NCBI GenBank assembly: GCA_003518365.1
Contig: DOYU01000021.1
Coordinates: forward strand, 492-64,491
Length of the DNA stretch: 64,000 nt
Direction: 5' to 3'
Source of the DNA: Candidatus Magasanikiibacteriota bacterium
GTDB taxonomy: Bacteria; Patescibacteriota; Patescibacteriia; Magasanikbacterales; UBA922
A program made the translations under genes and the position numbers. Shown here piece by piece: positions 1-64,000 of the stretch. A model generated the notes under the pieces. The model was given only the letters and a program-made list of their open reading frames with translations, made no database searches and had not been told where the DNA came from. How positions within the stretch are numbered: position 1 is the stretch's first letter; each line of letters begins with the position of its first letter.

Positions 1-345
1 TCCGTCAACTGCACTTGTATCAATATCGTCATCACTTTGGGAAGCAACTGGTGGAGTCATGGCAGCAGCTGGTGCAGCACTGCGATATGCAGGGCCACGA
101 CCACCTTCTGGTTCATTGATCTTCAGATTAACGCGAGCGTTATTCTTTGCACCAACAATCTTCAAAAGTGTTCGAACTGATCGTGCGGTTTGACCTTGGC
201 GACCGATGACGTATGCCATGTCGCTAGGATCGACGTCGAGAGTGATGAGCACACCACGCTCATCAACGGTGCGAGTTGCCTTCACTTTGTCTGGGTTGTT
301 GACAATAGCTTTGACGACGTAATCCACAAAAGATTGATCTTGTTC
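1..345 (-). CDS. KH-domain RNA-binding protein (YlqC/UPF0109-like); 3' end runs off the window edge
   Basis: Manual minus-strand translation from ATG at 345..343 gives MEQDQSFVDYVVKAIVNNPDKVKATRTVDERGVLITLDVDPSDMAYVIGRQGQTARSVRTLLKIV..., a KH_4-type fold. It sits immediately downstream of rpsP, the usual rpsP-KH-rimM-trmD arrangement. Confidence 0.6.
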
Positions 346-508
346 CATAGAATTCGTTTCAGAATGTAAATTTGTGAAGAACTGTCGACATTTCCCGAGC
401 ATATCGGGCCAGTTCTATCGTGAGAGTAGTATATACAGATGGGTGGATTTTGTCAATGTCATAAAAAAGACACACCTCACGGCATGTCTTTTTTATTATT
501 TCAAAATA

Positions 509-1021
509 TTACTCTGCTTTCTTTTCTTCTTCAGCTGGAGTTTCCTCAGCAGCAAGAGCTTCCTCTGCCTTTGGCTCTTCAACAGCTGCAGGAGCTTCAC
601 TTGCAGCTGCCTCCGCAGCCTTTGCTGCTTCTTCAGCTTCTCGTGCTGCTTGTTCTTCCGCTTCCTTCGCTGCTTTTGCAGCTTCTTCTGCCTTGCGTTT
701 TGCTTCTACGGCAGCATTTTTTACTGCATCGATCTTTCCTTGTCGTTTCTGTGAGATACTGACTGCTTTCTTTTTGTCGCCAGTCAAAATTCCTTCGCGA
801 ACAAACAAGTTGTGCACGGCTTCTGATGGAGTCGCACCTTGTGCGAGCCAGTGCTTGATGCGATCTGTATTGAGTGATACTACTTTTGGATTTGCGACAG
901 GGTTGTAGTTGCCGAGAATCTCGAGCGCACGTCCCTGTGTGTCGCGAGCATTTTCTGAGATCACCAATCGGTAACTAGGTGATTTTTTTCTTCCGATGCG
1001 TTGAAATCTAATACTAAGCAT
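509..1021 (-). CDS. rpsP: 30S ribosomal protein S16 with a C-terminal Ala/Glu/Lys-rich low-complexity extension of about 90 aa
   Basis: MLSIRFQRIGRKKSPSYRLVISENARDTQGRALEILGNYNP is the canonical S16 N-terminus. The ORF track extends to 1054 (MIGLFTSFNDIM...), but the conserved start is the internal Met at 1021. The tail KAEEAAKAAKEAEEQAAREAEEAAKAAEAAA is low complexity. Confidence 0.85.
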   Translation of the reverse strand: MLSIRFQRIGRKKSPSYRLVISENARDTQGRALEILGNYNPVANPKVVSLNTDRIKHWLAQGATPSEAVHNLFVREGILTGDKKKAVSISQKRQGKIDAVKNAAVEAKRKAEEAAKAAKEAEEQAAREAEEAAKAAEAAASEAPAAVEEPKAEEALAAEETPAEEEKKAE

Positions 1022-1181
1022 AATGTCATTAAATGATGTAAACAATCCAATCAACGCAACAACAAACTGTTAGTTGTTAAAAGTTAATTGTTACTTGATT
1101 TGAGAGCAAAATTCTGGTTTCCCAGAGGTTTTTCGTGATGTTGGCGAGTATACAGGAAAGCTCTTCAGCTGTCAATACCAT

Positions 1182-4100
1182 CTAGGACGATGCCTTCTCT
1201 ACCACCTTCTCTGCTTCTCCGAGCTTCACAGAAAGCAGCCGACTCATCCCATCATTTCCCATCGTGACGCCATAGAGCGCGTCTGCTGCGTGCATACTCA
1301 CACGATTGTGTGTGATGAGGATAAACTGTGACTCGGTTGCAAGCTCTTGCAAGATATTCGTAAAGCGGAGTGTGTTTGCTTCGTCGAGGGCAGCCTCGAC
1401 TTCATCGAGAAAGACAAATGGTGATGGATTGGTGCGAAGAATCGCACACACAAGAGCAATCGATACCATGGTTCGCTCTCCTCCAGAAAGTGACTGAATA
1501 TTTTTAATTTTCTTGCCAGGTGGATTTGCCTTGACATCAATCCCCTGCAAAATTTCTTTGCCGCGCTTTTTCCGCCGACTCTTTGCGTCATCCTCGTCAT
1601 CAAGAAGATCATCTTCAACAAGAAGTGCTTCTTCATCGGTTTCATCTAAGGCGGATCCGCCTTGGGCGGATTCTTCCCCATATATCTCAATTAAATCCGC
1701 TTCCCCACCTTCAAACAGCGTCGTAAAATAGCGCTTGAATTCTGTCTTGATTTGTTTGAATGCCTTTTTTCGTTTTTTTCTCATCATTTCATCGAGCTCG
1801 GCAATAAGTGTTTCCAAATCTTTTGCCGTCTTTGTCAGATCATCGAGCTGCAACGATAAATGACTGTGTCGCGTTTTTGTTTCTTCATATTCATCCATGA
1901 CTTCCTGATCAATGCCGCCGATGAGCGACAATTTGTATTTCAATTTATCTATTTCTGCTTGCACTGCTTCGAGCCTATCCATCGTAAGCATAGTCTCAAC
2001 ACGATTCATCACTTCGCCGAGCGACATGTGGAGCTCGTGATAGATTTCTTCTTCGAGATCTTCCATCTTTGTTTCGAGCTTTGCAATCTCGACTTGGAGC
2101 GTATTGCGCTGTTCAGAGATACCATTAAGTGATGTCTGCACGCCTTGCATCTCATCCTGGAGTGCAAACACTCGTTTTCGTTTCTTTTCTTCTTCTGCAT
2201 TGAATGCATCGATCTTTGCTTGTGCTACGGCAAGTTCTTTTTCGACTGTTTCAATATCGTCATCCAGGGCATCCCGTTCTTGCTGAAGTTTTTTCATTGC
2301 AGCATCATAATCTCCTTCACTCATTGATGAGAGAGACAACTCTTGTTCAAACCCTGCTTTTTCTTTATCTATCTCATGCTTTTGCGATTCGAGAAGCTCT
2401 CGTTTGTTTGTGCGCTTGCCAATCTCTGCTTCGAGTGTTCGCAATGTTTCGTCTTCTTGTCGATGAACAGAGGTAAGCGCCGTAAGTTTGTGGTCAAGAG
2501 AAAGCAGTTCTTCTTTTATTTCTTCTTCATTATATTTTGCTCCATACATGGATTCTTGTGAAAAGCTCAGTCCCGTACTCTTTTGTTTTCGATAGCCACC
2601 TTTCATGCTGCCGCTCTTTTCGAGGATATCTCCATCGAGCGTGACCATGCGCACACGTCCGACACCAATCTCACGAGCAGTCTCGATATCTTCGACAATC
2701 AGCGTATCGCCAAGCACGTACGAAAAAATCTCTTCAAACTTTTCATCATATGTCACAATATCGAGCGCAAGACCAATCACGCCCTTCCTTCCAAGATAGC
2801 TTTCGATATCGTGTGAAATATGTCTCCCACGAATTTTTGTCAGTGGAAGAAATGTTGCATAACCAAGTTTACTTTCACGAAGATATCTGATGCAGCTTTC
2901 TGCCACTCGTTCATCTTCGACAACAATTGACGTCAGGTGCGCGCCTGCTGCGATATCGAGTGCAAGCTGATATTCTGCTGCAACGCGACCAAGCTGCGCC
3001 ACAGCGCCAGACACACCACCAAATCGACGGCGTTCAGACAGAATCGCTTCCACTGCACGCAGTCCCGTGTATTGGAAGACCGACGTTTGGGTTTCTGCCT
3101 CACGGAGCATGCGTTCGAGGTCCTGTTTTTTCCGATGCAATTCTTGTATGTCGAGAGACACCTCTTGCACTTTTTTTATCGCAGACATGCGCTTTTGTAC
3201 AAAGTCTGTTTCTTCTTTTTGTATACGAGCGATCTCATCAGCAAGAGTCGCCACTTTCGTATCCACGTCATCACGCTTTTGCTCAAGCCATCCGATATTT
3301 TGCTTGCCGGCTTGGCTATAGGCTGTCTGCATCCGACCGGAGAGAATTGCTCGTTCACGTTCGAGTTCATTCTTTTTTTTCTGTACATCACTATATGCGC
3401 GCTGCAACTCTGCAAAAACATCTTCACGCGATGCACCTTGCGCCAGGGTCGCAAGTTCTGTCTGAATTTCTGACAACGAACGACTCAGGTCATCGTATGT
3501 TTTTTGGATGCCAAACAAATCACTCCGTCCTTTTTCAAGTGCACTGTGATAATGCCCGCCCAAAGTGACATAGTATCCTTCTTGCAATTCGCGCAGCGCG
3601 ATTTCCACTTCTTTCCGCTGTTCAAGTTTTTTTACTTGTCGAGACAAGGCCTTCAATCGTGGCGTAATTTCGTTCAACAAGAGGGATGCCTGATCAATAT
3701 GTTCCTTACTTTTTCGAAGTTTGAGAAATGATTGGTGTCGCTTAATTTGAAATTCTTTGATGCCAGCCGCTTCGTCAAAAAATGCTTTTCGCTCTGAAGG
3801 AGATTGGAGCAGCATGCGATCGATCGTCCCCTGCCCGATGACGCTGTAAGAACCATGAGCAAACTGCGCTTTTGCTAATAAAATCTGAAGATCAATAAGA
3901 CGAACAGTGCCGCCATTGACCAGATACTCGCTCTCGCCAGAACGATAAAGGTTTCGCGTAATGATCAAATCTTCGTATTCTATTGGCGCGCTGTGATCAC
4001 TATTGTCAAAGTGTAAGCTCACGCTCGCCACACTCATTTGTCCCTTGGTGGCAGACCCGGCAAAAATCACGTCCGCCGTCTTTTTTCCTCGCAATTGCTT

Positions 4101-4277
4101 CACACTCTGCTCACCCAGCACCCACCGAATCGCGTCTGAGATATTGCTCTTGCCACTCCCATTTGGCCCCACGATTGCCGTAATACTTTGGCGGTCTTTA
4201 TATGGCGGCAAAAAAGATACCGTTGTCTTATCAGCAAAGGATTTGAAGCCGTGGAGTTCGATGGATTTGAGATGCAT
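1182..4277 (-). CDS. smc: chromosome segregation protein SMC
   Basis: MHLKSIELHGFKSFADKT...IVGPNGSGKSNISDAIRWVLGEQS (Walker A), long coiled coils, and C-terminal LSGGERTMVSIALV...FLDEVEAALD (signature/Walker B). ORF track start at 4487 trimmed to the conserved Met at 4277. Confidence 0.9.
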   Translation of the reverse strand: MHLKSIELHGFKSFADKTTVSFLPPYKDRQSITAIVGPNGSGKSNISDAIRWVLGEQSVKQLRGKKTADVIFAGSATKGQMSVASVSLHFDNSDHSAPIEYEDLIITRNLYRSGESEYLVNGGTVRLIDLQILLAKAQFAHGSYSVIGQGTIDRMLLQSPSERKAFFDEAAGIKEFQIKRHQSFLKLRKSKEHIDQASLLLNEITPRLKALSRQVKKLEQRKEVEIALRELQEGYYVTLGGHYHSALEKGRSDLFGIQKTYDDLSRSLSEIQTELATLAQGASREDVFAELQRAYSDVQKKKNELERERAILSGRMQTAYSQAGKQNIGWLEQKRDDVDTKVATLADEIARIQKEETDFVQKRMSAIKKVQEVSLDIQELHRKKQDLERMLREAETQTSVFQYTGLRAVEAILSERRRFGGVSGAVAQLGRVAAEYQLALDIAAGAHLTSIVVEDERVAESCIRYLRESKLGYATFLPLTKIRGRHISHDIESYLGRKGVIGLALDIVTYDEKFEEIFSYVLGDTLIVEDIETAREIGVGRVRMVTLDGDILEKSGSMKGGYRKQKSTGLSFSQESMYGAKYNEEEIKEELLSLDHKLTALTSVHRQEDETLRTLEAEIGKRTNKRELLESQKHEIDKEKAGFEQELSLSSMSEGDYDAAMKKLQQERDALDDDIETVEKELAVAQAKIDAFNAEEEKKRKRVFALQDEMQGVQTSLNGISEQRNTLQVEIAKLETKMEDLEEEIYHELHMSLGEVMNRVETMLTMDRLEAVQAEIDKLKYKLSLIGGIDQEVMDEYEETKTRHSHLSLQLDDLTKTAKDLETLIAELDEMMRKKRKKAFKQIKTEFKRYFTTLFEGGEADLIEIYGEESAQGGSALDETDEEALLVEDDLLDDEDDAKSRRKKRGKEILQGIDVKANPPGKKIKNIQSLSGGERTMVSIALVCAILRTNPSPFVFLDEVEAALDEANTLRFTNILQELATESQFILITHNRVSMHAADALYGVTMGNDGMSRLLSVKLGEAEKVVEKASS

Positions 4278-4370
4278 GTTTTCGGGACTAGAAGCTAGAA
4301 ACTGGACACTAGGGACAGAATCGCAAATATGGGATAATAATATCATATTTTGGGAGAGAGGAACAAGGTA

Positions 4371-4399
4371 TTGACATTTTTTAGAAAATACGGTAGAGT
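4371..4399 (+). promoter_or_regulatory. sigma70-like promoter candidate for the DHH gene (TTGACA-17-TAGAGT)
   Basis: TTGACA at 4371-4376, 17-nt spacer, TAGAGT at 4394-4399, about 80 nt upstream of the ATG at 4481 in the smc/DHH divergent region. Confidence 0.35.
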
Positions 4400-4480
4400 C
4401 ATCGGCTTGTCTTTCTTCGCTCACGTATTTATAGTAAAAGGACGCAGTAACGAATTCCTCGTCACAAAGTCCAAACATAT

Positions 4481-5491
4481 ATGCCAAAACGGGTAGCCAC
4501 CCACATTTTCAAGGCCATCCAGGCAGCGAGAAAGATTCTCCTTGTGTCTCACAAAAATCCTGACGGAGACACGCTCGGATCTCTTGCTGCAATGATGCAA
4601 TACCTTCGCCATATCGAAAAACCACATGTGGCATTTTGTGCTACCGATATTTCTCCGTCACTGATGTTTTTGCCACACATCGACTATGTGACGCATACAC
4701 CGACCGTGTGGGATGATAAAGATATTGATCTCGTGATTGTATTTGATTCATCCAGTCCAGACTATGCTGGGGTAGAACACTTGCTCCCGATTATGAAAGA
4801 ACGTGGTGCACAGATCGCAAATATCGATCATCACAATACCAATCTTCAATATGGAGATTTCAACCTCGTCTTGCCAAAAGCAAGCTCAACGACAGAAATT
4901 GTCCATGACTTTTTTGCGCACAATAAAATAACCATCACACCAGCAATGGCAACATGCCTGCTCACTGGTATCATTACGGATACGGGGAATTTCACCAATG
5001 CAGCGACCACAAAACACTCGATGAATATTGCAAGCAAACTGATTGAAAAAGGCGGCAACATGGCACTCATTCAAGGATGGGTCCTGAAAGATAAGACTAT
5101 CAATGGACTCAAACTCTGGGGCACCGTACTCAGCAGAATGGCGCATCATGAAAAACTAGACATTGTCTACACGTATGTCACAAAAGAAGATATAGCAAAA
5201 CACGGCGTGACCGAACACGAAGTAGAAGGTATTGCAAACTTTATGAATAATATCAAAGATGGACGTGCTGGCATGATTCTAAAGGAAACAGAAGACGGCA
5301 ATTTCAAAGGGAGTTTTCGTACCACACATGATCATGTCGACGTCTCAGCTTTTGCAAAACTCTTTGGTGGCGGTGGACACAAAAAAGCAGCAGGCTTTTC
5401 TGTAGAAGGACCTATCGAACATGCACTCGAACATATCTTCGAAAAAATTCATCTTTTTGAGAATGGCGAACTTGCACTTGCTGAGGTGTAA
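4481..5491 (+). CDS. nrnA: DHH/DHHA1 family phosphoesterase (NrnA-like nanoRNase / pAp phosphatase)
   Basis: LLVSHKNPDGDTLGS, IDHHNTN and the C-terminal GGGGHKKAAGF (DHHA1) motif. Confidence 0.75.
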   Translation: MPKRVATHIFKAIQAARKILLVSHKNPDGDTLGSLAAMMQYLRHIEKPHVAFCATDISPSLMFLPHIDYVTHTPTVWDDKDIDLVIVFDSSSPDYAGVEHLLPIMKERGAQIANIDHHNTNLQYGDFNLVLPKASSTTEIVHDFFAHNKITITPAMATCLLTGIITDTGNFTNAATTKHSMNIASKLIEKGGNMALIQGWVLKDKTINGLKLWGTVLSRMAHHEKLDIVYTYVTKEDIAKHGVTEHEVEGIANFMNNIKDGRAGMILKETEDGNFKGSFRTTHDHVDVSAFAKLFGGGGHKKAAGFSVEGPIEHALEHIFEKIHLFENGELALAEV

Positions 5492-5503
5492 CCATAAAAA
5501 CTC

Positions 5504-5596
5504 TCCCCCTAGTAGGGGGAGTTGGAGGGGGTTACCGCAGAAGCAAGAATAGTGGTAGTCCATAACCCCACCTTAATCCTCCCCTAGTAGGGGAGG
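5504..5596. repeat. Pair of CCCCTAGTAGGGG palindromes flanking a third stem (GGGGTTA...TAACCCC)
   Basis: TCCCCCTAGTAGGGGGA at 5504-5520 and CCTCCCCTAGTAGGGGAGG at 5578-5596. Between them GGGGGTTACC...CATAACCCC can pair. G/C-rich palindromes stand out in AT-rich intergenic DNA. Confidence 0.5.
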
Positions 5597-5610
5597 AAAT
5601 AATAAAAAAA

Positions 5611-5641
5611 CAACTCACAAAAAATGTGAGCTGTTTTTTTA
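5611..5641 (+). terminator. Rho-independent terminator, likely bidirectional
   Basis: CAACTCACA-AAAAT-TGTGAGCTG stem-loop followed by TTTTTTTA. An A-tract precedes it on the other strand. Confidence 0.6.
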
Positions 5642-5776
5642 TTTCAAAAGGTTTCGTCTTTTGTCTTATGCTGAGAAGACTCATCAGTCCAGATATCATC
5701 TGAAAACCTCAATGCGACCCTGCAACACGATACCGAAGCATCGTGGCAGAGTCGCTGCAAGAGAACGTGGGAGGCA

Positions 5777-6274
5777 CTAGTACAGGTAGCGCACCACCTC
5801 GAACGTCTCAATTGCGCCTGGTTGCGGCGCAATCGGGACGAACGCCGAGATGTGCACGCCACCTTCCAGCCCGTCGACTTGGAAGACGTAGTCTTCCGTG
5901 TCCATGGTGAGGAACGCCCCACCGTAGACACCACCGTCGCCGGTGACGCCGAAGACCTCGATCTCGAAGATCATTCCGGCGTAGACCTGTACGGGGATCT
6001 CGCCGACGAACTCGTACTCGAACAGCGCGATGTCCGGATCGATGGGATCCCAGACCTGTTGCGCAAAGCCTGCCTCGTCCACCACGGTCAGCCGACAGAC
6101 CGAGATGCACTCGACCCACGCCAAGGGCGGGGTGATGGTCTCATCGCTCGGCGTCGTCGTGTCCACCTGCTCGGGGCAGGCGGCCTGGACGGGCGCGAGG
6201 GTGTCGGAGTCGCAGGCGGCGGCGAGGGTCAGGGTCAGGGTCAGGGCGATGGTGGCGACGAAGAAGCTACGCAT
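5777..6274 (-). CDS. secreted lipoprotein, paralog 1 of 3, visibly high GC
   Basis: GGAGG SD 7 nt upstream of the ATG at 6274. Signal peptide MRSFFVATIALTLTLTLAAAC with a lipobox-like Cys. Acidic Gly/Pro-rich mature region. Codons are G/C-rich relative to neighbours. ORF track start at 6433 trimmed. Confidence 0.6.
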   Translation of the reverse strand: MRSFFVATIALTLTLTLAAACDSDTLAPVQAACPEQVDTTTPSDETITPPLAWVECISVCRLTVVDEAGFAQQVWDPIDPDIALFEYEFVGEIPVQVYAGMIFEIEVFGVTGDGGVYGGAFLTMDTEDYVFQVDGLEGGVHISAFVPIAPQPGAIETFEVVRYLY

Positions 6275-6435
6275 CGGAATCCTCCGGTGATGCGGTCTCA
6301 CGATGTACTTTACTACAGCATTTCTGCAGCAAGCACGATCGAATGAACCGCACCACCAACATGTTCTCTTGCATTGTAAAAAGCATGTCAAAAGAGGTAC
6401 TTGTGTCCTATTTTGAACGGCTGAATATAACATAA

Positions 6436-6565
6436 AAACACACTTTTGTCAAGTGTATAACTAAAAAAATTGCCTTATGTTAGCAATTTTCTTCTTTTTT
6501 AGAAGTTTGCAAACAGTCGACGCAGCGCACTCCGAAGAGCGCGCCGCGTCGACCGCGAAGAAAGA
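6436..6565. repeat. Duplicated 3'-flank segment of the lipoprotein cassette, copy a
   Basis: TTTTGTCAAGTGT...AAAAAATTGCCTTATGTTAGCAATTT...GCGCAGCGCACTCCGAAGAGCGCGCCGCGTCG aligns with 7240-7370. Ends in a GC-rich hairpin. Confidence 0.6.
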
Positions 6566-7102
6566 TCAGATGCCGTCTTGCCATCCGGGGTCGTAGACCA
6601 CTTGAATGGTGTACCTGCTCCCAGGTGTCCAGTCGTAGATGGGAAATCTCAGCTTTGGTGAGGTCTCGACACCATCATTGACTCGCAGGAGAAATTTGAA
6701 CATGAGGTTGTGGGACACGAGTTCGAGTGTCACACCGCCATTCATAGGGGGCGCGACCATCAGCTCGACCTCGATCTCTGCACCTTCAAGGAGCTGAAAA
6801 TCGAAGATCTCGTTACTCGCGAGATACTCATCGAGCGTAGGTCCCTCTTCATCACTCACATAGTACTCTCCATGAAAGAACCAAATGGGAGCGACCTCCC
6901 CATCCGGCAGGGTGACCGTCACCTTCCACACACCATTGGCCCAGAGAGAAGCGAAGGCTCCTTCTCCACCATAATGAAAGGTGATGCTTGGCTCAGAGGA
7001 ATCTTCCTCCTGCGGAATTTCCACATCTGGAAGGATGGTGGTGTCACAGCCGCCAGAGCTGTAGACGAAACCGAACAGAGCGAGAAAGATAAGTGCGTGC
7101 AT
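6566..7102 (-). CDS. secreted lipoprotein, paralog 2 of 3
   Basis: MHALIFLALFGFVYSSGGC signal/lipobox with GAGGT SD. Shares ...LDEYLASNEIFDFQLLEGAEIEVELMVAPPMNGG... with paralog 3 (LDGYLAENEFLDFELTEGQTIHVELIESPPENGA). Confidence 0.55.
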   Translation of the reverse strand: MHALIFLALFGFVYSSGGCDTTILPDVEIPQEEDSSEPSITFHYGGEGAFASLWANGVWKVTVTLPDGEVAPIWFFHGEYYVSDEEGPTLDEYLASNEIFDFQLLEGAEIEVELMVAPPMNGGVTLELVSHNLMFKFLLRVNDGVETSPKLRFPIYDWTPGSRYTIQVVYDPGWQDGI

Positions 7103-7239
7103 GAAATACCTCAGTGTGAATGCGACCATTCGTCAACGTACGGGACCACCCCGCACGTAAACGTATCAATCACATCCACATGACGTTGATCTTTCAAACG
7201 TATGATACCATACGTTTGACAGTAAAAAATAGCAGAAAA

Positions 7240-7376
7240 AACAATTTTGTCAAGTGTCCAAATAAAAAATTGCCTCATATTAGCAATTTCAAATATTTTT
7301 CAAAAGTGAAGCGAAGCGGCCGGCGCAGCGCTGCAACTCCGAAGAGTGCGCGCCACGCCGGTCGCAAGGTGAGAGA
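7240..7376. repeat. Duplicated 3'-flank segment of the lipoprotein cassette, copy b
   Basis: ACAATTTTGTCAAGTGTCCAAATAAAAAATTGCCTCATATTAGCAATTT...GCGGCCGGCGCAGCGCTGCAACTCCGAAGAGTGCGCGCCACGCCGGTCGC. Confidence 0.6.
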
Positions 7377-7895
7377 TCAGGAGCAGGTGCCGTCCGGCAC
7401 GAGCTCCACGAAGTAGGCACGAGGTTCACCCACCGATGTGTAGATGGGCAGATAACACGTGGGCACTCCCCGGTTATTCGTGAACTGATACGCCTGTTGA
7501 TGGGAGACCAAGGTCATCTGCTCGGCACCATTCTCTGGTGGAGATTCGATGAGCTCGACATGGATGGTCTGTCCCTCTGTCAGCTCAAAATCCAGGAACT
7601 CATTCTCCGCCAGGTAGCCATCCAGCTTCCCGGCATCTTCATCAAGGACTTCGTACGGTCCAAGAGAGCGCCAAATCGAAGCAGCAGACCCGTCCGGATT
7701 AAGAACGCTGATCTCGCAGGCTCCTCGGCACCAAAAGGTTCCAAAGTTCTTCTCTCCGAGGTCATGCACTACAACTTTTGCGCCGTCTGCCTTCCCGACC
7801 TTTGGTGTGTCGGATATGCCCTCAATGTCCACATCGCAACCACCAATGAAGATGGCGACCAGCGCAAGAATCATGGTGATAATCGTGAGATGCAT
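7377..7895 (-). CDS. secreted lipoprotein, paralog 3 of 3
   Basis: GGAGGA SD upstream of the ATG at 7895. MHLTIITMILALVAIFIGGC signal/lipobox. Homologous to paralog 2. Confidence 0.55.
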   Translation of the reverse strand: MHLTIITMILALVAIFIGGCDVDIEGISDTPKVGKADGAKVVVHDLGEKNFGTFWCRGACEISVLNPDGSAASIWRSLGPYEVLDEDAGKLDGYLAENEFLDFELTEGQTIHVELIESPPENGAEQMTLVSHQQAYQFTNNRGVPTCYLPIYTSVGEPRAYFVELVPDGTCS

Positions 7896-8190
7896 CGCGT
7901 CCTCCATAGAAGTATGAATACGACCATTCGTCAGCGTACGGGACCACCCCGAACACAAACGTATCTGCCGCATCCATACTTCTGTGATCTCTCAAAAATA
8001 TCATATCAAACTAGGAGTATTTTTCCTAGTTTGAATAGATGAAGATAGCGTATTTTGCGACGTTTGTCAATATATTAAATATCTGGCTGTATTGCTTACG
8101 CATGTTTCATTGTCAAATTGTTACATTGTTATATTGTTGATGATATTAAATAGATTGATATATGATAATTGTTATTTGCTATCTGAAATG

Positions 8191-8217
8191 TTAGCACTCT
8201 CTTGACAAGACTGATAA
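8191..8217 (+). promoter_or_regulatory. CIRCE-like inverted repeat (HrcA operator-like) overlapping the clpP -35
   Basis: TTAGCACTC-N9-GACTGATAA against the CIRCE consensus TTAGCACTC-N9-GAGTGCTAA. The left arm is perfect; the right arm matches 7 of 9. Confidence 0.35.
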
Positions 8218-8230
8218 TCTTCTCTATGCT
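8202..8230 (+). promoter_or_regulatory. clpP promoter candidate TTGACA-17-TATGCT
   Basis: -35 at 8202-8207, 17-nt spacer, -10 at 8225-8230. An ACCAGTTACTGGT palindrome at 8260-8272 lies in the 5'UTR. Confidence 0.45.
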
Positions 8231-8284
8231 ATACTTCTTTACATAATCTATTTCTAGTTACCAGTTACTGGTTCCTAGTCCCCT

Positions 8285-8875
8285 ATGTTTATGCATTCTC
8301 AATACCTCATCCCAACCGTCATCGAAAAAACATCACACGGTGAACGTGCATACGATATTTACTCTCGCCTTTTGAAAGATCGCATTATTTTTCTTGGCAG
8401 CGCGATCGATGACGGCGTCGCAAATACCATCATCGCTCAGCTCCTCTTCCTGGCAAATCAAGACGCGGAAAAAGATATCAAACTCTATATCAACTCCCCT
8501 GGTGGATCCGTCACCGCAGGTATGGCCATCTACGACACCATGCAATTTGTAAAACCACATGTTTCGACGATTTGTATCGGCATGGCAGCAAGTATGGGAT
8601 CAGTCCTCCTCGCAGCAGGAGAAAAAGGAAAACGTTTTGTCCTCCCAAATAGTGAAGTGATGATTCATCAAGTCCTCGGTGGGACACAAGGGCAAGCAAG
8701 TGATATTCAGATTCATGCAGAACGCATTGTCAAAATGAAAAAACATCTGAATGAAATTCTTGCAAAACACTGTGGCCAAACATTTGAAAAAGTAGAAAAA
8801 GACGCAGACCGAGATTACTTCATGAGTGCGGAAGAAGCTGTGACATACGGACTTGTGGACAAAGTTATATCGTAG
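8285..8875 (+). CDS. clpP: ATP-dependent Clp protease proteolytic subunit
   Basis: [37 protein letters not shown]...[14 protein letters not shown] (catalytic Ser) ...MIHQVLGG (His). Confidence 0.95.
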
Positions 8876-9175
8876 TTCACGAGTCACTTAACACGTAGCA
8901 CGAAACAATCTTACTCTGAACGGGAGGAAACCTTGCCAGGCAAGACTACGCTTCGCTAAGATTATGTTTCACCTACGGTGAAACAAGATTGAAGATTACT
9001 TCACAAAAAGAAGGACATGCATGATATGCATGTCCTTCTTAGCATGTAACATAATCTTCAATCTTTTTTGCCGTAAGGCAAAAGTAATCTTAGTGGAGCG
9101 AAGCGAAACGCAATCTTACGTTGCACTAGGACACACGTTGTCACATACTATGTGACTCGTGTCTCGTGAACTACG
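8872..9175. repeat. Imperfect palindrome of about 300 nt with nested hairpins; possible MITE-like or structured element
   Basis: Centre is the perfect 15-bp-stem palindrome AAGAAGGACATGCAT-GAT-ATGCATGTCCTTCTT (about 9011-9043). Arms share CGCTTCGCT, AAGATTA and AAGATTGAAGATTA. Arm sub-hairpins differ compensatorily (TTCACCTACGGTGAA vs TTGCCTTACGGCAA). Termini are GTTCACGAG...CTCGTGAAC. Confidence 0.55.
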
Positions 9176-10319
9176 TGAACAAAACAAACACACTATACAC
9201 TGCTCCAACAGTCAACACGAGCAAGAGCAATGCACCAAGGAGTGCGATATGATGCAATTTATATTTTCCAGGATCAAGATCACCCAATTTTTTTGCGCGC
9301 CAATAAATCAGAAGAATGAGCAACATCTCAATACTACCAAACACACCACCGACAATATTGATCGCGGCAACAAATTGTCGAAGACCTAATAAAAAAATGA
9401 TACAAGGAATACCAAGTGTCACCACCGTCGCAATGCGCCCACTCATATGATAATCCCATGACAGTGAATCTTTGAGCGATACACCATTGAGCAAAAAGCT
9501 GGTCGCCATGGCAAAGAATGCAAACGCATTGCCAAACAAAAACAACGTGTGGCCGAGCCTATTGCCAAGGCCTATCGTTGCAATTTCTGTTGTCCCCTGT
9601 CCTGTCACCCCTACAACGACGAGCGCAAATGTCAGATACAGCGCCATGACGAGCAACCCTCCTATGAGGATCGCGCGACGAAATGCTCCGTTATCATCTT
9701 TCAAAAGGGCATGTATCTCAGGCACTGCTGTCGTACCATGGAGAGAAAATAAGACCACACCATAGGGAAGAAAGAGATAGGCAAGATTTGTGGTATAGAG
9801 ATGGGTGATGTCAATATGTGGCACACTCAGTGACGTGATAAACAACACAATCACCAAAATGCCAATGGTGAGAATCAGTTCAGCGGTCTTCACAGTGCGA
9901 AGCCCGAGCATCACAAGGAGTGCTGCGAATACAAAGAACACCAGACTCCACTCTACGCTACTGCCCCCAAAGAGCGCAGCAAGCGTTTCCCCTTCTCCAA
10001 TCAGATAAATCACGAGCGCGCCAAACAGCATGCCATACATCATGACGGTCATGATCATCCCGCCTGCCTTTCCTAAATATTTTTTTGCAAACCCAACGAG
10101 CTGAAACGACCCATGTGTTCTCACTGCGACTTCGCCAAGCATGAGATTCAGTCCGATCATAAGCGCGCCTAAGCCAATAATATAGAGCACCCCAATCAAC
10201 ACACCCGCTTGTGCTACAGCATAGGGCAATCCGAGCACTCCAGCACCGATCGTCCCACTGATCATGAGTGCAACGCCTTCAGCCATAGAAAGTTTGCGTC
10301 GAAAAATTCCTTGATGCAT
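9171..10319 (-). CDS. amino-acid permease (APC/aromatic amino-acid transporter-like)
   Basis: About 11 TM helices. MHQGIFRRKLSMAEGVALMISGTIGAGVLGLPYAVAQAG is typical of TnaB/Mtr/TyrP-like permeases. ORF track start at 10409 trimmed to the Met at 10319. Confidence 0.6.
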   Translation of the reverse strand: MHQGIFRRKLSMAEGVALMISGTIGAGVLGLPYAVAQAGVLIGVLYIIGLGALMIGLNLMLGEVAVRTHGSFQLVGFAKKYLGKAGGMIMTVMMYGMLFGALVIYLIGEGETLAALFGGSSVEWSLVFFVFAALLVMLGLRTVKTAELILTIGILVIVLFITSLSVPHIDITHLYTTNLAYLFLPYGVVLFSLHGTTAVPEIHALLKDDNGAFRRAILIGGLLVMALYLTFALVVVGVTGQGTTEIATIGLGNRLGHTLFLFGNAFAFFAMATSFLLNGVSLKDSLSWDYHMSGRIATVVTLGIPCIIFLLGLRQFVAAINIVGGVFGSIEMLLILLIYWRAKKLGDLDPGKYKLHHIALLGALLLLVLTVGAVYSVFVLFT

Positions 10320-10368
10320 GGCAAGGTCTGTGATTTCTAGTTGTGGGCGTTTTCGAAAGAACATGCGA

Positions 10369-11592
10369 TTAAATAGCAACAAGCGTGATAAGGAGCAACA
10401 GAAGACCAAGTGTTTGCACGGTCACATGATGATGCTGATATCGAATCTCCCAAAAGATATTCATGAGAAGTGCGATGGTAAAGAAACCAATAAAGAAAAA
10501 GAATATGCCATTTGTAATATCAAACAAGTTTGTAATAGAAGACAGCAATGATTTCGAGGCAGTGTATTGTTCGATTGGTGTCATTTGTACTTTTGGCAGG
10601 TGCTGCCAATGCAGTGCATAGCTCACAACGTCACCACTCGCGAGTGTCACACGAAGCTCTGGTGCGAGTACTGCAGAGAAATACTCAGACACAGATTCAT
10701 CAATATCGACTGATCCAGAGACAACTCCATAACTTCCTCCCTCTTCTGTGAGAGGAATCGCCGTGTCACCTATCAATACAGCCGCTGAACGATAGTCTTC
10801 GTTGATACTCGCAAATGCAGCAATACGAAATTGTGTGTCACTGATTTCTTCATACCGAACAAACGAACGATCAATATCAACCGGTGGAAGTGTTTCTTCT
10901 TGAACGTCTTCTGGCTCAACACTCACGGCAACAACTTCAGGTGTTGTATCTTCATCAAGAACAATGTCTTCAGCAACGGTTTCTTCTTCTTTTGTCCCGA
11001 GCACGTCGCCAAATGTGGTACTCGATACCACAGGAGCTGGTTCTTCGATTGCTACAAGGGCAAGTTCAGTGACATCCTCAAGAGGTGTATCGGTTACTTC
11101 TTCAAGAGTAGGAGCAACGACACTGCCAGACTTCTCAGCACCAAAGTGCTGCGCCACATACACGACCGGCACGCCATCATACATTCCTGCCGCGAGTCCA
11201 ATACCAGTATCGTGATATTCTGGATCAATAAGATTTGCCAAATGCGTGGGACTATTCACCCAAGCATTGACGAGCGCGCGTGGATCAGAAAAACCAATGG
11301 CAAGATTTTCTCCTGCGGCGCTGTATGGATAGCCAACATCACTAAGCCAAGATGCCAGAGACTTTCCGTCAGGGCCGGTGTGCGCAAAATACGATGCACT
11401 CGCCATGTCTGTGGCTTTGTGTTGTGATGATGCAAAAAGGCGTTGCTCTGATGTGAGTGGCGCGATACCGTTTGCCACGCGCACCTCATTTGTGAGGGTA
11501 AAGAGTCTTGCCTGCTGATCTGCCAAAACATCTGGGATCACATATACCTCCACAGGAACAAGCAGCACAAAGGCAACCACGATCGCTTTCAT
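10369..11592 (-). CDS. CAP/SCP (PR-1-like) domain protein, membrane-anchored, with a long acidic linker
   Basis: N-terminal TM MKAIVVAFVLLVPV. CAP motifs HTGPDGKS, GENLAIG and AWVNSPTHLANLIDPEYHDTGIG. Acidic E/D/T/V-rich middle. C-terminal TM helices. Confidence 0.6.
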   Translation of the reverse strand: MKAIVVAFVLLVPVEVYVIPDVLADQQARLFTLTNEVRVANGIAPLTSEQRLFASSQHKATDMASASYFAHTGPDGKSLASWLSDVGYPYSAAGENLAIGFSDPRALVNAWVNSPTHLANLIDPEYHDTGIGLAAGMYDGVPVVYVAQHFGAEKSGSVVAPTLEEVTDTPLEDVTELALVAIEEPAPVVSSTTFGDVLGTKEEETVAEDIVLDEDTTPEVVAVSVEPEDVQEETLPPVDIDRSFVRYEEISDTQFRIAAFASINEDYRSAAVLIGDTAIPLTEEGGSYGVVSGSVDIDESVSEYFSAVLAPELRVTLASGDVVSYALHWQHLPKVQMTPIEQYTASKSLLSSITNLFDITNGIFFFFIGFFTIALLMNIFWEIRYQHHHVTVQTLGLLLLLITLVAI

Positions 11593-11732
11593 CGCCAAAA
11601 ATAGTCCACTATAAAAAATCGCCCGCTTTGTATGTAAGATATGCGGATGATAATTGTTCTCGCTATGTGGTATGAAAAAATGCTTGAGGGATGCCATACA
11701 AGAATGTCTGTAGTATAGCAATAAAGGAGTAT

Positions 11733-14399
11733 TTATGACAACGTATCTACCAATGAGTCTGCCAATCCAATATATTTTTCTGGTGTCAGTGTAAAAAGAA
11801 ATTGTTTGTCTTCTTCAGAAATATCAAGTGTTGCGACAAAATTCCTAATTGTTAGGCTATCAAGTCGTGTTCCCCTACTCAATTCTTTTAATCGTTCATA
11901 CGCATCCTGCTGTCCATACTTTCGCAACATGGTTTGGATTGCTTCGGTAACGATTTCCGGATGTGCCTGCAATTCTTGCACAAGCGCAGACTGATTTGGG
12001 GTAATCGTAGCCATTCCTTTTATCATACTTTTTACTGCCAAGAATGCATGCGCAAGTGCTACGCCTTGATTGCGTATCATTGTGCTTCCGCTAAGATCTC
12101 TTTGCATACGTGAGACTGGCAGATGCGTCGCCAATGTTGTAAACAATCCGTTGGCAAGAGCAATATTGCCTTCAGCATGTTCAAAGTGAATCGGATTTAC
12201 TTTATGCGGCATGGTACTTGATCCAACATGTTCTTTCTCTACCATTTGTCCAAACATTCCTCGACTAATATAGAGCCACATGTCTCGCGCCAGATCGAGA
12301 AGGATGGTATTTATACGAGAAACAATCTGATAACTTTCTGCAAGTGAATCATATGTATTGACTTGCGTCGTGAGCAGTAATTGTTCAAAGCCAAGGCTTG
12401 CAAGAAATGATTTGTGAAATCGAGGCCAGTCCACGTGCGCATCGAGTATCTGGTGTGCAGCAAACGTTCCTGTTGCCCCACTGCACTTTGCATCAAATGT
12501 CATGTTTGTAAGATTCGCACGCTGCTTTTTCAGTCTCTCTACAAAGACGGCAATTTCTTTCCCGACCGTAGTGGGTGTTGCCGCTTGTCCATGCGTGAGG
12601 GCAAGCATGGGGAGTCTCGCATGTGTCTTTGCAAATGTGGTTAGTGTGCTCATCAATCTATCAAGCGTTGGAACAAAGACCGTGCTCAGTGAATCACGCC
12701 AGAGTGACAGATATGCAATGTTATTGATATCTTCTGATGTCAGTGCGATATGAATAAAGGGAATTGCATGTGAAAGACCAAGCAATGGCAATCGTTCTTG
12801 CAAAAATATTTCAACGGCTTTTACATCATGATGAATCCTTTTTTCAATCTGTTTTACACGCGCAGCATCTTCGAGAGAAAACAATGTTGAAATGTTTCTA
12901 AGCTGCTCTTTTTGTATGTCTGAAAACGAAACCAACGCCGTGAAGGTTGTTTCTTCTGCGAGTGCAATAAGATATGCAATTTCAATATGCACACGAGAGC
13001 GAATCAATGCGTATTCTGAATGATATGCTGCAAGTTCTTGGACTTGTTCATAATATCGTCCGTCGATTGGGGAAATAGCAGTCAATGCGTTGTCAGCACC
13101 TTCTGCAAGATGTGAAGACAACACAACGGTTTCTGAACGCTTTGGACCAAATGACACAATACCGATCGGACACCCGACTTCTTTTTCTATGAAAGAGAGA
13201 TATGTCTGCACTGCAGGGTCAAATCCTTGCATCGTTGTTGGCATCTCGCCTGTGTACACCTGTTGCCATCCAGAGAGCGTGGTGTACACGGGCTGCGCCT
13301 TTCGCATGTCAGACAAACTTGCCGGCATTTCGTGAACAAGTTTTCCATCAATATAATACGCCGTACATACCTTCAATTCATCAAATCCATTCAAGACATC
13401 GAGCTTTGTAATTGCAATTTCAGTGAGTGGATGTACGCGGGCACTTTGCCTTACTTGCACCAAATCAAGCCAACCAATGCGACGCGCTCTCCCTGTCGTT
13501 GTCCCATATTCTTGTCCAAGTTCGCGGATACGGTCCCCGACCGAATCAGTCAATTCTGTCACAAACGGACTTGTCCCGACACGACTAACGTATGCTTTTA
13601 CCACACCGACAATCCGCTTTGGCGCATTGATGCCAAGTCCACTTCCGACTTCTGCGTGCGCTGCGACATTGTTTGAACTTGTCGTATGTGGATACAATCC
13701 ATGATCAGGATCGAGTGACATTCCTTGTGCTCCTTCAAAAAGGATACGTTTCCCTGCTGTATACGCGTGTGCGAGTTCCACTTCGGTATCAGCAATATAT
13801 TGTTTGAGTTGTTGTCCGTATGCAAGATATTGATTCGTGATTTCTTCTTTTGAAGATTGGAAGGTGCCACGAAGAACATTGGTAATCATGCCCACGTTGA
13901 AATCATACGCTTTGTCCAATTTTTCTCGAAACAGCTCTGGCTCGAGCAAATCGCCCATACGAATTCCATGGCGATACATTTTATCTGCATAGACCGGGGC
14001 AATACCACGCTTGGTGCTTCCGGCAGCGAGCGCACCCTGATGCCCAGAGAGTGCTTCATCCATGGCAATGTGATACGGCATGATGACATGCGCGCGTTCG
14101 CTGATAGCAAGTTTCAGTGGTCTACCGTTTTTTGTGATTTCTGCGATTTCTCCGAGAAGCACGCTGGGATCAATGACAACGCCATTTCCTATCACAGAAT
14201 GGGTGTGTTCAGATACCACGCCACAGGGCAACAGATGCAATTTGTATGTTTGTTCTCCAACGACAATCGTATGCCCAGCATTATTTCCTCCGTGAAATCG
14301 AACAACATACTCTGCATCACTCGCAAGCACATCTGTGATTTTTCCTTTCCCCTCATCCCCCCATTGAGCACCCACGACAACGGTTGTTTGTGGTTTCAT
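11733..14399 (-). CDS. purA-purB: bifunctional adenylosuccinate synthetase / adenylosuccinate lyase fusion (PurA-PurB)
   Basis: N-terminal half MKPQTTVVVGAQWGDEGKGKITD...GGNNAGHT...GTTTGRARR is PurA. After a short linker (VLSSHLAEGADNA), LTAISPIDGRYYEQVQEL...THGQAATPTTVGKE...RDLSGSTMIRN...LTPEKYIGLA is PurB. The track shows one uninterrupted 888-aa ORF. Confidence 0.8.
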   Translation of the reverse strand: MKPQTTVVVGAQWGDEGKGKITDVLASDAEYVVRFHGGNNAGHTIVVGEQTYKLHLLPCGVVSEHTHSVIGNGVVIDPSVLLGEIAEITKNGRPLKLAISERAHVIMPYHIAMDEALSGHQGALAAGSTKRGIAPVYADKMYRHGIRMGDLLEPELFREKLDKAYDFNVGMITNVLRGTFQSSKEEITNQYLAYGQQLKQYIADTEVELAHAYTAGKRILFEGAQGMSLDPDHGLYPHTTSSNNVAAHAEVGSGLGINAPKRIVGVVKAYVSRVGTSPFVTELTDSVGDRIRELGQEYGTTTGRARRIGWLDLVQVRQSARVHPLTEIAITKLDVLNGFDELKVCTAYYIDGKLVHEMPASLSDMRKAQPVYTTLSGWQQVYTGEMPTTMQGFDPAVQTYLSFIEKEVGCPIGIVSFGPKRSETVVLSSHLAEGADNALTAISPIDGRYYEQVQELAAYHSEYALIRSRVHIEIAYLIALAEETTFTALVSFSDIQKEQLRNISTLFSLEDAARVKQIEKRIHHDVKAVEIFLQERLPLLGLSHAIPFIHIALTSEDINNIAYLSLWRDSLSTVFVPTLDRLMSTLTTFAKTHARLPMLALTHGQAATPTTVGKEIAVFVERLKKQRANLTNMTFDAKCSGATGTFAAHQILDAHVDWPRFHKSFLASLGFEQLLLTTQVNTYDSLAESYQIVSRINTILLDLARDMWLYISRGMFGQMVEKEHVGSSTMPHKVNPIHFEHAEGNIALANGLFTTLATHLPVSRMQRDLSGSTMIRNQGVALAHAFLAVKSMIKGMATITPNQSALVQELQAHPEIVTEAIQTMLRKYGQQDAYERLKELSRGTRLDSLTIRNFVATLDISEEDKQFLFTLTPEKYIGLADSLVDTLS

Positions 14400-14470
14400 A
14401 CTATTGCTAATTTACGTTGAACAGTGTCTCCAATATCTGCGTAATCATTTTATAATCAGTGTAATCCATG

Positions 14471-15913
14471 CTAGGTGATAGGATTGACATCATGCACACC
14501 ACTTTCTCGCGAACCAGCGCTGGTGATGCGCACAAATGTTACGTTTTCTTGCAGCTCGGCGATCGTGTGTGCATTGGTGTAGCTCATACCCGAGCGAAGC
14601 CCCCCAACAAGCTGATACACAATATCTGCCACCACACCTTTGTATGGCACGATTGACTCTACGCCTTCTGGCACCACGTGCGATAGTTCTTTTTGTTCTT
14701 GTCCTTTTTGCTGGCGTTTTTGCGCCTGAGTAAAGCTGGCACTACCGCGAGATATTTTGAATTTTTTATCCCCTTTTGTCATCACGACGCCCGGACTTTC
14801 TGCCGTGCCTGCAAACATACTGCCAATCATCACTGTGTCCGCGCCTGCGCCAATTGCTTTCACAATATCACCAGACGTTTTGATGCCACCGTCTGCGATC
14901 ACCGGAACGCCGTATGTTTTTGCCACTTTTGCGACTTCACTCACGGCAGTGAGCTGTGGCATGCCGCAACCGGTGACCAAACGAGTAATACAAATTGATC
15001 CAGGACCCACGCCAACTTTCAATGCATCAACACCTGCGTCACACAAATCTTTTGCCGCCTGCGCAGTTGCGATATTTCCGGCGATGAGTGGGGTGCCTGG
15101 CACGGCTTGTTTTAATGCTGCAATGGCATTGATCATGAGATCAGAGTGTCCGTGCGCGATATCAATCACGAGAACATCTGCGCCCGCTGTCACAACAGCT
15201 TTTGCTCGCTCGACAAAATCCCCATGCACGCCCACGGCAGCACCGACAATCAATCGTCCGTCTGTATCAAGATTTGCATCAGGAAAATCTACACTAAGTT
15301 TCATATCATCACTCGTAATAAGTCCGATAATGGTATTTTCTTCATCAACAAGTGGAAGTTTTTCTATTTTATGCCGTGCAAATATTGCTCGTGCATCTTC
15401 AAATGTTGTTTCTTTATTTCCAACAACAAGTTTTTCTCTTGGCGTCATAATCTGTGATACACGTGTATCACCATTTGGTGCATAGAGAAAATCTCGTCGT
15501 GATAAAATGCCAAGCAATTTTTTATCCGGACTTGCGACGAGCAGACCGGTGATGCCAATATCTGCGACATATTCTTTTGCAGAGGCAACGGTTTGATCTT
15601 GTTCTATGGTATAGGGATCTTCAATAATAAAATTTTGTGCGCGTTTTACACGCTTTACTTCTTCAACATTTTCTTCAATCGTATTGAAACGATGCAATAT
15701 ACCAATACCACCGAGGCGTGCCATGGCAATCGCCATGTCTGATCCTGTCACAGAATCCATGTTTGCTGTGACAATAGGTATGTTGATATCAAGCTGACGC
15801 GTCAATCTTGTTTTTGTCTGTGCATCGCTGCGAGAACTCAATGTAGAACGACGTGGGACGATGAGAACATCATCGTATGTGAGGGCAAATGGGATCTGCA
15901 TAGCAAAAGGCAT
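14471..15913 (-). CDS. guaB: IMP dehydrogenase
   Basis: ALTYDDVLIVPRRS..., two CBS domains, GSICITRLVTGCGMPQ catalytic loop, ...GGIKTSGDIVKAIGAGAD. ORF track start at 16012 trimmed to MPFAMQIPF at 15913. Confidence 0.9.
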   Translation of the reverse strand: MPFAMQIPFALTYDDVLIVPRRSTLSSRSDAQTKTRLTRQLDINIPIVTANMDSVTGSDMAIAMARLGGIGILHRFNTIEENVEEVKRVKRAQNFIIEDPYTIEQDQTVASAKEYVADIGITGLLVASPDKKLLGILSRRDFLYAPNGDTRVSQIMTPREKLVVGNKETTFEDARAIFARHKIEKLPLVDEENTIIGLITSDDMKLSVDFPDANLDTDGRLIVGAAVGVHGDFVERAKAVVTAGADVLVIDIAHGHSDLMINAIAALKQAVPGTPLIAGNIATAQAAKDLCDAGVDALKVGVGPGSICITRLVTGCGMPQLTAVSEVAKVAKTYGVPVIADGGIKTSGDIVKAIGAGADTVMIGSMFAGTAESPGVVMTKGDKKFKISRGSASFTQAQKRQQKGQEQKELSHVVPEGVESIVPYKGVVADIVYQLVGGLRSGMSYTNAHTIAELQENVTFVRITSAGSRESGVHDVNPIT

Positions 15914-16097
15914 AAAAAAACCACCAATTGGCGGCGTGTATACTAAAACGACATCTGCATGAATCCTCCTGTGTAGGATCGTGATTTCTTCATAGCAGAA
16001 GTATCGTAGCATGTTTCTTTTTTGTGGGCAAATACTCGACGAGAAAAGTTATCCGCAGTATACTGATGTGCAGAGCAGCCACAAAAGGAGGTCGCTC

Positions 16098-16397
16098 ATG
16101 CCCGACAATGCACAAAGCAGTGCCAATGGCGATACCCTTAGAGGGAATCCCTACATCGCCCGTGAACATGTCATCCTAAACCCTACAGATCCAAACTACG
16201 GAGGACGTCCCATCCCGAGGATCTGTGATCACTGCGTATTCCAACGCCGTGTGGGTACGACCAAGTACTCTGGTTGTTTGGTGGCCCACCAAAGGCCACT
16301 GACTGCCTTCCAGATCACGCAAGGTGATATACCTGATGTGCTTGATGGCAAACAGGTGGGGAACTACTGCACTTCATGGACACGTGTCGCACGCTGA
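16098..16397 (+). CDS. hypothetical small Cys-containing protein (99 aa)
   Basis: Strong SD AAAGGAGG 7 nt before the ATG at 16098. Contains CDHC...C...C. Followed by two hairpins and a T-tract. G/C-richer than its surroundings. No family recognised. Confidence 0.4.
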   Translation: MPDNAQSSANGDTLRGNPYIAREHVILNPTDPNYGGRPIPRICDHCVFQRRVGTTKYSGCLVAHQRPLTAFQITQGDIPDVLDGKQVGNYCTSWTRVAR

Positions 16398-16455
16398 GCA
16401 GACACGCGCGCGCGCCGGTGAGTCTCGTACTCACCGGCGCAGCGCATCAAAAAAA

Positions 16456-16484
16456 GATGACACATTTGTGCATCTCTTTTTTTA
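16456..16484 (+). terminator. Rho-independent terminator after the small Cys protein (an extra GC hairpin precedes it at 16414-16438)
   Basis: GCCGGTGAGT-CTCG-TACTCACCGGC perfect hairpin, then GATGACAC-ATTT-GTGCATC followed by TCTTTTTTTAT. Confidence 0.5.
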
Positions 16485-16503
16485 TATATACTCTTCCGCT
16501 TTT

Positions 16504-17532
16504 TTATTTTTTTGGTTGCAATGTATCTTGAATGAGCGCCCAATATCGATTGTCATCTTTTTGCGTTTTCATAAAGTACCACCACTCCACACCCCAAAAA
16601 TATACACGAGATGCACCAATGCGTGACGCATAGGAAATATTGTCTGCAAGAAATACCGGATTCATGGTCTGTTCCATGTCTTCGATCGTTGTATCAAGTG
16701 GTGTGCTGTCGGTAAACCATGGCTCTGCTTGCAATTCTGAAACAACAAATTGATCGTGTGGCTTATCCCACAGCGCTGCTTTCAAACGGTAAAAACCTGC
16801 TGGCAGCCACTTGTATGAAAAAATCATACCACCAGGTGTGCGTACTCGTCGATATAATGTAGTTCCTAATACATCTCCAAGTTTGCTTGGTCTTCGCCAT
16901 GATGCGAGTTCTCCACTATCTGTCATAACAATCTTACGATCAGGATCAAGGTGTTGAACCAACGCAAGTTCAGAGTAGACAGCCTCTTGATCAAACCTCG
17001 CACAGTCCCCAAATGCAAATCGGATAAACGCTTCGTTTTCTACTTGCCACAATTCAAGCGCTGGATGATCTTGATAGCGTTCTACAACCGTGCGGACATA
17101 GGCAAGCAGCTTTGTGCGATATGATTCTTGTTCAATACCATTGACCCATGCAGGGACATGGCACTCAGGCCAGCGTGGAGCTTTTTGTCCTACGACCAAC
17201 ATGACTTTCACATTATAGGTTGCTGCTTCTTCCATCATCCAGTCCACATTTGAAAAGTCATACGTACCTTCTTCACTCTCAATATCACTCCACATGGCAG
17301 CAATCCTGATATAGTTTGGATGCAGGTCAGTCAGCATTGCTTGATATGCCTGTCGCCAGTCAAGCCCGAGAGATGTTGCATGGTCAGGACTAAAACTAAT
17401 GCCATAGCCGACGTCGTACGTTTTGTGACTATAGGACCAGAAGACGATCCACAGTGCAAGTGCGATGAGAAGTATTGTGGCAAGAGTATATCCGAGGAGT
17501 TTCATAGATTTAGAATGTTGAATGTCCCGCAA
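16504..17532 (-). CDS. glycoside hydrolase, (beta/alpha)8 TIM-barrel type (GH5/GH42-like) with N-terminal signal anchor
   Basis: MKLLGYTLATILLIALALW anchor. MWSDIESEEGTYDF and WQVENEAF (catalytic NE motif). The start could instead be the Met at 17505. Confidence 0.5.
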   Translation of the reverse strand: MRDIQHSKSMKLLGYTLATILLIALALWIVFWSYSHKTYDVGYGISFSPDHATSLGLDWRQAYQAMLTDLHPNYIRIAAMWSDIESEEGTYDFSNVDWMMEEAATYNVKVMLVVGQKAPRWPECHVPAWVNGIEQESYRTKLLAYVRTVVERYQDHPALELWQVENEAFIRFAFGDCARFDQEAVYSELALVQHLDPDRKIVMTDSGELASWRRPSKLGDVLGTTLYRRVRTPGGMIFSYKWLPAGFYRLKAALWDKPHDQFVVSELQAEPWFTDSTPLDTTIEDMEQTMNPVFLADNISYASRIGASRVYFWGVEWWYFMKTQKDDNRYWALIQDTLQPKK

Positions 17533-17540
17533 AGCGGGAT
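17524..17540. repeat. Intergenic hairpin motif GTCCCGCAAAGCGGGAT, copy 1
   Basis: TCCCGC-AAA-GCGGGA stem-loop. The same motif recurs as its reverse complement at 19472-19488. The adjacent GAATGTTG-AATG-CAACATTC hairpin is at 17572-17591. Confidence 0.5.
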
Positions 17541-17609
17541 AGAATGTAGGATCTTGAATGCAGAATATGGAATGTTGAATGCAACATTCTACATTCTATA
17601 TTCCACATT

Positions 17610-18524
17610 CTACAATACAAAAAGTGCTGAGCCCAGTATAACAAATATCATCGCCACTGTCTGTACGGCAATCTCTCGACGAGAAAATGTTTCTTTCAAA
17701 ACACGTGGCGCAAATTTGGTGAGGAGCACGATGAAGAGGGTCATCAAGGCATACTGCACACCAACAAGTGCATTCACGAGCGTCACACTACCAACTGCGA
17801 TCGCGAGCTGGATGAGGACCACACCGACCACGCCGAGGACTTTGTTACTCACAATAATCAGTATGCCTCTGACGCCGCGAAACGCAGCGTTTTCTCCTTC
17901 TGCTTTTTTCACTCGATGAAACGTATTGCGAACAGCAGGAGAAAAAAGACAAACAATCCCAACCAACCCGGTCGTGGCGCGCGTCCACACAAATCCGGTG
18001 AGAAATGGATAGAGTTCATACAAATATTTTGCTGTCACGTGTGAGATAGCAAAGAGAAGAGCCGCAAGGATTCCCCACGCAAAACTGCTGTTGAATTCTA
18101 CAAGCCCTTTCTCATTAAAAAATGCGAGTAACAATGTTGCTCCTGCAAGCACTGCCATGCCGGCGATCTCAATCGTGCGAAGTGTTTCCCCGAGAAAAAC
18201 AAACGCGAGCACAAAAATAACAATGGTAATCATCGCGCCAATAAATGGGTTGATATGGCTTGCTTCTCCCTTTTTTACGGACAAAAACATTGCCCACAAA
18301 CCAAATCCAAATCCAAGCCCAGAGACAAGTGCCCAGAGCCAATCAATCCCATGTAAAAGCCCTACTCCAAACGGAAACGCAAGCAGCGCGCCAAACATGA
18401 AGATGGTAGAATAAAACGTATACACAATAGGATTGCTAAGTGTTTTTGTGAGGATCAATTTGTCGAGCACAAACACAATCGCAAGTGCAACGTATCCGGC
18501 AAGAGCAAGAAGTAACCAAAGCAT
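17610..18524 (-). CDS. EamA/DMT-superfamily membrane transporter
   Basis: 10 predicted TM helices in two 5-TM halves. Gly-rich TM segments typical of EamA-like proteins. Confidence 0.5.
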   Translation of the reverse strand: MLWLLLALAGYVALAIVFVLDKLILTKTLSNPIVYTFYSTIFMFGALLAFPFGVGLLHGIDWLWALVSGLGFGFGLWAMFLSVKKGEASHINPFIGAMITIVIFVLAFVFLGETLRTIEIAGMAVLAGATLLLAFFNEKGLVEFNSSFAWGILAALLFAISHVTAKYLYELYPFLTGFVWTRATTGLVGIVCLFSPAVRNTFHRVKKAEGENAAFRGVRGILIIVSNKVLGVVGVVLIQLAIAVGSVTLVNALVGVQYALMTLFIVLLTKFAPRVLKETFSRREIAVQTVAMIFVILGSALFVL

Positions 18525-18527
18525 AGA

Positions 18528-19430
18528 TTAAGAAAAATACGGAATCCCCCACCAAAGAGATGGCTCAACATAACGGTGCGGGATTTCAAGTGCGAGTAAC
18601 TTCGTTATATCTTCTTGTGACAATGTGAAAGAAATTGCATCGATATTTTCAGCAATGCGTGACGGCGTGGTACTTTTTGGAATGACCACAACACCTCGGT
18701 CAAGGCCAAAACGAAGGAGCACCTGTGCTGGTGTTTTTCCATACGCTTTAGCAATCGACATAACAATGGGATGATCAATCAGTTTTGGGGTAGGATCTCC
18801 TTCATGCTGTCCGCCAGGACGACCAAGTGGTGAATACGCCGTTATATGAATATTTTTTTCATGACAAAATGCGCGGAGGGATTCTTGTGGCAAGTACGGA
18901 TGCATTTCCACTTGATTCATCGCCGGCACAATTGCCACTCGCTCGAGCAGCGATGTGAGCATGTCTTCTGTAAAATTTGACACACCAATTGCGCGGACTA
19001 ATCCCGTTTCAACCAACATCTCCATTGCTTGCCATGTTTCTTCAAAAGGAATATCAATAATCTCACCTGTATCATTTTGTGCAATTCTCCAATGCATCAG
19101 ATACAAATCTAGATAGTCGAGCTGTAGGTCTTTCAATGTCTTTTCACACGCATGGCGCACACGAGTTGGATCATGTTCGGTATTCCAGAGTTTGCTTGTG
19201 ATGAAGACGTCCTCTCGTTTCACACTGCCACGAGAAAACACACTGCTCAGTGCCTCTCCGATTTCTGCTTCATTTTCATAAATCGCCGCACAATCGATGT
19301 GCGTGTATCCAGCCTCTTCGAGCGCATAGCGCACCGCCTCCCCCACTTTCCCAGCCTCAGCCTTCCACGTCCCCAGCCCAATCTGTGGCATGTTCATCCC
19401 AGTATTCAACTCGATCATCGGAAGAACCAT
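18528..19430 (-). CDS. aldo/keto reductase
   Basis: MIELNTGMNMPQIGLGTWK...DCAAIYENE...LWNTEH... is an AKR fold (2,5-diketo-D-gluconate reductase-like). The start may be the Met at 19418. Confidence 0.8.
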   Translation of the reverse strand: MVLPMIELNTGMNMPQIGLGTWKAEAGKVGEAVRYALEEAGYTHIDCAAIYENEAEIGEALSSVFSRGSVKREDVFITSKLWNTEHDPTRVRHACEKTLKDLQLDYLDLYLMHWRIAQNDTGEIIDIPFEETWQAMEMLVETGLVRAIGVSNFTEDMLTSLLERVAIVPAMNQVEMHPYLPQESLRAFCHEKNIHITAYSPLGRPGGQHEGDPTPKLIDHPIVMSIAKAYGKTPAQVLLRFGLDRGVVVIPKSTTPSRIAENIDAISFTLSQEDITKLLALEIPHRYVEPSLWWGIPYFS

Positions 19431-19455
19431 ATTTGAAATTAGAAATTAGAAATTT

Positions 19456-19488
19456 GTCCCGCAGAGACGGGATCCCGCTTTGCGGGAC
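19456..19488. repeat. Intergenic hairpin motif, copy 2 (GTCCCGCAGAGACGGGATCCCGCTTTGCGGGAC)
   Basis: Contains TCCCGC-TTT-GCGGGA, the reverse complement of the 17524 motif. Followed on the minus strand by a T-rich tract, so it is a likely terminator of the glycosyltransferase gene. Confidence 0.45.
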
Positions 19489-20856
19489 TTACATTAAATG
19501 CATATCTTCTATCTCACTCCTCTTTCCCTTCAGCACAATCTCTTCTATATGATACGCACCATTTCTCGGCGCATTGAGAAAGCCACTCATGGCAGCCTCA
19601 GCCAGCCAGCCGGATTCGAGCCAGTCAAAGAGCCATTCGTGTGTAAACGCCGGATCTTCTTGTTCAAATCCTGCATTCACGGCATGAAGCCAGGCCTTAT
19701 TGTATTCTTCTTGCGACCCAATTGTTGGTGCGATAATGATCGGAATACCAAGGCCGGCGTAAAATGACAATTCACTCGGCTTTGTCCAAAGAATATCTGT
19801 GGTGCGGAGTACTTCGTTAAATTGTGAAAAATAATCCAGCTTATGTTTTGCAAACATAATATTCACCGTACCACCAAGATGTTTTTCGAGATGAAGTTCT
19901 TTTACTTTTTCATCATAAAATCGATACACATCATTGCGTGAACCAGCGACAAGATTGAGACGAACAGTTCCTTTTTCTATATGTACACGCAAACTTTCGA
20001 GAATCGTGACTCCCACATCTCGCTGAGCACCAGCACCACCGACAGCGAAGGTAATGGTCAATGGATGTTTTGCATTCAAATTGCAATACTGCTTGCCGAG
20101 GTAGGTATGCAACGTGCTTTCGTATTTTTTTTGATATTTTCCATGCGGATCGAGATTGCCAATACGACACCCAAGATCTTCTTTGAGTGTTTTGATAGTC
20201 TTCCCCCCAATATTTTCTTTTGGTAATGGAAATCCTGTCACAAAAATATTTTTTTCTTTCACCCCATACAGCATGAGACGCTGTTTTACTCGCTTTGTAG
20301 GTGCAAAGTACTGAATTCTACTTTTTTCAGGATGAAGCGGAGCCCAGGCACGACTAATATCCGTATCTGTACACAAGCAAAAAATGTCCCCTTTGTATCC
20401 ATGCTCTTCGGCAAAAAATGCCGTGATGAAAAAGGACGTGACAAATGGTTTTGGATCTTCATTGAGCACCTCTATAAGATGTTTCCCCCACCCTTTTGAA
20501 ATCATCTTATAAATTTGTTTGAGCTGAAGTGATGGCGCTGACAAATCTCTCTTTGGATAAAATGGTTTGATCCGCTGGACATAGTCCATGATATCAAAAA
20601 TCGGCTGGCCAATGAGCGGAATCTTTTTCATACGAGAAATAGTCTCGTACACTTTTTGATTATTTTCCCACGTTCGTTTGTCTTTTTTGGGAATACCGCC
20701 GTAATTGTTTGCCGTGATGATCCCAGCTTGTTGCCACCCTACCGGGCAGGCAGCCATATCTTTCAATGGATATACCGCCCGCTGATGTCCGTATCCCATG
20801 TCTACTGTGACAATATAGGCCTCTTTGTTTGATTGTGGTGTTTTTTTCGTTGCCAT
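19489..20856 (-). CDS. GT-B fold glycosyltransferase (MGDG-synthase/UgtP/MurG-like)
   Basis: N-terminal VDMGYGHQRA resembles the G-x-GH-x-x-A motif of MGDG synthase/GT28. Size about 455 aa. ORF track start at 20946 trimmed to MATKKTPQS at 20856. Confidence 0.45.
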   Translation of the reverse strand: MATKKTPQSNKEAYIVTVDMGYGHQRAVYPLKDMAACPVGWQQAGIITANNYGGIPKKDKRTWENNQKVYETISRMKKIPLIGQPIFDIMDYVQRIKPFYPKRDLSAPSLQLKQIYKMISKGWGKHLIEVLNEDPKPFVTSFFITAFFAEEHGYKGDIFCLCTDTDISRAWAPLHPEKSRIQYFAPTKRVKQRLMLYGVKEKNIFVTGFPLPKENIGGKTIKTLKEDLGCRIGNLDPHGKYQKKYESTLHTYLGKQYCNLNAKHPLTITFAVGGAGAQRDVGVTILESLRVHIEKGTVRLNLVAGSRNDVYRFYDEKVKELHLEKHLGGTVNIMFAKHKLDYFSQFNEVLRTTDILWTKPSELSFYAGLGIPIIIAPTIGSQEEYNKAWLHAVNAGFEQEDPAFTHEWLFDWLESGWLAEAAMSGFLNAPRNGAYHIEEIVLKGKRSEIEDMHLM

Positions 20857-20956
20857 AGCGAGTATGAATAGTATATCACAAAAATTATTCTGCTCACATG
20901 GCGAGTCTTGATTTTTTCGTGTATATTGAGTATTATAGCGAAGCAAAAAAAGATGG

Positions 20957-21013
20957 GCTTGTCCTGCCTTTCGCGAAAGGCGGAGCGCGTCCCTCCCTTC
21001 ACGAAGGGAGGGA
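20957..21013. repeat. Direct repeat A1 with palindrome (GCTTGTCCTGCCTTTCGCGAAAGGCGG) plus hairpin TCCCTCCCTT-CACG-AAGGGAGGGA
   Basis: The core CCTTTCGCGAAAGG is a perfect palindrome. A near-identical copy lies at 21323-21353 on the other side of the GIY-YIG ORF. Confidence 0.6.
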
Positions 21014-21047
21014 TATATCGTATAGTGTGTATCAAACAGGAGGGGCT

Positions 21048-21296
21048 ATGTTCTATACCTACCTATTGCAAAGTACAAAGGACAACAATTTTTATATTGG
21101 ATCAACGACGGATTTAAAAAGAAGATTCACCGAACATAACGATGGGAAAGTTTCTTCAACAAAATTTCGTCGTCCAATGAAATTGGTATATTACGAAGCC
21201 TATCCAGAAGAACATCTGGCACGAGTACGCGAACAAAAATTAAAAGATTTTGGTTCAGCATACACAGCACTATTAAAAAGATTAGGGTATAAATAA
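21048..21296 (+). CDS. GIY-YIG nuclease-domain protein (UPF0213-like, 82 aa)
   Basis: MFYTYLLQSTKDNNFYIGSTTDLKRRFTEHNDGK...TKFRRPMKLVYYEAY. SD AGGAGG upstream. ORF track start at 20898 trimmed. Confidence 0.8.
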   Translation: MFYTYLLQSTKDNNFYIGSTTDLKRRFTEHNDGKVSSTKFRRPMKLVYYEAYPEEHLARVREQKLKDFGSAYTALLKRLGYK

Positions 21297-21322
21297 TATA
21301 GATATATAGTACGTTGTATAGT

Positions 21323-21353
21323 GGCTTGTCCCTGCCTTTCGCGAAAGGCGGGA
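21323..21353. repeat. Direct repeat A2 (GGCTTGTCCCTGCCTTTCGCGAAAGGCGGGA)
   Basis: Second copy of the palindrome-containing repeat; together the two copies bracket the GIY-YIG gene. Confidence 0.6.
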
Positions 21354-21410
21354 TAAATACTGTGGTCTTCAAAAGAAGATGAGGCAAACAAAAAAATGCA
21401 TATACATACA

Positions 21411-21482
21411 TGGGCGCATCGTATAGTGGTAGTACATTGGTCTCCAAAACCAATTGCGTGGGTTCGATTCCTACTGCGCCTG
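21411..21482 (+). tRNA. trnW: tRNA-Trp (anticodon CCA)
   Basis: Manual cloverleaf: acceptor GGGCGCA/TGCGCCT, anticodon stem TTGGT/ACCAA, loop CTCCAAA, T-loop TTCGATT. No encoded 3' CCA. Confidence 0.8.
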
Positions 21483-21538
21483 CACTGGAAAACATACCAA
21501 AAATAAGGTATGTTTTTATAGATAATAGAATAAACGAT

Positions 21539-21973
21539 ATGAAAAAAATAACCATCTCCCCCATGCCGACAATAGATTTTCTCTACATATTTTTTGCAGG
21601 TCTTTTGGGGGCAATCAGCTTCGGCATTGTATTTGGACTCATTGGTCTCTTGTTTGCAGATTATCTCGGCTTTCCACTCGCGGTAGGATCTGAAGAATTT
21701 ATGATGGGAGCTAGCATGATCTTCTACAGTACGCTTGCAATACCAGTCGGCGCATATATTGGATGCCTCAAAACTGCAAAATATTTATCATATACAACAA
21801 AAGACCTATACTCTTATTTTACAGGGTTTGTCCTTATTGCGATTGGATTATTTTTGAAAGATTATGTAAGTGTCTATTCATTGCTAGCATTCGGTGCAGT
21901 CAGTGCATTGGTCTTTGCAATGGTAATGGGGGTCTCTGCAAGCAAATCACAAAAGTCTGACATGACAAAATAG
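21539..21973 (+). CDS. hypothetical 4-TM membrane protein (144 aa)
   Basis: MKKITISPMPTIDFLYIFFAGLLGAISFGIVFGLIGLLFADYLG... hydrophobic. The ORF track start at 21410 overlaps the tRNA and was trimmed. Confidence 0.45.
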   Translation: MKKITISPMPTIDFLYIFFAGLLGAISFGIVFGLIGLLFADYLGFPLAVGSEEFMMGASMIFYSTLAIPVGAYIGCLKTAKYLSYTTKDLYSYFTGFVLIAIGLFLKDYVSVYSLLAFGAVSALVFAMVMGVSASKSQKSDMTK

Positions 21974-22176
21974 GTCAAATCGATTTAATCGTTATTCATA
22001 TCCAGCCCCAAGCTGAATTTTGAAGTATCGTTCCAAGTGCGTCTCACAACGCATGCTAACAAGATAAGACTTACCCTAGTCTTATTTTTTTTACCAAAAA
22101 TTGGATAATGTTTCTATAATAATATACTATATATGATAATCAAGAATATATTATTCAAGATTAATAGATATAGATT

Positions 22177-22827
22177 ATGTATAGAAAAGGAGAAGTCATA
22201 GGTGTCGGGAATGACAAACGCATATATGCTGACGCAATAACTCCTGAGACAAGAGTTATTGCTGAATTTCGCAAGGAACAAACACCTGAAGAAATAAAGA
22301 GTGTGTACTATCTTGGGAACATAGCTCATATATTATTCCCTCAAAATGTACCCAAAGTATATGAAGCAGGGATGCATCCACAAGAACATACGAAAGTAGA
22401 AAGAAAAAAGGTGGATGTCAATCATAAAAATACGGCTGATCTCATGGTGACATACGAAGATTATTTCATGGGAGATGGTGAAACGGGACCTTCTTCAGAA
22501 GAAGATAGTGAGATGGATGTAGATATAGAAAAAAAAGAAACCGATCCAAGAGTAAAACAACTTTTAACAAAAGCGTCTTCTGTCGGATTATATTTTGATA
22601 CAGGCGGACAAAATTTTTCTTTTGACGATTTGGGTACTGTCCAATATCTTGAAGTGAATCCAGCATTTCATATAGAAAAAAACCACGTCCGTTTGCACTT
22701 CAACGAAAGCAAATTAAGAGATGCCATACAAGCATTAGAAAATGAAAAAGAGAAAAAAAAGGCTACACTATATTTCGAACGATTGATGTCTTTGATCCAA
22801 GTAGCACAAAATAATCTTATACAATAG
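22177..22827 (+). CDS. hypothetical protein (216 aa), no recognisable family
   Basis: Complete ORF followed by the terminator at 22917-22946. Acidic middle segment (SSEEDSEMDVDIEKKETD). Confidence 0.4.
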   Translation: MYRKGEVIGVGNDKRIYADAITPETRVIAEFRKEQTPEEIKSVYYLGNIAHILFPQNVPKVYEAGMHPQEHTKVERKKVDVNHKNTADLMVTYEDYFMGDGETGPSSEEDSEMDVDIEKKETDPRVKQLLTKASSVGLYFDTGGQNFSFDDLGTVQYLEVNPAFHIEKNHVRLHFNESKLRDAIQALENEKEKKKATLYFERLMSLIQVAQNNLIQ

Positions 22828-22916
22828 TTCCAACTTCCTCCTTCCTCTACGATCCCCTGCACCTCCTGCAGTAGCTCCTGCCGGCAGGCAGGTTAGCGAA
22901 GGCACGGCACTTGAAA

Positions 22917-22946
22917 AACAGAGTGAAAAACACTCTGTTTTTCTTT
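22917..22946 (+). terminator. Rho-independent terminator
   Basis: AACAGAGTG-AAAAA-CACTCTGTT perfect 9-bp stem followed by TTTTCTTTTT. Confidence 0.7.
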
Positions 22947-22975
22947 TTGACATGAAGGGAAGAACGGAGTATTGT
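22947..22975 (+). promoter_or_regulatory. promoter candidate for the defence operon (TTGACA-17-TATTGT)
   Basis: -35 at 22947-22952, -10 at 22970-22975, directly after the terminator and 28 nt before the XRE gene ATG. Confidence 0.4.
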
Positions 22976-23002
22976 ACAAGTAAACATATACATTATATTG
23001 GT

Positions 23003-23212
23003 ATGGCTCATCAAAAAAATACAATCGGAAAAAACATCAAACGATTACGGCAAGAACAAAAAATTTCCCAAGATCGTCTTTCAAAACTTGCGGATCTTTC
23101 TTTGAATACTATTGTTACCGTTGAAAGTGGCGCAAACGAAAATCCTACTATTGATACGCTCACAAGGATTGCGAAAGCGTTTCAAGTTGGCGTGGATGAC
23201 CTCATAACATAA
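23003..23212 (+). CDS. XRE-family helix-turn-helix transcriptional regulator (69 aa)
   Basis: MAHQKNTIGKNIKRLRQEQKISQDRLSKLADLSLNTIVTVESGANENPTIDTLTRIAKAF is a classic HTH_3. ORF track start at 22952 trimmed. Its size and position resemble R-M controller (C) proteins. Confidence 0.8.
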   Translation: MAHQKNTIGKNIKRLRQEQKISQDRLSKLADLSLNTIVTVESGANENPTIDTLTRIAKAFQVGVDDLIT

Positions 23213-23220
23213 CACCCACT

Positions 23221-24198
23221 ATGTCTAAACAAACACCTACCAATAATCTCGCTATCTACCAAGCTAAAAACGGCGCGATTGAATTTCGCGGTGATTTTGA
23301 GCAAGAGACGGTTTGGGGAAATTTAAATCAAATTGCCGATCTTTTTGGTCGCGACAAGTCCGTTGTTTCCCGCCATATAAAAAACATCTATAAAACAGGC
23401 GAATTAAACGAAACGGCAACTGTTGCAAAAATTGCAACAGTTCAAAAGGAAGGAAGGAGAGAAGTGATGCGTGAAATTGAGTACTTCAACCTTGATGTTA
23501 TTTTGTCCGTTGGGTACAGAGTAGATTCCAAGCAAGCCACGCAATTCCGCAAATGGTCAACGCAAGCGCTCAAGGCACACCTTGTAGACGGGTATACCAT
23601 CAACAAAAAACGCATCGGTAATAACTACGAACACTTTTTGCGTGCAGTGGCAGAAACAAAAGCACTCCTCCCTGTGGGCAACAAGGTTTCTACCGAGGAT
23701 ATACTTGAACTCGTGAACGCATTTGCTGCTACGTGGTTTTCGCTCGATGCATATGACAAAGACGCATTTCCTCAAAAAACAGCCTCAAAAAAGTCAGTTT
23801 CAGTTGACACTGTAAAGCTACTCAATGCGATTGGTGAGTTGAAGCAAGAACTGATAACCAAAAAGCAAGCAACAAACCTATTTGCACAAGAAAGGAAGAC
23901 GGGAACAGTAGAAGGAATCGTCGGAAATGTATTTCAGTCTGCCTTTGGCAAAGATGTATATCCAAGTATAGAAGAAAAGGCCGCACACATCCTCTACTTC
24001 ATGGTAAAAAATCATCCATTCACCGATGGCAACAAGCGCAGCGGAGCCTTTGCATTTGTTTGGTTTCTACGAAAAGCTGGTTTACTCCGACCAAGTCTTA
24101 CTCCAGAAGCGTTGACTGCCATTACCCTCCTCATTGCAGAGAGTAATCCAAAAGATAAAGACAAAATGGTGGGACTAGTGGTGATGTTAATCAAATAA
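23221..24198 (+). CDS. RhuM-family / Fic-DOC-like protein
   Basis: N-terminal NLAIYQAKNGAIEFRGDFEQETVW...KIATVQKEGRREVMREIEYFNLDVILSVGYRV is the RhuM signature. C-terminal HPFTDGNKRSGAF matches the Fic/Doc motif HxFx(D/E)GNxR. Confidence 0.7.
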   Translation: MSKQTPTNNLAIYQAKNGAIEFRGDFEQETVWGNLNQIADLFGRDKSVVSRHIKNIYKTGELNETATVAKIATVQKEGRREVMREIEYFNLDVILSVGYRVDSKQATQFRKWSTQALKAHLVDGYTINKKRIGNNYEHFLRAVAETKALLPVGNKVSTEDILELVNAFAATWFSLDAYDKDAFPQKTASKKSVSVDTVKLLNAIGELKQELITKKQATNLFAQERKTGTVEGIVGNVFQSAFGKDVYPSIEEKAAHILYFMVKNHPFTDGNKRSGAFAFVWFLRKAGLLRPSLTPEALTAITLLIAESNPKDKDKMVGLVVMLIK

Positions 24199-24200
24199 CT

Positions 24201-25322
24201 ATGGCAAATAAAAACCTTACAAAAGCAAAAAAGGCAAAAAATGATGAATTTTATACTCAATTTTCAGATATTCAAAAAGAAGTTGAGTCTTATCTTGAGT
24301 ATAACCCAGATACTTTTAAAGATAAGATAATTTACAGTAATTGTGACGACCCGTTCGAAAGTAATTTCTTTCGCTATTTTGTATTAAATTTTGATCGTTT
24401 AGGACTAAAGAGACTTATTTCAACGAGCTACAAACCCTCACCTGTTGCCAATACGCAACTGGGATTATTTGGCGATGACAAAACACTTGAAAAAGTAAAA
24501 GGCCGTCCAAAAGTAACCGCTAACAAATTCATCATCAACGAAGTTGGCGATATCGACGGCGACGGCTCTTTTACGCTAGAAGATATTGCCCAACAGCTTC
24601 GAGCGAATAAAAATAACGAATGGACTCCGCTTGAGGGCGATGGTGATTTTAGAAGTGCCGAATGTGTCGAGTTGCTCAAACAATCTGACATCGTAGTTAC
24701 TAATCCTCCATTTAGTTTATTCCGTGAATATATTACGCAACTTTTCGAACACAAAAAGCAATTTCTAATTATTGGTAGCATGAACTCAATTACTTACAAA
24801 GAAATCTTTGTGTTGATTAAAAATAATAAATTGTGGTTAGGTAATGGGTTTAATGCTGGCAATGCATATTTTTCAACTCCCAATGCGCGAAAAGATTTTG
24901 CTTCTGGTGTGTATGATGAAAAAACTGGTCTTGTAAAATTTCGGAATTGTCATTGGTTTACTAATTTAGATCATGGTCGTCGTCATCAGCCTCTTAATCT
25001 GATGACAACAAATGAAAACCTAAGATTTAATAAAAAAATGCAAGGCAAAACTACTTATGATCGTTATGACAATTATGACGCTATTGATGTACCATTTACA
25101 AAAGCTATCCCTTCTGACTACGAAGGAGTAATGGGTGTTCCTATAAGCTTTCTCGATAAGTACAATCCTAATCAGTTTGAGATATTGGGCTCTGACACAG
25201 ACATAAAAGAAGGTAAACTTCCACTTTTAATAATAAGTAAATGGAATGGAAAGCTAGACAGAGGTTATATACATGGAAAGAGAATCTTCAGTAGAATGTT
25301 TATTAAGCACAAAAAGAAATAA
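24201..25322 (+). CDS. N6-adenine DNA methyltransferase, M.EcoRI-like family
   Basis: Collinear with my recollection of M.EcoRI: [17 protein letters not shown]..., [48 protein letters not shown] (NPPF catalytic motif IV), [39 protein letters not shown]. Low GC. Confidence 0.8.
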
Positions 25323-25323
25323 T

Positions 25324-26487
25324 ATGAAAACAACCTTAAAAAATGATATCACCGTTAAAGAAGTTTGCGACGGCTTTGAATACAACGAATTTGAAGGAAA
25401 AGGTTTGTTTGGTCTCTCTGGCAAACTAACTATTCAGCCAGAGTATCAGCGTAATTATATTTATGCTGACGGCAAACGTGACGTTGCTGTAATTGACTCA
25501 ATTTTAAAGGGTTATCCTATCGGTTTGATCTATTTCAATCAGGCTGGTAAAGACGAGTTTGAAGTATTAGATGGTCAACAGCGCATCACGAGTATAGGTC
25601 GTTTTGTTACTGGCAAATTTGCTGTTAAAGATAAAAACGGTCACGAGCAATACTACAGCGGTATGTCTGAGAGTCAGCGTGAGCAAATTATGAAGACTAA
25701 GTTGTTGGTGTATGTGTGCGAAGGTGACGAGCCTGAGATCAAAGATTGGTTCAAGACTATTAACATTGCTGGAGTGCCATTAACTGAACAAGAGATTCTT
25801 AACGCGGTATATTCTGGGCCATTCGTTACTCGAGCTCGTGAAGAGTTTAGTAATAGTCAAAATACCAACATCCAGAAATGGAGTGCGTACATCGCAGGTG
25901 ATATCAAGCGTCAGGCATACTTGGAACGAGCTCTAGATTGGGTTTCTGATGGATCAATCGATAGTTATATGAGCAAACACCGCAATGACAAAAATATTAC
26001 TGAACTAAAAAAACATTTTGATACTATCATTGACTGGGTCTCAACTATCTTTACTGACGTTGAGAGCGATATGAAAGGCCTTGAGTGGAACAGGATTTAT
26101 GAGACATATCACAAGAAGAAATACAATCCGACTACCATCTCTGCTTCTGTTCAGAAGCTCTATGCTGATGGTTTCGTAAAAAGTCGCAAAGGCATTTTTG
26201 AATATGTTTTAGGCGGAGAAGTTGAAACTAAACTACTTGAAATACGAGTATTTGAGGACTCAACAAAACGTTCAGTTTACGAAGCTCAAACTGCTATTGC
26301 AAAGAAAAAAGGTGTTTCAAACTGTCCACATTGTGCTATTGGGCATGATGCCAATAAAGAAAAAATTTGGACTTTAAGCGATATGGATGCTGATCATGTG
26401 GCTGCTTGGAGTAAAGGTGGAAAAACGGAAGCAAAAAACTGTGAGATGTTGTGTAAAACGCATAATCGTGCCAAAGGTAATCGGTAA
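25324..26487 (+). CDS. DUF262 (ParB-like) plus C-terminal HNH nuclease, GmrSD-like
   Basis: [13 protein letters not shown] (DGQQR motif of DUF262). C-terminal CPHCAIGHD...[32 protein letters not shown] is an HNH motif. Its ATG lies 1 nt after the methyltransferase stop. Confidence 0.75.
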
Positions 26488-26493
26488 AATATT

Positions 26494-27987
26494 ATGCACC
26501 TCACAAAAACCGACTATCTCGAATATACCTTTTGCAAAAAGAACCTTTGGCTCAAAAAACATAAGCCAGAGCTTTTTGAAGATGTAGAATTGTCGGAATT
26601 TGAAAAAAAAATTATTGAGGAAGGGAATTTGGCTGATGAGGCTGCAAGAAATTTATTTCCTGATGGAGAATTGATCGGTATCGTCGGAGTAAATGCTATA
26701 CCTGTTACAAAAAAGATACTGGAGAAAAACCCACCAGTATTATTTCAAGGTGCATTTTCATTCAATGACTTTTTTGTTCAAGCGGATATTTTACGTTACA
26801 ACGACATTTTAAAGGGTTGGGAACTTTACGAAGTAAAAGCAACAAATGATGTAAAACGAGAAATCCCTCATCACCATATCAACGACCTTGCGTTTCAAAA
26901 AATTGTAATTGAACAAAATGGGATACACATTATAAAAGCAGGCGTTATTCACCTTAACGGCGAATATAGACAACGAGGCAAAGTAAACTATAACGAACTG
27001 TTCATCATTGCCGAGCTTACTGATGAAGTACTAGAAGCGGAAGAACTTGTACGTGGGCAGATGCGTGATATTCACACATATATGGACATGGCAGAAGAAA
27101 AAAATTGTGAATGTTTGTATCGAGGTAGAAATGCACAATGTACAACGTTCGCTTACTCTAATCCTGAAGTGCCTGAATACTCTGTTCACGATATCAATAG
27201 AATTGGCGGAAGCAAAAAACTGTTTTTTGACTGGATAGATAGAGGGATCTACCGGCTCGAAGATATAGATAACCCAGAAAATCTTACAGGATCAAAAAAG
27301 GCACAATATACTGCGTACATAACAGGTAAGCCTCTCATAGACAAAGAAGCAATACAAAAAGAACTTGGTGAATTGGTTTTTCCTCTCCAATTTTTTGATT
27401 ACGAAGGATATTCTAGTGCTATCCCCAGCTTTAACGGCTTCGGTGCGTATGAACAAGTGCCTTTTCAATATTCACTACATACGCTCCATGAAGACGGAAC
27501 GCTTGAACACCGAGAATATCTCATCACAGAGCCAGAGAATGATTTGACTTTGCCATTGGTAGAAAGAATGAAAGAAGACTTTGATGATGTTGGTACTGTC
27601 ATATCTTGGTACAAATCATACGAATCACAACGAAACGACAAACTAGCAGAACTTCATCCAAATCATGCAGACTTTCTTATTGGCCTCAATGACAGAATGT
27701 TTGACCTCATGACAATGTTTTCCAAAAATTATTATGTGGATGCACGGTTCAAAGGGAGTGCAAGCATAAAAAATGTTCTGCCGGTCATTGTACCGGAATT
27801 AACGTACAAAGTACTTGGTATTCAAAAAGGAGATCAAGCAGTAGAACGTTGGGAAAAAATGATATTTGCAGATATTCATCCAGATGAAAAGAAAGAAATA
27901 AAAAAAGATTTGCTTGAGTATTGCAAATTGGATACTTTGGCGATGGTGAGGATTTGGGAGTTTCTAATGAAAATAAAAAATGTATGA
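26494..27987 (+). CDS. DUF2779-family protein (PD-(D/E)xK RecB/Cas4-like N-terminal nuclease-like domain)
   Basis: N-terminal LTKTDYLEYTFCKKNLWLKKHKPEL and central FDYEGYSSAIPSFNGFGAYEQVPFQYSLH match DUF2779 hallmarks from memory. D...QADIL...YEVKAT is a D/ExK-like motif. Its stop overlaps the SIR2 start (ATGA). Confidence 0.6.
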   Translation: MHLTKTDYLEYTFCKKNLWLKKHKPELFEDVELSEFEKKIIEEGNLADEAARNLFPDGELIGIVGVNAIPVTKKILEKNPPVLFQGAFSFNDFFVQADILRYNDILKGWELYEVKATNDVKREIPHHHINDLAFQKIVIEQNGIHIIKAGVIHLNGEYRQRGKVNYNELFIIAELTDEVLEAEELVRGQMRDIHTYMDMAEEKNCECLYRGRNAQCTTFAYSNPEVPEYSVHDINRIGGSKKLFFDWIDRGIYRLEDIDNPENLTGSKKAQYTAYITGKPLIDKEAIQKELGELVFPLQFFDYEGYSSAIPSFNGFGAYEQVPFQYSLHTLHEDGTLEHREYLITEPENDLTLPLVERMKEDFDDVGTVISWYKSYESQRNDKLAELHPNHADFLIGLNDRMFDLMTMFSKNYYVDARFKGSASIKNVLPVIVPELTYKVLGIQKGDQAVERWEKMIFADIHPDEKKEIKKDLLEYCKLDTLAMVRIWEFLMKIKNV

Positions 27988-29219
27988 ATATGCACAGCCC
28001 TCTTTCTTCAATTCAACAACTACAATCAATATTAAGTAGTCCTTCGAAAAAAATCGGATTCCTTTTTGGGGCTGGAATTTCAATGGAAAAAAAAGATAAG
28101 AGTGATTTGGTGGTAGGAACTGATGACAAAAAAGATGAGAACGGTAATGTAATAAAAGAAGGAATGACAAGTCTCGCAATTAAAAATTTATCAGAGGAAC
28201 AAAAAAAAGCTGTAGATTTAATAAAGAATGAGGTTGAAACAGAAAATAAAAAATTTAACATCGAAAGTCTCTTATCAAAAATTTCTGAAAAAGAAAGAGC
28301 TGTTGGCGATCAAGAGCTTTGTGGTTTAACAAAAGAAAAATTATTAAATTTGAGAAAGGATATACAGGATAAAATAAGAGATTTGGTTTCCGTACATAGG
28401 GTGGATGATAAAGAAATTGATATTGAGGCATTAAATCACAGCACATTTGCTCAATGGATTAGTAATGCTGATAGAGAATTCTCAGTAGAAATTTTTACAA
28501 CAAATTACGATTATCTACTAGAACTAGCACTTGAAAAACAAGGAATTCCCTATTTCGATGGTTTTGTGGGTAGTTATGAAGCATTTTTTTGCCCTGAATG
28601 GATTGAAGATGACACGCCTGTCAAAAATTGGGTAAAGCTATGGAAATTACATGGTTCACTTGGTTGGGCACAGAATAGTAAAAAAGAAATAATTAGAACA
28701 TCTGGTAATACCGGTGCGGCGATGATATACCCTTCATTTTTGAAATATGACCATTCCAAAAAACAGCCATACTTGAGCTATATGGATAGATTGTCCGATT
28801 TTTTAAAGCAAGAAGATTCTGTCTTATTTGTTTGTGGTTATTCATTTGGAGATGAACATATAAATGAAATAATTTTGACAGCACTTACGCACTCTCGCTC
28901 ATCACATGTATTTGTGTTGAAAAATGGAGAAATGGAAAAATCTAGCCATCTTTCAAAAGAAATTGCACAAAAAAATTCTAGAATTTCAGTTTATGCAAAA
29001 CGTACCTGTATTATTGGAGGTAAATTTGGAGAATGGAAGCTCGATAGAGAACCAGACAGAAATGAATCCTACAACATATTAGATTATGCTTTTGATGAAG
29101 ACGCTACACCTGATGGAGTACCATGGACAGGAAGAGGTGATTTTCGTCTTGGAGACTTTAAAAAATTTACGGAGTTTTTAGAGCTTTTCTACCATAATTC
29201 GAGATATATCAATAAATGA
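27984..29219 (+). CDS. SIR2-like (SIR2_2 family) NAD+-binding defence protein
   Basis: GFLFGAGIS, FTTNYDYLLE and KLHGSLGW motifs. ORF track start at 27921 trimmed to the ATG at 27984, which overlaps the DUF2779 stop. Confidence 0.8.
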   Translation: MNMHSPLSSIQQLQSILSSPSKKIGFLFGAGISMEKKDKSDLVVGTDDKKDENGNVIKEGMTSLAIKNLSEEQKKAVDLIKNEVETENKKFNIESLLSKISEKERAVGDQELCGLTKEKLLNLRKDIQDKIRDLVSVHRVDDKEIDIEALNHSTFAQWISNADREFSVEIFTTNYDYLLELALEKQGIPYFDGFVGSYEAFFCPEWIEDDTPVKNWVKLWKLHGSLGWAQNSKKEIIRTSGNTGAAMIYPSFLKYDHSKKQPYLSYMDRLSDFLKQEDSVLFVCGYSFGDEHINEIILTALTHSRSSHVFVLKNGEMEKSSHLSKEIAQKNSRISVYAKRTCIIGGKFGEWKLDREPDRNESYNILDYAFDEDATPDGVPWTGRGDFRLGDFKKFTEFLELFYHNSRYINK

Positions 29220-29220
29220 C

Positions 29221-30999
29221 ATGAGAAATAAAGAGACATTTATAGGTAAAGTGAGAAGTGTCACAGGTAGTACGCTTGCTATTGAGTTACACGAAGATAT
29301 TAGATCAACGTTACCTATTATTGATGGGATATTATATAGAATTGGACAAATTGGTTCTTTTATAAGAATTCCTTTTGGTTATGTTGATTTATATGGAGTA
29401 ATTACACAAGCTGGATCAGACGCTATACCAGAAAAATTAGCGGAGCAAGAGGGTTTGAAAGGATCTCGCTGGATTAAGGCTACTCTTATTGGAGAAAGGG
29501 TCGGTAATAGATTTGAAAGAGGGGTGTTGCAATTTCCTATTGCTGATGACGAAGTTCATTTGGTCACGAAGGATGATTTGGAATTGATATATGGTGGAAT
29601 TGATGAATCAAAGTCAATAGTAGTTGGACAGGTCAGTGCCTCTGAAAATCTGTCAGCAAGAATAGATATAGACAGATTAATTAATAGACATTGCGCCATA
29701 CTTGGCTCTACAGGAAGTGGAAAATCAAATACAGTTTCTGTAATACTAGAAGCAATTGCTTCTAGACATCATGATGATGAAAATATAAAAAGTACGAGAA
29801 TTCTTTTGGTCGACCCTCATGGTGAGTATGGCGATATTTTAAAAAATTATAGTCAAATATTTAAGTTAGGAGCAGACTTGTCAAAAGGAGAAAAAGAACT
29901 AGTTGTTCCATATTGGGCTTTACCTTTTCAAGAATTTATAAAAAGTTTTCCAGGTAATCTAACTGAAAAGCAGGAAGAGTACATACGTGAAGAAATTCTA
30001 CAAAGAAAGATTAAGGCTTCTAAAAAATTAAATCCTATTCCACAAGAGGAGGCAATTACAGCTGATAGCCCTATCCCTTTCAGTATTAAACAACTATGGT
30101 TTGACCTTATTGATATAGAGCAAAAAACTTTTAATAACAAGGAGTTAACCGAAGTCGCACTCGAATCACTAGGCGATCCTGAGGCACTTAAGCCTAACAA
30201 ATACTCCATAGCGTCAACAAATAATACAGCCCCTTTCAGTAATAACAGGGTTGCGCAGGGTATTTCAAGTTTTTTAAACTTAATGCGGAATAGAATTTTA
30301 GATCAAAGATTTAAGTTTTTATTCAAACTAGACACGCTCTCTCCTGGTATTGACGGAACTATTTCAAGTGATTTAGACAGTCTCATTGAAAGTTGGATTG
30401 GGACAGAGAAACCAATAACTATTTTAGACCTATCGAGTATACCCTCTGAAATCATGGGTTCAATTTCTGGTTCTTTGCTTTCAATAATTTATGAATTTCT
30501 ATATTGGGGACAGAATGAAGATGTGGGAGGTCGCCAAACACCTATTCTGTTTGTACTAGAAGAGGCACATAATTATCTAAAGTCAGGCGAGAATTCTATT
30601 GCCTCAAGAACTGTACAAAAAATTGCAAAAGAGGGTAGAAAATATGGTTCAGGTTTACTACTCGTAACCCAACGACCTTCTGAACTGGATGATACTGTTT
30701 TGAGTCAATGTGGTTCAGTTATCGCGTTGAGAATGACAAATTCTAGCGATAGAGGCCACGTAAAGAGTGCTGTCGAGGATTCCCTAAACGAGTTAGTTGA
30801 TTTGCTTCCGAGCCTAAGAACAGGTGAAGGTTTAATTATGGGTGAATGTGTAAAATTACCTATGCGAACTAAATTTTCTAAAACTAGGGAATCTAAAAGT
30901 ACAGACCCACTTGTTTCTAAGCAGTGGAAAACAACTCTTCCAGAATCCTCTAACTATAATAAAGTTTTAGAAAATTGGAGAAATAATAAATTTTCTTAA
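29221..30999 (+). CDS. HerA-like (DUF87/FtsK-HerA) ATPase; partner of SIR2 (SIR2-HerA/Nezha-type defence)
   Basis: Walker A AILGSTGSGKSN, Walker B ILFVLEEAHNY, N-terminal HAS-barrel-like region. The ATG at 29221 is 1 nt after the SIR2 stop. Confidence 0.8.
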   Translation: MRNKETFIGKVRSVTGSTLAIELHEDIRSTLPIIDGILYRIGQIGSFIRIPFGYVDLYGVITQAGSDAIPEKLAEQEGLKGSRWIKATLIGERVGNRFERGVLQFPIADDEVHLVTKDDLELIYGGIDESKSIVVGQVSASENLSARIDIDRLINRHCAILGSTGSGKSNTVSVILEAIASRHHDDENIKSTRILLVDPHGEYGDILKNYSQIFKLGADLSKGEKELVVPYWALPFQEFIKSFPGNLTEKQEEYIREEILQRKIKASKKLNPIPQEEAITADSPIPFSIKQLWFDLIDIEQKTFNNKELTEVALESLGDPEALKPNKYSIASTNNTAPFSNNRVAQGISSFLNLMRNRILDQRFKFLFKLDTLSPGIDGTISSDLDSLIESWIGTEKPITILDLSSIPSEIMGSISGSLLSIIYEFLYWGQNEDVGGRQTPILFVLEEAHNYLKSGENSIASRTVQKIAKEGRKYGSGLLLVTQRPSELDDTVLSQCGSVIALRMTNSSDRGHVKSAVEDSLNELVDLLPSLRTGEGLIMGECVKLPMRTKFSKTRESKSTDPLVSKQWKTTLPESSNYNKVLENWRNNKFS

Positions 31000-31010
31000 T
31001 TATTAAACAT

Positions 31011-31223
31011 ATGGAAAGAAAACCAGTACAATCATCAAATCTTGCTGCTATTGGATATGATCCTTTGACAGAAACTTTGGAGGTGGAATTCACAGATGGG
31101 TCTGTCTATGAGTATAAGAACGTCTCTCAATTTATATACGATGAGCTGATGAATGCTTCGTCTCATGGTTCTTATTTTAATAGAGAAATCAGTAAAAGTT
31201 TTCCGTATGAGAAAATAGGTTAA
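31011..31223 (+). CDS. KTSC-domain protein (70 aa)
   Basis: SSNLAAIGYDPLTETLEVEFTDGSVYEYKNVSQFIYDELMNASSHGSYFNREI is the canonical KTSC domain. Confidence 0.75.
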   Translation: MERKPVQSSNLAAIGYDPLTETLEVEFTDGSVYEYKNVSQFIYDELMNASSHGSYFNREISKSFPYEKIG

Positions 31224-31235
31224 ATATGAAATAGG

Positions 31236-31290
31236 ATTGTTTGAGGGAGGGGCAATTCTCCTTTTTGATTCCCCTCTTCCCCCTCCCCCA
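31236..31290. repeat. G/C-rich inverted repeat TTGAGGGAGGGG...CCCCTCTTCCCCCTCCCCC at the island's distal edge
   Basis: GAGGGAGGGG pairs with CCCCTCTTCCCCCTCCC around an AATTCTCCTTTTTGATT loop. Terminator-like, and compositionally similar to the GAGGGG/CCCCTC motifs at 5504 and 38741. Confidence 0.45.
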
Positions 31291-31401
31291 AACCAGAAAT
31301 AGAAGTTTTGAATGAATAGAATTAATTGGATACAATTGGACGTAGTTAATATATCCAAAAACCAATAATCTGTTATACTTTCATAGAAGTATCATTCTCA
31401 C

Positions 31402-33249
31402 ATGAAACATTCAACATTCCACTATCATCTATCACGTATGACCCTCCTCTTTCTCATACTGATCCCCATCCTCATCATTATTGTGGGGATGTATGTTTTC
31501 TTTTGGAAAAACGCTGTACCAACAGGAGAACAATTTGTGACCGTATGCTCGGATGAAGATGTGTCGTGCCACCCGACGAATCTCCCGTATCAAGATGCAA
31601 CACTTCCGACTCAGGAACGAGTTGTTGATTTGCTCGGCAGGATGACTCTGGCAGAAAAAATAGGACAAATGGCACTTGTTGAAAAAAATAGTATTAAAAA
31701 CAACAATGACATTGCAACGTATGGACTTGGTGCCATTATGAGTGGTGGTGGAGGAAAACCCACTGACAATAGTCCTACAGGTTGGAAAGACATGATACAG
31801 TCATTTCAAACAAAGAGCCAAACAACACGTCTTCAAATTCCCCTCTTGTATGGCGTGGATGCAAATCATGGACATGGCAATGTACCAGGAGCAACAATTT
31901 TTCCACACGCTATCGGACTTGGCGCGACAAACAACGCGGAACTCGTAAAAAATATTGCAAAAGCAACCGCACAAGAAGCAGAAGCGACTGGCGTTAATTG
32001 GATATTTTCTCCAAATCTTGACGTGACAAACGATGTCAGATGGGGACGAACGTATGAGACGTTTGGTTCAAACACAGAAACCATCGCTAAACTTGGACAA
32101 GCATCTATAGAAGGTATGAACACGGTGCCGACGATGCTTGCGGGCGCAAAACACTTTATCGGGAATGGTGCGACCGAGTGGGGATCATCTGAAAACAAAA
32201 ATTTTTTTATCGACCAAGGCAATGCTTCTGTATCTGAAGAAGAATTGCGAAAGACGCATCTGATACCCTTTATCTCCGCCATTGATGCTGGAGCCAAATC
32301 AATTATGATTGGTCTCAATCAATGGAACAATGAAAAAATTATATTTCACACATATCTTATACAGGATGTATTAAAAGGTAAGCTTGGATTTGACGGATTT
32401 GTCTTCTCAGACTGGTATGGCGTATACGAGGGGGAATCAAATAAATCAACAGCACTCATCAGTGCCATCAATGCTGGCGTAGATATGGTGATGCTTCCCT
32501 ATGATTACACACAATTCTCTCGTATCATGCACCGCGCCGTACAAAATGGCGATATTTCAGAAGCACGGATTGATGATGCTGTGACGAGAATTCTCACGGT
32601 AAAATTTGATAAAGGACTTTTTGATACAACACCAACAAACGTCTCAGACCTCGACATCGTCGGATCAAAAGAACACAAAGATCTTGCACGAATTGCAGTA
32701 CAACAATCTCTGGTGTTGTTAAAAAATAAGAACGTCCTTCCCCTCTCTAAAAAAGTGAATTCCATATTTATAGCAGGATCGAGCGCAGATAATATTGGAA
32801 GACAATCTGGTGGGTGGACAGTAGAGTGGTCTGGTATTGATGGAAATTGGATCCCCGGAACGACGATATTGGAAGGAATAAAAAACACCGTATCCCCTAC
32901 CACGAATATTCAATATGACATGCAGGGATCATTTCCAACACAAACAGAAAAAGCAGATGTTGGTATTGCGATTGTAGGAGAAATGCCGTATGCAGAAGGC
33001 TGGGGAGACAATGCACACCCATCACTTTCTGAAGAAGATATCAATACTATTGAAGCATTGAAAGCACAGAGTAAAAAAATTGTAGTGATTATTGTTTCTG
33101 GTCGTCCGCTTGATATTGCCCCATATATTGACGAGTGGGATGCCGTTGTGGCCGTATGGCTTCCTGGTTCTGAAGGAATGGGAATTGCAGATGTTCTGTT
33201 TGGAGATGTTTCATTCACAGGGAAACTTCCTATTGAGTGGACATGGTAA
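31402..33249 (+). CDS. glycoside hydrolase family 3 (beta-glucosidase / beta-hexosaminidase-like) with N-terminal TM anchor
   Basis: GH3 N-domain motifs GVDANHGHGN and GFDGFVFSDWYGV (nucleophile Asp), C-domain GKLPIEW. TM MTLLFLILIPILIIIVGMYVFFW. Confidence 0.8.
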   Translation: MKHSTFHYHLSRMTLLFLILIPILIIIVGMYVFFWKNAVPTGEQFVTVCSDEDVSCHPTNLPYQDATLPTQERVVDLLGRMTLAEKIGQMALVEKNSIKNNNDIATYGLGAIMSGGGGKPTDNSPTGWKDMIQSFQTKSQTTRLQIPLLYGVDANHGHGNVPGATIFPHAIGLGATNNAELVKNIAKATAQEAEATGVNWIFSPNLDVTNDVRWGRTYETFGSNTETIAKLGQASIEGMNTVPTMLAGAKHFIGNGATEWGSSENKNFFIDQGNASVSEEELRKTHLIPFISAIDAGAKSIMIGLNQWNNEKIIFHTYLIQDVLKGKLGFDGFVFSDWYGVYEGESNKSTALISAINAGVDMVMLPYDYTQFSRIMHRAVQNGDISEARIDDAVTRILTVKFDKGLFDTTPTNVSDLDIVGSKEHKDLARIAVQQSLVLLKNKNVLPLSKKVNSIFIAGSSADNIGRQSGGWTVEWSGIDGNWIPGTTILEGIKNTVSPTTNIQYDMQGSFPTQTEKADVGIAIVGEMPYAEGWGDNAHPSLSEEDINTIEALKAQSKKIVVIIVSGRPLDIAPYIDEWDAVVAVWLPGSEGMGIADVLFGDVSFTGKLPIEWTW

Positions 33250-33262
33250 ACAGTGTTTTTCT

Positions 33263-33793
33263 ATGCCAACAATAACTTTCAAAACAACACTCCTCACCAT
33301 TGGCTCATGGACTATTCTTCGATTGCCAAAACAGGCAAGCGCGAAACTCCCCTCTCGCGGCATGTGTATGGTGGAAGGAAAAATCAATGATGTGCCATTT
33401 CAGACACCACTCGAACCAGATGGTGAAGGTAGTCATTGGTTTCGTGTCGATGCCACACTGGCAAAGAAAGCTGGTGTGCATGCAGGTGACACCGTCACAC
33501 TCGCAATCGAACCAATGAAAGAATGGCCAAACCCAACGGTGCCAGCAGATCTAAAAAAAGCACTTGCTACGAATAAAAAGGTTGCGCAAGTGTGGGAAGA
33601 CATCACACCAATCGCGCGCTGGGACTGGATCAGATGGATCCGTTCGACAAACAATGCCGACACACGAAAAAAACGCATCGACGTGGCATGCTCGAAAATG
33701 ACAAGTGGCATGAAGAGACCGTGCTGCTTTAACCGCAGCATGTGCACCGAACCGAAGGTGTCGAAAAGCGGTGTGCTACTCGACATAAAGTAA
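33263..33793 (+). CDS. DUF1905 + YdeI/OmpD-associated domain protein
   Basis: ITFKTTLLTIGSWTILRLP...GKINDVPFQTPLEPDGEGSHWFRVDATLAKKAGVHAGDTVTLAIE (DUF1905), then PADLKKALATNKKVAQVWEDITPIARWDWIRWIRSTNNADTRKKRI (YdeI-like). ORF track start at 33092 trimmed. Confidence 0.65.
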   Translation: MPTITFKTTLLTIGSWTILRLPKQASAKLPSRGMCMVEGKINDVPFQTPLEPDGEGSHWFRVDATLAKKAGVHAGDTVTLAIEPMKEWPNPTVPADLKKALATNKKVAQVWEDITPIARWDWIRWIRSTNNADTRKKRIDVACSKMTSGMKRPCCFNRSMCTEPKVSKSGVLLDIK

Positions 33794-33966
33794 TGCTTGA
33801 CTTTTGCCAAGCACTTCGATAGAGTATATTCACTATGAATCGACGAGCATACACAACATTTGTACCGCCAACCTACACTTCTCCCCCGGGTGTATAGATA
33901 TTTTTGTATCAAACTGTTACTAAGCACCCGATCGGGTGCTTTTTCTTACTTCTCTTATATTCATCT

Positions 33967-35148
33967 ATGAAGACTGAACAAAAAAACAATGTCCTCACCT
34001 CCCTCGCCACATTACTCCGAGAGCAAACGGATGCCATCTTACACGCCAATACACAGGATCTCGACAATGCGTCTGATATGGATACAGCATTGCGCGAGAG
34101 ATTGGCACTCGATGCTACAAAAATTCAAAGCATGATTACGTCGATTCACACCATTCTGACACTGCCAGATCCTGAACAAAAAATCATTTCTGCATACACG
34201 CATGACAATGGCCTCGTGATAAAAAATATGACTGTGACTTTTGGCACGATCTTGATTATCTATGAATCACGTCCGGATGTGACGATAGAGGCATCCGCGC
34301 TCGCCTTCAAAGCAGGCAACACGGTACTGCTGAAAGGTGGAAAAGAATCTCTCCATACCAATCTCGCTCTCATCGATCTCTGGCACAAAGCATTGTCTAT
34401 ACATGATATTGATACGTCATATGTAACATATCTCGATATGGACAGAGATGACACGCAATCACTCATTGCAAACAACACACATGATGTTGATCTCATCATT
34501 CCACGCGGCGGCGAAGGGTTGATTTCGTTTGTAGAAACACATGCAAGCGTGCCAGTCCTCGTGAGTGGGCGCGGCAACAATTTTCTCTATCTTGATAGTG
34601 ACGCGGATATCGACATGGCAATTGATATTATAAAAAACGGAAAATCGCGCATAAGCGTGTGCAATGCACTTGATAAAGTATTGATCAATGAGCAGGTGTC
34701 TGACGAACATATCCGCATGATCACATCCACAGTGCATGATGCTGGCATTGCGCTCCTCGGCGACGAACACATTGTAGCAATTGATGAACGCGTGATGCGC
34801 GTCGAAGATATGGAAGCAATTCTCAAAAAAGAATTTCTTTCTGCGACGCTCTTTCTTCACGTGGTAGACACTCTCGACACAGCAATATATATGATCAATA
34901 CCTATTCTGGCGGACATTCAGCAAGCATCGTCTCAAACAATGCTGCACACGCGGACACATTTCAACAGCAGGTTGACTGTGCTGCCGTCTATCACAATGC
35001 ATCATCGCGTTTTACGGATGGCGGACAATTTGGACTTGGTGGAGAAATCGCAATCAGTACTCAAAAGCTCCACTGTCGTGGTCCCATCGGACTCGATAGT
35101 CTTGTGACAAATAAATGGTTCATCACTGGAACCGGACAAATTAGATAA
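33967..35148 (+). CDS. proA: gamma-glutamyl phosphate reductase
   Basis: LLKGGKES, CNALDKVLI (catalytic Cys). Length 394 aa. Start trimmed to MKTEQKNN at 33967. Confidence 0.85.
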   Translation: MKTEQKNNVLTSLATLLREQTDAILHANTQDLDNASDMDTALRERLALDATKIQSMITSIHTILTLPDPEQKIISAYTHDNGLVIKNMTVTFGTILIIYESRPDVTIEASALAFKAGNTVLLKGGKESLHTNLALIDLWHKALSIHDIDTSYVTYLDMDRDDTQSLIANNTHDVDLIIPRGGEGLISFVETHASVPVLVSGRGNNFLYLDSDADIDMAIDIIKNGKSRISVCNALDKVLINEQVSDEHIRMITSTVHDAGIALLGDEHIVAIDERVMRVEDMEAILKKEFLSATLFLHVVDTLDTAIYMINTYSGGHSASIVSNNAAHADTFQQQVDCAAVYHNASSRFTDGGQFGLGGEIAISTQKLHCRGPIGLDSLVTNKWFITGTGQIR

Positions 35149-35155
35149 CCGTATT

Positions 35156-35923
35156 ATGAAAAGAAAAAAAATCGTCCTCAAACTTGGCACATCGACCCTC
35201 ACAGCAGGCAGCACCCATATCTCGTATGGAAAACTGGAAGACATTGCAAGACAACTACTCGCCTTGCGTGACACGTATGATATTATCGTTGTTTCTTCTG
35301 GTGCGATCGCCACAGCAAAACAATTTGTGTCTCTCTCCGGCAATGGCAACACCGTTGAATTGAAGCAGGCACTCTCAGCGATTGGCCAGCCAAAATTGAT
35401 GAGTATGTATGACGAAGTGTTTGAAAAGTTTGGCTTACACATGGCGCAGTGTCTGCTCACAAATCGCGATATTGACCACGATGTCTCACGAACAAACATA
35501 AAAAATACGCTTGATGTGTTGCTTGCAAATGGATACACACCTATCATCAATGAAAATGATACAGTCGCCATCGAAGAAATTATGTTTGGTGACAACGATG
35601 CACTTGCTGCACACGTGGCCGTGATCGCCGAGGCAGACTTGGTCGTGCTTGCATCAGACGTGGATGGCTTGTATGATCGAAATATACACATAGATAAAGA
35701 TGCCATCCTTATCACCGAGGTGTCAGATTTGCAATCTGTCGAATCATACATTGGAGAAAGTACGACAACACTCGGCACCGGTGGCATGAGATCAAAATTA
35801 AAATCAGTTGAAATTTGTAGAAACGCGGGCATTGAAGTCTGGATTGTGAACGGTCAAAAACAAAACTTTCTTGTCGATGCACTCGAACATAAGATTCAAT
35901 TCACTACATTTACCACCACCTAA
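35156..35923 (+). CDS. proB: glutamate 5-kinase (short form without PUA domain)
   Basis: KRIVLKLGTSTLT, VVSSGAIA, amino-acid kinase fold. 255 aa. Confidence 0.85.
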   Translation: MKRKKIVLKLGTSTLTAGSTHISYGKLEDIARQLLALRDTYDIIVVSSGAIATAKQFVSLSGNGNTVELKQALSAIGQPKLMSMYDEVFEKFGLHMAQCLLTNRDIDHDVSRTNIKNTLDVLLANGYTPIINENDTVAIEEIMFGDNDALAAHVAVIAEADLVVLASDVDGLYDRNIHIDKDAILITEVSDLQSVESYIGESTTTLGTGGMRSKLKSVEICRNAGIEVWIVNGQKQNFLVDALEHKIQFTTFTTT

Positions 35924-35924
35924 T

Positions 35925-36692
35925 ATGAAACATGGATTTATTGGATTTGGGAATATTGCGCACGCCCTCCATGCAGGATTGCAAAAAAATCAAGACAACA
36001 CATTCAAATATATCTCAAAGAGTACGCCAAACGAGAATCTCGATGCGGCAAAGAATATTGGTGACCTCGCAGAATGGGCAGATGTGATTTGGCTTTGCGT
36101 GAAACCACAACAAGCAGCCGAGGTTCTCTCTGAACTGCGCGGCGCAGATCTCTCAAACACGATCGTTGTCTCCCCTATTGCCGGAGTAAAGATCTCAACA
36201 CTGCAAGAAACACTCGGCACAGATATGCCTCTTGTCAGAATTATGCCAAATCTTGCCTTGCAGTACGGACATTCTGTCACTGCGTTTTGTGCGAGTGAGA
36301 TGGATGATGATGTGAAAAAAGTGTACGTTGCACTCGAAACCATGGGCATTGTATTGCATCTGACTGAAGACAAATTTGATCTGTTCACTGCCCTGTTTGG
36401 CAGTGGCCCAGCATTTTTGCTCCGCGTGTTGAACGTCTTTCAAGAGCAAGCCATTGTCTTGGGAATTTCTGAGCAAGAAGCTGCATCACTGGTATTAACA
36501 TTACTGAAAGGGACTACTGCATATCTAGGTGAAAACAAAGAGCAAAGTATCACAGAACTCATTGCACAAGTCGCAAGTAAAGGCGGCGTGACAGAAGCTG
36601 GATTGCACTATTTTGATGACCATCATATAGCGCAGTCATTTCAAGATATGATCTCAATTGCAAAGGAACAATCTGCACGTCTGGGGACGTAA
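35925..36692 (+). CDS. proC: pyrroline-5-carboxylate reductase
   Basis: MKHGFIGFGNIAHAL (Rossmann), C-terminal dimerisation helix region. The ATG at 35925 directly follows the proB stop. Confidence 0.8.
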   Translation: MKHGFIGFGNIAHALHAGLQKNQDNTFKYISKSTPNENLDAAKNIGDLAEWADVIWLCVKPQQAAEVLSELRGADLSNTIVVSPIAGVKISTLQETLGTDMPLVRIMPNLALQYGHSVTAFCASEMDDDVKKVYVALETMGIVLHLTEDKFDLFTALFGSGPAFLLRVLNVFQEQAIVLGISEQEAASLVLTLLKGTTAYLGENKEQSITELIAQVASKGGVTEAGLHYFDDHHIAQSFQDMISIAKEQSARLGT

Positions 36693-36758
36693 TACATTAC
36701 CATTCTTTTGTCATGAACGACAAAGTGGTATATCATACGACATACATACACTATCACT

Positions 36759-37283
36759 ATGGCTGCAACGCAGGGAGATATCGAACAACTCTTCATGACA
36801 CTCTACGACACGTATCAAGATGCGATTTTTCGGCATTGCTATTTTCGTGTCTATCATCGAGAGATTGCAAAAGAGCTTGCGCAAGAAGCATTCATGAAGG
36901 TCTGGAACTATCTGCAAAAAGGAAATACACTCGAACACCCCAAAGCATTTCTCTATAAAATAGCGACAAACACAGTCATCGACTACCGGCGACGAAAAAA
37001 AGAACAATCACTGGAACAACTCCAAGACACAGGATTTCAAATCGCTGATACCGATCGAATGGAAGAAACCGTGGACGGGAATATGGCCATGGCACACCTC
37101 AGAGAAGTCCTCGACACGCTCGAAGACATCTATCGCGAAGCCTTTCTCTTACGCTATATCGAAGGATTGAAACCAAAAGAAATCGCCGTGATGACTGGCG
37201 AAACCGTGAATGTCATCTCAGTAAGAATCACAAGGGCAAAACGTCAGGTACAGCAGAAGATGAAACACATCCCAACGGTATGA
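36759..37283 (+). CDS. ECF-type RNA polymerase sigma factor (sigma-70 regions 2 and 4)
   Basis: LFMTLYDTYQDAIFRHCYFRV...AQEAFMKVW (region 2.1-2.2); LRYIEGLKPKEIAVMTGETVNVISVRITRAKRQ (region 4 HTH). Confidence 0.8.
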   Translation: MAATQGDIEQLFMTLYDTYQDAIFRHCYFRVYHREIAKELAQEAFMKVWNYLQKGNTLEHPKAFLYKIATNTVIDYRRRKKEQSLEQLQDTGFQIADTDRMEETVDGNMAMAHLREVLDTLEDIYREAFLLRYIEGLKPKEIAVMTGETVNVISVRITRAKRQVQQKMKHIPTV

Positions 37284-38626
37284 AAAAGCTACACAAACAA
37301 TTGAACCATGTCAGATTGACAAAGCAAGAATCGGCAGATATGCGTGGTGAGATGTTGTCATACATGAAAGAACACCCAGCAGCGGTAAGTCCTGTAAGAA
37401 AATCTGATCCTATCCGACATAGTATGGGTATAGGGAAACACTTCCCTATACGCTTACTCGTAACACACAATCGTATGTTTGCAGGAATCTTACTTGCCAT
37501 TGTGGCAGCACTCAGTGGAGGGACCGTATTTGCAGCACAAGGAGCATTGCCAGGAGATATGCTGTACCCAATAAAAGTGAACGTCAACGAAGAAGTACGT
37601 GGTGCCTTCACATTGAATACAGAAGCAAAAGTCGCATGGGAGACTACCCTTGCAGAACGTAGATCACACGAAGCAGCAACACTTGTGACAGAAGGAACAC
37701 TTGACGAAGACGTCGCAGCAGACCTTTCAGCCAGGCTCGCAACACATCTTGACAAAGCCGAATCGCTCATGGCAGAGCTGGAAGCAAAAGGAAATCTGGA
37801 AGCCGCTGCCAATGCCCAAAGTAGACTGGAAGCGTTATTGAACGTCCAACAACGCATCTTCCAATCACTTGAAGATGACGCAACCGCTGACACAGAAGAC
37901 AACACCACTACAAGCACTACAACCACAACAACGTCAACAGATACTGACGACGAGGATGATGATACAAATGATGACAATCGAAAAAATGTGTCATCAATCA
38001 CCCATATCCTCGACGCACTCGAACATAAAGCTGATGTTCAAGAACGGGTGAGAGCAGACTACGCAGACAAACTTGAGGAAAAAGATGAAGACGACCGAGC
38101 TCGTACGCTCGCTCAAACAAAACAAGTCACTGAAACAAAAATTGCAACCACAGAAAAAATCCTTCTCGCATTTGAAGAAAAAAATGGCGCACGAACAGAA
38201 GCACACACAGCATTTAACGCAGCTGTCAAGGTAAAACAAGAAGCTGATCAAAAACTTCTTGCAAAAGAATACGGCGATGCATTTGAACTCTATCACAAGG
38301 CGCAAACCATGCTTGATCGCGTTCATCTCTTCTTACGCACTTCAGCCGCTATTGGGATTGATCTCCAGATAGACACTGATCGTGATGACGACGGGGACGA
38401 CGACCGAAATCGATCAGACGAAAAACGTGAAGATGTGAATGATGAAGATACAGACGACGAGCAAAATGCTGATGATGCAGACGAGAAAGAAGATGAAGAG
38501 AAAAATGATGATGATACTGATGAAGATGACGCACTCAATATTGAGATAGAAACCGACGCACTTCTCGATATTGACGACAAAGAGACACGCAGCGAATCAA
38601 AGAGTCGCGTGAACATTGGATTGTAA
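37280..38626 (+). CDS. DUF5667-type membrane protein, anti-sigma-like, with a long acidic low-complexity C-terminus
   Basis: ATGA overlap with the sigma gene. A single TM (AGILLAIVAALSGGTVFA) followed by GDMLYPIKV (DUF5667-like), coiled coil, and D/E/T-rich repeats. Confidence 0.55.
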   Translation: MKKLHKQLNHVRLTKQESADMRGEMLSYMKEHPAAVSPVRKSDPIRHSMGIGKHFPIRLLVTHNRMFAGILLAIVAALSGGTVFAAQGALPGDMLYPIKVNVNEEVRGAFTLNTEAKVAWETTLAERRSHEAATLVTEGTLDEDVAADLSARLATHLDKAESLMAELEAKGNLEAAANAQSRLEALLNVQQRIFQSLEDDATADTEDNTTTSTTTTTTSTDTDDEDDDTNDDNRKNVSSITHILDALEHKADVQERVRADYADKLEEKDEDDRARTLAQTKQVTETKIATTEKILLAFEEKNGARTEAHTAFNAAVKVKQEADQKLLAKEYGDAFELYHKAQTMLDRVHLFLRTSAAIGIDLQIDTDRDDDGDDDRNRSDEKREDVNDEDTDDEQNADDADEKEDEEKNDDDTDEDDALNIEIETDALLDIDDKETRSESKSRVNIGL

Positions 38627-38727
38627 ATAACAATTTTTACATGATAAACCACTTGCATTCATGCTGGTGGTTTATATTTACGCTCGTTCTAATTCTATGG
38701 ATGCTTTTGATAACGGCTACAAGTAAA

Positions 38728-38868
38728 CAAAGGGTTTTGAGGGGGAAGCTGTTCGAGCCTCATCGCTTGTCAATGAGTACTTTATTAGCGCCGACACAGG
38801 CGAGTTCTTCCCCCCAACACTTTTTGTTACTTTTTGGTGACAAAAAGTAAGGAAAGAAGTGACTTACA
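38728..38868 (+). repeat. Structured intergenic repeat element, copy 1 (about 140 nt)
   Basis: About 85-90% identical to 54775-54912. Internal pairings GAGGGGGAAG/CTTCCCCC and the terminal hairpin TTACTTTTT-GGTGAC-AAAAAGTAA. Compensatory differences occur between copies. Confidence 0.65.
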
Positions 38869-39001
38869 GTGGGTGACCTAAAAATTTGTTTACAGAATAG
38901 ACTCTCATATACTGAATGACGTTCAAACGTGCAGCATGTTACTTTCTCACGATTCTATCGTATACTATAGTAGAAGCATACAAAAAGATATCTTTTTCCC
39001 C

Positions 39002-39571
39002 ATGAACAACACACATATACAGCGTTGGGCCGATGCCGCATCACACGGAGATCGTGAAGCTTTTGGTCGTCTCTATGATCTGTATATCAAAGAGATCTAT
39101 CGCTTTGTCTATTACAAAACACATCACACACAAACGGCAGAAGATTTGACTGCAGATATTTTTGTCAAAGCAATCAAAAATATTTCCTCATATGTTCACA
39201 CCCACGGATCCTTTCGCACATGGCTCTATACCATCACGCGAAGTGCAGTCATCGATCACTATCGGACACAAAAACATGATTCGCCCATAGAAGATGCATG
39301 GGACATCGTGCCAACAAAAGATACCACACAACAAATCCATGCACGCATAGAGATAGATCAGCTCAAACCGTATCTGGCACAATTGTCATCAGAACAGCGA
39401 GATATTCTTGTTCTCAGGCTATGGCAAGCAAAAAGCTATAAAGAAATAGCAGACATCCTCGGCAAAAGTGAAGCAAGCTGCAAAATGGCATTCTCCAGAT
39501 CTCTCAAAACACTTCGTGACAACATGCCCCTTCATCTCTTCCTCATGTTTCTTACCACTCCATTCTTATGA
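39002..39571 (+). CDS. ECF-type sigma factor (second copy)
   Basis: WADAASHGDREAFGRLYDLYIKEIYRFVYYK...DIFVKA (region 2), LRLWQAKSYKEIADILGKSEASCKMAFSRSLKTLR (region 4). Start trimmed to 39002. Confidence 0.8.
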   Translation: MNNTHIQRWADAASHGDREAFGRLYDLYIKEIYRFVYYKTHHTQTAEDLTADIFVKAIKNISSYVHTHGSFRTWLYTITRSAVIDHYRTQKHDSPIEDAWDIVPTKDTTQQIHARIEIDQLKPYLAQLSSEQRDILVLRLWQAKSYKEIADILGKSEASCKMAFSRSLKTLRDNMPLHLFLMFLTTPFL

Positions 39572-41067
39572 AAAAAATACATACATTTCTCAAAGAACTC
39601 TACGCCATCGATCCAACGCTGAAAGCGCATGAAACAGAACTCATCATACTCCTCACGCGCATGCTCGAACAAAAACCAGACGTACATATCGACGACGCAT
39701 TTGTATCCTCACTTCGAAAACGACTTGTGGGGACACCGGTACCGTCATCACCTTCATTCTTCACGCATCTTTTTATGAACAAACAACCAGCCTTCATTGC
39801 AACAGGTGCAGTCCTCTCGCTCGCGTTGCTCGTGGGTGTCTATCACTATGGCACGACACGTACAGGCATGATCTCAGGAGGCCAATTTGCTTCGATCTTT
39901 TCACCAAATGAGGTCGTCCACAGAAATGCAGGAGCCTTTGGTGTGCTCTCGTCAACAGAAAGCGCTGCCGCACCGACAGCAGAATCAGTCTCCTTTGATA
40001 CCAGTATGCTCAGCAGCCGTATGCCAGCAGATACGGTGGTCGGCATGGGTGGCGATGGCGTGGATGCAAAGATGATGATCGCGCCAGCACCATACCGCTA
40101 CACATACACGTATACTGGCGAGCCGCTCGAGCTCACTGACACCACGCTCCCAGTCTATCGACGCATCGTGCCAACGAATGCATCACAGGCACTCGGTACA
40201 CAACTCAGCAATGTCGGCACAGGTCTTGTCGATTTGTCCTCATTTGGCACACTGCATGCAGAAACGATTTCTATCTATGACAACGAATATCGTATCACTA
40301 TCGATATTGCCAATGGGCAAGCAAGTATTTATGAAAATTACGACAATCGACAGGACATCTATCGTGAAGCCACAGAAGCAGACATGTTGCCAGAACAACA
40401 ATTGATCGACATCGCAGATGCATTTTTACGCGCACACAATATCAGCACAGCGGGTTATGGCACACCAGTCGTAGATATGCAGTGGAAAACAGTGCAAGCA
40501 AAGCAAGAAACTGCTGATGCAGCATACCAGACGTATATTCCAAATATCATCACGATCATCTATCCATTCCAGCTCGAAGATCATACTGCGCATGACTATA
40601 GCGGATTGCCAGAGGGCATGCGTGTGAATGTCGACATCTTCACAAAAAAAGTAAATAATGTCTCAAATCTCATGGCAGGAGGATTTGAAGCATCAGACTA
40701 CGATGTGACGACAGACAGTAGCCGCGTGATCTCACTTGCAGAGCAAGGTGGACTCAACATGTATCCATGGTATGCAGAAGAGTCAGAAGAACGAATCCTC
40801 GAGCTCGGCACGCCAACGCTCGTCTATATCCAGCACTACTTGCCACAGGAAGGCAATGCACGTTCGTACGAAGTGTTTATCCCTGCACTCCAATTCCCTG
40901 TACAAAATATCCCAACAGATGAACCATTCTACAGCTCACGCATTATCACGATCCCGCTGGTCACCAATATTCTCGATGAAGAAAGAGACCGCCCGATCCC
41001 TACAGAACCACCGATCCTCCTGATGAAAGATGGTGCAGAGCCGGCAGTGGAACCTGCGGTAAGATAA
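39568..41067 (+). CDS. membrane-anchored protein coupled to the ECF sigma (anti-sigma candidate)
   Basis: ATGA overlap with the sigma gene. One TM (AFIATGAVLSLALLVGVY), then a large extracytoplasmic domain. No family recognised. Confidence 0.45.
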   Translation: MKKIHTFLKELYAIDPTLKAHETELIILLTRMLEQKPDVHIDDAFVSSLRKRLVGTPVPSSPSFFTHLFMNKQPAFIATGAVLSLALLVGVYHYGTTRTGMISGGQFASIFSPNEVVHRNAGAFGVLSSTESAAAPTAESVSFDTSMLSSRMPADTVVGMGGDGVDAKMMIAPAPYRYTYTYTGEPLELTDTTLPVYRRIVPTNASQALGTQLSNVGTGLVDLSSFGTLHAETISIYDNEYRITIDIANGQASIYENYDNRQDIYREATEADMLPEQQLIDIADAFLRAHNISTAGYGTPVVDMQWKTVQAKQETADAAYQTYIPNIITIIYPFQLEDHTAHDYSGLPEGMRVNVDIFTKKVNNVSNLMAGGFEASDYDVTTDSSRVISLAEQGGLNMYPWYAEESEERILELGTPTLVYIQHYLPQEGNARSYEVFIPALQFPVQNIPTDEPFYSSRIITIPLVTNILDEERDRPIPTEPPILLMKDGAEPAVEPAVR

Positions 41068-41083
41068 CAATTTATTTCAACAA

Positions 41084-41160
41084 AAAAGCCACTCACTTCC
41101 CCCCTGTACTGATGCTGAGAATCTCAGAAGCAATACAGGATGTGTGAGTGGCTTTTGTTG
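41084..41160. terminator. Bidirectional rho-independent terminator with nested stems
   Basis: AAAAGCCACTCAC...GTGAGTGGCTTTT 13-bp outer stem, inner CCTGTA/TACAGG and CTGAGA-AT-TCTCAG. Flanked by an A-tract and a T-tract between convergent genes. Confidence 0.65.
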
Positions 41161-41210
41161 TACCGCCCACGCATCCCGTTGTCAGGGTTGGGGCGTGGGT
41201 GGAGCAGAGG

Positions 41211-42287
41211 CTACGCGAAGCCACGAACCTTCAGCTCGTGTCGAACCTGGTCTCCTACCAAGATCGGTGGGTAGAGGCTATCAATCGCAGCCAGGTGGTC
41301 CTCATTGAGGCCTTCCAAGAACATCGGTAATGGGCGAAGCATGTGATCCGATCGGAAATGAACAAAGAATGTGGACGACACACTGACCAACGGCCATCCC
41401 TCTTGTTCGGAATACTCCATCGCTTTAATGGTCTCTGGTAGGGAGACAACCTCGCTGAAGCTTGCCAAAAGCTTACCCCCGGTAAGCCACTCGAGCTGCT
41501 GTCCGACCTGCACGAGGAGCCAGCCATCAGGCACACAAACCTTCTTCGGCTGTCCGTCGGGGCCCCAGATAATGAGCCCTGGAAACCGAGACTTGCCGTG
41601 GATCGTCAATGCGTTCAAATCCGTATTGAAGGCATTGATGATCGTGTCCTTCTTGCCATGTTCTCGAAGGTTCACACCACTCGGAACCAGGAGATGTGGG
41701 GCTTTTTTCAACAAACGAGAGAAGGTATCACGTTTGAGCCCCTGTGCCAGCGCAAGCATTTCACAGACCGTACGAGCGGTCTCCAGCATCTTCTCTCCCA
41801 ATGCGTCCATCGTGCTGGCCCACTCATTCTTGAATCCGCTCGGGATTACCCGATCAGCGGCGTTCTGCACAGGAAAGGCGGTGGACGCCGGACGCTCACC
41901 AATAGGCCAGGAAAAACGCTCTCCCGGATCTCCCTTACAGTTGCAGGGCGTCACATAAGGGCGATATTCAGGCGGCATGCGGGCGATGAAACCACGATAA
42001 TCAGGAGGGCGCTCAATGTACGGTGGAGAAACTCCCACATGATAGCCCAGATCCGGTCGTTGATCATGGACCCGATCTTTGTAGGGGTTGCCGAAGTAAT
42101 CCTCAAGCATGTTCAGGTATCTTTCGTTGTCACTCGGCAAAATCCGCGGATCGCGCACAAAAACTGCTGAGTGCTGCTTCAACGATTTGAAGAGTCTCCT
42201 GGCCTGCGACATGTCGTGTTTCAATCCCTTCCTGCCTACAAATGTGGACAAGTGGACATATGGAATACCCAACGCCCCGTATCGCAT
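41211..42287 (-). CDS. 2OG-Fe(II) oxygenase / isopenicillin-N-synthase-like fold protein, visibly high GC
   Basis: Architecture NTDLNALTIHG...GLIIWGPDGQ...WLLVQVGQQLEWLTGGKLLASFSEVV parallels HxD...G-LQV...HRV, but with Asn and Ser-Glu-Val in place of the expected His residues. G/C-rich codons. The start may instead be 42212. Confidence 0.4.
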   Translation of the reverse strand: MRYGALGIPYVHLSTFVGRKGLKHDMSQARRLFKSLKQHSAVFVRDPRILPSDNERYLNMLEDYFGNPYKDRVHDQRPDLGYHVGVSPPYIERPPDYRGFIARMPPEYRPYVTPCNCKGDPGERFSWPIGERPASTAFPVQNAADRVIPSGFKNEWASTMDALGEKMLETARTVCEMLALAQGLKRDTFSRLLKKAPHLLVPSGVNLREHGKKDTIINAFNTDLNALTIHGKSRFPGLIIWGPDGQPKKVCVPDGWLLVQVGQQLEWLTGGKLLASFSEVVSLPETIKAMEYSEQEGWPLVSVSSTFFVHFRSDHMLRPLPMFLEGLNEDHLAAIDSLYPPILVGDQVRHELKVRGFA

Positions 42288-42471
42288 GATTCACCTCGCT
42301 TTCTCACCAATACGAACATCGTATTGGGAAGTAAAGATACACTACACGACGTATTTCTGACGGTCAAGGTATGGGTTTGGAAGAGTGTTTTTTTGAAAGA
42401 AAATACGTTCGTATACGTACTACGTATATATGAGTACACAGTAGCGTAGATATTTTTTTTTATTACTCGTT

Positions 42472-43065
42472 ATGAACAAACATATTCTCGTTTCATTGTC
42501 TTTTTTATCAGTAGCTCTGGTAATTTCTGGTTGTGGAAATAACACAACTACACCCAATGCTTCTGATACAGGTACAGAGCCAGGTCAAGAACGATTTGGG
42601 AATAATCCAAATGCTCCACAAACTCAGGCTGATATTGTGGGTATTGTGAAATCTATGGTTGGGAATGAAGTGACCATTACTCAAATCGATATGGACAAAA
42701 TGCGTGAGGCAATGGCTGCCAGTAGGCCAGATAGCCAACCTGCAACGGGTGAGGAAGGAAGGAGTAATAATTTTGTCGCAGGAACAGGACCAGGTATGGG
42801 ACCGGGGGGCGGTATGGGTCCTGGTGGTGGTATGGGACCAGATGGTGCCAATATTGATAGTGAAGAAAGAAATCAAGCACTCTCTGACATGATGAAAGAA
42901 TATAGTGCAGGAGACGTAAAAGTAATACTTCCTGTAGGGATTGCGATGAACCGTCGTGGGGAAACAGCAAGTTTAGCTGATGTTGCTGTTGGTGCCAATC
43001 TTTCTATTTGGTTAAATACGTCAGTCAGTGACAAAAAAGTAGCTGAGTATGTAAGTATTAGATAA
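42472..43065 (+). CDS. lipoprotein with a Gly/Met/Pro repeat
   Basis: Signal plus lipobox LVISGC. The (GMGPGG)x3 repeat is PGMGPGGGMGPGGGMGPDG. Confidence 0.6.
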   Translation: MNKHILVSLSFLSVALVISGCGNNTTTPNASDTGTEPGQERFGNNPNAPQTQADIVGIVKSMVGNEVTITQIDMDKMREAMAASRPDSQPATGEEGRSNNFVAGTGPGMGPGGGMGPGGGMGPDGANIDSEERNQALSDMMKEYSAGDVKVILPVGIAMNRRGETASLADVAVGANLSIWLNTSVSDKKVAEYVSIR

Positions 43066-43066
43066 T

Positions 43067-44905
43067 ATGTCTCAAGAAGAATCAATCATTGCTCAAAGCA
43101 AAAAATTTCGTCGTGGAGGATACATACCAAAACTTTTGAAAAATAAAAAAGTACTGATGATAGTGCTTGTTTTGGTAATGACTCTTTCAGGCGGATATTA
43201 TGTGTATTCAAAAATCGCAAAGAACAATGATACCGCTGTTGCTACGAAAAAAACATATACCGTAAAAAAAGGTGATATTCGTATTTCTACCAATGCTGAC
43301 GGCAGTATTGTTGCCAAAGATGGTGTGAGTTTGTCTTTTTCGAGTACAGGTGTCACGATAAAAAATGTATATGTAAAAGAAGGCGATATCGTCAAAAAAG
43401 GTGACAACATTGCAACAGCCGATACAGGTACCCAAAGCATTGATTTGCAATCAGCGTATGCTTCGTATACGTCTGCGAAAGCAAGTTATGAAGAAAAAAT
43501 TGCAGGACCTACAGAAAATGATTTGGCTTCCTACAAAAATTCTGTTGAAAGTGCTCAAGCAAGTCTTGATAAGACGTTGAAACAAAATGAATATGCAATA
43601 CAGAGTGCGGAAAGTTCTCTAGAAACAGCTCTTGCTAATTTGAAATTGTCAGAAGGTGGTGAACAGAGTCAGATAGTACAAGATGCGTACAACGATATAT
43701 ATCTGGATTCACTCAGTGCGGTGACGAATCTGAATGCAGCGCTTACTGCCTCAGATAATATTCTTGGTATTGACAACATATTTGCCAATGATGTTTTTGA
43801 AAATGTATTATCAGTCTTAGATAGTGCGAGCATTTCTCAGGCAAGAAATTCTTATCTTGTTGCAAAACATACGTTGACAACTGCAGAAAATGCCGTTGTG
43901 GTATTGAATGCTTCTTCTCCTCAAGGAGATATGTTGGCGAGTGCCCAATTAGTTCTAGTAGCTATTACCCAAATGCATCAGCATTATTATGATATGCAAG
44001 AAATGCTTGTAGCAACGCTACCCATTGGTGATCTGTCACAAAGCTCCTTAGAGAGTATGCGAAGCAGTGTGAATAGCAAAAAATCATCCATGGTTTCTTT
44101 GCTCAGTTCTTTCAATGCTTCTCTGAAAGCCATAGATACAGCAACATCAAGTTATGATTCATATAAAAGAGCATATGAAAATGCTCTCCAAGCATTGGAA
44201 AAAGCAAAGAGTGATGCTGAGTCTTCTGAAATAAGTGCCAGATTGAGTCTACAAAATGCAGAACAACAGTTGAAAGAGGCATCGGCTCCTTTGACAGAGT
44301 CTGAGCGTAGTTCCGCCAAGAGTAGTCTTGCAAATGCAAGTGCAAGTGTACAAAAACTTCAATATCAAATAGATCAATCTACGCTCAAATCCCCGATTGA
44401 TGGTGAAGTGGTATTGTTGAATGGGAAAACAGGAGACATCATCGTGGATGAAAAAAATTCTCCTTTTGTAACAATTTTGAATAAAGAAACATTTTTTGTT
44501 GAGACAAATATAGAGGAATCTGAAATAAGTAACATCCAAGTTGGTCAAAAAGCTCACATCATTGTTGATGCACTCGATGAAGCAACGCTTGAGGGTACGG
44601 TCAATTTTATTTCCCTTACTTCTGAAAGTGGTACTGGTGGTGTTGTGACGTACCTTGTGCGTGTGTTGCTAGATGATACAGAGTATGTTGATGTGAGAGA
44701 AGGAATGACGGCAGGTGTGGACTTCGTGATTGCGGAATCAAATGATGTCCTGATGGTGCCAGTGCAAGCAGTACAAAATGTAAATGGCAAACCTGCAGTA
44801 ACCATGAACAATGGAGATACCAGAGACGTTGTCACTGGTTTTACAGATGGACAAACAGTGGAGATTATTTCTGGATTAGAAGTTGGAGAACAAGTAACCT
44901 ATTAA
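43067..44905 (+). CDS. HlyD-family periplasmic adaptor (MacA-like) with an extended coiled coil
   Basis: N-terminal TM, biotinyl-lipoyl-like YTVKKGDIRISTNADGSIVAKDG...VKEGDIVKKGDNIAT, long alpha-helical hairpin, beta-barrel LKSPIDGEVVLLNGKTGDIIV. Confidence 0.7.
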   Translation: MSQEESIIAQSKKFRRGGYIPKLLKNKKVLMIVLVLVMTLSGGYYVYSKIAKNNDTAVATKKTYTVKKGDIRISTNADGSIVAKDGVSLSFSSTGVTIKNVYVKEGDIVKKGDNIATADTGTQSIDLQSAYASYTSAKASYEEKIAGPTENDLASYKNSVESAQASLDKTLKQNEYAIQSAESSLETALANLKLSEGGEQSQIVQDAYNDIYLDSLSAVTNLNAALTASDNILGIDNIFANDVFENVLSVLDSASISQARNSYLVAKHTLTTAENAVVVLNASSPQGDMLASAQLVLVAITQMHQHYYDMQEMLVATLPIGDLSQSSLESMRSSVNSKKSSMVSLLSSFNASLKAIDTATSSYDSYKRAYENALQALEKAKSDAESSEISARLSLQNAEQQLKEASAPLTESERSSAKSSLANASASVQKLQYQIDQSTLKSPIDGEVVLLNGKTGDIIVDEKNSPFVTILNKETFFVETNIEESEISNIQVGQKAHIIVDALDEATLEGTVNFISLTSESGTGGVVTYLVRVLLDDTEYVDVREGMTAGVDFVIAESNDVLMVPVQAVQNVNGKPAVTMNNGDTRDVVTGFTDGQTVEIISGLEVGEQVTY

Positions 44906-44916
44906 GACTGAATGGT

Positions 44917-45627
44917 ATGAGTGAAGAAGTTGTCATACAATTGAAAGATGTCCACAAATCTTATTATTTAGGCAATGGCGAAGAAGTACAGGTCTTAAAA
45001 GGGGTTGATGTAGAAATAAAAAAGGGAGAATTTGTCGCACTCATGGGAGAGTCTGGTGGTGGAAAAACCACGTTACTCAATATTCTAGGATGCCTCCATC
45101 CCCTCTCTTCTGGTACATATTTACTCGAAGGAGAAAATATTGGAGATGTCCGTGATGATGGAACGCTCGCGTTTATCCGTAACAAAAAAATGGGCTTTGT
45201 GTTTCAACAATTCAATTTGTTGTCACGTCTCAGTGCTCTCAAAAATGTGGCATTGCCAAGTCTGTATGCAGGAGTCGACAAAGAAACGAGAAACACAAAA
45301 GCAAAAGAACTGTTAAAACTTTTATCAATGGAAGAAAGAACAGAACACAAACCAACAGAGCTTTCGGGTGGTCAACAACAACGTGTCGCCATAGCACGCG
45401 CGCTGATGAACGACCCTGAAATAATTTTGGCAGATGAACCGACAGGTGCTCTTGATTCAAAAAATGGTTTGGAGATTATGGAAATTTTCAAAAATTTCAA
45501 AAACCAACAAAAGACGGTCGTGATGGTAACGCATACCGCAGAAGTTGCAAAATACGCTGACAGAATTATCTATATGCGTGATGGTAAAATTTTGGATACT
45601 CATTATCAGTTGAAGAGTGAGTACTAA
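44917..45627 (+). CDS. ABC transporter ATP-binding protein (MacB/LolD-type)
   Basis: GESGGGKTTLLNILG (Walker A), [15 protein letters not shown] (signature), ILADEPTGALD (Walker B). Confidence 0.9.
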   Translation: MSEEVVIQLKDVHKSYYLGNGEEVQVLKGVDVEIKKGEFVALMGESGGGKTTLLNILGCLHPLSSGTYLLEGENIGDVRDDGTLAFIRNKKMGFVFQQFNLLSRLSALKNVALPSLYAGVDKETRNTKAKELLKLLSMEERTEHKPTELSGGQQQRVAIARALMNDPEIILADEPTGALDSKNGLEIMEIFKNFKNQQKTVVMVTHTAEVAKYADRIIYMRDGKILDTHYQLKSEY

Positions 45628-45685
45628 TTTTTTGTGAATATACTAGGTAAAAAATTAGAGTTTACGAGGATCATTTGTTGAACGT

Positions 45686-46894
45686 ATGTTTTTAGAAATA
45701 TTAAAAATGGCAGGTGAAGCACTTTGGTCCAATAAGATCCGAAGTTTTTTGTCAGTGCTTGGTATTATTATTGGGGTGTCTACGGTTATCGTAGTAGTAG
45801 GCATTGGGACTGGAGCAAAAAAACAAATAGAAGAACAATACAAAAATCTGAGTGCGACGACCATCATGGTCATGAAACAGATGGGACGAGATGCTGTTTC
45901 TTCTTCAAAACTGGAAGCAGAAGATGCCACTGTTATTTCTCAAAATATTGAACATATAAAGAGTACCACCGTTTTTATTTCGGGCAACTCAACGGTTGCG
46001 TATGGACAAGAATCTGGTTCAGTAAATACATTTGGTATCTATGATACTTTTTTTGATATAGGTAATTTAGAGCTAGAAGCTGGGAGACTTCTCACTCAAG
46101 AAGATGTGAGTAATAAATCAAAAGTCATTGTCATTGGTTCAGGTGCGTTGACGACACTTTTTGGTGAGGAGGCTGAGACTACTCAAGCGGTCGGTCAATT
46201 TATTACTGTTTCTAATAAAAAAATGGAAATAGTCGGCATCCTCAAAGAAAATGGAGGAAGTGTGATGGGGAGAATGTCTTATGATGATGCGGTGTTTGTC
46301 CCATATACGACGGCTGAAAGTATGTTGGGAAATCAAGCCAACATGATGATTGTGGTACTTATGGATGATGTGGACAATTTGCAAACAGGCATGGATGATA
46401 TTACCACTATCTTGCGAATTCAGCATAAACTCAAAGCAAGTCAGGCTGATGATTTTCGTATTTTTGATCCTGGTTCTATTGTCGGCGCTGCCCAAAGTTC
46501 TGCAGATACCATGTCATTACTGTTGGTATCGATCGCAACGATTGTGCTTATTGTATCTGGCGTCGGTATTATGAATGTCATGTTTGTGACGGTGGCAGAA
46601 AGAACAAAAGAAATTGGTATTGCAAAAGCAATTGGGGCACAAAAACAAGATATCTTGACTCAATTTTTGGCTGAATCAGTGATTTTATCAATTGGGGGAG
46701 GAATGGTAGGAGCATTACTTGGTCAAATCATCATTCCCATTTTGAATACATTTGAAGGTTGGTATGTTGTTCCATCTGTTTCTGGAGTGATATTGTCTTT
46801 TACGTTCTCAGCTATTGTAGGTTTATTTTTTGGATTTTATCCAGCACTCAAAGCAAGCAAACTCGATCCTGTAGATGCGTTGAGGAGTGAATAG
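45686..46894 (+). CDS. ABC transporter permease, FtsX/MacB-type
   Basis: N-terminal TM, large periplasmic MacB_PCD-like domain, and a C-terminal 3-TM FtsX domain (TKEIGIAKAIGAQKQDIL). Confidence 0.8.
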   Translation: MFLEILKMAGEALWSNKIRSFLSVLGIIIGVSTVIVVVGIGTGAKKQIEEQYKNLSATTIMVMKQMGRDAVSSSKLEAEDATVISQNIEHIKSTTVFISGNSTVAYGQESGSVNTFGIYDTFFDIGNLELEAGRLLTQEDVSNKSKVIVIGSGALTTLFGEEAETTQAVGQFITVSNKKMEIVGILKENGGSVMGRMSYDDAVFVPYTTAESMLGNQANMMIVVLMDDVDNLQTGMDDITTILRIQHKLKASQADDFRIFDPGSIVGAAQSSADTMSLLLVSIATIVLIVSGVGIMNVMFVTVAERTKEIGIAKAIGAQKQDILTQFLAESVILSIGGGMVGALLGQIIIPILNTFEGWYVVPSVSGVILSFTFSAIVGLFFGFYPALKASKLDPVDALRSE

Positions 46895-46914
46895 CACATT
46901 TTGATTGATGTATA

Positions 46915-47030
46915 CATATACTTGACTTTTTCTGATATTTCATACAGTATAGAAGTATACTTACTTCTCTGGACTTCCGATTTCTACCACAAATTCACAG
47001 AGTATAGTATACTTAAAAAGTACGTAAACA
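46915..47030. promoter_or_regulatory. Palindromic operator-like repeats upstream of hicBA (GTATA-GAAG-TATAC; AGTATA-G-TATACT)
   Basis: Two short inverted repeats built on GTATAC half-sites, near TTGACT, in the AT-rich region preceding the antitoxin gene. Confidence 0.35.
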
Positions 47031-47036
47031 TTTTAT

Positions 47037-47354
47037 ATGTGGAACACTATATATCGTTTTTTCTTCCCAGCGCTTTCGCCTGCTGAAATAAAAAAAACAT
47101 ATAATATCCCAAACAAATTTAATCTACGCATCCGATTTACTCCTGATGGTTTTTTTGTCTTGACCTGTGAAGAATTGCCAGGCCTCGTAACAGAGGCAAA
47201 AAATGGCAAAGATCTTATAAGAATGTTTAACGATGCCGTATTATCTTACTATGATGTTCCTAAAAAAATAGGAGATGTGGTCCATGAGAAAATGATTATT
47301 GACGGATACGGAACATTTGTATTGCAGGACAACAAGGTTGTCCAACCAGCGTAA
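47037..47354 (+). CDS. hicB: HicB-family antitoxin (UPF0150)
   Basis: IRFTPDGFFVLTCEELPGLVTEAKNGKDLIRMFNDAVLSYYD is the HicB N-domain signature (ELPG..TEG.T.EEA). Confidence 0.65.
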   Translation: MWNTIYRFFFPALSPAEIKKTYNIPNKFNLRIRFTPDGFFVLTCEELPGLVTEAKNGKDLIRMFNDAVLSYYDVPKKIGDVVHEKMIIDGYGTFVLQDNKVVQPA

Positions 47355-47359
47355 ACCAT

Positions 47360-47620
47360 ATGGGGAGGCAAGATTTCAATAGAAAACAATGTATACGAGC
47401 ATTACTAAAACTGGGATTTGTAAAAGATAATAAACGACGTGGGAGTCATGACAAATTCAAGGCACCCGAACATGTATTACAACAAAGACAAGCAAATCAG
47501 CCCCCTTTTATCATGGTTCCAAGGTCAAGACAACTTCACTGCCAGTTGGAAATATTGAAAGAACTATGGGCTTTTGGTGGCGATGCATTTGTGGAAGAAT
47601 TTTTAGGCCATATAAAATAA
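47360..47620 (+). CDS. hicA: HicA-family mRNA interferase toxin
   Basis: KQCIRALLKLGFVKDNKRRGSHDKFK...MVPRSRQL...ILKEL is the HicA/YcfA fold signature. Confidence 0.65.
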   Translation: MGRQDFNRKQCIRALLKLGFVKDNKRRGSHDKFKAPEHVLQQRQANQPPFIMVPRSRQLHCQLEILKELWAFGGDAFVEEFLGHIK

Positions 47621-47630
47621 AAACACAGTT

Positions 47631-47924
47631 GTGTCCTTATTAAGGGGAAAAAACAATTCGAGAACAAATAGAAATATAGTCTTCTTTGTAGTCTCTTTTT
47701 TTATTACATTGAATCTTTTTGGTTACACCGGACCACATATTCTAAATCTAATTTTATACTTAGCTTTTTCCGCGTGGTTGACTATCCCCATATTTTCCTA
47801 TAAAGAAGAAAATGTTGACCTAACAAAGTTAATTATCGGTTACCTTTTGTGGGTCGCTATCCAATATTCCATTGTACTATTTGGCATTGCACCTCCAGAA
47901 GGATCGGGAATCCCTCATTTTTAA
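47631..47924 (+). CDS. hypothetical small membrane protein
   Basis: Two or three TM helices. No recognised family. Confidence 0.3.
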   Translation: MSLLRGKNNSRTNRNIVFFVVSFFITLNLFGYTGPHILNLILYLAFSAWLTIPIFSYKEENVDLTKLIIGYLLWVAIQYSIVLFGIAPPEGSGIPHF

Positions 47925-47943
47925 TGATTACCTCCAATAACTT

Positions 47944-48375
47944 ATGGACAAAGAAAAGATTGATTTTGAATTTCTAAAAATTCAAATGGACTCATTGCAT
48001 ACTTCAGTACGTTCTAAATTAGCGATTGTTCCACAAATTGCTGCTTTGTCAGCAACAGTTCTTGTTATAGCAACTTTTAGCGATGAACTTTTACAAATAA
48101 CAGGATTATTTAAAGCATCATTATCAGTATTACTCGCATTAATACCAATATCACTTTTGTTTTATCTAATTGAGGTTCATATATCTATAGATAAAGGTGT
48201 TAAAATTATTGAAGAAATTACTAAAGCTGCGCCAGGAGAATTGATGAAAAAAGTAACAGAGAAGCAACCGAAAAAAATAGTATTATTCAATTTTTTGGCA
48301 AATTACTATCCTTTTTTTGCTACAATTCTGTTATCACTCGTGATAGTCTATACTATTTCCCAAATTTGGTGTTAA
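47944..48375 (+). CDS. hypothetical membrane protein (143 aa)
   Basis: Amphipathic N-terminus followed by 3 TM helices. No recognised family. Confidence 0.35.
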   Translation: MDKEKIDFEFLKIQMDSLHTSVRSKLAIVPQIAALSATVLVIATFSDELLQITGLFKASLSVLLALIPISLLFYLIEVHISIDKGVKIIEEITKAAPGELMKKVTEKQPKKIVLFNFLANYYPFFATILLSLVIVYTISQIWC

Positions 48376-48386
48376 GGTGACTCTCC

Positions 48387-50183
48387 CTACACCAACCTCC
48401 CCAACTCCCCTTCCATTCCATCAATCTTCTCTTGAATAAGAAGCCACTCCTTCTCTACTCCCTCGAGCTCGTAGGTGATATGATCTACCTGCTCTTTTTT
48501 TATACGTGAAAAACTATTTGGATTTTGTTCAAACCAAACAAACAACTCTTGCTTTTCTTTTTCCAGCTCCATCATCCTCACTTCTGCATCATGCAGATTC
48601 TTTTTTTCTTGCTTGAGTTCCTCTCTGATTTCAATGCGTCGTTCTTTCTTTTCGTTTGGGGTTTTTTCTTCTTCTGCGAGCTCTGGCATGGCGATGTGCA
48701 GACGTTCTTTCAGATGATAAATATAATTTTCATAATCATGAAGCGATCGACGTACTTTTCCGCCACCTACTTCGATAATACTCGTCGCAATATTATTTAC
48801 AAACGTTCTATTGTGACTCACAAAAAGAATAGTGATATTCGTCTCTGACAGAGCTTCAGCAAGAGCTTCAACAGTTTCAAAATCGAGATGGTTTGTCGGC
48901 TCGTCGAGGAGAAGGACATCATTCTTTTGGAGCAAAAGTCCTGCCAGACACAGCCGTGCCTTTTCTCCCCCACTCAGGACAGAAATCGGCTTTTTCAGAT
49001 CCTCGTCTGAAAAAAGAAAATTGCCTGCCATCTGAAAGACATCTTGATCTTTTACCTCTGGACCAGCCATATGCACGAGATGATCACCGACTTGATCTTT
49101 TGGATTGAGCATGTCAGGCACATGCTGAGCATAGTAGCCAATGCGAATATGCACACCAAACTTGTATGATCCTGCAAGTGGCGTGAGTGCTCCGGCAATA
49201 GTTTTGAGAAGCGTAGTTTTTCCTTGTCCATTGTTTCCCACGATTGCCACATGCTCTCCCCGCTCGATGTGAAATGAAATATCACTCGCAACGGTATACT
49301 CCGGATACCCGATCGACATCTCGTGCAGAGAAAGTGCTGTTCCTTTTTTATCAGATACAGAAGGAATCGCTATCATGGCACTGCGACTAGGATTCACGAT
49401 CGTGATCGTCTGCAATTTATGAAGTTGCTTCAATTTTGATTGTGCTTGCGATGCTTTTGATGCTTTGTATCGAAAACGGTCGACAAAGGATTGCAAGTGT
49501 CGTTGTTCTTTTGCAATTTTTTTATTGTACCTGCGTGCAAATTCTTCTTGTTGTTCTTTATAGAGCAGATATGCTTCGAGTGGTTGAGGAAAAAAACTTG
49601 CCTTGCCCTGTGCAATCTCGAGTGTCTCTGTGCACGTACGCTTCAAGAATTCTCTGTCATGCGAGATGAGCAAAAAACTTCCAGAAAAGTTTCGCAAAAA
49701 TTGTTCGAGAAGGAGCAGTGTCGAAAGATCGAGATAGTTTGTCGGCTCGTCGAGCAAAAGCAAGTTTGGATCTTCGAGAAGCATCGCCACGATCTTCACG
49801 CGCATCTGATATCCTCCGGCAAAGGATCCGATCTCGCGCGTGAGTTGTGCTTTTTTCAAATGAAATTGTCCAGCCATCTTTGCACATTCCCATTCTTCCT
49901 TGCCGCTCGAACGCATGAGAAAACCGATGACAGTTTCTGTGAGTTCAAAGGGATTTTCTTGCTGACGCAGATAGCCGATGCGCGCATTCTGATGAATCTT
50001 TACTTCTCCCTCCTCTGCCTCTTCGAGTCCCATGATGATTTTGAAAAGCGTCGACTTCCCCGCTCCATTTCTCCCCACCACCCCAATATGCTGCCCAGTA
50101 GACACGGTCAACGACAAATTATCAAACAAAGGATTGATATCATATGACTTTTTCAGATTTGCGACCTGGAGGAGAATCGACAT
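48387..50183 (-). CDS. ABC-F family ATPase (Uup/EttA-like; two ABC domains, no TM)
   Basis: VVGRNGAGKSTLF and IVGNNGQGKTTLLK Walker A motifs, two LSGG signatures, inter-domain linker, and C-terminal coiled coil. Start trimmed to MSILLQVANL at 50183. Confidence 0.85.
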   Translation of the reverse strand: MSILLQVANLKKSYDINPLFDNLSLTVSTGQHIGVVGRNGAGKSTLFKIIMGLEEAEEGEVKIHQNARIGYLRQQENPFELTETVIGFLMRSSGKEEWECAKMAGQFHLKKAQLTREIGSFAGGYQMRVKIVAMLLEDPNLLLLDEPTNYLDLSTLLLLEQFLRNFSGSFLLISHDREFLKRTCTETLEIAQGKASFFPQPLEAYLLYKEQQEEFARRYNKKIAKEQRHLQSFVDRFRYKASKASQAQSKLKQLHKLQTITIVNPSRSAMIAIPSVSDKKGTALSLHEMSIGYPEYTVASDISFHIERGEHVAIVGNNGQGKTTLLKTIAGALTPLAGSYKFGVHIRIGYYAQHVPDMLNPKDQVGDHLVHMAGPEVKDQDVFQMAGNFLFSDEDLKKPISVLSGGEKARLCLAGLLLQKNDVLLLDEPTNHLDFETVEALAEALSETNITILFVSHNRTFVNNIATSIIEVGGGKVRRSLHDYENYIYHLKERLHIAMPELAEEEKTPNEKKERRIEIREELKQEKKNLHDAEVRMMELEKEKQELFVWFEQNPNSFSRIKKEQVDHITYELEGVEKEWLLIQEKIDGMEGELGRLV

Positions 50184-50276
50184 ATGCGGACATGCTAGCA
50201 GAAATATGCAGAAAAATCCAGGGAAACAATACAACAAAAAACGCCTTTTGAAAAAGCGTCCTTTGTAAAAAGTATG

Positions 50277-51302
50277 TTATGAAATTCTGACACTTTCCCC
50301 ACTTTCCATAGACGCATATGAAGCTTCCACAATCTCGAGCGTCGATAAGACTTCATCTTTTGTAATATAGGCAGGAGCATGGTGAAACATCACATCATAC
50401 ATATTTTGGATCACACCAATATGCCCATATCCATAGACCGTATCTGCAGTATCGGGAAATGATACGGCTCGATACGCGTCTTCTCCGAGCCCTTGCCAAG
50501 AAACAATTTCATCCATTGCTTTGCCACCAATTTTGACTGTGGCATGTTCAAAACACATCGTAATACTTCCTTCTAAATTTTCTGGATACGAAATAGTATT
50601 CACCTGACACGATCCTATCACATCATTATGAAATTTTACTTGCAATGAGACGACATCTTCACTCTCCATTGCATGTCCATAATTGCCACCAAACGCAAAC
50701 ACATGTTTTGGTGTAGACTCGACGACATGACACATCATATCGACATAATGAATTCCCTGATTCATGAGCACACCACCTTCCAAATCTTTTTTGCCATGCC
50801 ATCCATCATCATAATAACTTTGTGGACGATACCAAAAACAAGATGCATTGACATATTGCAATGTCCCGACAACATCTCTTTGCGTCTGCAAAAATCGTAC
50901 CGGAGGATTAAATCTATTTTGCATCACAGGCAACAACAATCTGCTATATTCTGTTGCCACATCAAACATATCTTTTGCATCAGAGAATTTCATGGCAAGT
51001 GGTTTTTCAACAATCACATCTTTTCCAGCTTTCATACTATCTATGGCAATCTGCCGATGTGATGCAGGAGGCGTACAGATAGCAATAACATCCACCGTGT
51101 CATCTTGAAGCAACGCCTGATAGTCCGTATACATGCGTACACTTCCGTCTATTGTATGGACCAAGGCATCCATTCTTGCCTGATCAGTATCACAGAGAGC
51201 AACAATGGTTGCGTGTGTTACCGCATGGACAGCGTGAATATAGGTAGAAGCAATACGCCCACATCCAATAAGTCCAATGCGAAGAGATTTGTGTGTTGTC
51301 AT
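50277..51302 (-). CDS. Gfo/Idh/MocA-family NAD(P)-dependent oxidoreductase
   Basis: LRIGLIGCGRIASTYIHAV Rossmann motif. C-terminal GFO_IDH_MocA_C-like region. ORF track start at 51428 trimmed. Confidence 0.75.
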   Translation of the reverse strand: MTTHKSLRIGLIGCGRIASTYIHAVHAVTHATIVALCDTDQARMDALVHTIDGSVRMYTDYQALLQDDTVDVIAICTPPASHRQIAIDSMKAGKDVIVEKPLAMKFSDAKDMFDVATEYSRLLLPVMQNRFNPPVRFLQTQRDVVGTLQYVNASCFWYRPQSYYDDGWHGKKDLEGGVLMNQGIHYVDMMCHVVESTPKHVFAFGGNYGHAMESEDVVSLQVKFHNDVIGSCQVNTISYPENLEGSITMCFEHATVKIGGKAMDEIVSWQGLGEDAYRAVSFPDTADTVYGYGHIGVIQNMYDVMFHHAPAYITKDEVLSTLEIVEASYASMESGESVRIS

Positions 51303-51312
51303 ACGTGTCTCA

Positions 51313-51332
51313 GTTAAAAAACAGGATCGATA
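51313..51332. promoter_or_regulatory. Perfect 12-bp palindrome CGATATATATCG upstream of the oxidoreductase gene
   Basis: Lies 12-30 nt upstream of the ATG on the gene strand, so it is a candidate operator. Confidence 0.35.
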
Positions 51333-51506
51333 TATATCGTACCATATATGTAAAAACTGCATAGGGTGTCTCCTATCTTGGCTTTTTGTATAAAAAAAGA
51401 TAGAATGACCTACTTTTTGATTTGACATCGCTTTTTTGTACGTGATTCTCTCCCGTATACAAAAGCTGGGTCAACTCGACCAAAGAAATACCTCGGAGGA
51501 ATTTCC

Positions 51507-51608
51507 ATGATCAAGTTCATCGTCACCGCCGGGCCGGCGCTGACACCCATGACCCACTCTCTCCGGAGGTGGGTCTGTTGCTTTCTATCGCATTCTATTT
51601 TACTATGA
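51507..51608 (+). CDS. possible small ORF (33 aa) with a strong SD, upstream of the GFA gene
   Basis: GGAGG 7 nt before the ATG at 51507. MIKFIVTAGPALTPMTHSLRRWVCCFLSHSILL. The G/C-rich segment contains a GACCCAC...GTGGGTC hairpin. Too short for the ORF track. Confidence 0.25.
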   Translation: MIKFIVTAGPALTPMTHSLRRWVCCFLSHSILL

Positions 51609-51638
51609 ATAGTATAATAACCTTTTAAGCCTTCCCCT

Positions 51639-51995
51639 ATGCCGGAACAACTCCACCACGGCAGCTGCCACTGCGGCGCTGTCGCATACGATGTGACCAT
51701 GTCACTCGACAACACAATCACCTGCAATTGTTCTATGTGCGGACGCGCAGGAACCATTCTTGCGTTTGTGCCAGCAGAAAAATTCACCCTTCTCTCAGGA
51801 GAAGACGCACTCACAAATTATCAATTCAATAAAAAAGTGATTGATCATCTCTTTTGCAGCATCTGCGGGATCAAAGCATTTGGGAAAGGAAAAGACAACG
51901 ATGGGAATGATACCGTTGCAGTAAATGTTCGCTGTCTTGATGGTGTTGATATTGAAAGTCTTTCCCCGTATCAGTACGATGGCAAAAATGTATAA
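51639..51995 (+). CDS. GFA-family (CENP-V/glutathione-dependent formaldehyde-activating-like) Cys-rich protein
   Basis: CHCGAVAY...CNCSMCGRAG...CSICG zinc-binding Cys pattern of the GFA domain. Confidence 0.75.
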   Translation: MPEQLHHGSCHCGAVAYDVTMSLDNTITCNCSMCGRAGTILAFVPAEKFTLLSGEDALTNYQFNKKVIDHLFCSICGIKAFGKGKDNDGNDTVAVNVRCLDGVDIESLSPYQYDGKNV

Positions 51996-52059
51996 GAAAT
52001 CCCCATCGACAAATTACGTTTGCCAACAATGTTCATCATAATGTATGTACATTACAGCA

Positions 52060-52133
52060 ACCCTCTTCCCTTAAGCTGTTTGTCCCGATTTGATCGGGAT
52101 TGGTGACAAAAAGTAAGGGAGGAAATAAAAAAC
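52060..52133 (+). repeat. Structured intergenic repeat element, short variant (copy 3)
   Basis: Shares AAGCTGTTT and TTGGTGACAAAAAGTAAGGGAGG with copies 1 and 2. The middle is replaced by a TCCCGAT-TTG-ATCGGGA hairpin. Confidence 0.5.
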
Positions 52134-52173
52134 GTTCGCCATATCAGCAAACGTTTTTACTATATCATGAATA

Positions 52174-53046
52174 TTATTTCTTCTCCTGCGGAGATTTTGG
52201 GAGTTGTATGTCTGACATCGGCGGTTGCTGCGGCATCTTTTTCATACCGTAGAAAAGAGCGCCAAACATGAACCCAAGGAGAATGATCGAGTATACATAC
52301 GGCACAGGAAAGACCATCAAAAGCATGATGAGCTGCACAATCGTAGGAACGGTCAGTGCATACACACCGATGGTGAACACCTGCCAATAGGTAATAGGCT
52401 TTTTGTCTGCGCGCGCGACCACGTAGACCAGCCATGACATAATACCCAGAAAAAACAATTTCCACATGCCCAGAAAACCGGTAATCACAAGCGCAATAGC
52501 AAGCAAAATCCACGGCATGGCACCCTGAAAAAATGTTGTTAATTTGTCACTCACCTGCTGTCTTGTCACAGAAAAGGAAGGAACATTTTTGATATATTCT
52601 GTTTGGACATTCTTCAAATCCTGATCATAGACTTTGATCAGTTTACTCGTGAGCACGAGCGTTGGTATCTCATCGACAACATCGCCACGCGCGTCTTCGA
52701 TACTCACAGAACTCGTTGTCACGGTATCAACATAGAGGAGCATGGCATCACCTTCTGTACTTTCAAAAATCTGACGATATGGCTGTTCCAATCCTGAAAT
52801 GGATAAGGTGCCATCCTGCACTGATACAGCAACATCTGGTGCATTCTCAGTCACTTCATTCCAATACACCAATGCTTGTGATGGCAAATCTCGGACGAAC
52901 AGATAGCCACCAATCACCACGACAAGAAAAAAGAATATGAAAAAATACGCAAGCGCGCTGCCAAGTTTTTCTCGGTTTGATGCCAGCCAGGTGACATCAT
53001 AACAACTTTTGTAGAAGGCTGTTGCAATATGTTTGAGAAATTTCAT
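52174..53046 (-). CDS. hypothetical polytopic membrane protein
   Basis: MKFLKHIATAFYKS..., multiple TM helices, large periplasmic loop. AGGA SD. ORF track start at 53079 trimmed. Confidence 0.5.
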   Translation of the reverse strand: MKFLKHIATAFYKSCYDVTWLASNREKLGSALAYFFIFFFLVVVIGGYLFVRDLPSQALVYWNEVTENAPDVAVSVQDGTLSISGLEQPYRQIFESTEGDAMLLYVDTVTTSSVSIEDARGDVVDEIPTLVLTSKLIKVYDQDLKNVQTEYIKNVPSFSVTRQQVSDKLTTFFQGAMPWILLAIALVITGFLGMWKLFFLGIMSWLVYVVARADKKPITYWQVFTIGVYALTVPTIVQLIMLLMVFPVPYVYSIILLGFMFGALFYGMKKMPQQPPMSDIQLPKSPQEKK

Positions 53047-53064
53047 AATAAATCCTGATATGCG

Positions 53065-53108
53065 GATAATCCAGATCAACAGATACGTATCCGTGGATCT
53101 GGATTATC
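53065..53108. promoter_or_regulatory. Nested inverted repeat (13-bp GATAATCCAGATC arms enclosing the palindrome GATACGTATC) in the 5' region of the membrane-protein gene
   Basis: GATAATCCAGATC...GATCTGGATTATC with a central GATACGTATC. A GGATATCC palindrome follows immediately. Confidence 0.4.
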
Positions 53109-53166
53109 TGGATATCCGTATGCTGCTACAAACAAAAACACCCCTGTTACGGGGCGTAGTGTACCA

Positions 53167-53322
53167 TTACTTGGTTTCCTTGTGCAAAGTATGAGTGCCG
53201 CAAGTTGGGCAGAGTTTCTTGAGCTCGAGGCGATCCTTGAGCTTTTGTTTATTTTTTCTAGAAAAATGGTTGATCTGCTTGCACTGCTCACATTGCAGCT
53301 TGATCATCTGTTTCTGTGCCAT
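53167..53322 (-). CDS. rpmG: 50S ribosomal protein L33 (51 aa), absent from the ORF track because it is below 60 aa
   Basis: Manual translation gives MAQKQMIKLQCEQCKQINHFSRKNKQKLKDRLELKKLCPTCGTHTLHKETK, with the canonical L33 CxxC...CxxC and the HTLHKETK C-terminus. A GC hairpin plus T-tract follows on the minus strand. Confidence 0.85.
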   Translation of the reverse strand: MAQKQMIKLQCEQCKQINHFSRKNKQKLKDRLELKKLCPTCGTHTLHKETK

Positions 53323-53449
53323 ATGATTAATTACAGAATGATGTTAGTAGTGCAAAGACTATACAGGATTGCGGGAGATTTGTCAATACACACATAAAGG
53401 GAAGAGCCTCCATTGATTTTTGGCTCTATTATGCTATCCTCTGTCATAT

Positions 53450-54700
53450 ATGAGAGTAGCCATCGTAGGTGGAGGCGCCGCTGGCATGATGTGCGCCGCA
53501 ACTATCGCAGAGGAATATCCACATGTGGAAATCTTTGTGCTCGAAAAAAACGCCTCTCTTGGCAAAAAAGTCATTATTTCCGGTGGTGGGAGATGTAATG
53601 TTACGACCGGTATAGAAGACATTGCATTGGTACTCGAAAAATATCCTCGCGGCAATAAATTTCTCCAATCTGCCATGCATCGATTTTCTCCGAGCATGGT
53701 CTATGCTTGGTTTGAAGCACATGGCGTTCCACTCAAATGTGAAGACGATTTGCGAGTGTTTCCCGTATCAAATAATGGGAAAGATATTGTGGCGGTGTTT
53801 GAAGATATATTTGAAGAAGCAGACGTTCACGTCAAATATAAACACAATGTACAAGATATAACAAAAAAAGAAACAGGATTTGTTCTTTCTTTCAAAGATC
53901 AAAATGATCTCGAGGTAGACAAGGTCGTCATGGCACTCGGTGGACAAGCGTATCGTCACACCGGATCTACTGGCGACGGATATTATATCCTCGAACAATT
54001 GGGACACACAATCACTCCCCTTGCACCAAGTCTCAATTCTTTTTTGACAAAAGAATCCTGGCCAAAAGAACTTTCTGGCCTTTCATTTCAAAAAGCAACC
54101 ATTTTTGTACACGGACAAAAAAAACAATATAACAGTACCGGCCCATTTCTCTTTACCCATACTGGTGTCAGCGGCCCGGCAGTGTTTGCACTGTCTTCTC
54201 GAATTGCATTTCTTGACTATGACAAAACGAATCCACTCGCAATACAGATAGATGTCTTTCCAGACCAGACAGAACAAGAACTTCTTGAAAGACTTCAACA
54301 AACGAGAGAAGAACACATGCAAAAAACATTCAAAAATACGTTACCCCACTTGGTAGCGAAGTCACTTGCAGAAGAAATGTGTATCCAACTCGATATTCCC
54401 CTCGATAAAAAAAATGCCGACATGAGTAAAAAAGAATTGGCACGTATCGCAACATATGTAAAAGGAATACCACTCGAAGTAATTGGACGCGGTGCAGGAG
54501 ATGAATTTGTGACTGCCGGTGGCGTCGAACTCACAGAGGTCGACCCAAAAACAATGGAATCAAAAATATGTCCTGGACTGTACTTTGCAGGAGAAATTCT
54601 TGACGTCGACGGCTATACAGGCGGATTCAACTTACAAGCGTCTTGGGCAACTGGGAATGCTGCGGGTATAGCGATTGGAAGTAATGTGCCATTAGCCTAA
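53450..54700 (+). CDS. FAD-dependent oxidoreductase of the HI0933/BaiN/YhiN family
   Basis: VAIVGGGAAGMMCA (dinucleotide-binding), GGGRCNVT, and the HI0933-like C-terminus GEILDVDGYTGGFNLQASWATG. Start trimmed to MRVAIVGGG at 53450. Confidence 0.8.
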   Translation: MRVAIVGGGAAGMMCAATIAEEYPHVEIFVLEKNASLGKKVIISGGGRCNVTTGIEDIALVLEKYPRGNKFLQSAMHRFSPSMVYAWFEAHGVPLKCEDDLRVFPVSNNGKDIVAVFEDIFEEADVHVKYKHNVQDITKKETGFVLSFKDQNDLEVDKVVMALGGQAYRHTGSTGDGYYILEQLGHTITPLAPSLNSFLTKESWPKELSGLSFQKATIFVHGQKKQYNSTGPFLFTHTGVSGPAVFALSSRIAFLDYDKTNPLAIQIDVFPDQTEQELLERLQQTREEHMQKTFKNTLPHLVAKSLAEEMCIQLDIPLDKKNADMSKKELARIATYVKGIPLEVIGRGAGDEFVTAGGVELTEVDPKTMESKICPGLYFAGEILDVDGYTGGFNLQASWATGNAAGIAIGSNVPLA

Positions 54701-54774
54701 ATACCAACAATTTTGGATTTGTCACCATGACCATGACGTCTGACATTAATTTGAATTACGAAAAACATTTCTTC

Positions 54775-54912
54775 TTATCCAAGGGGTTTTAAGGGGAAAG
54801 CTGTTTGAGCCTAAGTGCTTGCCAATGAGTATTTTCTTAGCACCGACACAGGCGAGTTCTTTCCCCTAACACTTTTTGTTACTTTTTGGTGACAAAAAGT
54901 AAGGGAAGAAGT
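54775..54912 (+). repeat. Structured intergenic repeat element, copy 2
   Basis: AAGGGGTTTTAAGGGGAAAGCTGTTTGAGCCTAAGTGCTTGCCAATGAG...CACAGGCGAGTTCTTTCCCCT...TTACTTTTTGGTGACAAAAAGTAAGGGAAGAAG. Stem AGGGGAAAG/CTTTCCCCT against copy 1 GGGGGAAG/CTTCCCCC. Confidence 0.65.
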
Positions 54913-54955
54913 ATATATATTATTATCTGAAACATCTTTCTTAAAAAAGAAAGTA

Positions 54956-56086
54956 TTATTTCTTATAATACTTCTTTCCCTGCAACTTCTCCGGCAAAAA
55001 ACTTTTCTTTGATCTCATCTCATACCCTTCACCATATCCAAGTTCTTTCATCAAGGCTGTCGGGGCATTCCGGACTTCCATAGGAATAGACAAATTTCCA
55101 TGTGCCTTCACATCTGCCTCTGCCGCGCGGAGGGCATCGTAGGCAGATCGATCTTTTTTACTTTCTGCGAGATAGACGACGCCGTGAGCCAAATTGATCG
55201 CGCATTCCGGCAATCCTATTGTCTCTACTGATCGAAATACTTCATTTGCCACGACGAGCGCGGTTGGCTGCGCCATGCCGATGTCTTCACTCGCAAAGAC
55301 GACCATCCTTCGCGCAATAAACTTTGGGTCTTCACCAGCATCAAGCATCCGTGCGAGATAGTACACCGCCGCATCCGGCTGGCTCGCGCGCATAGATTTG
55401 ATAAAGGCGCTAATCGTGTTGTAATGTTCCTCCCCTTTTTTATCGTAGCGCAGATGTTTTGATTGCAGCGCTTCTTTCAAATGCTCGACAGTAATGGTGG
55501 TATATAATTCTTTTGTCTGCTCTAGCATGGTCAGTGCTTGGCGTGCGTCACCGTTTGCCATAGCAATGAGCCATTCCATAGCATCGTCTGGAATATACAT
55601 CTTTGTGGCTGTCAAAATAACGCGCATATCATCTGGCGTATGTTCGTGCAAGACAAACACCCGACATCGTGATAAGAGCGCGGAGATGACTTCAAAGCTG
55701 GGATTTTCTGTGGTCGCGCCGATCAACACGATTTCTCCAGATTCCACAAACGGGAGCAGATAATCTTGTTGCGCTTTATTGAAGCGATGAATTTCGTCGA
55801 GAAACAATATTTTTTGCGAATCACTTTCTGTCTTGATCACTTTTTCTACATCAGCCTTTTTTGCAGAGACAGCAGAGAGTTCAAAAAAATTTGCACCGAG
55901 ACTTTCTGCATATATTTTTGCCAATGTTGTCTTGCCACTTCCCGGAGGCCCCCAAAGAAGAAATGAAAACATATGCCCCTGCTCGATCGCTTTGCGAAGT
56001 GGCTTTCCGGGTCCCACAAGATGTTCTTGACCAATAAAGTCGTCAAGTGCCCGCGGACGGAGTTGTGTGGCGAGTGGGGTTTTCAT
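54956..56086 (-). CDS. rarA: replication-associated recombination protein A (AAA+ ATPase)
   Basis: LRPRALDDFIGQEHLVG, LLWGPPGSGKTTLAKI (Walker A), LFLDEIHRFNKAQQD (Walker B / sensor), MgsA C-terminal domain. Confidence 0.9.
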   Translation of the reverse strand: MKTPLATQLRPRALDDFIGQEHLVGPGKPLRKAIEQGHMFSFLLWGPPGSGKTTLAKIYAESLGANFFELSAVSAKKADVEKVIKTESDSQKILFLDEIHRFNKAQQDYLLPFVESGEIVLIGATTENPSFEVISALLSRCRVFVLHEHTPDDMRVILTATKMYIPDDAMEWLIAMANGDARQALTMLEQTKELYTTITVEHLKEALQSKHLRYDKKGEEHYNTISAFIKSMRASQPDAAVYYLARMLDAGEDPKFIARRMVVFASEDIGMAQPTALVVANEVFRSVETIGLPECAINLAHGVVYLAESKKDRSAYDALRAAEADVKAHGNLSIPMEVRNAPTALMKELGYGEGYEMRSKKSFLPEKLQGKKYYKK

Positions 56087-56128
56087 ATATACCAGCAGTA
56101 AGCAATAAGCAGAGTAAGCAGAATATGC

Positions 56129-56515
56129 TTATCGCTTATCTACTGACTGAAATCCAAGCGAAAGGGAATTGATACAATACCGCTTACCAGTCTCTGTCGG
56201 ACCGTCGTCAAAGATGTGGCCAAGATGAGAACCACACTGTGCGCAGCGTACTTCTGTTCTCGTCATGCCCAGAGTAGTATCATCGAGAAATGTCACTGTC
56301 CCCTCTCCCATATCACGATCAAAACTCGGCCATCCACAATGGGAGTCAAATTTTGCGCCAGAAGCAAATAACACATTGCCGCAAGCTGCACATGTGTAGG
56401 ATCCGTCTTCTTTGTGATCGAGAAATTTGCCGGAAAATGGCGCTTCGGTACCACGTTCTCTAAGAATGTGATATTGTTCTTGGGTAAGTTTCTCTCTGAA
56501 CTCTTGGTCGTTCAT
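56129..56515 (-). CDS. msrB: peptide-methionine (R)-S-oxide reductase
   Basis: YTCAACGNVLF...FDSHCGWPSF...RCAQCGSHLGHIFDDGP is the SelR fold with both CxxC pairs. Start trimmed to MNDQEFREKLT at 56515. Confidence 0.9.
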   Translation of the reverse strand: MNDQEFREKLTQEQYHILRERGTEAPFSGKFLDHKEDGSYTCAACGNVLFASGAKFDSHCGWPSFDRDMGEGTVTFLDDTTLGMTRTEVRCAQCGSHLGHIFDDGPTETGKRYCINSLSLGFQSVDKR

Positions 56516-56650
56516 ATAGGGAGGTGTGAGAAAGTACAATGTATAGGTTCATCGTACGTCGAATTGGCAGGTTGGTCAACTCACAGCATTGTATTGACTA
56601 CTTGACGGGAATACGGTATAGTTAGCCTCGCAAAAAACAATGGATTTTAT

Positions 56651-56727
56651 GCGCGCCTAGCTCAGTTGGTTAGAGCATCTCGTTTACACCGAGAGGGTCG
56701 GGGGTTCGAATCCCTCGGCGCGCACCA
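56651..56727 (+). tRNA. trnV: tRNA-Val (anticodon TAC) with encoded CCA
   Basis: Perfect 7-bp acceptor GCGCGCC/GGCGCGC, anticodon stem TCTCG/CGAGA, loop TTTACAC, T-loop TTCGAAT, 3' ACCA. Confidence 0.85.
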
Positions 56728-56748
56728 AGAACATAAGCAATAAACACT

Positions 56749-56809
56749 AAACAATAAACAGTCGTTACTCAAAATTGTTTATTGCCTGCTGTTTATTGTT
56801 TATTTTTTT
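56749..56809 (+). terminator. Inter-tRNA hairpin with T-tract
   Basis: AAACAATAAACAG...CTGTTTATTGTTT 13-bp inverted repeat followed by ATTTTTTTC. Confidence 0.45.
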
Positions 56810-56812
56810 CAT

Positions 56813-56885
56813 GCCGTCATAGCTCAGTTGGTAGAGCGCATCCATGGTAAGGATGAGGTCTCGGGTTCGATTCCCGATGTCGGCT
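56813..56885 (+). tRNA. trnT: tRNA-Thr (anticodon GGT)
   Basis: Cloverleaf with anticodon stem CATCC/GGATG, loop ATGGTAA, T-loop TTCGATT. The acceptor stem has one T-T mismatch (5:68). No encoded CCA. Confidence 0.7.
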
Positions 56886-56887
56886 CA

Positions 56888-56922
56888 AAAAAAACATTGC
56901 TACATCAAGCAATGTTTTTTTT
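56888..56922. terminator. Bidirectional rho-independent terminator after tRNA-Thr
   Basis: AAAAAAAACATTGCT-ACATCA-AGCAATGTTTTTTTT: a perfect 9-bp stem between an A-tract and a T-tract. Confidence 0.75.
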
Positions 56923-57148
56923 GCAATCAATGTTTGAACTGAGCATCAAGAATATTCTATTCATTTTCAATACATCTCACACCAACAAAAAAGTACCTCG
57001 CTCATCACCAAAATTCCTCCTATATATTTATTCATAACATAGACATGTTAGCATCTACTACTCTAAGTCAAACCATGCCTTATACGCTCTACATCTCCTA
57101 CACATTATGTGATATACTCTTATCAATAATGACCTCCTCTGCCTGTCT

Positions 57149-58501
57149 ATGCCAGCAGCTATTTCAATTCACAATCTTTCTGTTACCTATTTTCCTGGAA
57201 AGAGCAATGAAGTAAAAGCACTCAGTAATGCTACTCTTGATATTTATTCAGGAGAATTTATTATTTTTTTTGGTCCTTCTGGTTGTGGAAAATCCACCCT
57301 CCTCTACACTATTGCTGGTCTTGAAAGACCCACAGAAGGAGAAGTTGTTGTCCAAAATTTAACATTGCATGACCTGAAAAATAAAGAACTAGAATATTAT
57401 CACCAGTTTACCACCGGCATGGTCTTTCAGGCGTTTCATCTGATTCCCTCTCTGAGTGTTGAAAAAAATATCTTGTTGCCGCAAATCGCAGTCGGAGGAA
57501 AACGGAAGGAACGCCAAGCAGAAGCAGAACGCCTCATGAAATATTTTGGCGTGTATGAACAACGAGGCAAATTGCCAAACGAACTTTCCGGTGGGCAGCA
57601 GCAACGTGTTGCTATTTGTCGTTCGCTCATCAATGATCCTGAAATTATCTTTGCTGATGAACCGGTCGGAAATCTTGATTCAAAATCAGCACAAGACGTG
57701 CTTGCCCTTATTCAAGAATTGAACATCAAACAAAAAAAGACGATCATTCTCGTCACGCATGATCCTTCCCACCTCGATATAGCGGATCGCGTGTTCTTTA
57801 TGAAAGATGGGAAAATCATTAATACCAAGGAAAATCCCAACAAACGACACATTACGCCAGGTGAACTCGCTGCGGCTCCAGCACCACCAAAGACAAACCT
57901 CGAATTGGTCTCCACATCATTTACCAAAGAAGGTGCCTTTGGGCTGGAAGGCATGTTGCTCGACTATACAGCAAAAGAAATTGTTGCAGAGGCACTCACT
58001 GGATTTACGGCAGAAGAAATCAATCGTATCGAACAGTATGTGAAGTCATATCTGACCGATGTAAAAGCAAAACCGAGCACATTGCAGGAATATCTCAATG
58101 AAGATTATATGACAGCCAATGGATTGGCTCTCAATAAACGCTCTGCCAAAAGGCTGACAACCTTGCTCACGCATACAGCAAAGGAAATGCGTGACCTTCA
58201 CGACAGAGTTATCAGCAAACATAAGAAAAAACCAAACTATGCAGCAGAACTACGCTACTATTTGCTCGGGACGTTTGATGTGTCACTGAGAAATACTGAG
58301 GCAATTGATGCCATGGATGCCGTTATCAAGGATAGAATCAATGACAGGACAGATAGAAAAGGCGCGCAAGCGATGTTTGAGTTGCCTATCTCTCGTGGGG
58401 GTGTAGGTCTTCGCAAAAGAGTTGCAAGAAAAATGGCAAAGCACCTCGACGTGGTATTACTCGCAAGATATCGTGTTGAAAAAAAGGCAAAAAAAATATA
58501 A
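57149..58501 (+). CDS. ABC transporter ATP-binding protein with a C-terminal extension of about 220 aa of unknown fold
   Basis: [11 protein letters not shown] (Walker A), [26 protein letters not shown]. After residue 230 there is a Lys/Arg-rich helical extension with no transporter homology. Confidence 0.75.
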
Positions 58502-58520
58502 TACGTAATGACTGGCTCGC

Positions 58521-59810
58521 ATGAAAAAAGATGTGAACACAATCTCACAAAAAAACACCCCAATTGCGGGGGGACAACCTCATCCAAAAAGAAAACGGAT
58601 GGCTTTTCAAGATGTGTTGATGCTCTCTACGCGTACATTTCGGACAAGACCCTTGCGTACATCACTCACCATTTTAGGTATGAGTGTTGGTATAGGTGCC
58701 GTCTTATTTTTGGTATCCCTGGGATATGGTCTCCAAGAAACGGTATTAAATCGTATTACAACCGCAGATGCCCTCCTCAGTCTCGACGTCAGCCCAGGAG
58801 ATACAGAACTCATCCAACTCAATAATCAGAGTATCGACAAGATAGCTTCTTTGGAGCATGTTGAAGAAGTGAGTCCTGTGGCAGCACTTCCTTCTCAGAT
58901 TGCTTACGGAGAACTGACAGGTGTCGTCACGATGTACGGCGTCAAACCATCCTTTTTTGGTCTGAGTGGTCTGAACCCCATGATTGGTGACTTCTTTTCA
59001 GACGAAGATCTGAATAATGGACGCCATGATATAGTCGTATCGTCTGCGTTGTCGGCAATATTTGATGTTCCTCCAGAAGACATGATTGGACACAACGTCA
59101 CGCTCACAGCCTTTTTGCCATTCATCGATGAGGCTGGATTTGAAGAAATAAAAACAGTAGACATTCCTGCAACATTTACCATCAGTGCCGTCATTGACGA
59201 TGAAGGAGAAAGCTTTATTTACGCACCATCATCATTGCTCGAAGGAATCCAAGTGAATACCTACATAGGCATAAAGGTAAAAGCGACAGATCCTGAATAT
59301 ATGAGTGCACTCAGAGATCAAATTATTGAAATGGGATTCTTTGTATCAGTCCTCCAAGATACCATTGATCAAGTAACAAAAATCTTCACCATTATTCAGG
59401 TAGTCCTCGGATTGTTTGGTCTCATAGCTCTCATCGTCTCTGCGATTGGGATGTTTAATACGATGACGGTCATGCTCCTCGAAAGAACGAATGAAATCGG
59501 TATTATGCGCTCTATTGGCGTCACAAAAAGTGACGTAAAAAAACTCTTTATTATTGAAGCAATGGTAATGGGATTTTTAGGTGGTTTTGGTGGAGTTGCC
59601 CTCGGTCACATTGGAGGTGTTTTAGCAAATGTAGGGGTAAACATCCTCGCAAAAAGTTTTGGTGGACAAGCACTGGACCTCTTCTCATACCCCTCAATAT
59701 TTATCCTTGTAATCGTCATTTTTTCAACAATTATTGGACTTCTCACCGGTCTCTTCCCTGCTCGACGTGCCGGCAAGCTCAAACCCCTCGATGCGCTCAG
59801 ATATAAGTAA
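58521..59810 (+). CDS. ABC transporter permease, FtsX/MacB-type
   Basis: TRPLRTSLTILGMSVGIGAVLFLVSLG (TM1), periplasmic domain, C-terminal FtsX 3-TM (NEIGIMRSIGVTKSDV). The start may be the Met at 58599. Confidence 0.75.
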   Translation: MKKDVNTISQKNTPIAGGQPHPKRKRMAFQDVLMLSTRTFRTRPLRTSLTILGMSVGIGAVLFLVSLGYGLQETVLNRITTADALLSLDVSPGDTELIQLNNQSIDKIASLEHVEEVSPVAALPSQIAYGELTGVVTMYGVKPSFFGLSGLNPMIGDFFSDEDLNNGRHDIVVSSALSAIFDVPPEDMIGHNVTLTAFLPFIDEAGFEEIKTVDIPATFTISAVIDDEGESFIYAPSSLLEGIQVNTYIGIKVKATDPEYMSALRDQIIEMGFFVSVLQDTIDQVTKIFTIIQVVLGLFGLIALIVSAIGMFNTMTVMLLERTNEIGIMRSIGVTKSDVKKLFIIEAMVMGFLGGFGGVALGHIGGVLANVGVNILAKSFGGQALDLFSYPSIFILVIVIFSTIIGLLTGLFPARRAGKLKPLDALRYK

Positions 59811-59864
59811 TATCATGCACAATGTGTCTCATATCGAAAAATCCTTTAGGTAAGGGCTTTTCTA

Positions 59865-59893
59865 TTGACAAGAACAACAGGATCCGCTATACT
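59865..59893 (+). promoter_or_regulatory. sigma70-like promoter TTGACA-17-TATACT upstream of typA
   Basis: -35 at 59865-59870, exact 17-nt spacer, -10 at 59888-59893. A leader hairpin ATTCTCC-AGCTC-GGAGAAT follows. Confidence 0.55.
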
Positions 59894-59963
59894 TGTGCCC
59901 TATAGAGATTCTCCAGCTCGGAGAATTTTATTATAAAAAAATTACGAACTAGTACCACAAGAT

Positions 59964-61748
59964 ATGGATATTCGAAATATCGCCATCATCGCACACGTAG
60001 ACCATGGCAAAACCACCCTCACAGACGCCCTCCTCCGCCAAACAGGGATGATTGAGGAAACAGGCAGTATGGATAGTAACTCGCTTGAACAAGAGCGAGG
60101 TATTACGATTTATGCAAAAAACACCACGCTCTATTACAAAGATGTAAAAATCAATATCGTTGACACACCAGGCCATGCGGATTTTGGCTCAGAAGTAGAA
60201 CGAGTCCTCCGATCGATTGATTCTGTGATCCTCGTTGTAGATGCACAGGAAGGGCCAATGCCACAGACAAAATTTGTCTTGAAAAAAAGTCTCGAGCTTG
60301 GTCTCAAGCCGCTTGTGGTACTCAATAAAATTGACAAACCTGCAGCAAGACCAGACGAAGTCCATGAAGAAGTACTGGAATTATTTATGGATCTTGGTGC
60401 CAATGATGAACAAATGAACTTCCCGTATTGTTATGCCATCGGCAAACAAGGAATTGCGAAAAAAACACTCGACGATGCATCAACTGATATGAATCCCCTC
60501 CTGGATCTCATTCTCGAGCACGTTCAGCCAGCACCTCATGACATCACTGTCCCATTTCGCATGCAACCCTTCAATCTTGCCTATGATGACTTTGTTGGTC
60601 GTCTTGCGATTGGACGTATTTACGAAGGAATTGTGCATGTCGGTGATAAAGTCATTATCAAAAAACCAACAGGTGAAACACGCAGTGGCACGATTACAAA
60701 ACTGCAGCAATTCAAAGGGTTTGATCGTGTTGACGCCACAGAAGCGCTTGCTGGTGACATTGTCATGTTAGCAGGCATTGCAGACATCGATATTGGAGAA
60801 ACCATCTGTCACAGCGCCAATCAAGAACCACTCCCAGCGATTCATGTGGATGAGCCAACTATCGGGATTGACTTTTTAGTCAATAATTCTCCCTTTGCCG
60901 GCAAAGAAGGAAAATTTGTCACGACAAGACAGATCAAAGAACGACTTGAAAAAGAATTGGAAATTAATGTAGGGCTCAAAATCGACTTTTCTGAATCAGA
61001 CAAATTCAAAGTCTATGGCCGTGGAGAACTCCATATTGCTATTTTGCTTGAACAAATGCGCAGAGAAGGATTTGAATTGCAAGTCAGCCAGCCACAGGTT
61101 ATTATCAAAGAAATCGAAGGCGTCAAAAGCGAACCATTTGAAGAAGTCACGATCGATATTCCTGAAGAATTCACGGGAACGATTATCGAAAAATTGAGTA
61201 AACGCAAAGGTCTCATGACAAACATGGTCTCAAAAAACGGCCATGCGCGTCTTACCTTTGAAATTCCTTCTCGTGGCCTCCTTGGTTACCGTGGTCAATT
61301 TATCATGGACACAAAAGGCGAAGGTATCATGGCAAGCCAAGGCGCAGGGTTCCGTAAATATGTTGGAGAGATAGAAAAACGAAATGTTGGCTCTATGATC
61401 TCCATGGTCACAGGCAAAGCGCTTGGCTATTCACTCGCAAATCTCCAAGAACGAGGTGCCCTCTATATCGGACCAAACGTCGAAGTATACGAAGGTATGG
61501 TCATCGGAAATACTGCAAAGGGAGAAGACATGGCGGTCAATCCTATCAAAGGAAAGCAACTCACCAATATGCGTGCCAGTGGTACGGATGAGGCGCTGAA
61601 CCTGACACCACCATTGGACATGACGCTTGAACGTGCGCTGGAAACCATTGCAGAAGACGAATACCTTGAAATCACGCCATTAAGTGTCCGCATTCGAAAA
61701 CAATTTCTTACAGAAAATGATCGAAAGAGATCCGGACGCAAGGCCTAG
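59964..61748 (+). CDS. typA: translational GTPase TypA/BipA
   Basis: IRNIAIIAHVDHGKTTL (G1), DTPGHADF (G3), NKIDK (G4), EF-G-like domains; C-terminus specific to BipA. Confidence 0.95.
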   Translation: MDIRNIAIIAHVDHGKTTLTDALLRQTGMIEETGSMDSNSLEQERGITIYAKNTTLYYKDVKINIVDTPGHADFGSEVERVLRSIDSVILVVDAQEGPMPQTKFVLKKSLELGLKPLVVLNKIDKPAARPDEVHEEVLELFMDLGANDEQMNFPYCYAIGKQGIAKKTLDDASTDMNPLLDLILEHVQPAPHDITVPFRMQPFNLAYDDFVGRLAIGRIYEGIVHVGDKVIIKKPTGETRSGTITKLQQFKGFDRVDATEALAGDIVMLAGIADIDIGETICHSANQEPLPAIHVDEPTIGIDFLVNNSPFAGKEGKFVTTRQIKERLEKELEINVGLKIDFSESDKFKVYGRGELHIAILLEQMRREGFELQVSQPQVIIKEIEGVKSEPFEEVTIDIPEEFTGTIIEKLSKRKGLMTNMVSKNGHARLTFEIPSRGLLGYRGQFIMDTKGEGIMASQGAGFRKYVGEIEKRNVGSMISMVTGKALGYSLANLQERGALYIGPNVEVYEGMVIGNTAKGEDMAVNPIKGKQLTNMRASGTDEALNLTPPLDMTLERALETIAEDEYLEITPLSVRIRKQFLTENDRKRSGRKA

Positions 61749-61852
61749 GCACATATACTCCTGGAAGCCCCTGTTATCTACATAGCAGGGGCTTTTGTAT
61801 TGCAATGAAAGAAATGAGTGATACCGTGCGTATTACATCATAGAGGAAAAGT

Positions 61853-62449
61853 GTGTATACTCTCAGCATGACTGATTATTCTGCCGATACAGATGAATCC
61901 CTTGCTCTGCGCTCGACGACCGATCACGACGCATTTGGAGCACTCGTTGGGCGATATGAGCAAAAGCTCTATCGCTATGTTCGTCGTATCACAGATGCGA
62001 GTCATGAAGAGTGTGAAGATATTTTGCAAGAAATTTTTTTAAAAACATATCGCTATCTACATAATTTTGATGATTCACTTTCATTTTCTTCATGGATCTA
62101 TCGAATAGCACACAATGAAACGATCAGCCACTTCCGAAAACGATCAGTAAGACCACAGACCATCCGAGAAGAAGATGGGACTCTCTACCTCCAAAATATT
62201 GAAGCAGATATGGATATTGCCGCAGAGATAGATACCAAAGCTCTTCAACAACAAATTCAAAAAATCCTAGATACCCTTGGCCCAAAATATAAAGATGTTC
62301 TCCTCCTGAGATACCTCGAAGAAAAAAATTATCAAGAAATTTCAGATATTCTCAAAATACCCGTAAAAACAGTAGGGACAAGAATCAATAGAGCAAAAAA
62401 ACAACTGCATCAGAGTATTACAGAACAGGGCCTGTTCATTACTCCATAA
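61853..62449 (+). CDS. ECF-type sigma factor (third copy)
   Basis: FGALVGRYEQKLYRYVRRI...EDILQEIFLKTYRYL (region 2), LLLRYLEEKNYQEISDILKIPVKTVGTRINRAKKQL (region 4). Confidence 0.8.
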   Translation: MYTLSMTDYSADTDESLALRSTTDHDAFGALVGRYEQKLYRYVRRITDASHEECEDILQEIFLKTYRYLHNFDDSLSFSSWIYRIAHNETISHFRKRSVRPQTIREEDGTLYLQNIEADMDIAAEIDTKALQQQIQKILDTLGPKYKDVLLLRYLEEKNYQEISDILKIPVKTVGTRINRAKKQLHQSITEQGLFITP

Positions 62450-62453
62450 TCAT

Positions 62454-63239
62454 ATGGATATCAAACAAAAAATCCTAGATACAATCAAAAACGAACACAT
62501 CACCCCTATTCCCGCATGGAAATTCTTCATGGGGACATATGGCTTATGGATGCTTTCTGGAGTGCTTCTCATACTCGGTTCCTTTGGTGTGGCATCGATT
62601 GTTTTTCTCTTTACAAAAAATGATTGGGATATTTATACCGAATTGTCTGAATCAAAATTCACACATATTGTATCAACACTCCCCTATTTGTGGCTTGCCA
62701 TTTTTGTCATCATGCTCATTTTGCTCTATGTCGATATTCGTCATACAAAACGAGGATATTCCTATACATCACTGCATCTTTTCTTCGCAGCATTAGGAGC
62801 AAGCATACTCCTCGGGTTTGGGCTTCATGTGATAGGCGTTGGACAAAAAATCGACACGATCATCACAAAAACAGACCCCCACTATGCTCACATGTTCAAT
62901 CCTCGCCTGAGAGCGTTGAGCCAGCCAGAAAAAGGTATTCTTATGGGAAAGGTCACCAACATAGAGACTATATCCTCGACAACAACACGCATGTATGTCG
63001 AAAATCCTCTCTTAGAAGGTACCTGGGTTGTGATTGTTCAGCCAACAACTATTCTTCCACCCTCAGGAATACAGATTCAAGATCGTATTCGTGTACTTGG
63101 AGAAGAAATAAAAGATGTCGACACAGCAGAACATCAATTTTTTGCTCACATCATCCTTCCCTTTGACACACTCGGCATAGAACCAGGATGGAAAAGACGG
63201 AACATGCAACCACCCCCTCTCCAACGTCCTATCCGCTAA
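62454..63239 (+). CDS. membrane protein downstream of the ECF sigma (anti-sigma candidate)
   Basis: 5-nt gap after the sigma gene. Four TM helices, then a soluble C-terminal domain. No family recognised. Confidence 0.4.
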   Translation: MDIKQKILDTIKNEHITPIPAWKFFMGTYGLWMLSGVLLILGSFGVASIVFLFTKNDWDIYTELSESKFTHIVSTLPYLWLAIFVIMLILLYVDIRHTKRGYSYTSLHLFFAALGASILLGFGLHVIGVGQKIDTIITKTDPHYAHMFNPRLRALSQPEKGILMGKVTNIETISSTTTRMYVENPLLEGTWVVIVQPTTILPPSGIQIQDRIRVLGEEIKDVDTAEHQFFAHIILPFDTLGIEPGWKRRNMQPPPLQRPIR

Positions 63240-63375
63240 GAACCACATACAAAGAGAAAAGAGAGAGGCACATACGCTTCTCTCTTTATTATGAAAGAAA
63301 ATATGAGAAGGATACGTACTATATAGCAGAAGGGCCCGAGAACAACAATCTATACTCAATAATTCATATCTCCTA

Positions 63376-64000
63376 TGAACAAGCCACAAATAACGACAAC
63401 AGCAGCCATTCTCTTTGCCGTTGCAACTATGGGAATTGGTCTGGCAAATGCACAAGGAAGTGCATCTTCAGAAGGAGCAAATCCTCCTCAACGATCTTTT
63501 GGACAAGCACAACATCAACGCATGGATCAGGTACTCGAAGCCACAGATTATGCATCATTTGTCGATGAAGTAGGCACTGATGCAAAAATTCTTGACGTCA
63601 TTACTGAAGACAATTTTGGTCAATTCCTCAAAATGCATGAACTCATGCAATCCGGAGATTTAGACGGTGCAAAGACTATTGCAGATGAGCTAGACATGCC
63701 ATATGGAATGAAAGACATGCGTCAGGATGGAAGAGGAAGAGGTGCAGAAGGTATGGGACAAAGAGGTGGTAACAGAGGACAACTTTCAGAAGAAGAAAGA
63801 ACTGCGGTAGACGCAGCGATGGAATCTGGAGATTACCAGGCTTTTATAAAAGCACATGGAGCAGATTCAGATATAACATCTCGAGTGAGTGAAGAACAAT
63901 TCAAGGACATGGTGACTCGTCATAAAGAAAATGAAACACGCCGAGATGCAGTACAGGCATCCATTGATGCACGAGATTACGACTCCTTTGTGAAAGCAGT
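63376..64000 (+). CDS. secreted repeat protein; 3' end runs off the window edge
   Basis: MNKPQITTTAAILFAVATMGIGLANAQG signal peptide. Recurrent DYxSF(V/I) motifs (TDYASFVDE, GDYQAFIKA, RDYDSFVKA). Open through the window end, so it is not in the ORF track. Confidence 0.45.

Follow-up and report, generated by a model that had tools for sequence, protein, structure and literature searches.

A candidate two-gene restriction-modification module pairing an EcoRI-family adenine methyltransferase with a DUF262-HNH nuclease

An EcoRI-family N6-adenine DNA methyltransferase (M) and a nuclease with an N-terminal DUF262 domain and a C-terminal HNH domain (R) are encoded side by side in the stretch of 64,000 nucleotides of a Candidatus Magasanikiibacteriota genome analysed here (the window). 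Comparison of this locus with its relatives confirms that M and R form a real, co-transcribed, mobile and unconventional restriction-modification (R-M)-like unit. The reading that we favour, at roughly even confidence, is that this unit is a two-gene R-M module, in which M would both protect the host DNA and supply specificity to R, a generic NTP-dependent nuclease. A swappable variable region (VR) of M would recognize a short site in which M methylates adenine at N6, and this mark would label the host DNA as self. R would be a restriction subunit without sequence specificity of its own, which acts jointly with M, probably as a complex, at sites that are recognized by M but unmethylated. The switch would be the binding or hydrolysis of NTP by the ParB/Srx-like domain of R, and the HNH domain would cut DNA. 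From the comparison of sequences we infer that M protects against R, that M and R interact physically, and that R is dependent on NTP.

The two genes and their surroundings

The features of the locus, all on the + strand, are as follows.

22913-22943, + strand: terminator-like hairpin (pattern match only)
22947-22975, + strand: promoter-like TTGACA-17-TATTGT (pattern match only; such sites are no commoner than in shuffled sequence)
22952..23212, + strand: XRE-family HTH protein, candidate controller (C) protein (HTH_3, E = 2.6e-11; PADLOC 'Control_protein', E = 1.4e-8)
23221..24198, + strand: protein with a RhuM N-terminal region and a Fic/DOC domain (PF13310, E = 6e-23; PF02661, E = 1.6e-12; PADLOC PDC-S23, E = 7e-112)
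24201..25322, + strand: M, EcoRI-family N6-adenine DNA methyltransferase (373 aa; PF13651)
24450..24470, + strand: NTQLGLF segment of M (aa 84-90), with the conserved 'QLxLF' motif (alignment of 51 methyltransferases)
24702..24713, + strand: catalytic motif IV of M, NPPF (aa 168-171), invariant in the alignments
24843..24953, + strand: hypervariable module VR of M (aa 215-251), between W212-L-G and W252-F-T-N; type 1 in the window
25324..26487, + strand: R, DUF262 (ParB/Srx-like NTPase)-helical-HNH nuclease (387 aa; PF03235 and PF01844)
25429..25812, + strand: DUF262/GmrSD_N domain of R (aa 36-163; E = 1e-22)
25570-25584, + strand: DGQQR of R (aa 83-87), invariant in 49 homologues
26323..26484, + strand: Cys4 zinc-ribbon HNH of R (aa 334-387), CPHC...DH...N-C...C..HN (PF01844 and alignment of 49 homologues)

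M is matched by PF13651 (EcoRI_methylase) over residues 5-371 and profile positions 1-345 of 345 (E = 3e-127; 425 bits against a cut-off of 26.4), and also by the PADLOC model MTase_II PDLC03297 (E = 2.8e-106). It is collinear with M.EcoRI, for which the authentic sequence from E. coli plasmid pU90-3 is used as the reference; tblastn puts their identity at about 41%, and the multiple alignment puts it at 49%. The motifs DEFYTQ (aa 15-20), NCDDP (aa 47-51), a run of 20 protein letters not shown here, NSITYKE, YDNYDAI and GVMGVPI are intact. NPPF and the N-terminal DEFYTQ/CDDP motifs, which M shares with M.EcoRI, are invariant in 51 methyltransferase homologues. The full-length PF13651 match and the M.EcoRI alignment bear out the sequence-only reading of this DNA, which placed the methyltransferase in the M.EcoRI family. 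That reading also described the gene 1 nt downstream as a DUF262 protein with DGQQR and a C-terminal HNH, rather than an EcoRI-type endonuclease, and this description agrees with the coordinates (the TAA of M ends at 25322 and the ATG of R is at 25324) and with the PF03235 and PF01844 matches. An in-frame ATG at 25273 was considered as the start of R and rejected; the 120 homologues listed are all about 387 aa long and align from MKTTLK. The gene call for R in the source assembly starts at the same ATG, 25324.

R consists of an N-terminal DUF262 domain, which is a ParB/Srx-like NTPase domain, a helical middle region and a C-terminal nuclease domain of the His-Me superfamily. QPEYQR (aa 38-43) is invariant in the 49 homologues, as DGQQR is. 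PF01844 matches aa 344-387 (E = 2e-5), and the HNH residues C334, C337, D357, H358, N372, C373, C377, H380 and N381 are invariant in the same set. This conservation suggests that the residues of the NTP pocket and of the HNH domain are under purifying selection. The PADLOC model REase_II PDLC03418 matches R from end to end (E = 1.5e-88), and PADLOC already catalogues both M and R among its Type II R-M models. Neither protein has an NCBIfam model, and the PGAP name for R is 'DUF262 domain-containing protein'. A search of the sequences of M and R against the PDB gives no match. The AF2 model of R (pLDDT 76) has BrxU as its best fold match in the PDB, a weak one (E = 2e-3, TM 0.23), followed by ParB, Noc and Srx, which match the N-domain only.

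Such an architecture had been described beforehand as one normally assigned to type IV enzymes (GmrSD, SspE, BrxU). This is imprecise, because these three are defined by DUF1524, whereas R ends in a Cys4 HNH of PF01844; the profile search of R gives no match to DUF1524, the His-Me domain with (D/E)HxxP. The type IV label is likewise inexact for SspE, because this nuclease serves a modification module as its restriction partner. R is shorter than GmrSD and BrxU (about 390 aa against about 550-600), although it shares the DUF262 domain with DGQQR that characterizes the GmrSD family. One could suppose that R is an independent Type IV enzyme like GmrSD or BrxU, aimed at modified phage DNA (hmC, for example), and that M is merely a frequent neighbour, with which it does not conflict because the two specificities differ. 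The DGQQR-bearing domain, the weak resemblance to BrxU and the name 'McrA', which one source gives to an R homologue, speak for this supposition. The nature of the nuclease domain speaks against it, and so does the linkage described below, and we regard it as highly improbable.

The region 22913..22975 is possibly the start of a long + strand operon that holds the M-R pair; on the + strand up to 31467, no other terminator-like site is found except weak stems of 5-6 bp. A tRNA-Trp gene lies at the left edge of the island, and neither a repeat of its 3' end nor an integrase is found at the island boundaries. The true start of the HTH gene may be an internal ATG at 23003. Immediately upstream of the methyltransferase gene, 9 of 80 related loci have a homologous HTH gene, and such a gene also lies upstream of the M-R fusion in L099; this candidate controller is optional and lies outside the conserved core. 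RhuM-like genes are found beside or within the unit in 15 of the 80 loci, and RhuM-Fic is embedded cargo rather than a core component. SIR2-HerA and DUF2779 each occur near the pair in 2 of the 80, so that SIR2-HerA is not co-inherited with it. No third conserved gene is found up- or downstream of M-R across the 80 loci, of which the flanks are heterogeneous. SIR2-HerA, DUF2779 and RhuM-Fic are separate neighbours of M-R, and the proposal that M is an orphan methylase, or one shielding against a neighbouring defence system, is rejected because of the rarity of SIR2-HerA and DUF2779 beside the pair and because of these flanks.

Linkage, mobility and fusion of the two genes

The 80 loci are the closest relatives, mostly from MAGs of Patescibacteria, and are not independent samples. 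A PF13651 methyltransferase gene lies upstream of R on the same strand in 77 of them. The remaining three have less than 1.5 kb upstream of R and are therefore uninformative, so that the genes are linked in all 77 informative loci. Of 75 loci, 51 have the start of R at -98 to +11 nt from the stop of M, mostly at -4, +1 or +2. The pairing is kept down to about 37-40% identity of R, and no solitary R is seen within the R subfamily. DUF262 relatives with about 25% identity to R lack the methyltransferase and are solitary. The recurrence of the pair in 77 of 80 loci goes beyond chance and upholds its earlier description as an unconventional R-M-like pair. It resembles Type II R-M systems in that adjacent methyltransferase and nuclease genes are kept together in these loci, on plasmids and in a phage.

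Nucleotide homology between the loci extends from the start of M to the stop of R. The pair is carried on plasmids of 9-11 kb of Pediococcus, Moraxella and Lactiplantibacillus, and by Flavobacterium phage laban6-1. The R family is large: clustering at 50% identity (E <= 1e-30) gives 449 clusters, and the set clustered at 90% has more than 8000 matches. It ranges over Patescibacteria, Bacillota, Actinomycetota, Bacteroidota, Pseudomonadota, plasmids and phages. DUF262-HNH is the partner of about three quarters of the plasmid-borne PF13651 members listed, and the EcoRI arrangement is therefore a minority. Of the possibilities raised beforehand, the one in which the DUF262-HNH protein restricts unmodified DNA and M protects it fits these comparative data, namely the obligate linkage, the translational coupling, the carriage by plasmids and a phage and the joint mobility. 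The Type IV supposition fits them poorly, because the two genes are linked and translationally coupled in every informative locus and move together, and because the subfamily shows no solitary R, although solitary DUF262 proteins are met at about 25% identity. GmrSD and BrxU, which are modification-dependent, are solitary, whereas linkage to a methyltransferase is obligate in the R subfamily.

M and R are joined in a single chain in three homologues, P0391, P0392 and P0297, which are rare (3 clusters among thousands). P0391 is a continuous ORF of 717 aa, in which an intact methyltransferase, collinear with M of the window (E = 2e-63), is followed by a full R (39% identity to R of the window, E = 2e-92). 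P0392 has the same arrangement. In P0297, a methyltransferase-like domain with dead motifs is fused to R. The existence of R-methyltransferase fusions is a further point against an independent Type IV enzyme. The methyltransferase gene is broken in two loci with an intact R ORF: M is truncated by IS256 in L090 and frameshifted in L091. Such loci would be tolerable if R needs M, and they could also reflect lost expression, a methylase acting in trans or sequencing errors.

The segment NTQLGLF is invariant or nearly so in the 51 methyltransferases, and the surrounding residues 80-104 of M have a pLDDT of about 40 in the AF2 model and are predicted to be disordered. QLxLF is present in all eight DUF262-partnered methyltransferases aligned, and absent from M.EcoRI, from a Klebsiella and a Campylobacter homologue and from the fused P0391. 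The methyltransferases partnered with R thus differ from that of the EcoRI system by an extra conserved insert that contains QLxLF. The correlation with the partner is imperfect, because a methyltransferase of L. plantarum without a DUF262-HNH partner also has QLxLF. This segment is a candidate partner-docking peptide.

These observations also bear on the alternative that M and R are a toxin-antitoxin-like pair, in which M binds R directly and thereby restrains it as a DNase toxin without specificity, and methylation serves another purpose, such as shielding the DNA of the mobile element from host R-M systems. The tight coupling of the genes, their carriage by small plasmids and a phage, and the disordered QLxLF in the eight R-partnered methyltransferases, though also in one without R, are what such a pair might show. 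However, the catalytic motifs are strictly conserved in the partnered methyltransferases, diversification of VR would be pointless for an antitoxin, loci with a broken M and an intact R exist, and the fusion of R to a dead methyltransferase in P0297 is hard to explain. We consider this alternative very unlikely.

The variable module of M and target specificity

VR falls into at least 14 unrelated types among 71 methyltransferases; modules of one type have an identity of 0.85 to each other, and those of different types 0.15. Outside VR, the identity of M is 0.69-0.82, except for the C-terminal tail (aa 331-373), which is also hypervariable (0.20). Type 3, which is not the type of the window, closely resembles the corresponding stretch of M.EcoRI, with about 72% identity as compared with 45-49% for the whole proteins. 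Among cultured carriers, Moraxella osloensis NBRC 115781 has the VR type of the window, and E. faecium BN83 and its relatives are predicted to have GAATTC-like N6-adenine methylation and hence DNA resistant to EcoRI. VR is flanked by residues equivalent to W183 and C223/W225 of M.EcoRI (numbering confirmed), which, according to work from the Reich laboratory, lie at the cofactor and flipped-base pocket. In the AF2 model, VR is a low-confidence insert rich in beta-hairpins. A Foldseek search of this model against the PDB gives generic Rossmann methyltransferases only and no DNA-methyltransferase complex, and thus offers no structural placement of VR; no solved structure was found for the PF13651 family.

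R and the 5' half of M vary together (Spearman 0.48-0.53), whereas VR and the 3' part of M, though located between them, do not follow R (Spearman 0.02-0.10). Between the window and L011, nucleotide identity is 94-98% in the 3' half of M, as against about 80% in its 5' half and likewise in R. These patterns show that VR is swapped between M genes as a cassette, and we infer that VR is a putative target-recognition element that sets the sequence specificity.

R proteins that are 97.2%, 96.6% and 92.8% identical pair with different VR types, and each of the two main R clades holds 8-9 types. None of 278 variable columns of R tracks the VR type beyond within-clade permutation (max z = 3.6, mean z = 0.15), so that in this indirect, comparative test R shows no recognition determinants of its own that change with the VR type, of the kind needed in a classical Type II system. 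Because R is nearly unchanged while M swaps VR, R probably borrows its target specificity from M. The lack of an R determinant that co-varies with VR and the existence of M-R fusions together point to methylase-directed targeting. In host DNA sorted by VR type, no type-specific depletion of 4- or 6-mer palindromes relative to the Markov expectation is detected, at 0.1-0.3 Mb per type and hence with low power; with this amount of DNA, the O/E of GAATTC is 0.86 in hosts of the EcoRI-like type and the same elsewhere.

It is an unlikely explanation that the pair is a classical Type II system of the IIP kind, in which R is independent and sequence-specific for a site matching that of M, the family has one specificity and VR is a tolerated surface loop. 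The 14 discrete VR types swapped as cassettes are typical of recognition domains rather than neutral loops, and one of these types is selectively conserved with M.EcoRI. The invariant QPEYQR/DGQQR of an NTP-binding, ParB-like domain would be needless for a Mg-only Type IIP enzyme, the fusions are not expected, and enzyme screens apparently never recovered R, for which the PGAP name is generic and an NCBIfam model is lacking. Nevertheless, PADLOC labels R 'REase_II' and M 'MTase_II', not Type III-like, the unit has two genes without a conserved third component and with an optional controller-like HTH gene, and its carriage on plasmids is a trait shared with other Type II addiction modules. The sequence-only reading had offered a new type II-like arrangement as one possibility. 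This stands only in part, because the family is already in PADLOC (PDLC03418), and because the absence of R determinants co-varying with VR and the M-R fusions set the pair apart from classical Type II.

The independence of R from the VR type would equally be expected if R were a context-independent reader of N6-methyladenine. R, driven by NTP, would then scan DNA and be switched off by this base anywhere, without contact with M, and any methyltransferase specificity would protect, because R senses N6-methyladenine wherever it is present. In a variant of this explanation, R is licensed by the self mark, as SspE is by phosphorothioate. SspE, a DUF262 nuclease that is the restriction arm of a modification module and uses its NTPase as a switch (PMC10952713, PMC12707154), is a precedent, and sensing of methylated DNA has been proposed for the DUF262 protein of Dazbog. 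However, a reader of this kind leaves unexplained why the partner is always a PF13651 enzyme, when any N6-adenine methylase would be enough, why R varies together with the 5' half of M, and why M-R fusions exist, one of them with a catalytically dead methyltransferase-like domain. Wide diversification of VR would also bring little benefit. The reader and its variant, taken together, seem improbable to us.

Relation to known systems and significance

The favoured reading, that M supplies the specificity of R, places the pair among known systems as follows. From the EcoRI system it differs in the partner, which is DUF262-HNH rather than an EcoRI-type endonuclease, and in the gene order, which is M-to-R here and R-to-M there. 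It is like SspABCD-SspE in that a DUF262-type NTPase/nuclease is the restriction arm of a DNA-modification module. However, a single enzyme would methylate adenine at N6 here, whereas DNA is phosphorothioated there, R has an HNH and SspE has DUF1524, and no sspABCD or dnd genes are found in the island of the window or beside M-R in the 80 loci.

Type III enzymes have an exchangeable module in the methylase, a conserved restriction subunit with NTPase and nuclease, and dependence of Res on Mod. M-R is similar to them (EcoP15I, for example) in having the methylase gene first and the nuclease gene second, a putative exchangeable recognition module in the methylase, with which the sequence pattern is consistent, a conserved restriction subunit that combines NTPase and nuclease, and a presumed dependence of R on M. 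Its domains are different: R has no SF2 helicase/ResIII and no PD-(D/E)XK, M falls outside the Type III Mod family, and Pfam gives only GmrSD_N and HNH for R and PF13651 for M. P0391 and P0392 recall Type IIG/IIC enzymes such as MmeI, in which methylase and nuclease share one chain, and one recognition element would therefore serve both activities in these homologues. M and R are, however, separate ORFs in the window and in almost every relative, and Type IIG/IIC enzymes have a gamma-class N6_Mtase/Eco57I methylase and PD-(D/E)XK instead of PF13651 and HNH with a ParB-like NTPase. The best reading is that the logic of M-R would be Type III/IIG-like and built from different parts.

We suggest, tentatively, that M-R represents a distinct and widespread R-M class, in which an EcoRI-family methylase with a recognition module swapped as a cassette marks self and guides a generic ParB-fold NTPase/HNH nuclease to unmethylated sites. 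If so, a ParB/Srx-type nucleotide switch would stand where Type I and Type III enzymes have a helicase motor, and the EcoRI methylase family would have this nuclease as its prevailing partner, above all in Patescibacteria. Such a class would have escaped classical enzyme screens, because cleavage would need both M and NTP. In the literature searched, no description or biochemical characterization of the M-R pair or of any member was found, and the R family, though large, is annotated only as 'DUF262 domain-containing protein'.

If R takes its specificity from M, the pair would be a new mechanistic solution to the discrimination of self from non-self, with a ParB-fold NTP switch that is coupled not to a reader of modified bases but to a methylase. 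Such a pair could be programmable, in that swapping a cassette of about 40 aa would redirect cleavage along with methylation. The pair cautions against taking every DUF262 nuclease for a modification-dependent Type IV enzyme, and it makes the textbook arrangement of EcoRI an exception among the methylases of that family. CPR bacteria largely lack CRISPR, and M-R may therefore be a major defence of these bacteria.

The methyltransferase-nuclease pair and its island

The genes for the methyltransferase (M) and the nuclease (R) are located in a low-GC island of approximately 21.4 to 31.4 kb, the GC content of which is 0.34-0.39, as compared with 0.43-0.47 in the flanks. Neither a repeat of the tRNA-Trp 3'-end nor an integrase was found for this island. 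The tRNA-Trp gene is closely preceded by a small GIY-YIG gene (20898-21296). Eight genes of the plus strand are tightly packed in the island, no more than 12 nt apart, and a promoter-like site and a strong hairpin are recognized, by pattern match only, 5' of the HTH gene.

Features of the island (positions in the window, strand)
21412-21483, tRNA-Trp gene, left edge of the island
22952-23212, +, XRE-type HTH protein
23221-24198, +, RhuM plus Fic/DOC protein, between the HTH gene and M
24201-25322, +, methyltransferase (M)
25324-26487, +, nuclease (R)
26494-27987, +, DUF2779 protein with a weak Cas4-like N-terminus
27990-29219, +, SIR2_2 protein, defence pair with HerA
29221-30999, +, HerA, defence pair with SIR2_2
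31011-31223, +, KTSC protein

An identical sequence is present in NCBI assembly GCA_003488405.1, where the gene calls match. In a sister assembly (locus L088), DUF2779 and SIR2 are called as a single gene of 880 aa, suggesting either a fusion or a frameshift difference. A second low-GC stretch of the window (42472-46894) contains a HlyD/ABC/FtsX (MacAB-like) efflux operon unrelated to the pair.

M (373 aa) matches the whole PF13651 profile (E = 3e-127) and also the PADLOC MTase_II model. Its alignment to the authentic M.EcoRI encoded by E. coli plasmid pU90-3 shows that both enzymes have [37 protein letters not shown] and also GVMGVPI. Thus M is a bona fide member of the EcoRI methylase family, as the sequence-only reading had claimed from collinearity. 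The same reading placed R 1 nt downstream and assigned to it DUF262 (DGQQR) and a C-terminal HNH, and both assignments are correct: the last base of the M stop codon is 25322 and the ATG of R starts at 25324, and R (387 aa) has a GmrSD_N/DUF262 domain (aa 36-163) and a PF01844 HNH domain (aa 344-387). The QPEYQR, DGQQR and HNH Cys4/DH/N/HN residues of R are invariant across 49 homologues. The further claim that this architecture is normally that of type IV enzymes holds for DUF262, which is common to GmrSD, BrxU and SspE, but not for the nuclease domain, which is a classical HNH and not DUF1524.

In the HMM comparison proposed with that reading, PADLOC model PDLC03418 (REase_II) matches R end to end (E = 1.5e-88), so the family already has an entry there among the putative Type II restriction enzymes. 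Neither M nor R is covered by an NCBIfam model, the source names for the R family are just 'DUF262 domain-containing protein' or 'HNH endonuclease family protein', and no description of the pair was found in the literature searched.

Linkage and mobility of the pair

One genome per species was scanned for relatives of R, and the best 80 loci of the 188 relatives detected were fetched; the loci compared are closely related and MAG-based. Of these 80 loci, 77 have a homologue of M upstream of R and in the same orientation; in the other three, the sequence available upstream is shorter than 1.5 kb. The co-occurrence of PF13651 methyltransferases with DUF262-HNH, which had been suggested as a check, is therefore the rule among these loci. 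The distance from the M stop to the R start is -98 to +11 nt, mostly -4, +1 or +2, in 51 of the 75 measurable loci. The other 24 (among loci L002-L079) carry 0.6-3.1 kb of same-strand cargo between M and R, encoding RhuM, DUF2130, T5orf172, Bro-N, AbiU2-like HEPN, Fic, AntA, AAA_15/21 ATPases, AIPR or a Dam-like methylase. The cargo is of defence type, and the junction is thus an insertion hot spot for 'embedded' genes. Genes further upstream and downstream are heterogeneous, indicating that there is no third conserved component. SIR2-HerA and DUF2779 each adjoin the pair in just two of the 80 loci, and are neighbours rather than partners; this argues against the earlier proposal that the methylase shields against a neighbouring system.

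Pairing of R with a methyltransferase persists down to approximately 37-40% R identity, and DUF262 proteins with approximately 25% identity to R are without a methylase. R shares DUF262 with GmrSD and BrxU, but differs from them in that it lacks DUF1524 and is not solitary. That R is a Type IV enzyme unrelated to M is very improbable.

Between loci, nucleotide identity increases where M starts and drops sharply at the stop codon of R, indicating that M and R together constitute the mobile unit. Pediococcus, Moraxella and Lactiplantibacillus carry the pair on plasmids of 9-11 kb, and it is further found on megaplasmids of Enterococcus faecium, on many actinobacterial plasmids and in Flavobacterium phage laban6-1. 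The methyltransferase is also listed in 44 of the 45 plasmid records with near-full-length R, and the sole exception has a frameshifted methyltransferase pseudogene directly upstream of R. Approximately 15 of the top 60 plasmid methyltransferase matches are without R, among them those on the genuine EcoRI plasmids and a Klebsiella relative in which R precedes M in order. The R family comprises 449 clusters at 50% identity (E <= 1e-30) and more than 8000 matches in the 90% clustered set, and most of the listed matches bearing a source name are from Patescibacteria. M and R are highly likely to form a true R-M system, in which M would protect against R.

Other EcoRI-family methylases are fused to a C5 cytosine methylase (L. 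plantarum p9; L096 2180-4282) or to a RelB/DinJ-like N-terminus (Psychrobacter pA3H10; L097 1997-3244), each followed by an uncharacterised small gene in place of DUF262-HNH.

The variable module of the methyltransferase

When 71 M/R pairs are aligned, a hypervariable module is identified in M at aa 215-251 of the window protein, flanked by W212-L-G and W252-F-T-N. Its sequences fall into 14 unrelated types, with an identity of 0.85 within and 0.15 between types, and the rest of M is 0.69-0.82 identical, except for a C-terminal tail of low conservation. A module of this kind is missing from R, in which even the least conserved block of 10 residues has a conservation of 0.63. Different types are paired with nearly identical R (97.2% for loci L017/L024, 96.6% for L017/L022 and 92.8% for window/L001), and each of the two main R clades contains 8-9 types. 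None of the 278 variable R columns is linked to type against a within-clade permutation null (max z = 3.6, mean z = 0.15). The M 5' half co-varies with R (Spearman 0.48-0.53), but the module and M 3' part, which lie physically between them, do not (Spearman 0.02-0.10). Judging from these alignments, module exchange is cassette-like. The window and locus L011 show a recent exchange: their M 3' halves are 94-98% identical at the nucleotide level, whereas the M 5' halves and R are approximately 80% identical.

This pattern bears on the possibility that the pair is a classical Type II system with a single specificity shared across the family. The filing of R as REase_II by PADLOC favours it, but the comparative pattern of the 71 pairs is not that of a classical Type II enzyme, and this possibility is unlikely.

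The type 3 module is approximately 72% identical to the same stretch of M.EcoRI, as compared with 45-49% for the whole proteins. The equivalent stretch is bounded by M.EcoRI W183 and C223/W225 (mature numbering, confirmed on the sequence), which, according to the Reich-laboratory literature, are located at the cofactor and flipped-base pocket. An AF2 model of M places beta-hairpins in the module with low confidence; no solved homologue of M was found. Type-wise word avoidance in host DNA gives no signal, at low power. The module is thus a well-motivated candidate for the recognition element. A twin EcoRI-family methylase of 632 aa (protein cluster P0419; L100 5001-6899 and L101 1138-3036), encoded in phage-like contigs without an adjacent nuclease, has two different modules, which would suit an asymmetric site.

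Fused proteins and a possible mode of action

M and R are fused in three independent proteins, which favours a physical cooperation of the two. P0391 (L099 5001-7154; 717 aa) is a continuous ORF in the table 11 code with an HTH gene upstream, and consists of an intact methylase collinear with window M (36% identity, E = 2e-63) and, C-terminal to it, a complete R (39% identity, E = 2e-92). Its gene lies within a Ter-type cluster (PRTase_2/TRSP, StiP, ATPgrasp_Ter). P0392 (L102 3690-5297), from a Mycoplasma-like contig, has the same arrangement. P0297 (L098 6001-8067), in which seven conserved Trp positions are encoded by TGA, contains an intact R and a methyltransferase-like domain with dead motifs (NPPF to FPSF, CDDP to AGDG, DEFYTQ lost too), without an adjacent methylase.

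A QLxLF segment is conserved in R-partnered methylases, in a region disordered in the AF2 model, and is missing from M.EcoRI, from the Klebsiella and Campylobacter relatives and from fused P0391. It is a candidate docking peptide, although its correlation with R is imperfect, because an L. plantarum methyltransferase without a DUF262-HNH partner also has it. In two plasmid loci M is broken and the R ORF is intact: an IS256 insertion leaves the C-terminal 188 aa of M in Microbacterium plasmid B (L090 2938-4688), and M is frameshifted with stop codons in a Chryseobacterium plasmid (L091 2607-4595). Although anecdotal, such loci would be better tolerated if R depends on M. Toxin-antitoxin-like neutralization of R through binding by M is quite improbable.

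A methylase-directed mechanism, to which we give roughly even chances, would proceed as follows. The exchangeable module of M would recognize a site in which M methylates adenine. R, without specificity of its own, would join M at recognized but unmethylated sites. The ParB/Srx-like pocket of R may then act as an NTP switch, and its HNH domain would cut. In such a mode of action the pair would most resemble Type III (Mod/Res) or single-chain Type IIG systems, from which it differs in lacking a helicase-type Res and a PD-(D/E)XK nuclease and in using a methylase of another family. SspE is parallel in that a DUF262 nuclease is tied to a modification module, but its modification differs and its nuclease is DUF1524. 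An SspE-like role of R as a context-independent m6A reader is doubtful.

The M-R pair is genuine and widespread, PADLOC already lists it as putative Type II, and the EcoRI arrangement appears to be a minority within its own methylase family. The comparative data point to a putative unconventional, methylase-directed mechanism.

Follow-up and report, generated by a model that had tools for sequence, protein, structure and literature searches.

A candidate family of small structured non-coding RNAs, apparently restricted to Magasanikbacteria-like CPR bacteria

The window, i.e. the whole 64,000-nt stretch of Candidatus Magasanikiibacteriota DNA analysed here, carries on its + strand two intact copies of an intergenic element with a 131-nt core, c1 (38,729–38,859) and c2 (54,781–54,911), as well as a decayed third copy, c3 (about 52,050–52,127). 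Each lies 3′ of a + strand ORF, at a distance of 103 nt for c1 (ORF end at 38,626), 81 nt for c2 (54,700) and 65 nt for c3 (51,995), in line with the 60–100 nt given in a preliminary description of this DNA. That description had also put the identity of the two full copies at about 85–90%, and c1 (~38,728–38,860) and c2 (~54,780–54,912) are indeed 89% identical without a gap. Segmental duplication with identical flanks, raised there as a counter-explanation, is ruled out since the flanks of c1 and c2 cannot be aligned. Both full copies belong to subtype A1 and are recognised by family covariance models (142–144 bits and E about 1e-36 for c1; 141–142 bits for c2), and the c2 sequence is unchanged across six assemblies of the same species. 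Scanning the 64 kb with the family model and filters switched off returned 2 intact copies and 1 relic, with zero copies in a further 9 kb beyond it (73 kb in total). The + strand has exactly three occurrences of the 17-mer GGTGACAAAAAGTAAGG (at 38,836, 52,102 and 54,888), compared to a chance expectation of 0.16 matches with up to 3 mismatches allowed. In dinucleotide shuffle tests of folding energy, all three copies beat their shuffled counterparts (z = −3.3, −2.6 and −4.1 for c1, c2 and c3, respectively).

Copies of the element share a 5′ G-run, a long-range helix (P1), an internal loop, a short helix (P2), an apical domain and a 13-bp hairpin, arranged in the order G-run, P1 5′ strand, loop with P2 and apical domain, P1 3′ strand, hairpin and, usually, a tail. 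P1 comprises 10–13 bp and exists in two wholly different yet complementary sequence types, A (GAGGGGAAAG/CUUUCCCCUC) and B (CCGGGGUGACUG/CAGUCACCCNGG). In c1, its 5′ strand UUGAGGGGGAAG (38,737–38,748, + strand) pairs with positions 38,807–38,818, as indicated by the two-arm fold and family-wide pair counts. There follows the 5′ side of the asymmetric, invariant internal loop, which reads CUGUUCGA in c1 (38,749–38,756, + strand; family consensus CUGUYYGA); taken as a whole, the loop has the consensus CUGUYUGA/GAGUU, and its UGU together with GAGC is unchanged across 12 distinct sequences. The invariant P2 (GCC/GGC) encloses the apical domain (38,757–38,801, + strand), and the internal loop beside it could form tandem G·A pairs. 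Next come the 3′ side of the loop (GAGUU) and the P1 3′ strand CUUCCCCCCAAC (38,802–38,818, + strand; GCGAGTTC invariant, pairing computed), the 3′ hairpin (38,819–38,848, + strand) and a purine-rich, Shine-Dalgarno-like tail, AAGGAAAGAAG (38,849–38,859, + strand). The corresponding parts of c2, likewise on the + strand, are P1 (54,789–54,800 with 54,859–54,870), the 3′ hairpin (54,871–54,900) and the tail (54,901–54,911). The tail, AGGRAAGAA, is kept in subtypes A1 and B and missing from A2, and reading through the homologous sequences gave no conserved start codon after it.

The 3′ hairpin of c1 consists of 13 bp, ACUUUUUGUUACU/GGUGACAAAAAGU, including two U·G pairs, closed by a UUUU loop, as folded by RNAalifold and invariant in 13 sequences. 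It had previously been drawn in another register, around a GGTGAC loop. Three homologues on three contigs (L015, L018 and L025), which bear a 20-nt insertion in the hairpin loop, can form only the 13-bp ACUUUUUGUUACU/GGUGACAAAAAGU pairing and not a 9–10 bp register with a GGTGAC or GUGA loop; their insertion, along with the one in c3, supports the longer register and is incompatible with a GNRA (GUGA) tetraloop.

The apical domain varies in sequence while its length is fixed, at 45 nt in every type A copy and 43 nt in type B. A single consensus fold for this domain was not found across the family. An apical pseudoknot (NGCU/AGCN plus UUGYCA/UGRCAA) was considered as well; each helix is partly supported, but linkers of 0 and 1 nt make their joint formation implausible. 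Resemblances of the internal loop to a K-turn, box C/D motif, T-arm, group II domain 5 or hammerhead, compared by eye, did not go beyond likeness, and the loop fits none of them.

The third copy had been taken for a shortened variant. It is colinear with the 3′ halves of c1, c2 and L015 only, and its family-model score of 7 bits marks it as a decayed, 5′-truncated copy rather than a designed short form. Of the element, c3 retains remnants of the P1 3′ strand, a 3′ hairpin whose tip carries an inserted hairpin of 13 nt, the 19-mer TTGGTGACAAAAAGTAAGG without a mismatch, and GGGAGGAAA as its tail; the arm TTACTTTTT ascribed to it earlier is absent. Directly 3′ of c3, a terminator scan called a bidirectional intrinsic terminator (52,128–52,158, strand-neutral), and relatives harbour only a terminator at the corresponding position.

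Exact-pattern scans of CPR genomes and metagenomes retrieved 10 further distinct full-length homologues, whose hosts are mostly Magasanikbacteria-like. The resulting collection, drawn from independent genomes and metagenomes, comprises 12 distinct full-length cores, a variant differing by a single base and a copy truncated by its contig; two additional pattern matches (L009 and L011) fell inside ORFs and were discarded as chance hits. The contigs sampled carry one to three copies, those other than the window's a single copy per fetched locus, and the hosts form a narrow group of groundwater and marine ultra-small CPR bacteria. Cross-phylum horizontal transfer, as the Saccharibacteria label of contig L012 might have implied, was rejected, since the VanW protein encoded on this contig and its counterpart in the window's genome are 61% identical. 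Together with the 77–79% shared between the S1 and GyrA proteins of a type B host (L013) and a type A2 host (L024), this suggests the family to be confined to one clade.

No described RNA family accounts for these sequences in the collections searched. Over the whole window, Rfam gave no family at the gathering threshold other than three tRNAs, the same number that ARAGORN reported, which removes a tRNA or tmRNA identity. Around c1, with E-values up to 10 admitted, the best matches were unrelated eukaryotic or enterobacterial models at E = 0.66 or worse. Five other representatives, searched at E up to 1, had no family match either: L010, L012, L017 and L021 were without any overlapping hit, and L015 overlapped mir-166 by chance (24.7 bits compared to a gathering score of 60; E = 0.056). 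Literature searches on non-coding RNA of CPR bacteria or Parcubacteria, and for the literal hairpin sequence, returned nothing relevant.

Support for a selected RNA structure comes from compensatory changes. As the preliminary description had noted, and as can be read directly in the two intact copies, the long-range stem differs between c1 (GAGGGGGAAG/CUUCCCCCC) and c2 (AAGGGGAAAG/CUUUCCCCU) yet is complementary in both; the inner stem of the apical domain covaries in the same manner, being CGCU/AGCG in c1, GUGCU/AGCAC in c2 and CCGCU/AGCGG in L012. Across 13 sequences, standard pairs occupy 96.5% of the proposed-pair cells, compared with 46–55% when partners are slid by 1–3 columns. Eight of the 13 P1 pairs are altered on both sides (22 cells with two-sided changes), and none of 500 shuffles reached the observed covariation score, a comparison to be read in light of few independent events, an alignment fitted to the structure and a signal that comes mostly from the one split between types A and B. 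Neither the 13-bp hairpin nor P2 shows any variation, and covariation is therefore neutral on both. As judged from the aligned sequences, the element is a structured RNA under selection, its compensatory changes exceeding the controls. G·U pairs are found in P1 (L020 and L024), in the inner stem (L019 and L021) and at two places in the hairpin; every one of them would read A·C on the opposite strand, which favours + as the strand of the functional RNA. A switch-like alternative fold, in which the C-rich strand pairs with the G-rich tail, had also been proposed: it is predicted to be strong in c2, L019 and L021 (−9.6 to −9.9 kcal/mol), but weak in c1 and L012 and absent from A2 and B, so that by these folding energies the switch is not family-wide.

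Could the conserved stretch instead encode a small protein, as a leaderless mRNA or type I toxin read from an AUG at the G-run to a TGA or TAA in the 3′ hairpin? By our own translation, a frame of the form ATGGGG...TGGTGA is open in all A2 copies (37–47 aa; L020 starts with TTG) and in the B copies L007 and L008 too (36 aa, fairly hydrophobic). However, four of the five A1 copies, c2 among them, have no start codon, and c2 has an in-frame stop as well; in c1 the frame is open solely by virtue of a chance ATG at 38,641 within the terminator of the upstream gene, and L013, with ACG where ATG would stand, also has a TGA inside the frame. The frame is thus closed or start-less in c2, L012, L013 and, by our own reading, other A1 copies. 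The A2 and B peptides are unrelated save for their ends, the reading frame of the invariant UGUUUGAGC is not the same in A2 as in B, most substitutions within A2 are radical amino-acid changes (L to R, C to R, S to W), and coding would leave the compensatory changes in P1 unexplained. We regard a protein-coding role as extremely unlikely; going by these reading frames, the conservation is not protein-coding.

Wherever it is visible, the upstream gene is co-oriented with the element and ends 19–103 nt before it, whereas at 7 of 11 loci the element is followed by a convergent gene. Downstream genes in the same orientation number four (a sigma factor, pdxT, folD and dCMP deaminase) and are unrelated to one another, which together with the convergent majority argues against a cis-acting leader; likewise, a placement test for riboswitches or 5′ leaders over the 11 loci found no consistent co-oriented, functionally related gene downstream. 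Neighbouring genes have housekeeping functions (recQ, recR, photolyase, pdxS/pdxT, folD, rarA, sigma factors), and no neighbour protein family recurs across loci besides local synteny among relatives. Upstream of c1, a hairpin with a U-rich run (ACCACUUGCAUUCAUGCUGGUGGU UUAUAUUU) at 38,648–38,679 (+ strand) is a likely terminator parting the preceding gene from the element, read by eye and not called by a strict consensus scan. Analogous U-run hairpins, again by eye, precede the element in L007, L013, L020 and L024. Downstream U-run hairpins were seen by eye after c2, c3, L007, L010 and L013 and not after c1, many of them bidirectional and shared with the convergent gene; the one between c2 and the convergent rarA is an AU-rich hairpin (CUUUCUUAAAAAAGAAAG; 54,936–54,953, strand-neutral), a possible bidirectional terminator in our own scan that a stricter tool does not call.

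Several loci also conserve sequence in front of the core. About 36 nt upstream of c2 (54,745–54,780, + strand) align with the unlinked copy L021/L022 (blastn of window positions 54,745–54,917 against L022: 86.8% over 174 nt) and might be a promoter region, although this stretch contains no consensus sigma-70 match. More generally, members of a subfamily conserve 20–45 nt upstream despite differing flanking genes, and L007 and L013 conserve the core together with the downstream terminator (193 nt at 80%). A consensus sigma-70 promoter lies 7 nt before the G-run in L007 (TTGGTC-17-TATAAT) and L008, with a weak one in L025, at a background rate of 5%; c1, c2 and the others have no consensus sigma-70 promoter in front of them.

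These surroundings bear on a cis-acting role, be it as a 3′-UTR element, one of the functions suggested at the outset, or as an intercistronic structure in the manner of ERIC, BOX or Correia repeats, stabilising the upstream or surrounding message against 3′ exonucleases or supplying a ribosome-binding site downstream. The co-oriented upstream gene at 19–103 nt speaks for such a role, and further points in its favour are the location of c2 and c3 between stop codon and terminator, the Shine-Dalgarno-like tail, the lack of a consensus promoter at c1 and c2, and L008/L014, where the element is wedged in between pdxS, whose stop lies 19 nt ahead of it, and pdxT, whose ATG lies 10 nt beyond it, and has the look of an intercistronic insertion. 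On the opposite side, terminator-like hairpins of the upstream gene come before the element at c1, L007, L013, L020 and L024, which argues against a role in its 3′-UTR. Moreover, in convergent spacers, i.e. at 7 of 11 loci, orientation says nothing either way; the one start codon adjacent to the tail (L008) is at least 15 nt away from it, and A2 has no such tail; and a simple stabiliser would need neither an invariant loop nor a hairpin of invariant sequence. We consider a cis-acting element distinctly unlikely. The element is not itself a terminator, as had also been suggested, since neither of its hairpins is followed by a U-tract, the 3′ one running straight into AAGG, and the terminator scan is empty inside it.

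Among relatives, the position of the element is not fixed. The copy of L020 is in the spacer between recR and rplU and that of L025 in a different one at 4 kb distance, with each site empty in the other genome; the element is missing from 17–19 kb syntenic loci of relatives with 85–90% RarA identity; and L020 and L024 have a whole spacer of about 415 nt in common despite different flanking genes. Relatives with a relocated or patchy element share 65–91% protein identity. All this would be expected also of a selfish, MITE-like, non-autonomous DNA cassette devoid of host function, whose P1 arms would be inverted repeats that co-evolve and are recognised by a transposase or recombinase acting in trans, and whose invariant hairpin would bind a protein or serve for recombination. 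The insertion of c3 between a stop codon and its terminator, the presence of a decayed copy in the window and of another copy inside the pdxS-pdxT operon, and the hairpin DNA itself, which by our own reading has the arrangement of a tyrosine-recombinase core (two 12-bp inverted arms around a 6-bp spacer), speak for such a cassette.

On the other hand, copy number is very low (2 intact copies and 1 relic in 73 kb), and comparing occupied with empty sites revealed neither a target-site duplication nor a clean insertion boundary. The arms are internal, with a 45-nt 3′ domain of the most conserved sequence outside them, and terminal inverted repeats of the MITE kind are not present. Pfam searches of 10 kb on each side of c2 and c3 and of ten selected neighbours of c1, L007, L010, L012 and L021 detected no transposase, recombinase, integrase or reverse transcriptase. 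Viral contigs yielded 0 real matches to three patterns (14 pattern matches all failed the covariance model), and BLAST against phages and plasmids gave no match. The G·U pairs and bulges of the stems are more in keeping with a folded single strand than with duplex repeats, and the 20-nt insertion at the hairpin centre on three contigs would wreck a recombination core while sparing the RNA helix. Taken together, we judge the selfish cassette unlikely. Two more specific layouts were dismissed: c1 and c2 as attL and attR of an island, rejected because the intervening order of rarA, rpmG, DUF1189, GFA and ABC-F is kept in relatives without the element, and an integron attC site, the GTT...AAC arms being in the wrong order and the interior conserved.

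The reading we favour, to which we assign about an even chance of being correct, is that the element is a lineage-restricted gene for a small structured non-coding RNA, transcribed from the + strand and belonging to an undescribed family of Magasanikbacteria-like CPR bacteria. An sRNA was among the functions suggested initially and is the one that fits best. The RNA would consist of the 131-nt core, or of about 170–190 nt if the transcript reaches the next terminator, and in at least some loci it would be transcribed alone, from an arrangement of upstream terminator, about 50 nt, the RNA and a terminator. P1 can drift in sequence provided that pairing holds, and would form a scaffold together with the apical domain; the invariant loop, hairpin and tail would be the contact surfaces for a trans-acting partner, i.e. 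a protein or, via the anti-Shine-Dalgarno sequence, the 30S subunit. Judging by which parts are invariant, the partner of the RNA is probably a protein or the ribosome. Its function would be regulatory or ribonucleoprotein-forming rather than the cis control of neighbours, and the RNA gene would relocate between genome sites. We think it rather doubtful that a cassette of promoter region, RNA and terminator (about 200–400 bp) moves within and between genomes of the lineage without a linked transposase and that its RNA is either catalytic in a new way or part of a ribonucleoprotein so far unrecognised and peculiar to these ultra-small symbionts. A new self-cleaving ribozyme or other catalytic RNA, with the internal loop as putative active site and the covarying stems as scaffold, would match the pattern of small ribozymes in its conserved junction, freely covarying helices, few copies per genome and patchy distribution; it appears very unlikely, given that no Rfam ribozyme model is resembled even at permissive E-values and no conserved tertiary pairing was detected.

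CPR bacteria, or Patescibacteria, account for a large share of bacterial diversity and have tiny genomes, and to our knowledge almost none of their non-coding RNAs beyond the universal ones has been characterised. Going by structure, conservation and distribution, the sequences described here are an undescribed family of folded non-coding RNAs from Magasanikbacteria-like members of this group. A structured RNA kept in more than one copy in streamlined genomes, and relocating within them, is probably needed or hard to lose. The family lends itself to covariance-model surveys, to the mapping of metatranscriptomes and to probing in vitro, and its addition to RNA databases would keep annotation from leaving such spacers empty or filling them with spurious small ORFs.

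Among known systems, three groups of mobile or repetitive sequence resemble the element in part. REP/BIME units with their RAYT (TnpA-REP) transposases, the units being palindromes of 20–40 nt with a conserved GTAG head and very many copies, are likewise intergenic, repeated and structured, and are recognised in the form of folded single strands. An assignment to REP/RAYT or IS200-associated repeats, as entertained in the preliminary description, founders on copy number (2 plus 1 relic in 64 kb), on anatomy (an asymmetric 131-nt unit with no GTAG-type head) and on the lack of a Y1 or other transposase within about 10 kb of the copies whose flanks were checked. The ends of IS200/IS605 elements, PATEs and the TnpB-associated omega-RNA (reRNA) share with it an RNA of about 130–150 nt in which a conserved scaffold ends in a hairpin and gives way to the flank. 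In contrast, no tnpA or tnpB adjoins any copy, there is no left-end hairpin and only a single conserved terminal one, the neighbours are housekeeping genes, and the AGGRAAGAA that follows the scaffold in A1 and B is conserved, unlike the variable guide of an omega-RNA. ERIC/IRU, BOX, RUP and Correia-type repeats are imperfect palindromes or bear terminal inverted repeats and number tens to hundreds of copies. Like the element, they measure about 100–150 bp, are intergenic, often between a stop codon and a terminator or within operons, are conserved across species with a stable RNA fold, and vary in their presence at a given site; the element differs in its 1–3 copies per contig sampled, its asymmetry and its strand-specific G·U pairs.

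Multi-copy sRNA families are represented by Qrr1-5 in Vibrio, Yfr2-5 in marine cyanobacteria and LhrC1-5 in Listeria. With these, the element has in common a few paralogues of about 100–200 nt at unlinked intergenic sites, invariant blocks beside variable stems and, often, a putative terminator of the family's own. It has no similarity to them in sequence or by model, and its position is unconserved between related genomes. Here it is a long double-stranded hairpin that is invariant, where those families have a single-stranded seed.

The repeated intergenic element put forward in the preliminary description proved to be real: its two intact copies, c1 (38728-38860, + strand) and c2 (54780-54912, + strand), are 89% identical without gaps, and covariance models match both. 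On the + strand of the window, the 17-mer GGTGACAAAAAGTAAGG is found at exactly three positions (38836, 52102 and 54888), against a chance expectation of ~0.16 matches with up to three mismatches permitted. Including the 5′-truncated c3, the three copies lie 103, 81 and 65 nt downstream of + strand ORFs, and each, folded as a single sequence, is more stable than its dinucleotide shuffles (z = -3.3, -2.6 and -4.1). As initially proposed, stem differences between c1 and c2 are compensatory and can be read straight from both sequences, with the long-range stem being GAGGGGGAAG/CUUCCCCCC in c1 vs AAGGGGAAAG/CUUUCCCCU in c2 and the inner stem CGCU/AGCG vs GUGCU/AGCAC. We rule out a recent segmental duplication with identical flanks as the origin of c1 and c2, since the two loci cannot be aligned beyond the limits of the element; their divergence equals that from copies in other organisms (88-92% identity). 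c1 itself sits between two consecutive modules of an ECF-type sigma factor and a long downstream ORF (36759-41067). In the first, the sigma gene (36759-37283) is followed by a DUF5667 protein with an extremely acidic tail (37280-38626), and in the second (39002-39571) by a 499-aa protein without Pfam match; the modules may reflect tandem duplication of a sigma/anti-sigma unit.

Rfam 15 returned three tRNAs only over the window, and nothing meaningful around c1 (E up to 10) or for five other family representatives. Searching one genome per species for the exact pattern TTGGTGACAAAAAGTAAGG yielded seven loci, five of which were full-length homologues, with L009 and L011 rejected as chance matches inside ORFs. 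A second scan, of JGI metagenomes, relied on another part of the element (GCGAGTTC-N9-13-CACTTTTTGTTAC), and 12 of 12 loci were genuine. After deduplication, the set comprised 12 distinct full-length cores, along with L025, which varies by a single base, and L018, which is cut short by its contig. Covariance models built from the homologues scored every member at 118-148 bits and in the window detected c1 and c2 alone, even with filters off. Nothing similar to the element was found among IMG/VR viral contigs, phage genomes or plasmids.

The window holds other repeats as well. A dense palindromic intergenic region at 8950-9110 forms three hairpins (gtttcacctacggtgaaac; gaaggacatgcatgatatgcatgtccttc; ttttgccgtaaggcaaaa) spaced by repeated AAGATTA/TAATCTT motifs. 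It has no Rfam match. In both orientations it aligns to positions 7169-7270 of L019 with 83% identity across 88 nt, and L019 is itself one of the contigs with a copy of the studied RNA. Direct repeats spaced by ~800 bp (6435-6489 vs 7236-7289 and 7113-7213 vs 7911-8011; 78-92% identity; repeat families D3, D6 and D13) suggest that a small gene unit, together with its terminator-like hairpin (AAAAAATTGCC...GCAATTT), was duplicated in tandem.

The analysis shows both the structure and the strand of the element. From a 5′ G-run, (A/U)GGGG, it proceeds through the long-range helix P1 (10-13 bp), the 5′ side of an internal loop (CUGUYUGA, with one extra nucleotide in type B) and the short helix P2 (5′ strand GC(C), 3′ strand (G)GC), whose strands enclose an apical domain with a length fixed at 45 nt in type A and 43 nt in type B. 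The 3′ side of the loop (GAGUU) separates the 3′ strands of P2 and P1, after which come a 3′ hairpin (ACUUUUUGUUACU-UUUU-GGUGACAAAAAGU) and a Shine-Dalgarno-like tail, (A/C)AGGRAAGAA. P1 occurs as two unrelated sequence types: A, GAGGGGAAAG/CUUUCCCCUC (subtype A1 in c1, c2, L019, L021 and L012; subtype A2 in L010, L015, L020 and L024), and B, CCGGGGUGACUG/CAGUCACCCNGG (L007, L008 and L013). On a model-based alignment, itself fitted to the structure, standard pairs filled 96.5% of cells, vs 46-55% when partners were slid by 1-3 columns. Both sides change in eight of the 13 P1 pairs—mostly owing to the single A/B split, with extra independent double changes in c1—and the observed covariation score was reached by none of 500 shuffles. 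P2 and the 3′ hairpin are invariant, so that covariation speaks neither for nor against either. As for the hairpin, a self-complementary insertion of 20 nt lies precisely in the loop in L015, L018 and L025, and a 13-nt hairpin occupies the same position in c3; because these insertions fit a 13-bp register alone, the shorter form initially described is untenable. The + strand is identified as the folded one by its G.U pairs, two of them in the 3′ hairpin and others in the P1 helix of L020 and L024 and the inner stem of L019 and L021; minus-strand model matches comprise the near-palindromic hairpin alone (15-17 bits). Judging by its sequence, the internal loop beside P2 could harbor tandem G.A pairs (5′-GA-GC...GC-GA-3′). 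Within the apical domain local stems covary and a single consensus fold is absent. We consider it very improbable that the element is a new ribozyme.

What survives in c3 is colinear with the element's 3′ half: the end of the apical domain, a remnant of P1's 3′ strand, the hairpin and the tail; the 19-mer TTGGTGACAAAAAGTAAGG is exact, the remainder has diverged, and the family covariance score is 7 bits. In relatives, the GFA-DUF1189 spacer corresponding to its position contains a bidirectional terminator alone. c3 is thus an insertion between stop codon and terminator that later decayed. In c3, what remains of the C-rich strand forms a duplex with the tail, i.e. the switch-like alternative fold that had been suspected. 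Among intact copies, this duplex is strong in c2, L019 and L021 (-9.6 to -9.9 kcal/mol), weak in c1 and L012, and absent from subtypes A2 and B, and is therefore no defining property of the family.

The window genome is a Candidatus Magasanikbacteria from Rifle groundwater, and other hosts are labelled Magasanikbacteria, Parcubacteria or Saccharibacteria. L012 (CAZSWB010000110.1, labelled a Saccharibacteria MAG) encodes a VanW-like protein that matches its counterpart in the window genome at 61% full-length identity, and the contig is probably mis-binned or mislabelled. S1 and GyrA of a type B host (L013) and an A2 host (L024) are 77-79% identical. On these protein comparisons the hosts appear closer than their labels imply, and the family looks confined to a single CPR clade, not distributed over several phyla. 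Upstream of its type B copy, L013 shifts abruptly to high G+C without a clear long ORF (6900-8000), which could point to foreign DNA or to a chimeric contig.

Copy number is low: two intact copies and one relic in the 64-kb window, zero in the next 9 kb, two in one marine MAG (on two large contigs) and one in each remaining fetched locus. The element occupies different sites in related genomes. In the syntenic relatives L020 and L025 (proteins 65-91% identical), the element occupies the recR-rplU spacer in the former and a site ~4 kb off, adjoining a glycosyltransferase gene, in the latter, each site being empty in the opposite genome. Relatives whose RarA is 85-90% identical preserve gene order but lack the element throughout the 17-19 kb surrounding rarA. 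In L026-L030, from such relatives, the rarA-rpmG (L33) interval contains neither c2 nor the neighboring HI0933-like flavoprotein gene (53420-54911 together, + strand); the two may have arrived or been lost together. These moves would suit a selfish, non-autonomous mobile cassette, a reading we regard as possible if unlikely. Comparison of L020 with L025 reveals neither a target-site duplication nor a sharp boundary. Annotation of ~10 kb around c2 and c3 shows no transposase, integrase or reverse transcriptase, nor is there one among ten neighbor proteins scanned at c1, L007, L010, L012 and L021. Shared sequence extends past the core in places: L020 and L024 have a convergent spacer of ~415 nt in common (78% identity) between differing flanking genes, L007 and L013 the core plus downstream terminator (193 nt, 80%), and c2 and L021/L022 ~36 nt upstream of the core. 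Some 7-10 kb past the 3′ end of the window lies a type IV secretion/conjugation-like cluster (L045 17108-20234; P-loop TraG, TraC-like, PrgI).

Independent transcription of the element is plausible. By eye, a hairpin followed by a U-run separates it from the upstream gene at c1, L007, L013, L020 and L024 (a strict terminator scan did not call that of c1), and terminators follow c3, c2, L007, L010 and L013. At a background rate of 5%, a promoter match in L007 (TTGGTC-17-TATAAT) ends 7 nt before the G-run and weaker ones precede L008 and L025; none was found before c1, c2 or the remaining copies. Co-transcription as a 3′-UTR or intercistronic element, which we deem unlikely and slightly less probable than the cassette, would accommodate L008/L014, where the element lies 19 nt past pdxS and 10 nt before pdxT, a tight placement that agrees poorly with an independent gene having ample space. 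Both of these alternatives are compatible with function at the RNA level. L010 is the sole locus whose nearest upstream neighbor is no co-oriented protein gene, a divergent tRNA gene lying ~165 nt upstream (886-972, - strand).

A frame from an AUG at the G-run to a TGA/TAA inside the hairpin is open in A2 copies, L007 and L008 (36-47 aa; UUG start in L020). That the element is a small ORF is nevertheless extremely unlikely: a start codon is missing from A1 copies, a stop interrupts the frame in c2, L013 carries ACG for ATG and an internal TGA, A2 peptides are unrelated to B peptides, and the invariant UGUUUGAGC falls in different frames in A2 vs B. A 69-aa ORF overlapping c1 (38641-38850) is closed in c2. 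Gene callers could list this frame and those of the L010, L015, L020, L024, L007 and L008 cores as spurious small proteins.

The best-supported reading, to which we give about an even chance, is a lineage-restricted, structured small RNA gene. We infer a trans-acting role, in which the invariant internal loop, the G.U-containing hairpin and the SD-like tail would be the surfaces that a protein or the ribosome recognizes, with P1 and the apical domain as scaffold. It is unusual for a low-copy RNA gene to relocate with no mobility gene in view, and the conserved non-coding RNAs of CPR bacteria have hardly been charted; both points give the family moderate interest. Against defined membership tests, the REP/RAYT, IS200/IS605-associated and terminator readings of the preliminary description each fail, as do omega-RNA, MITE, riboswitch, attC and the att sites of an island; the element constitutes a new RNA family, absent from Rfam, of a type already familiar.
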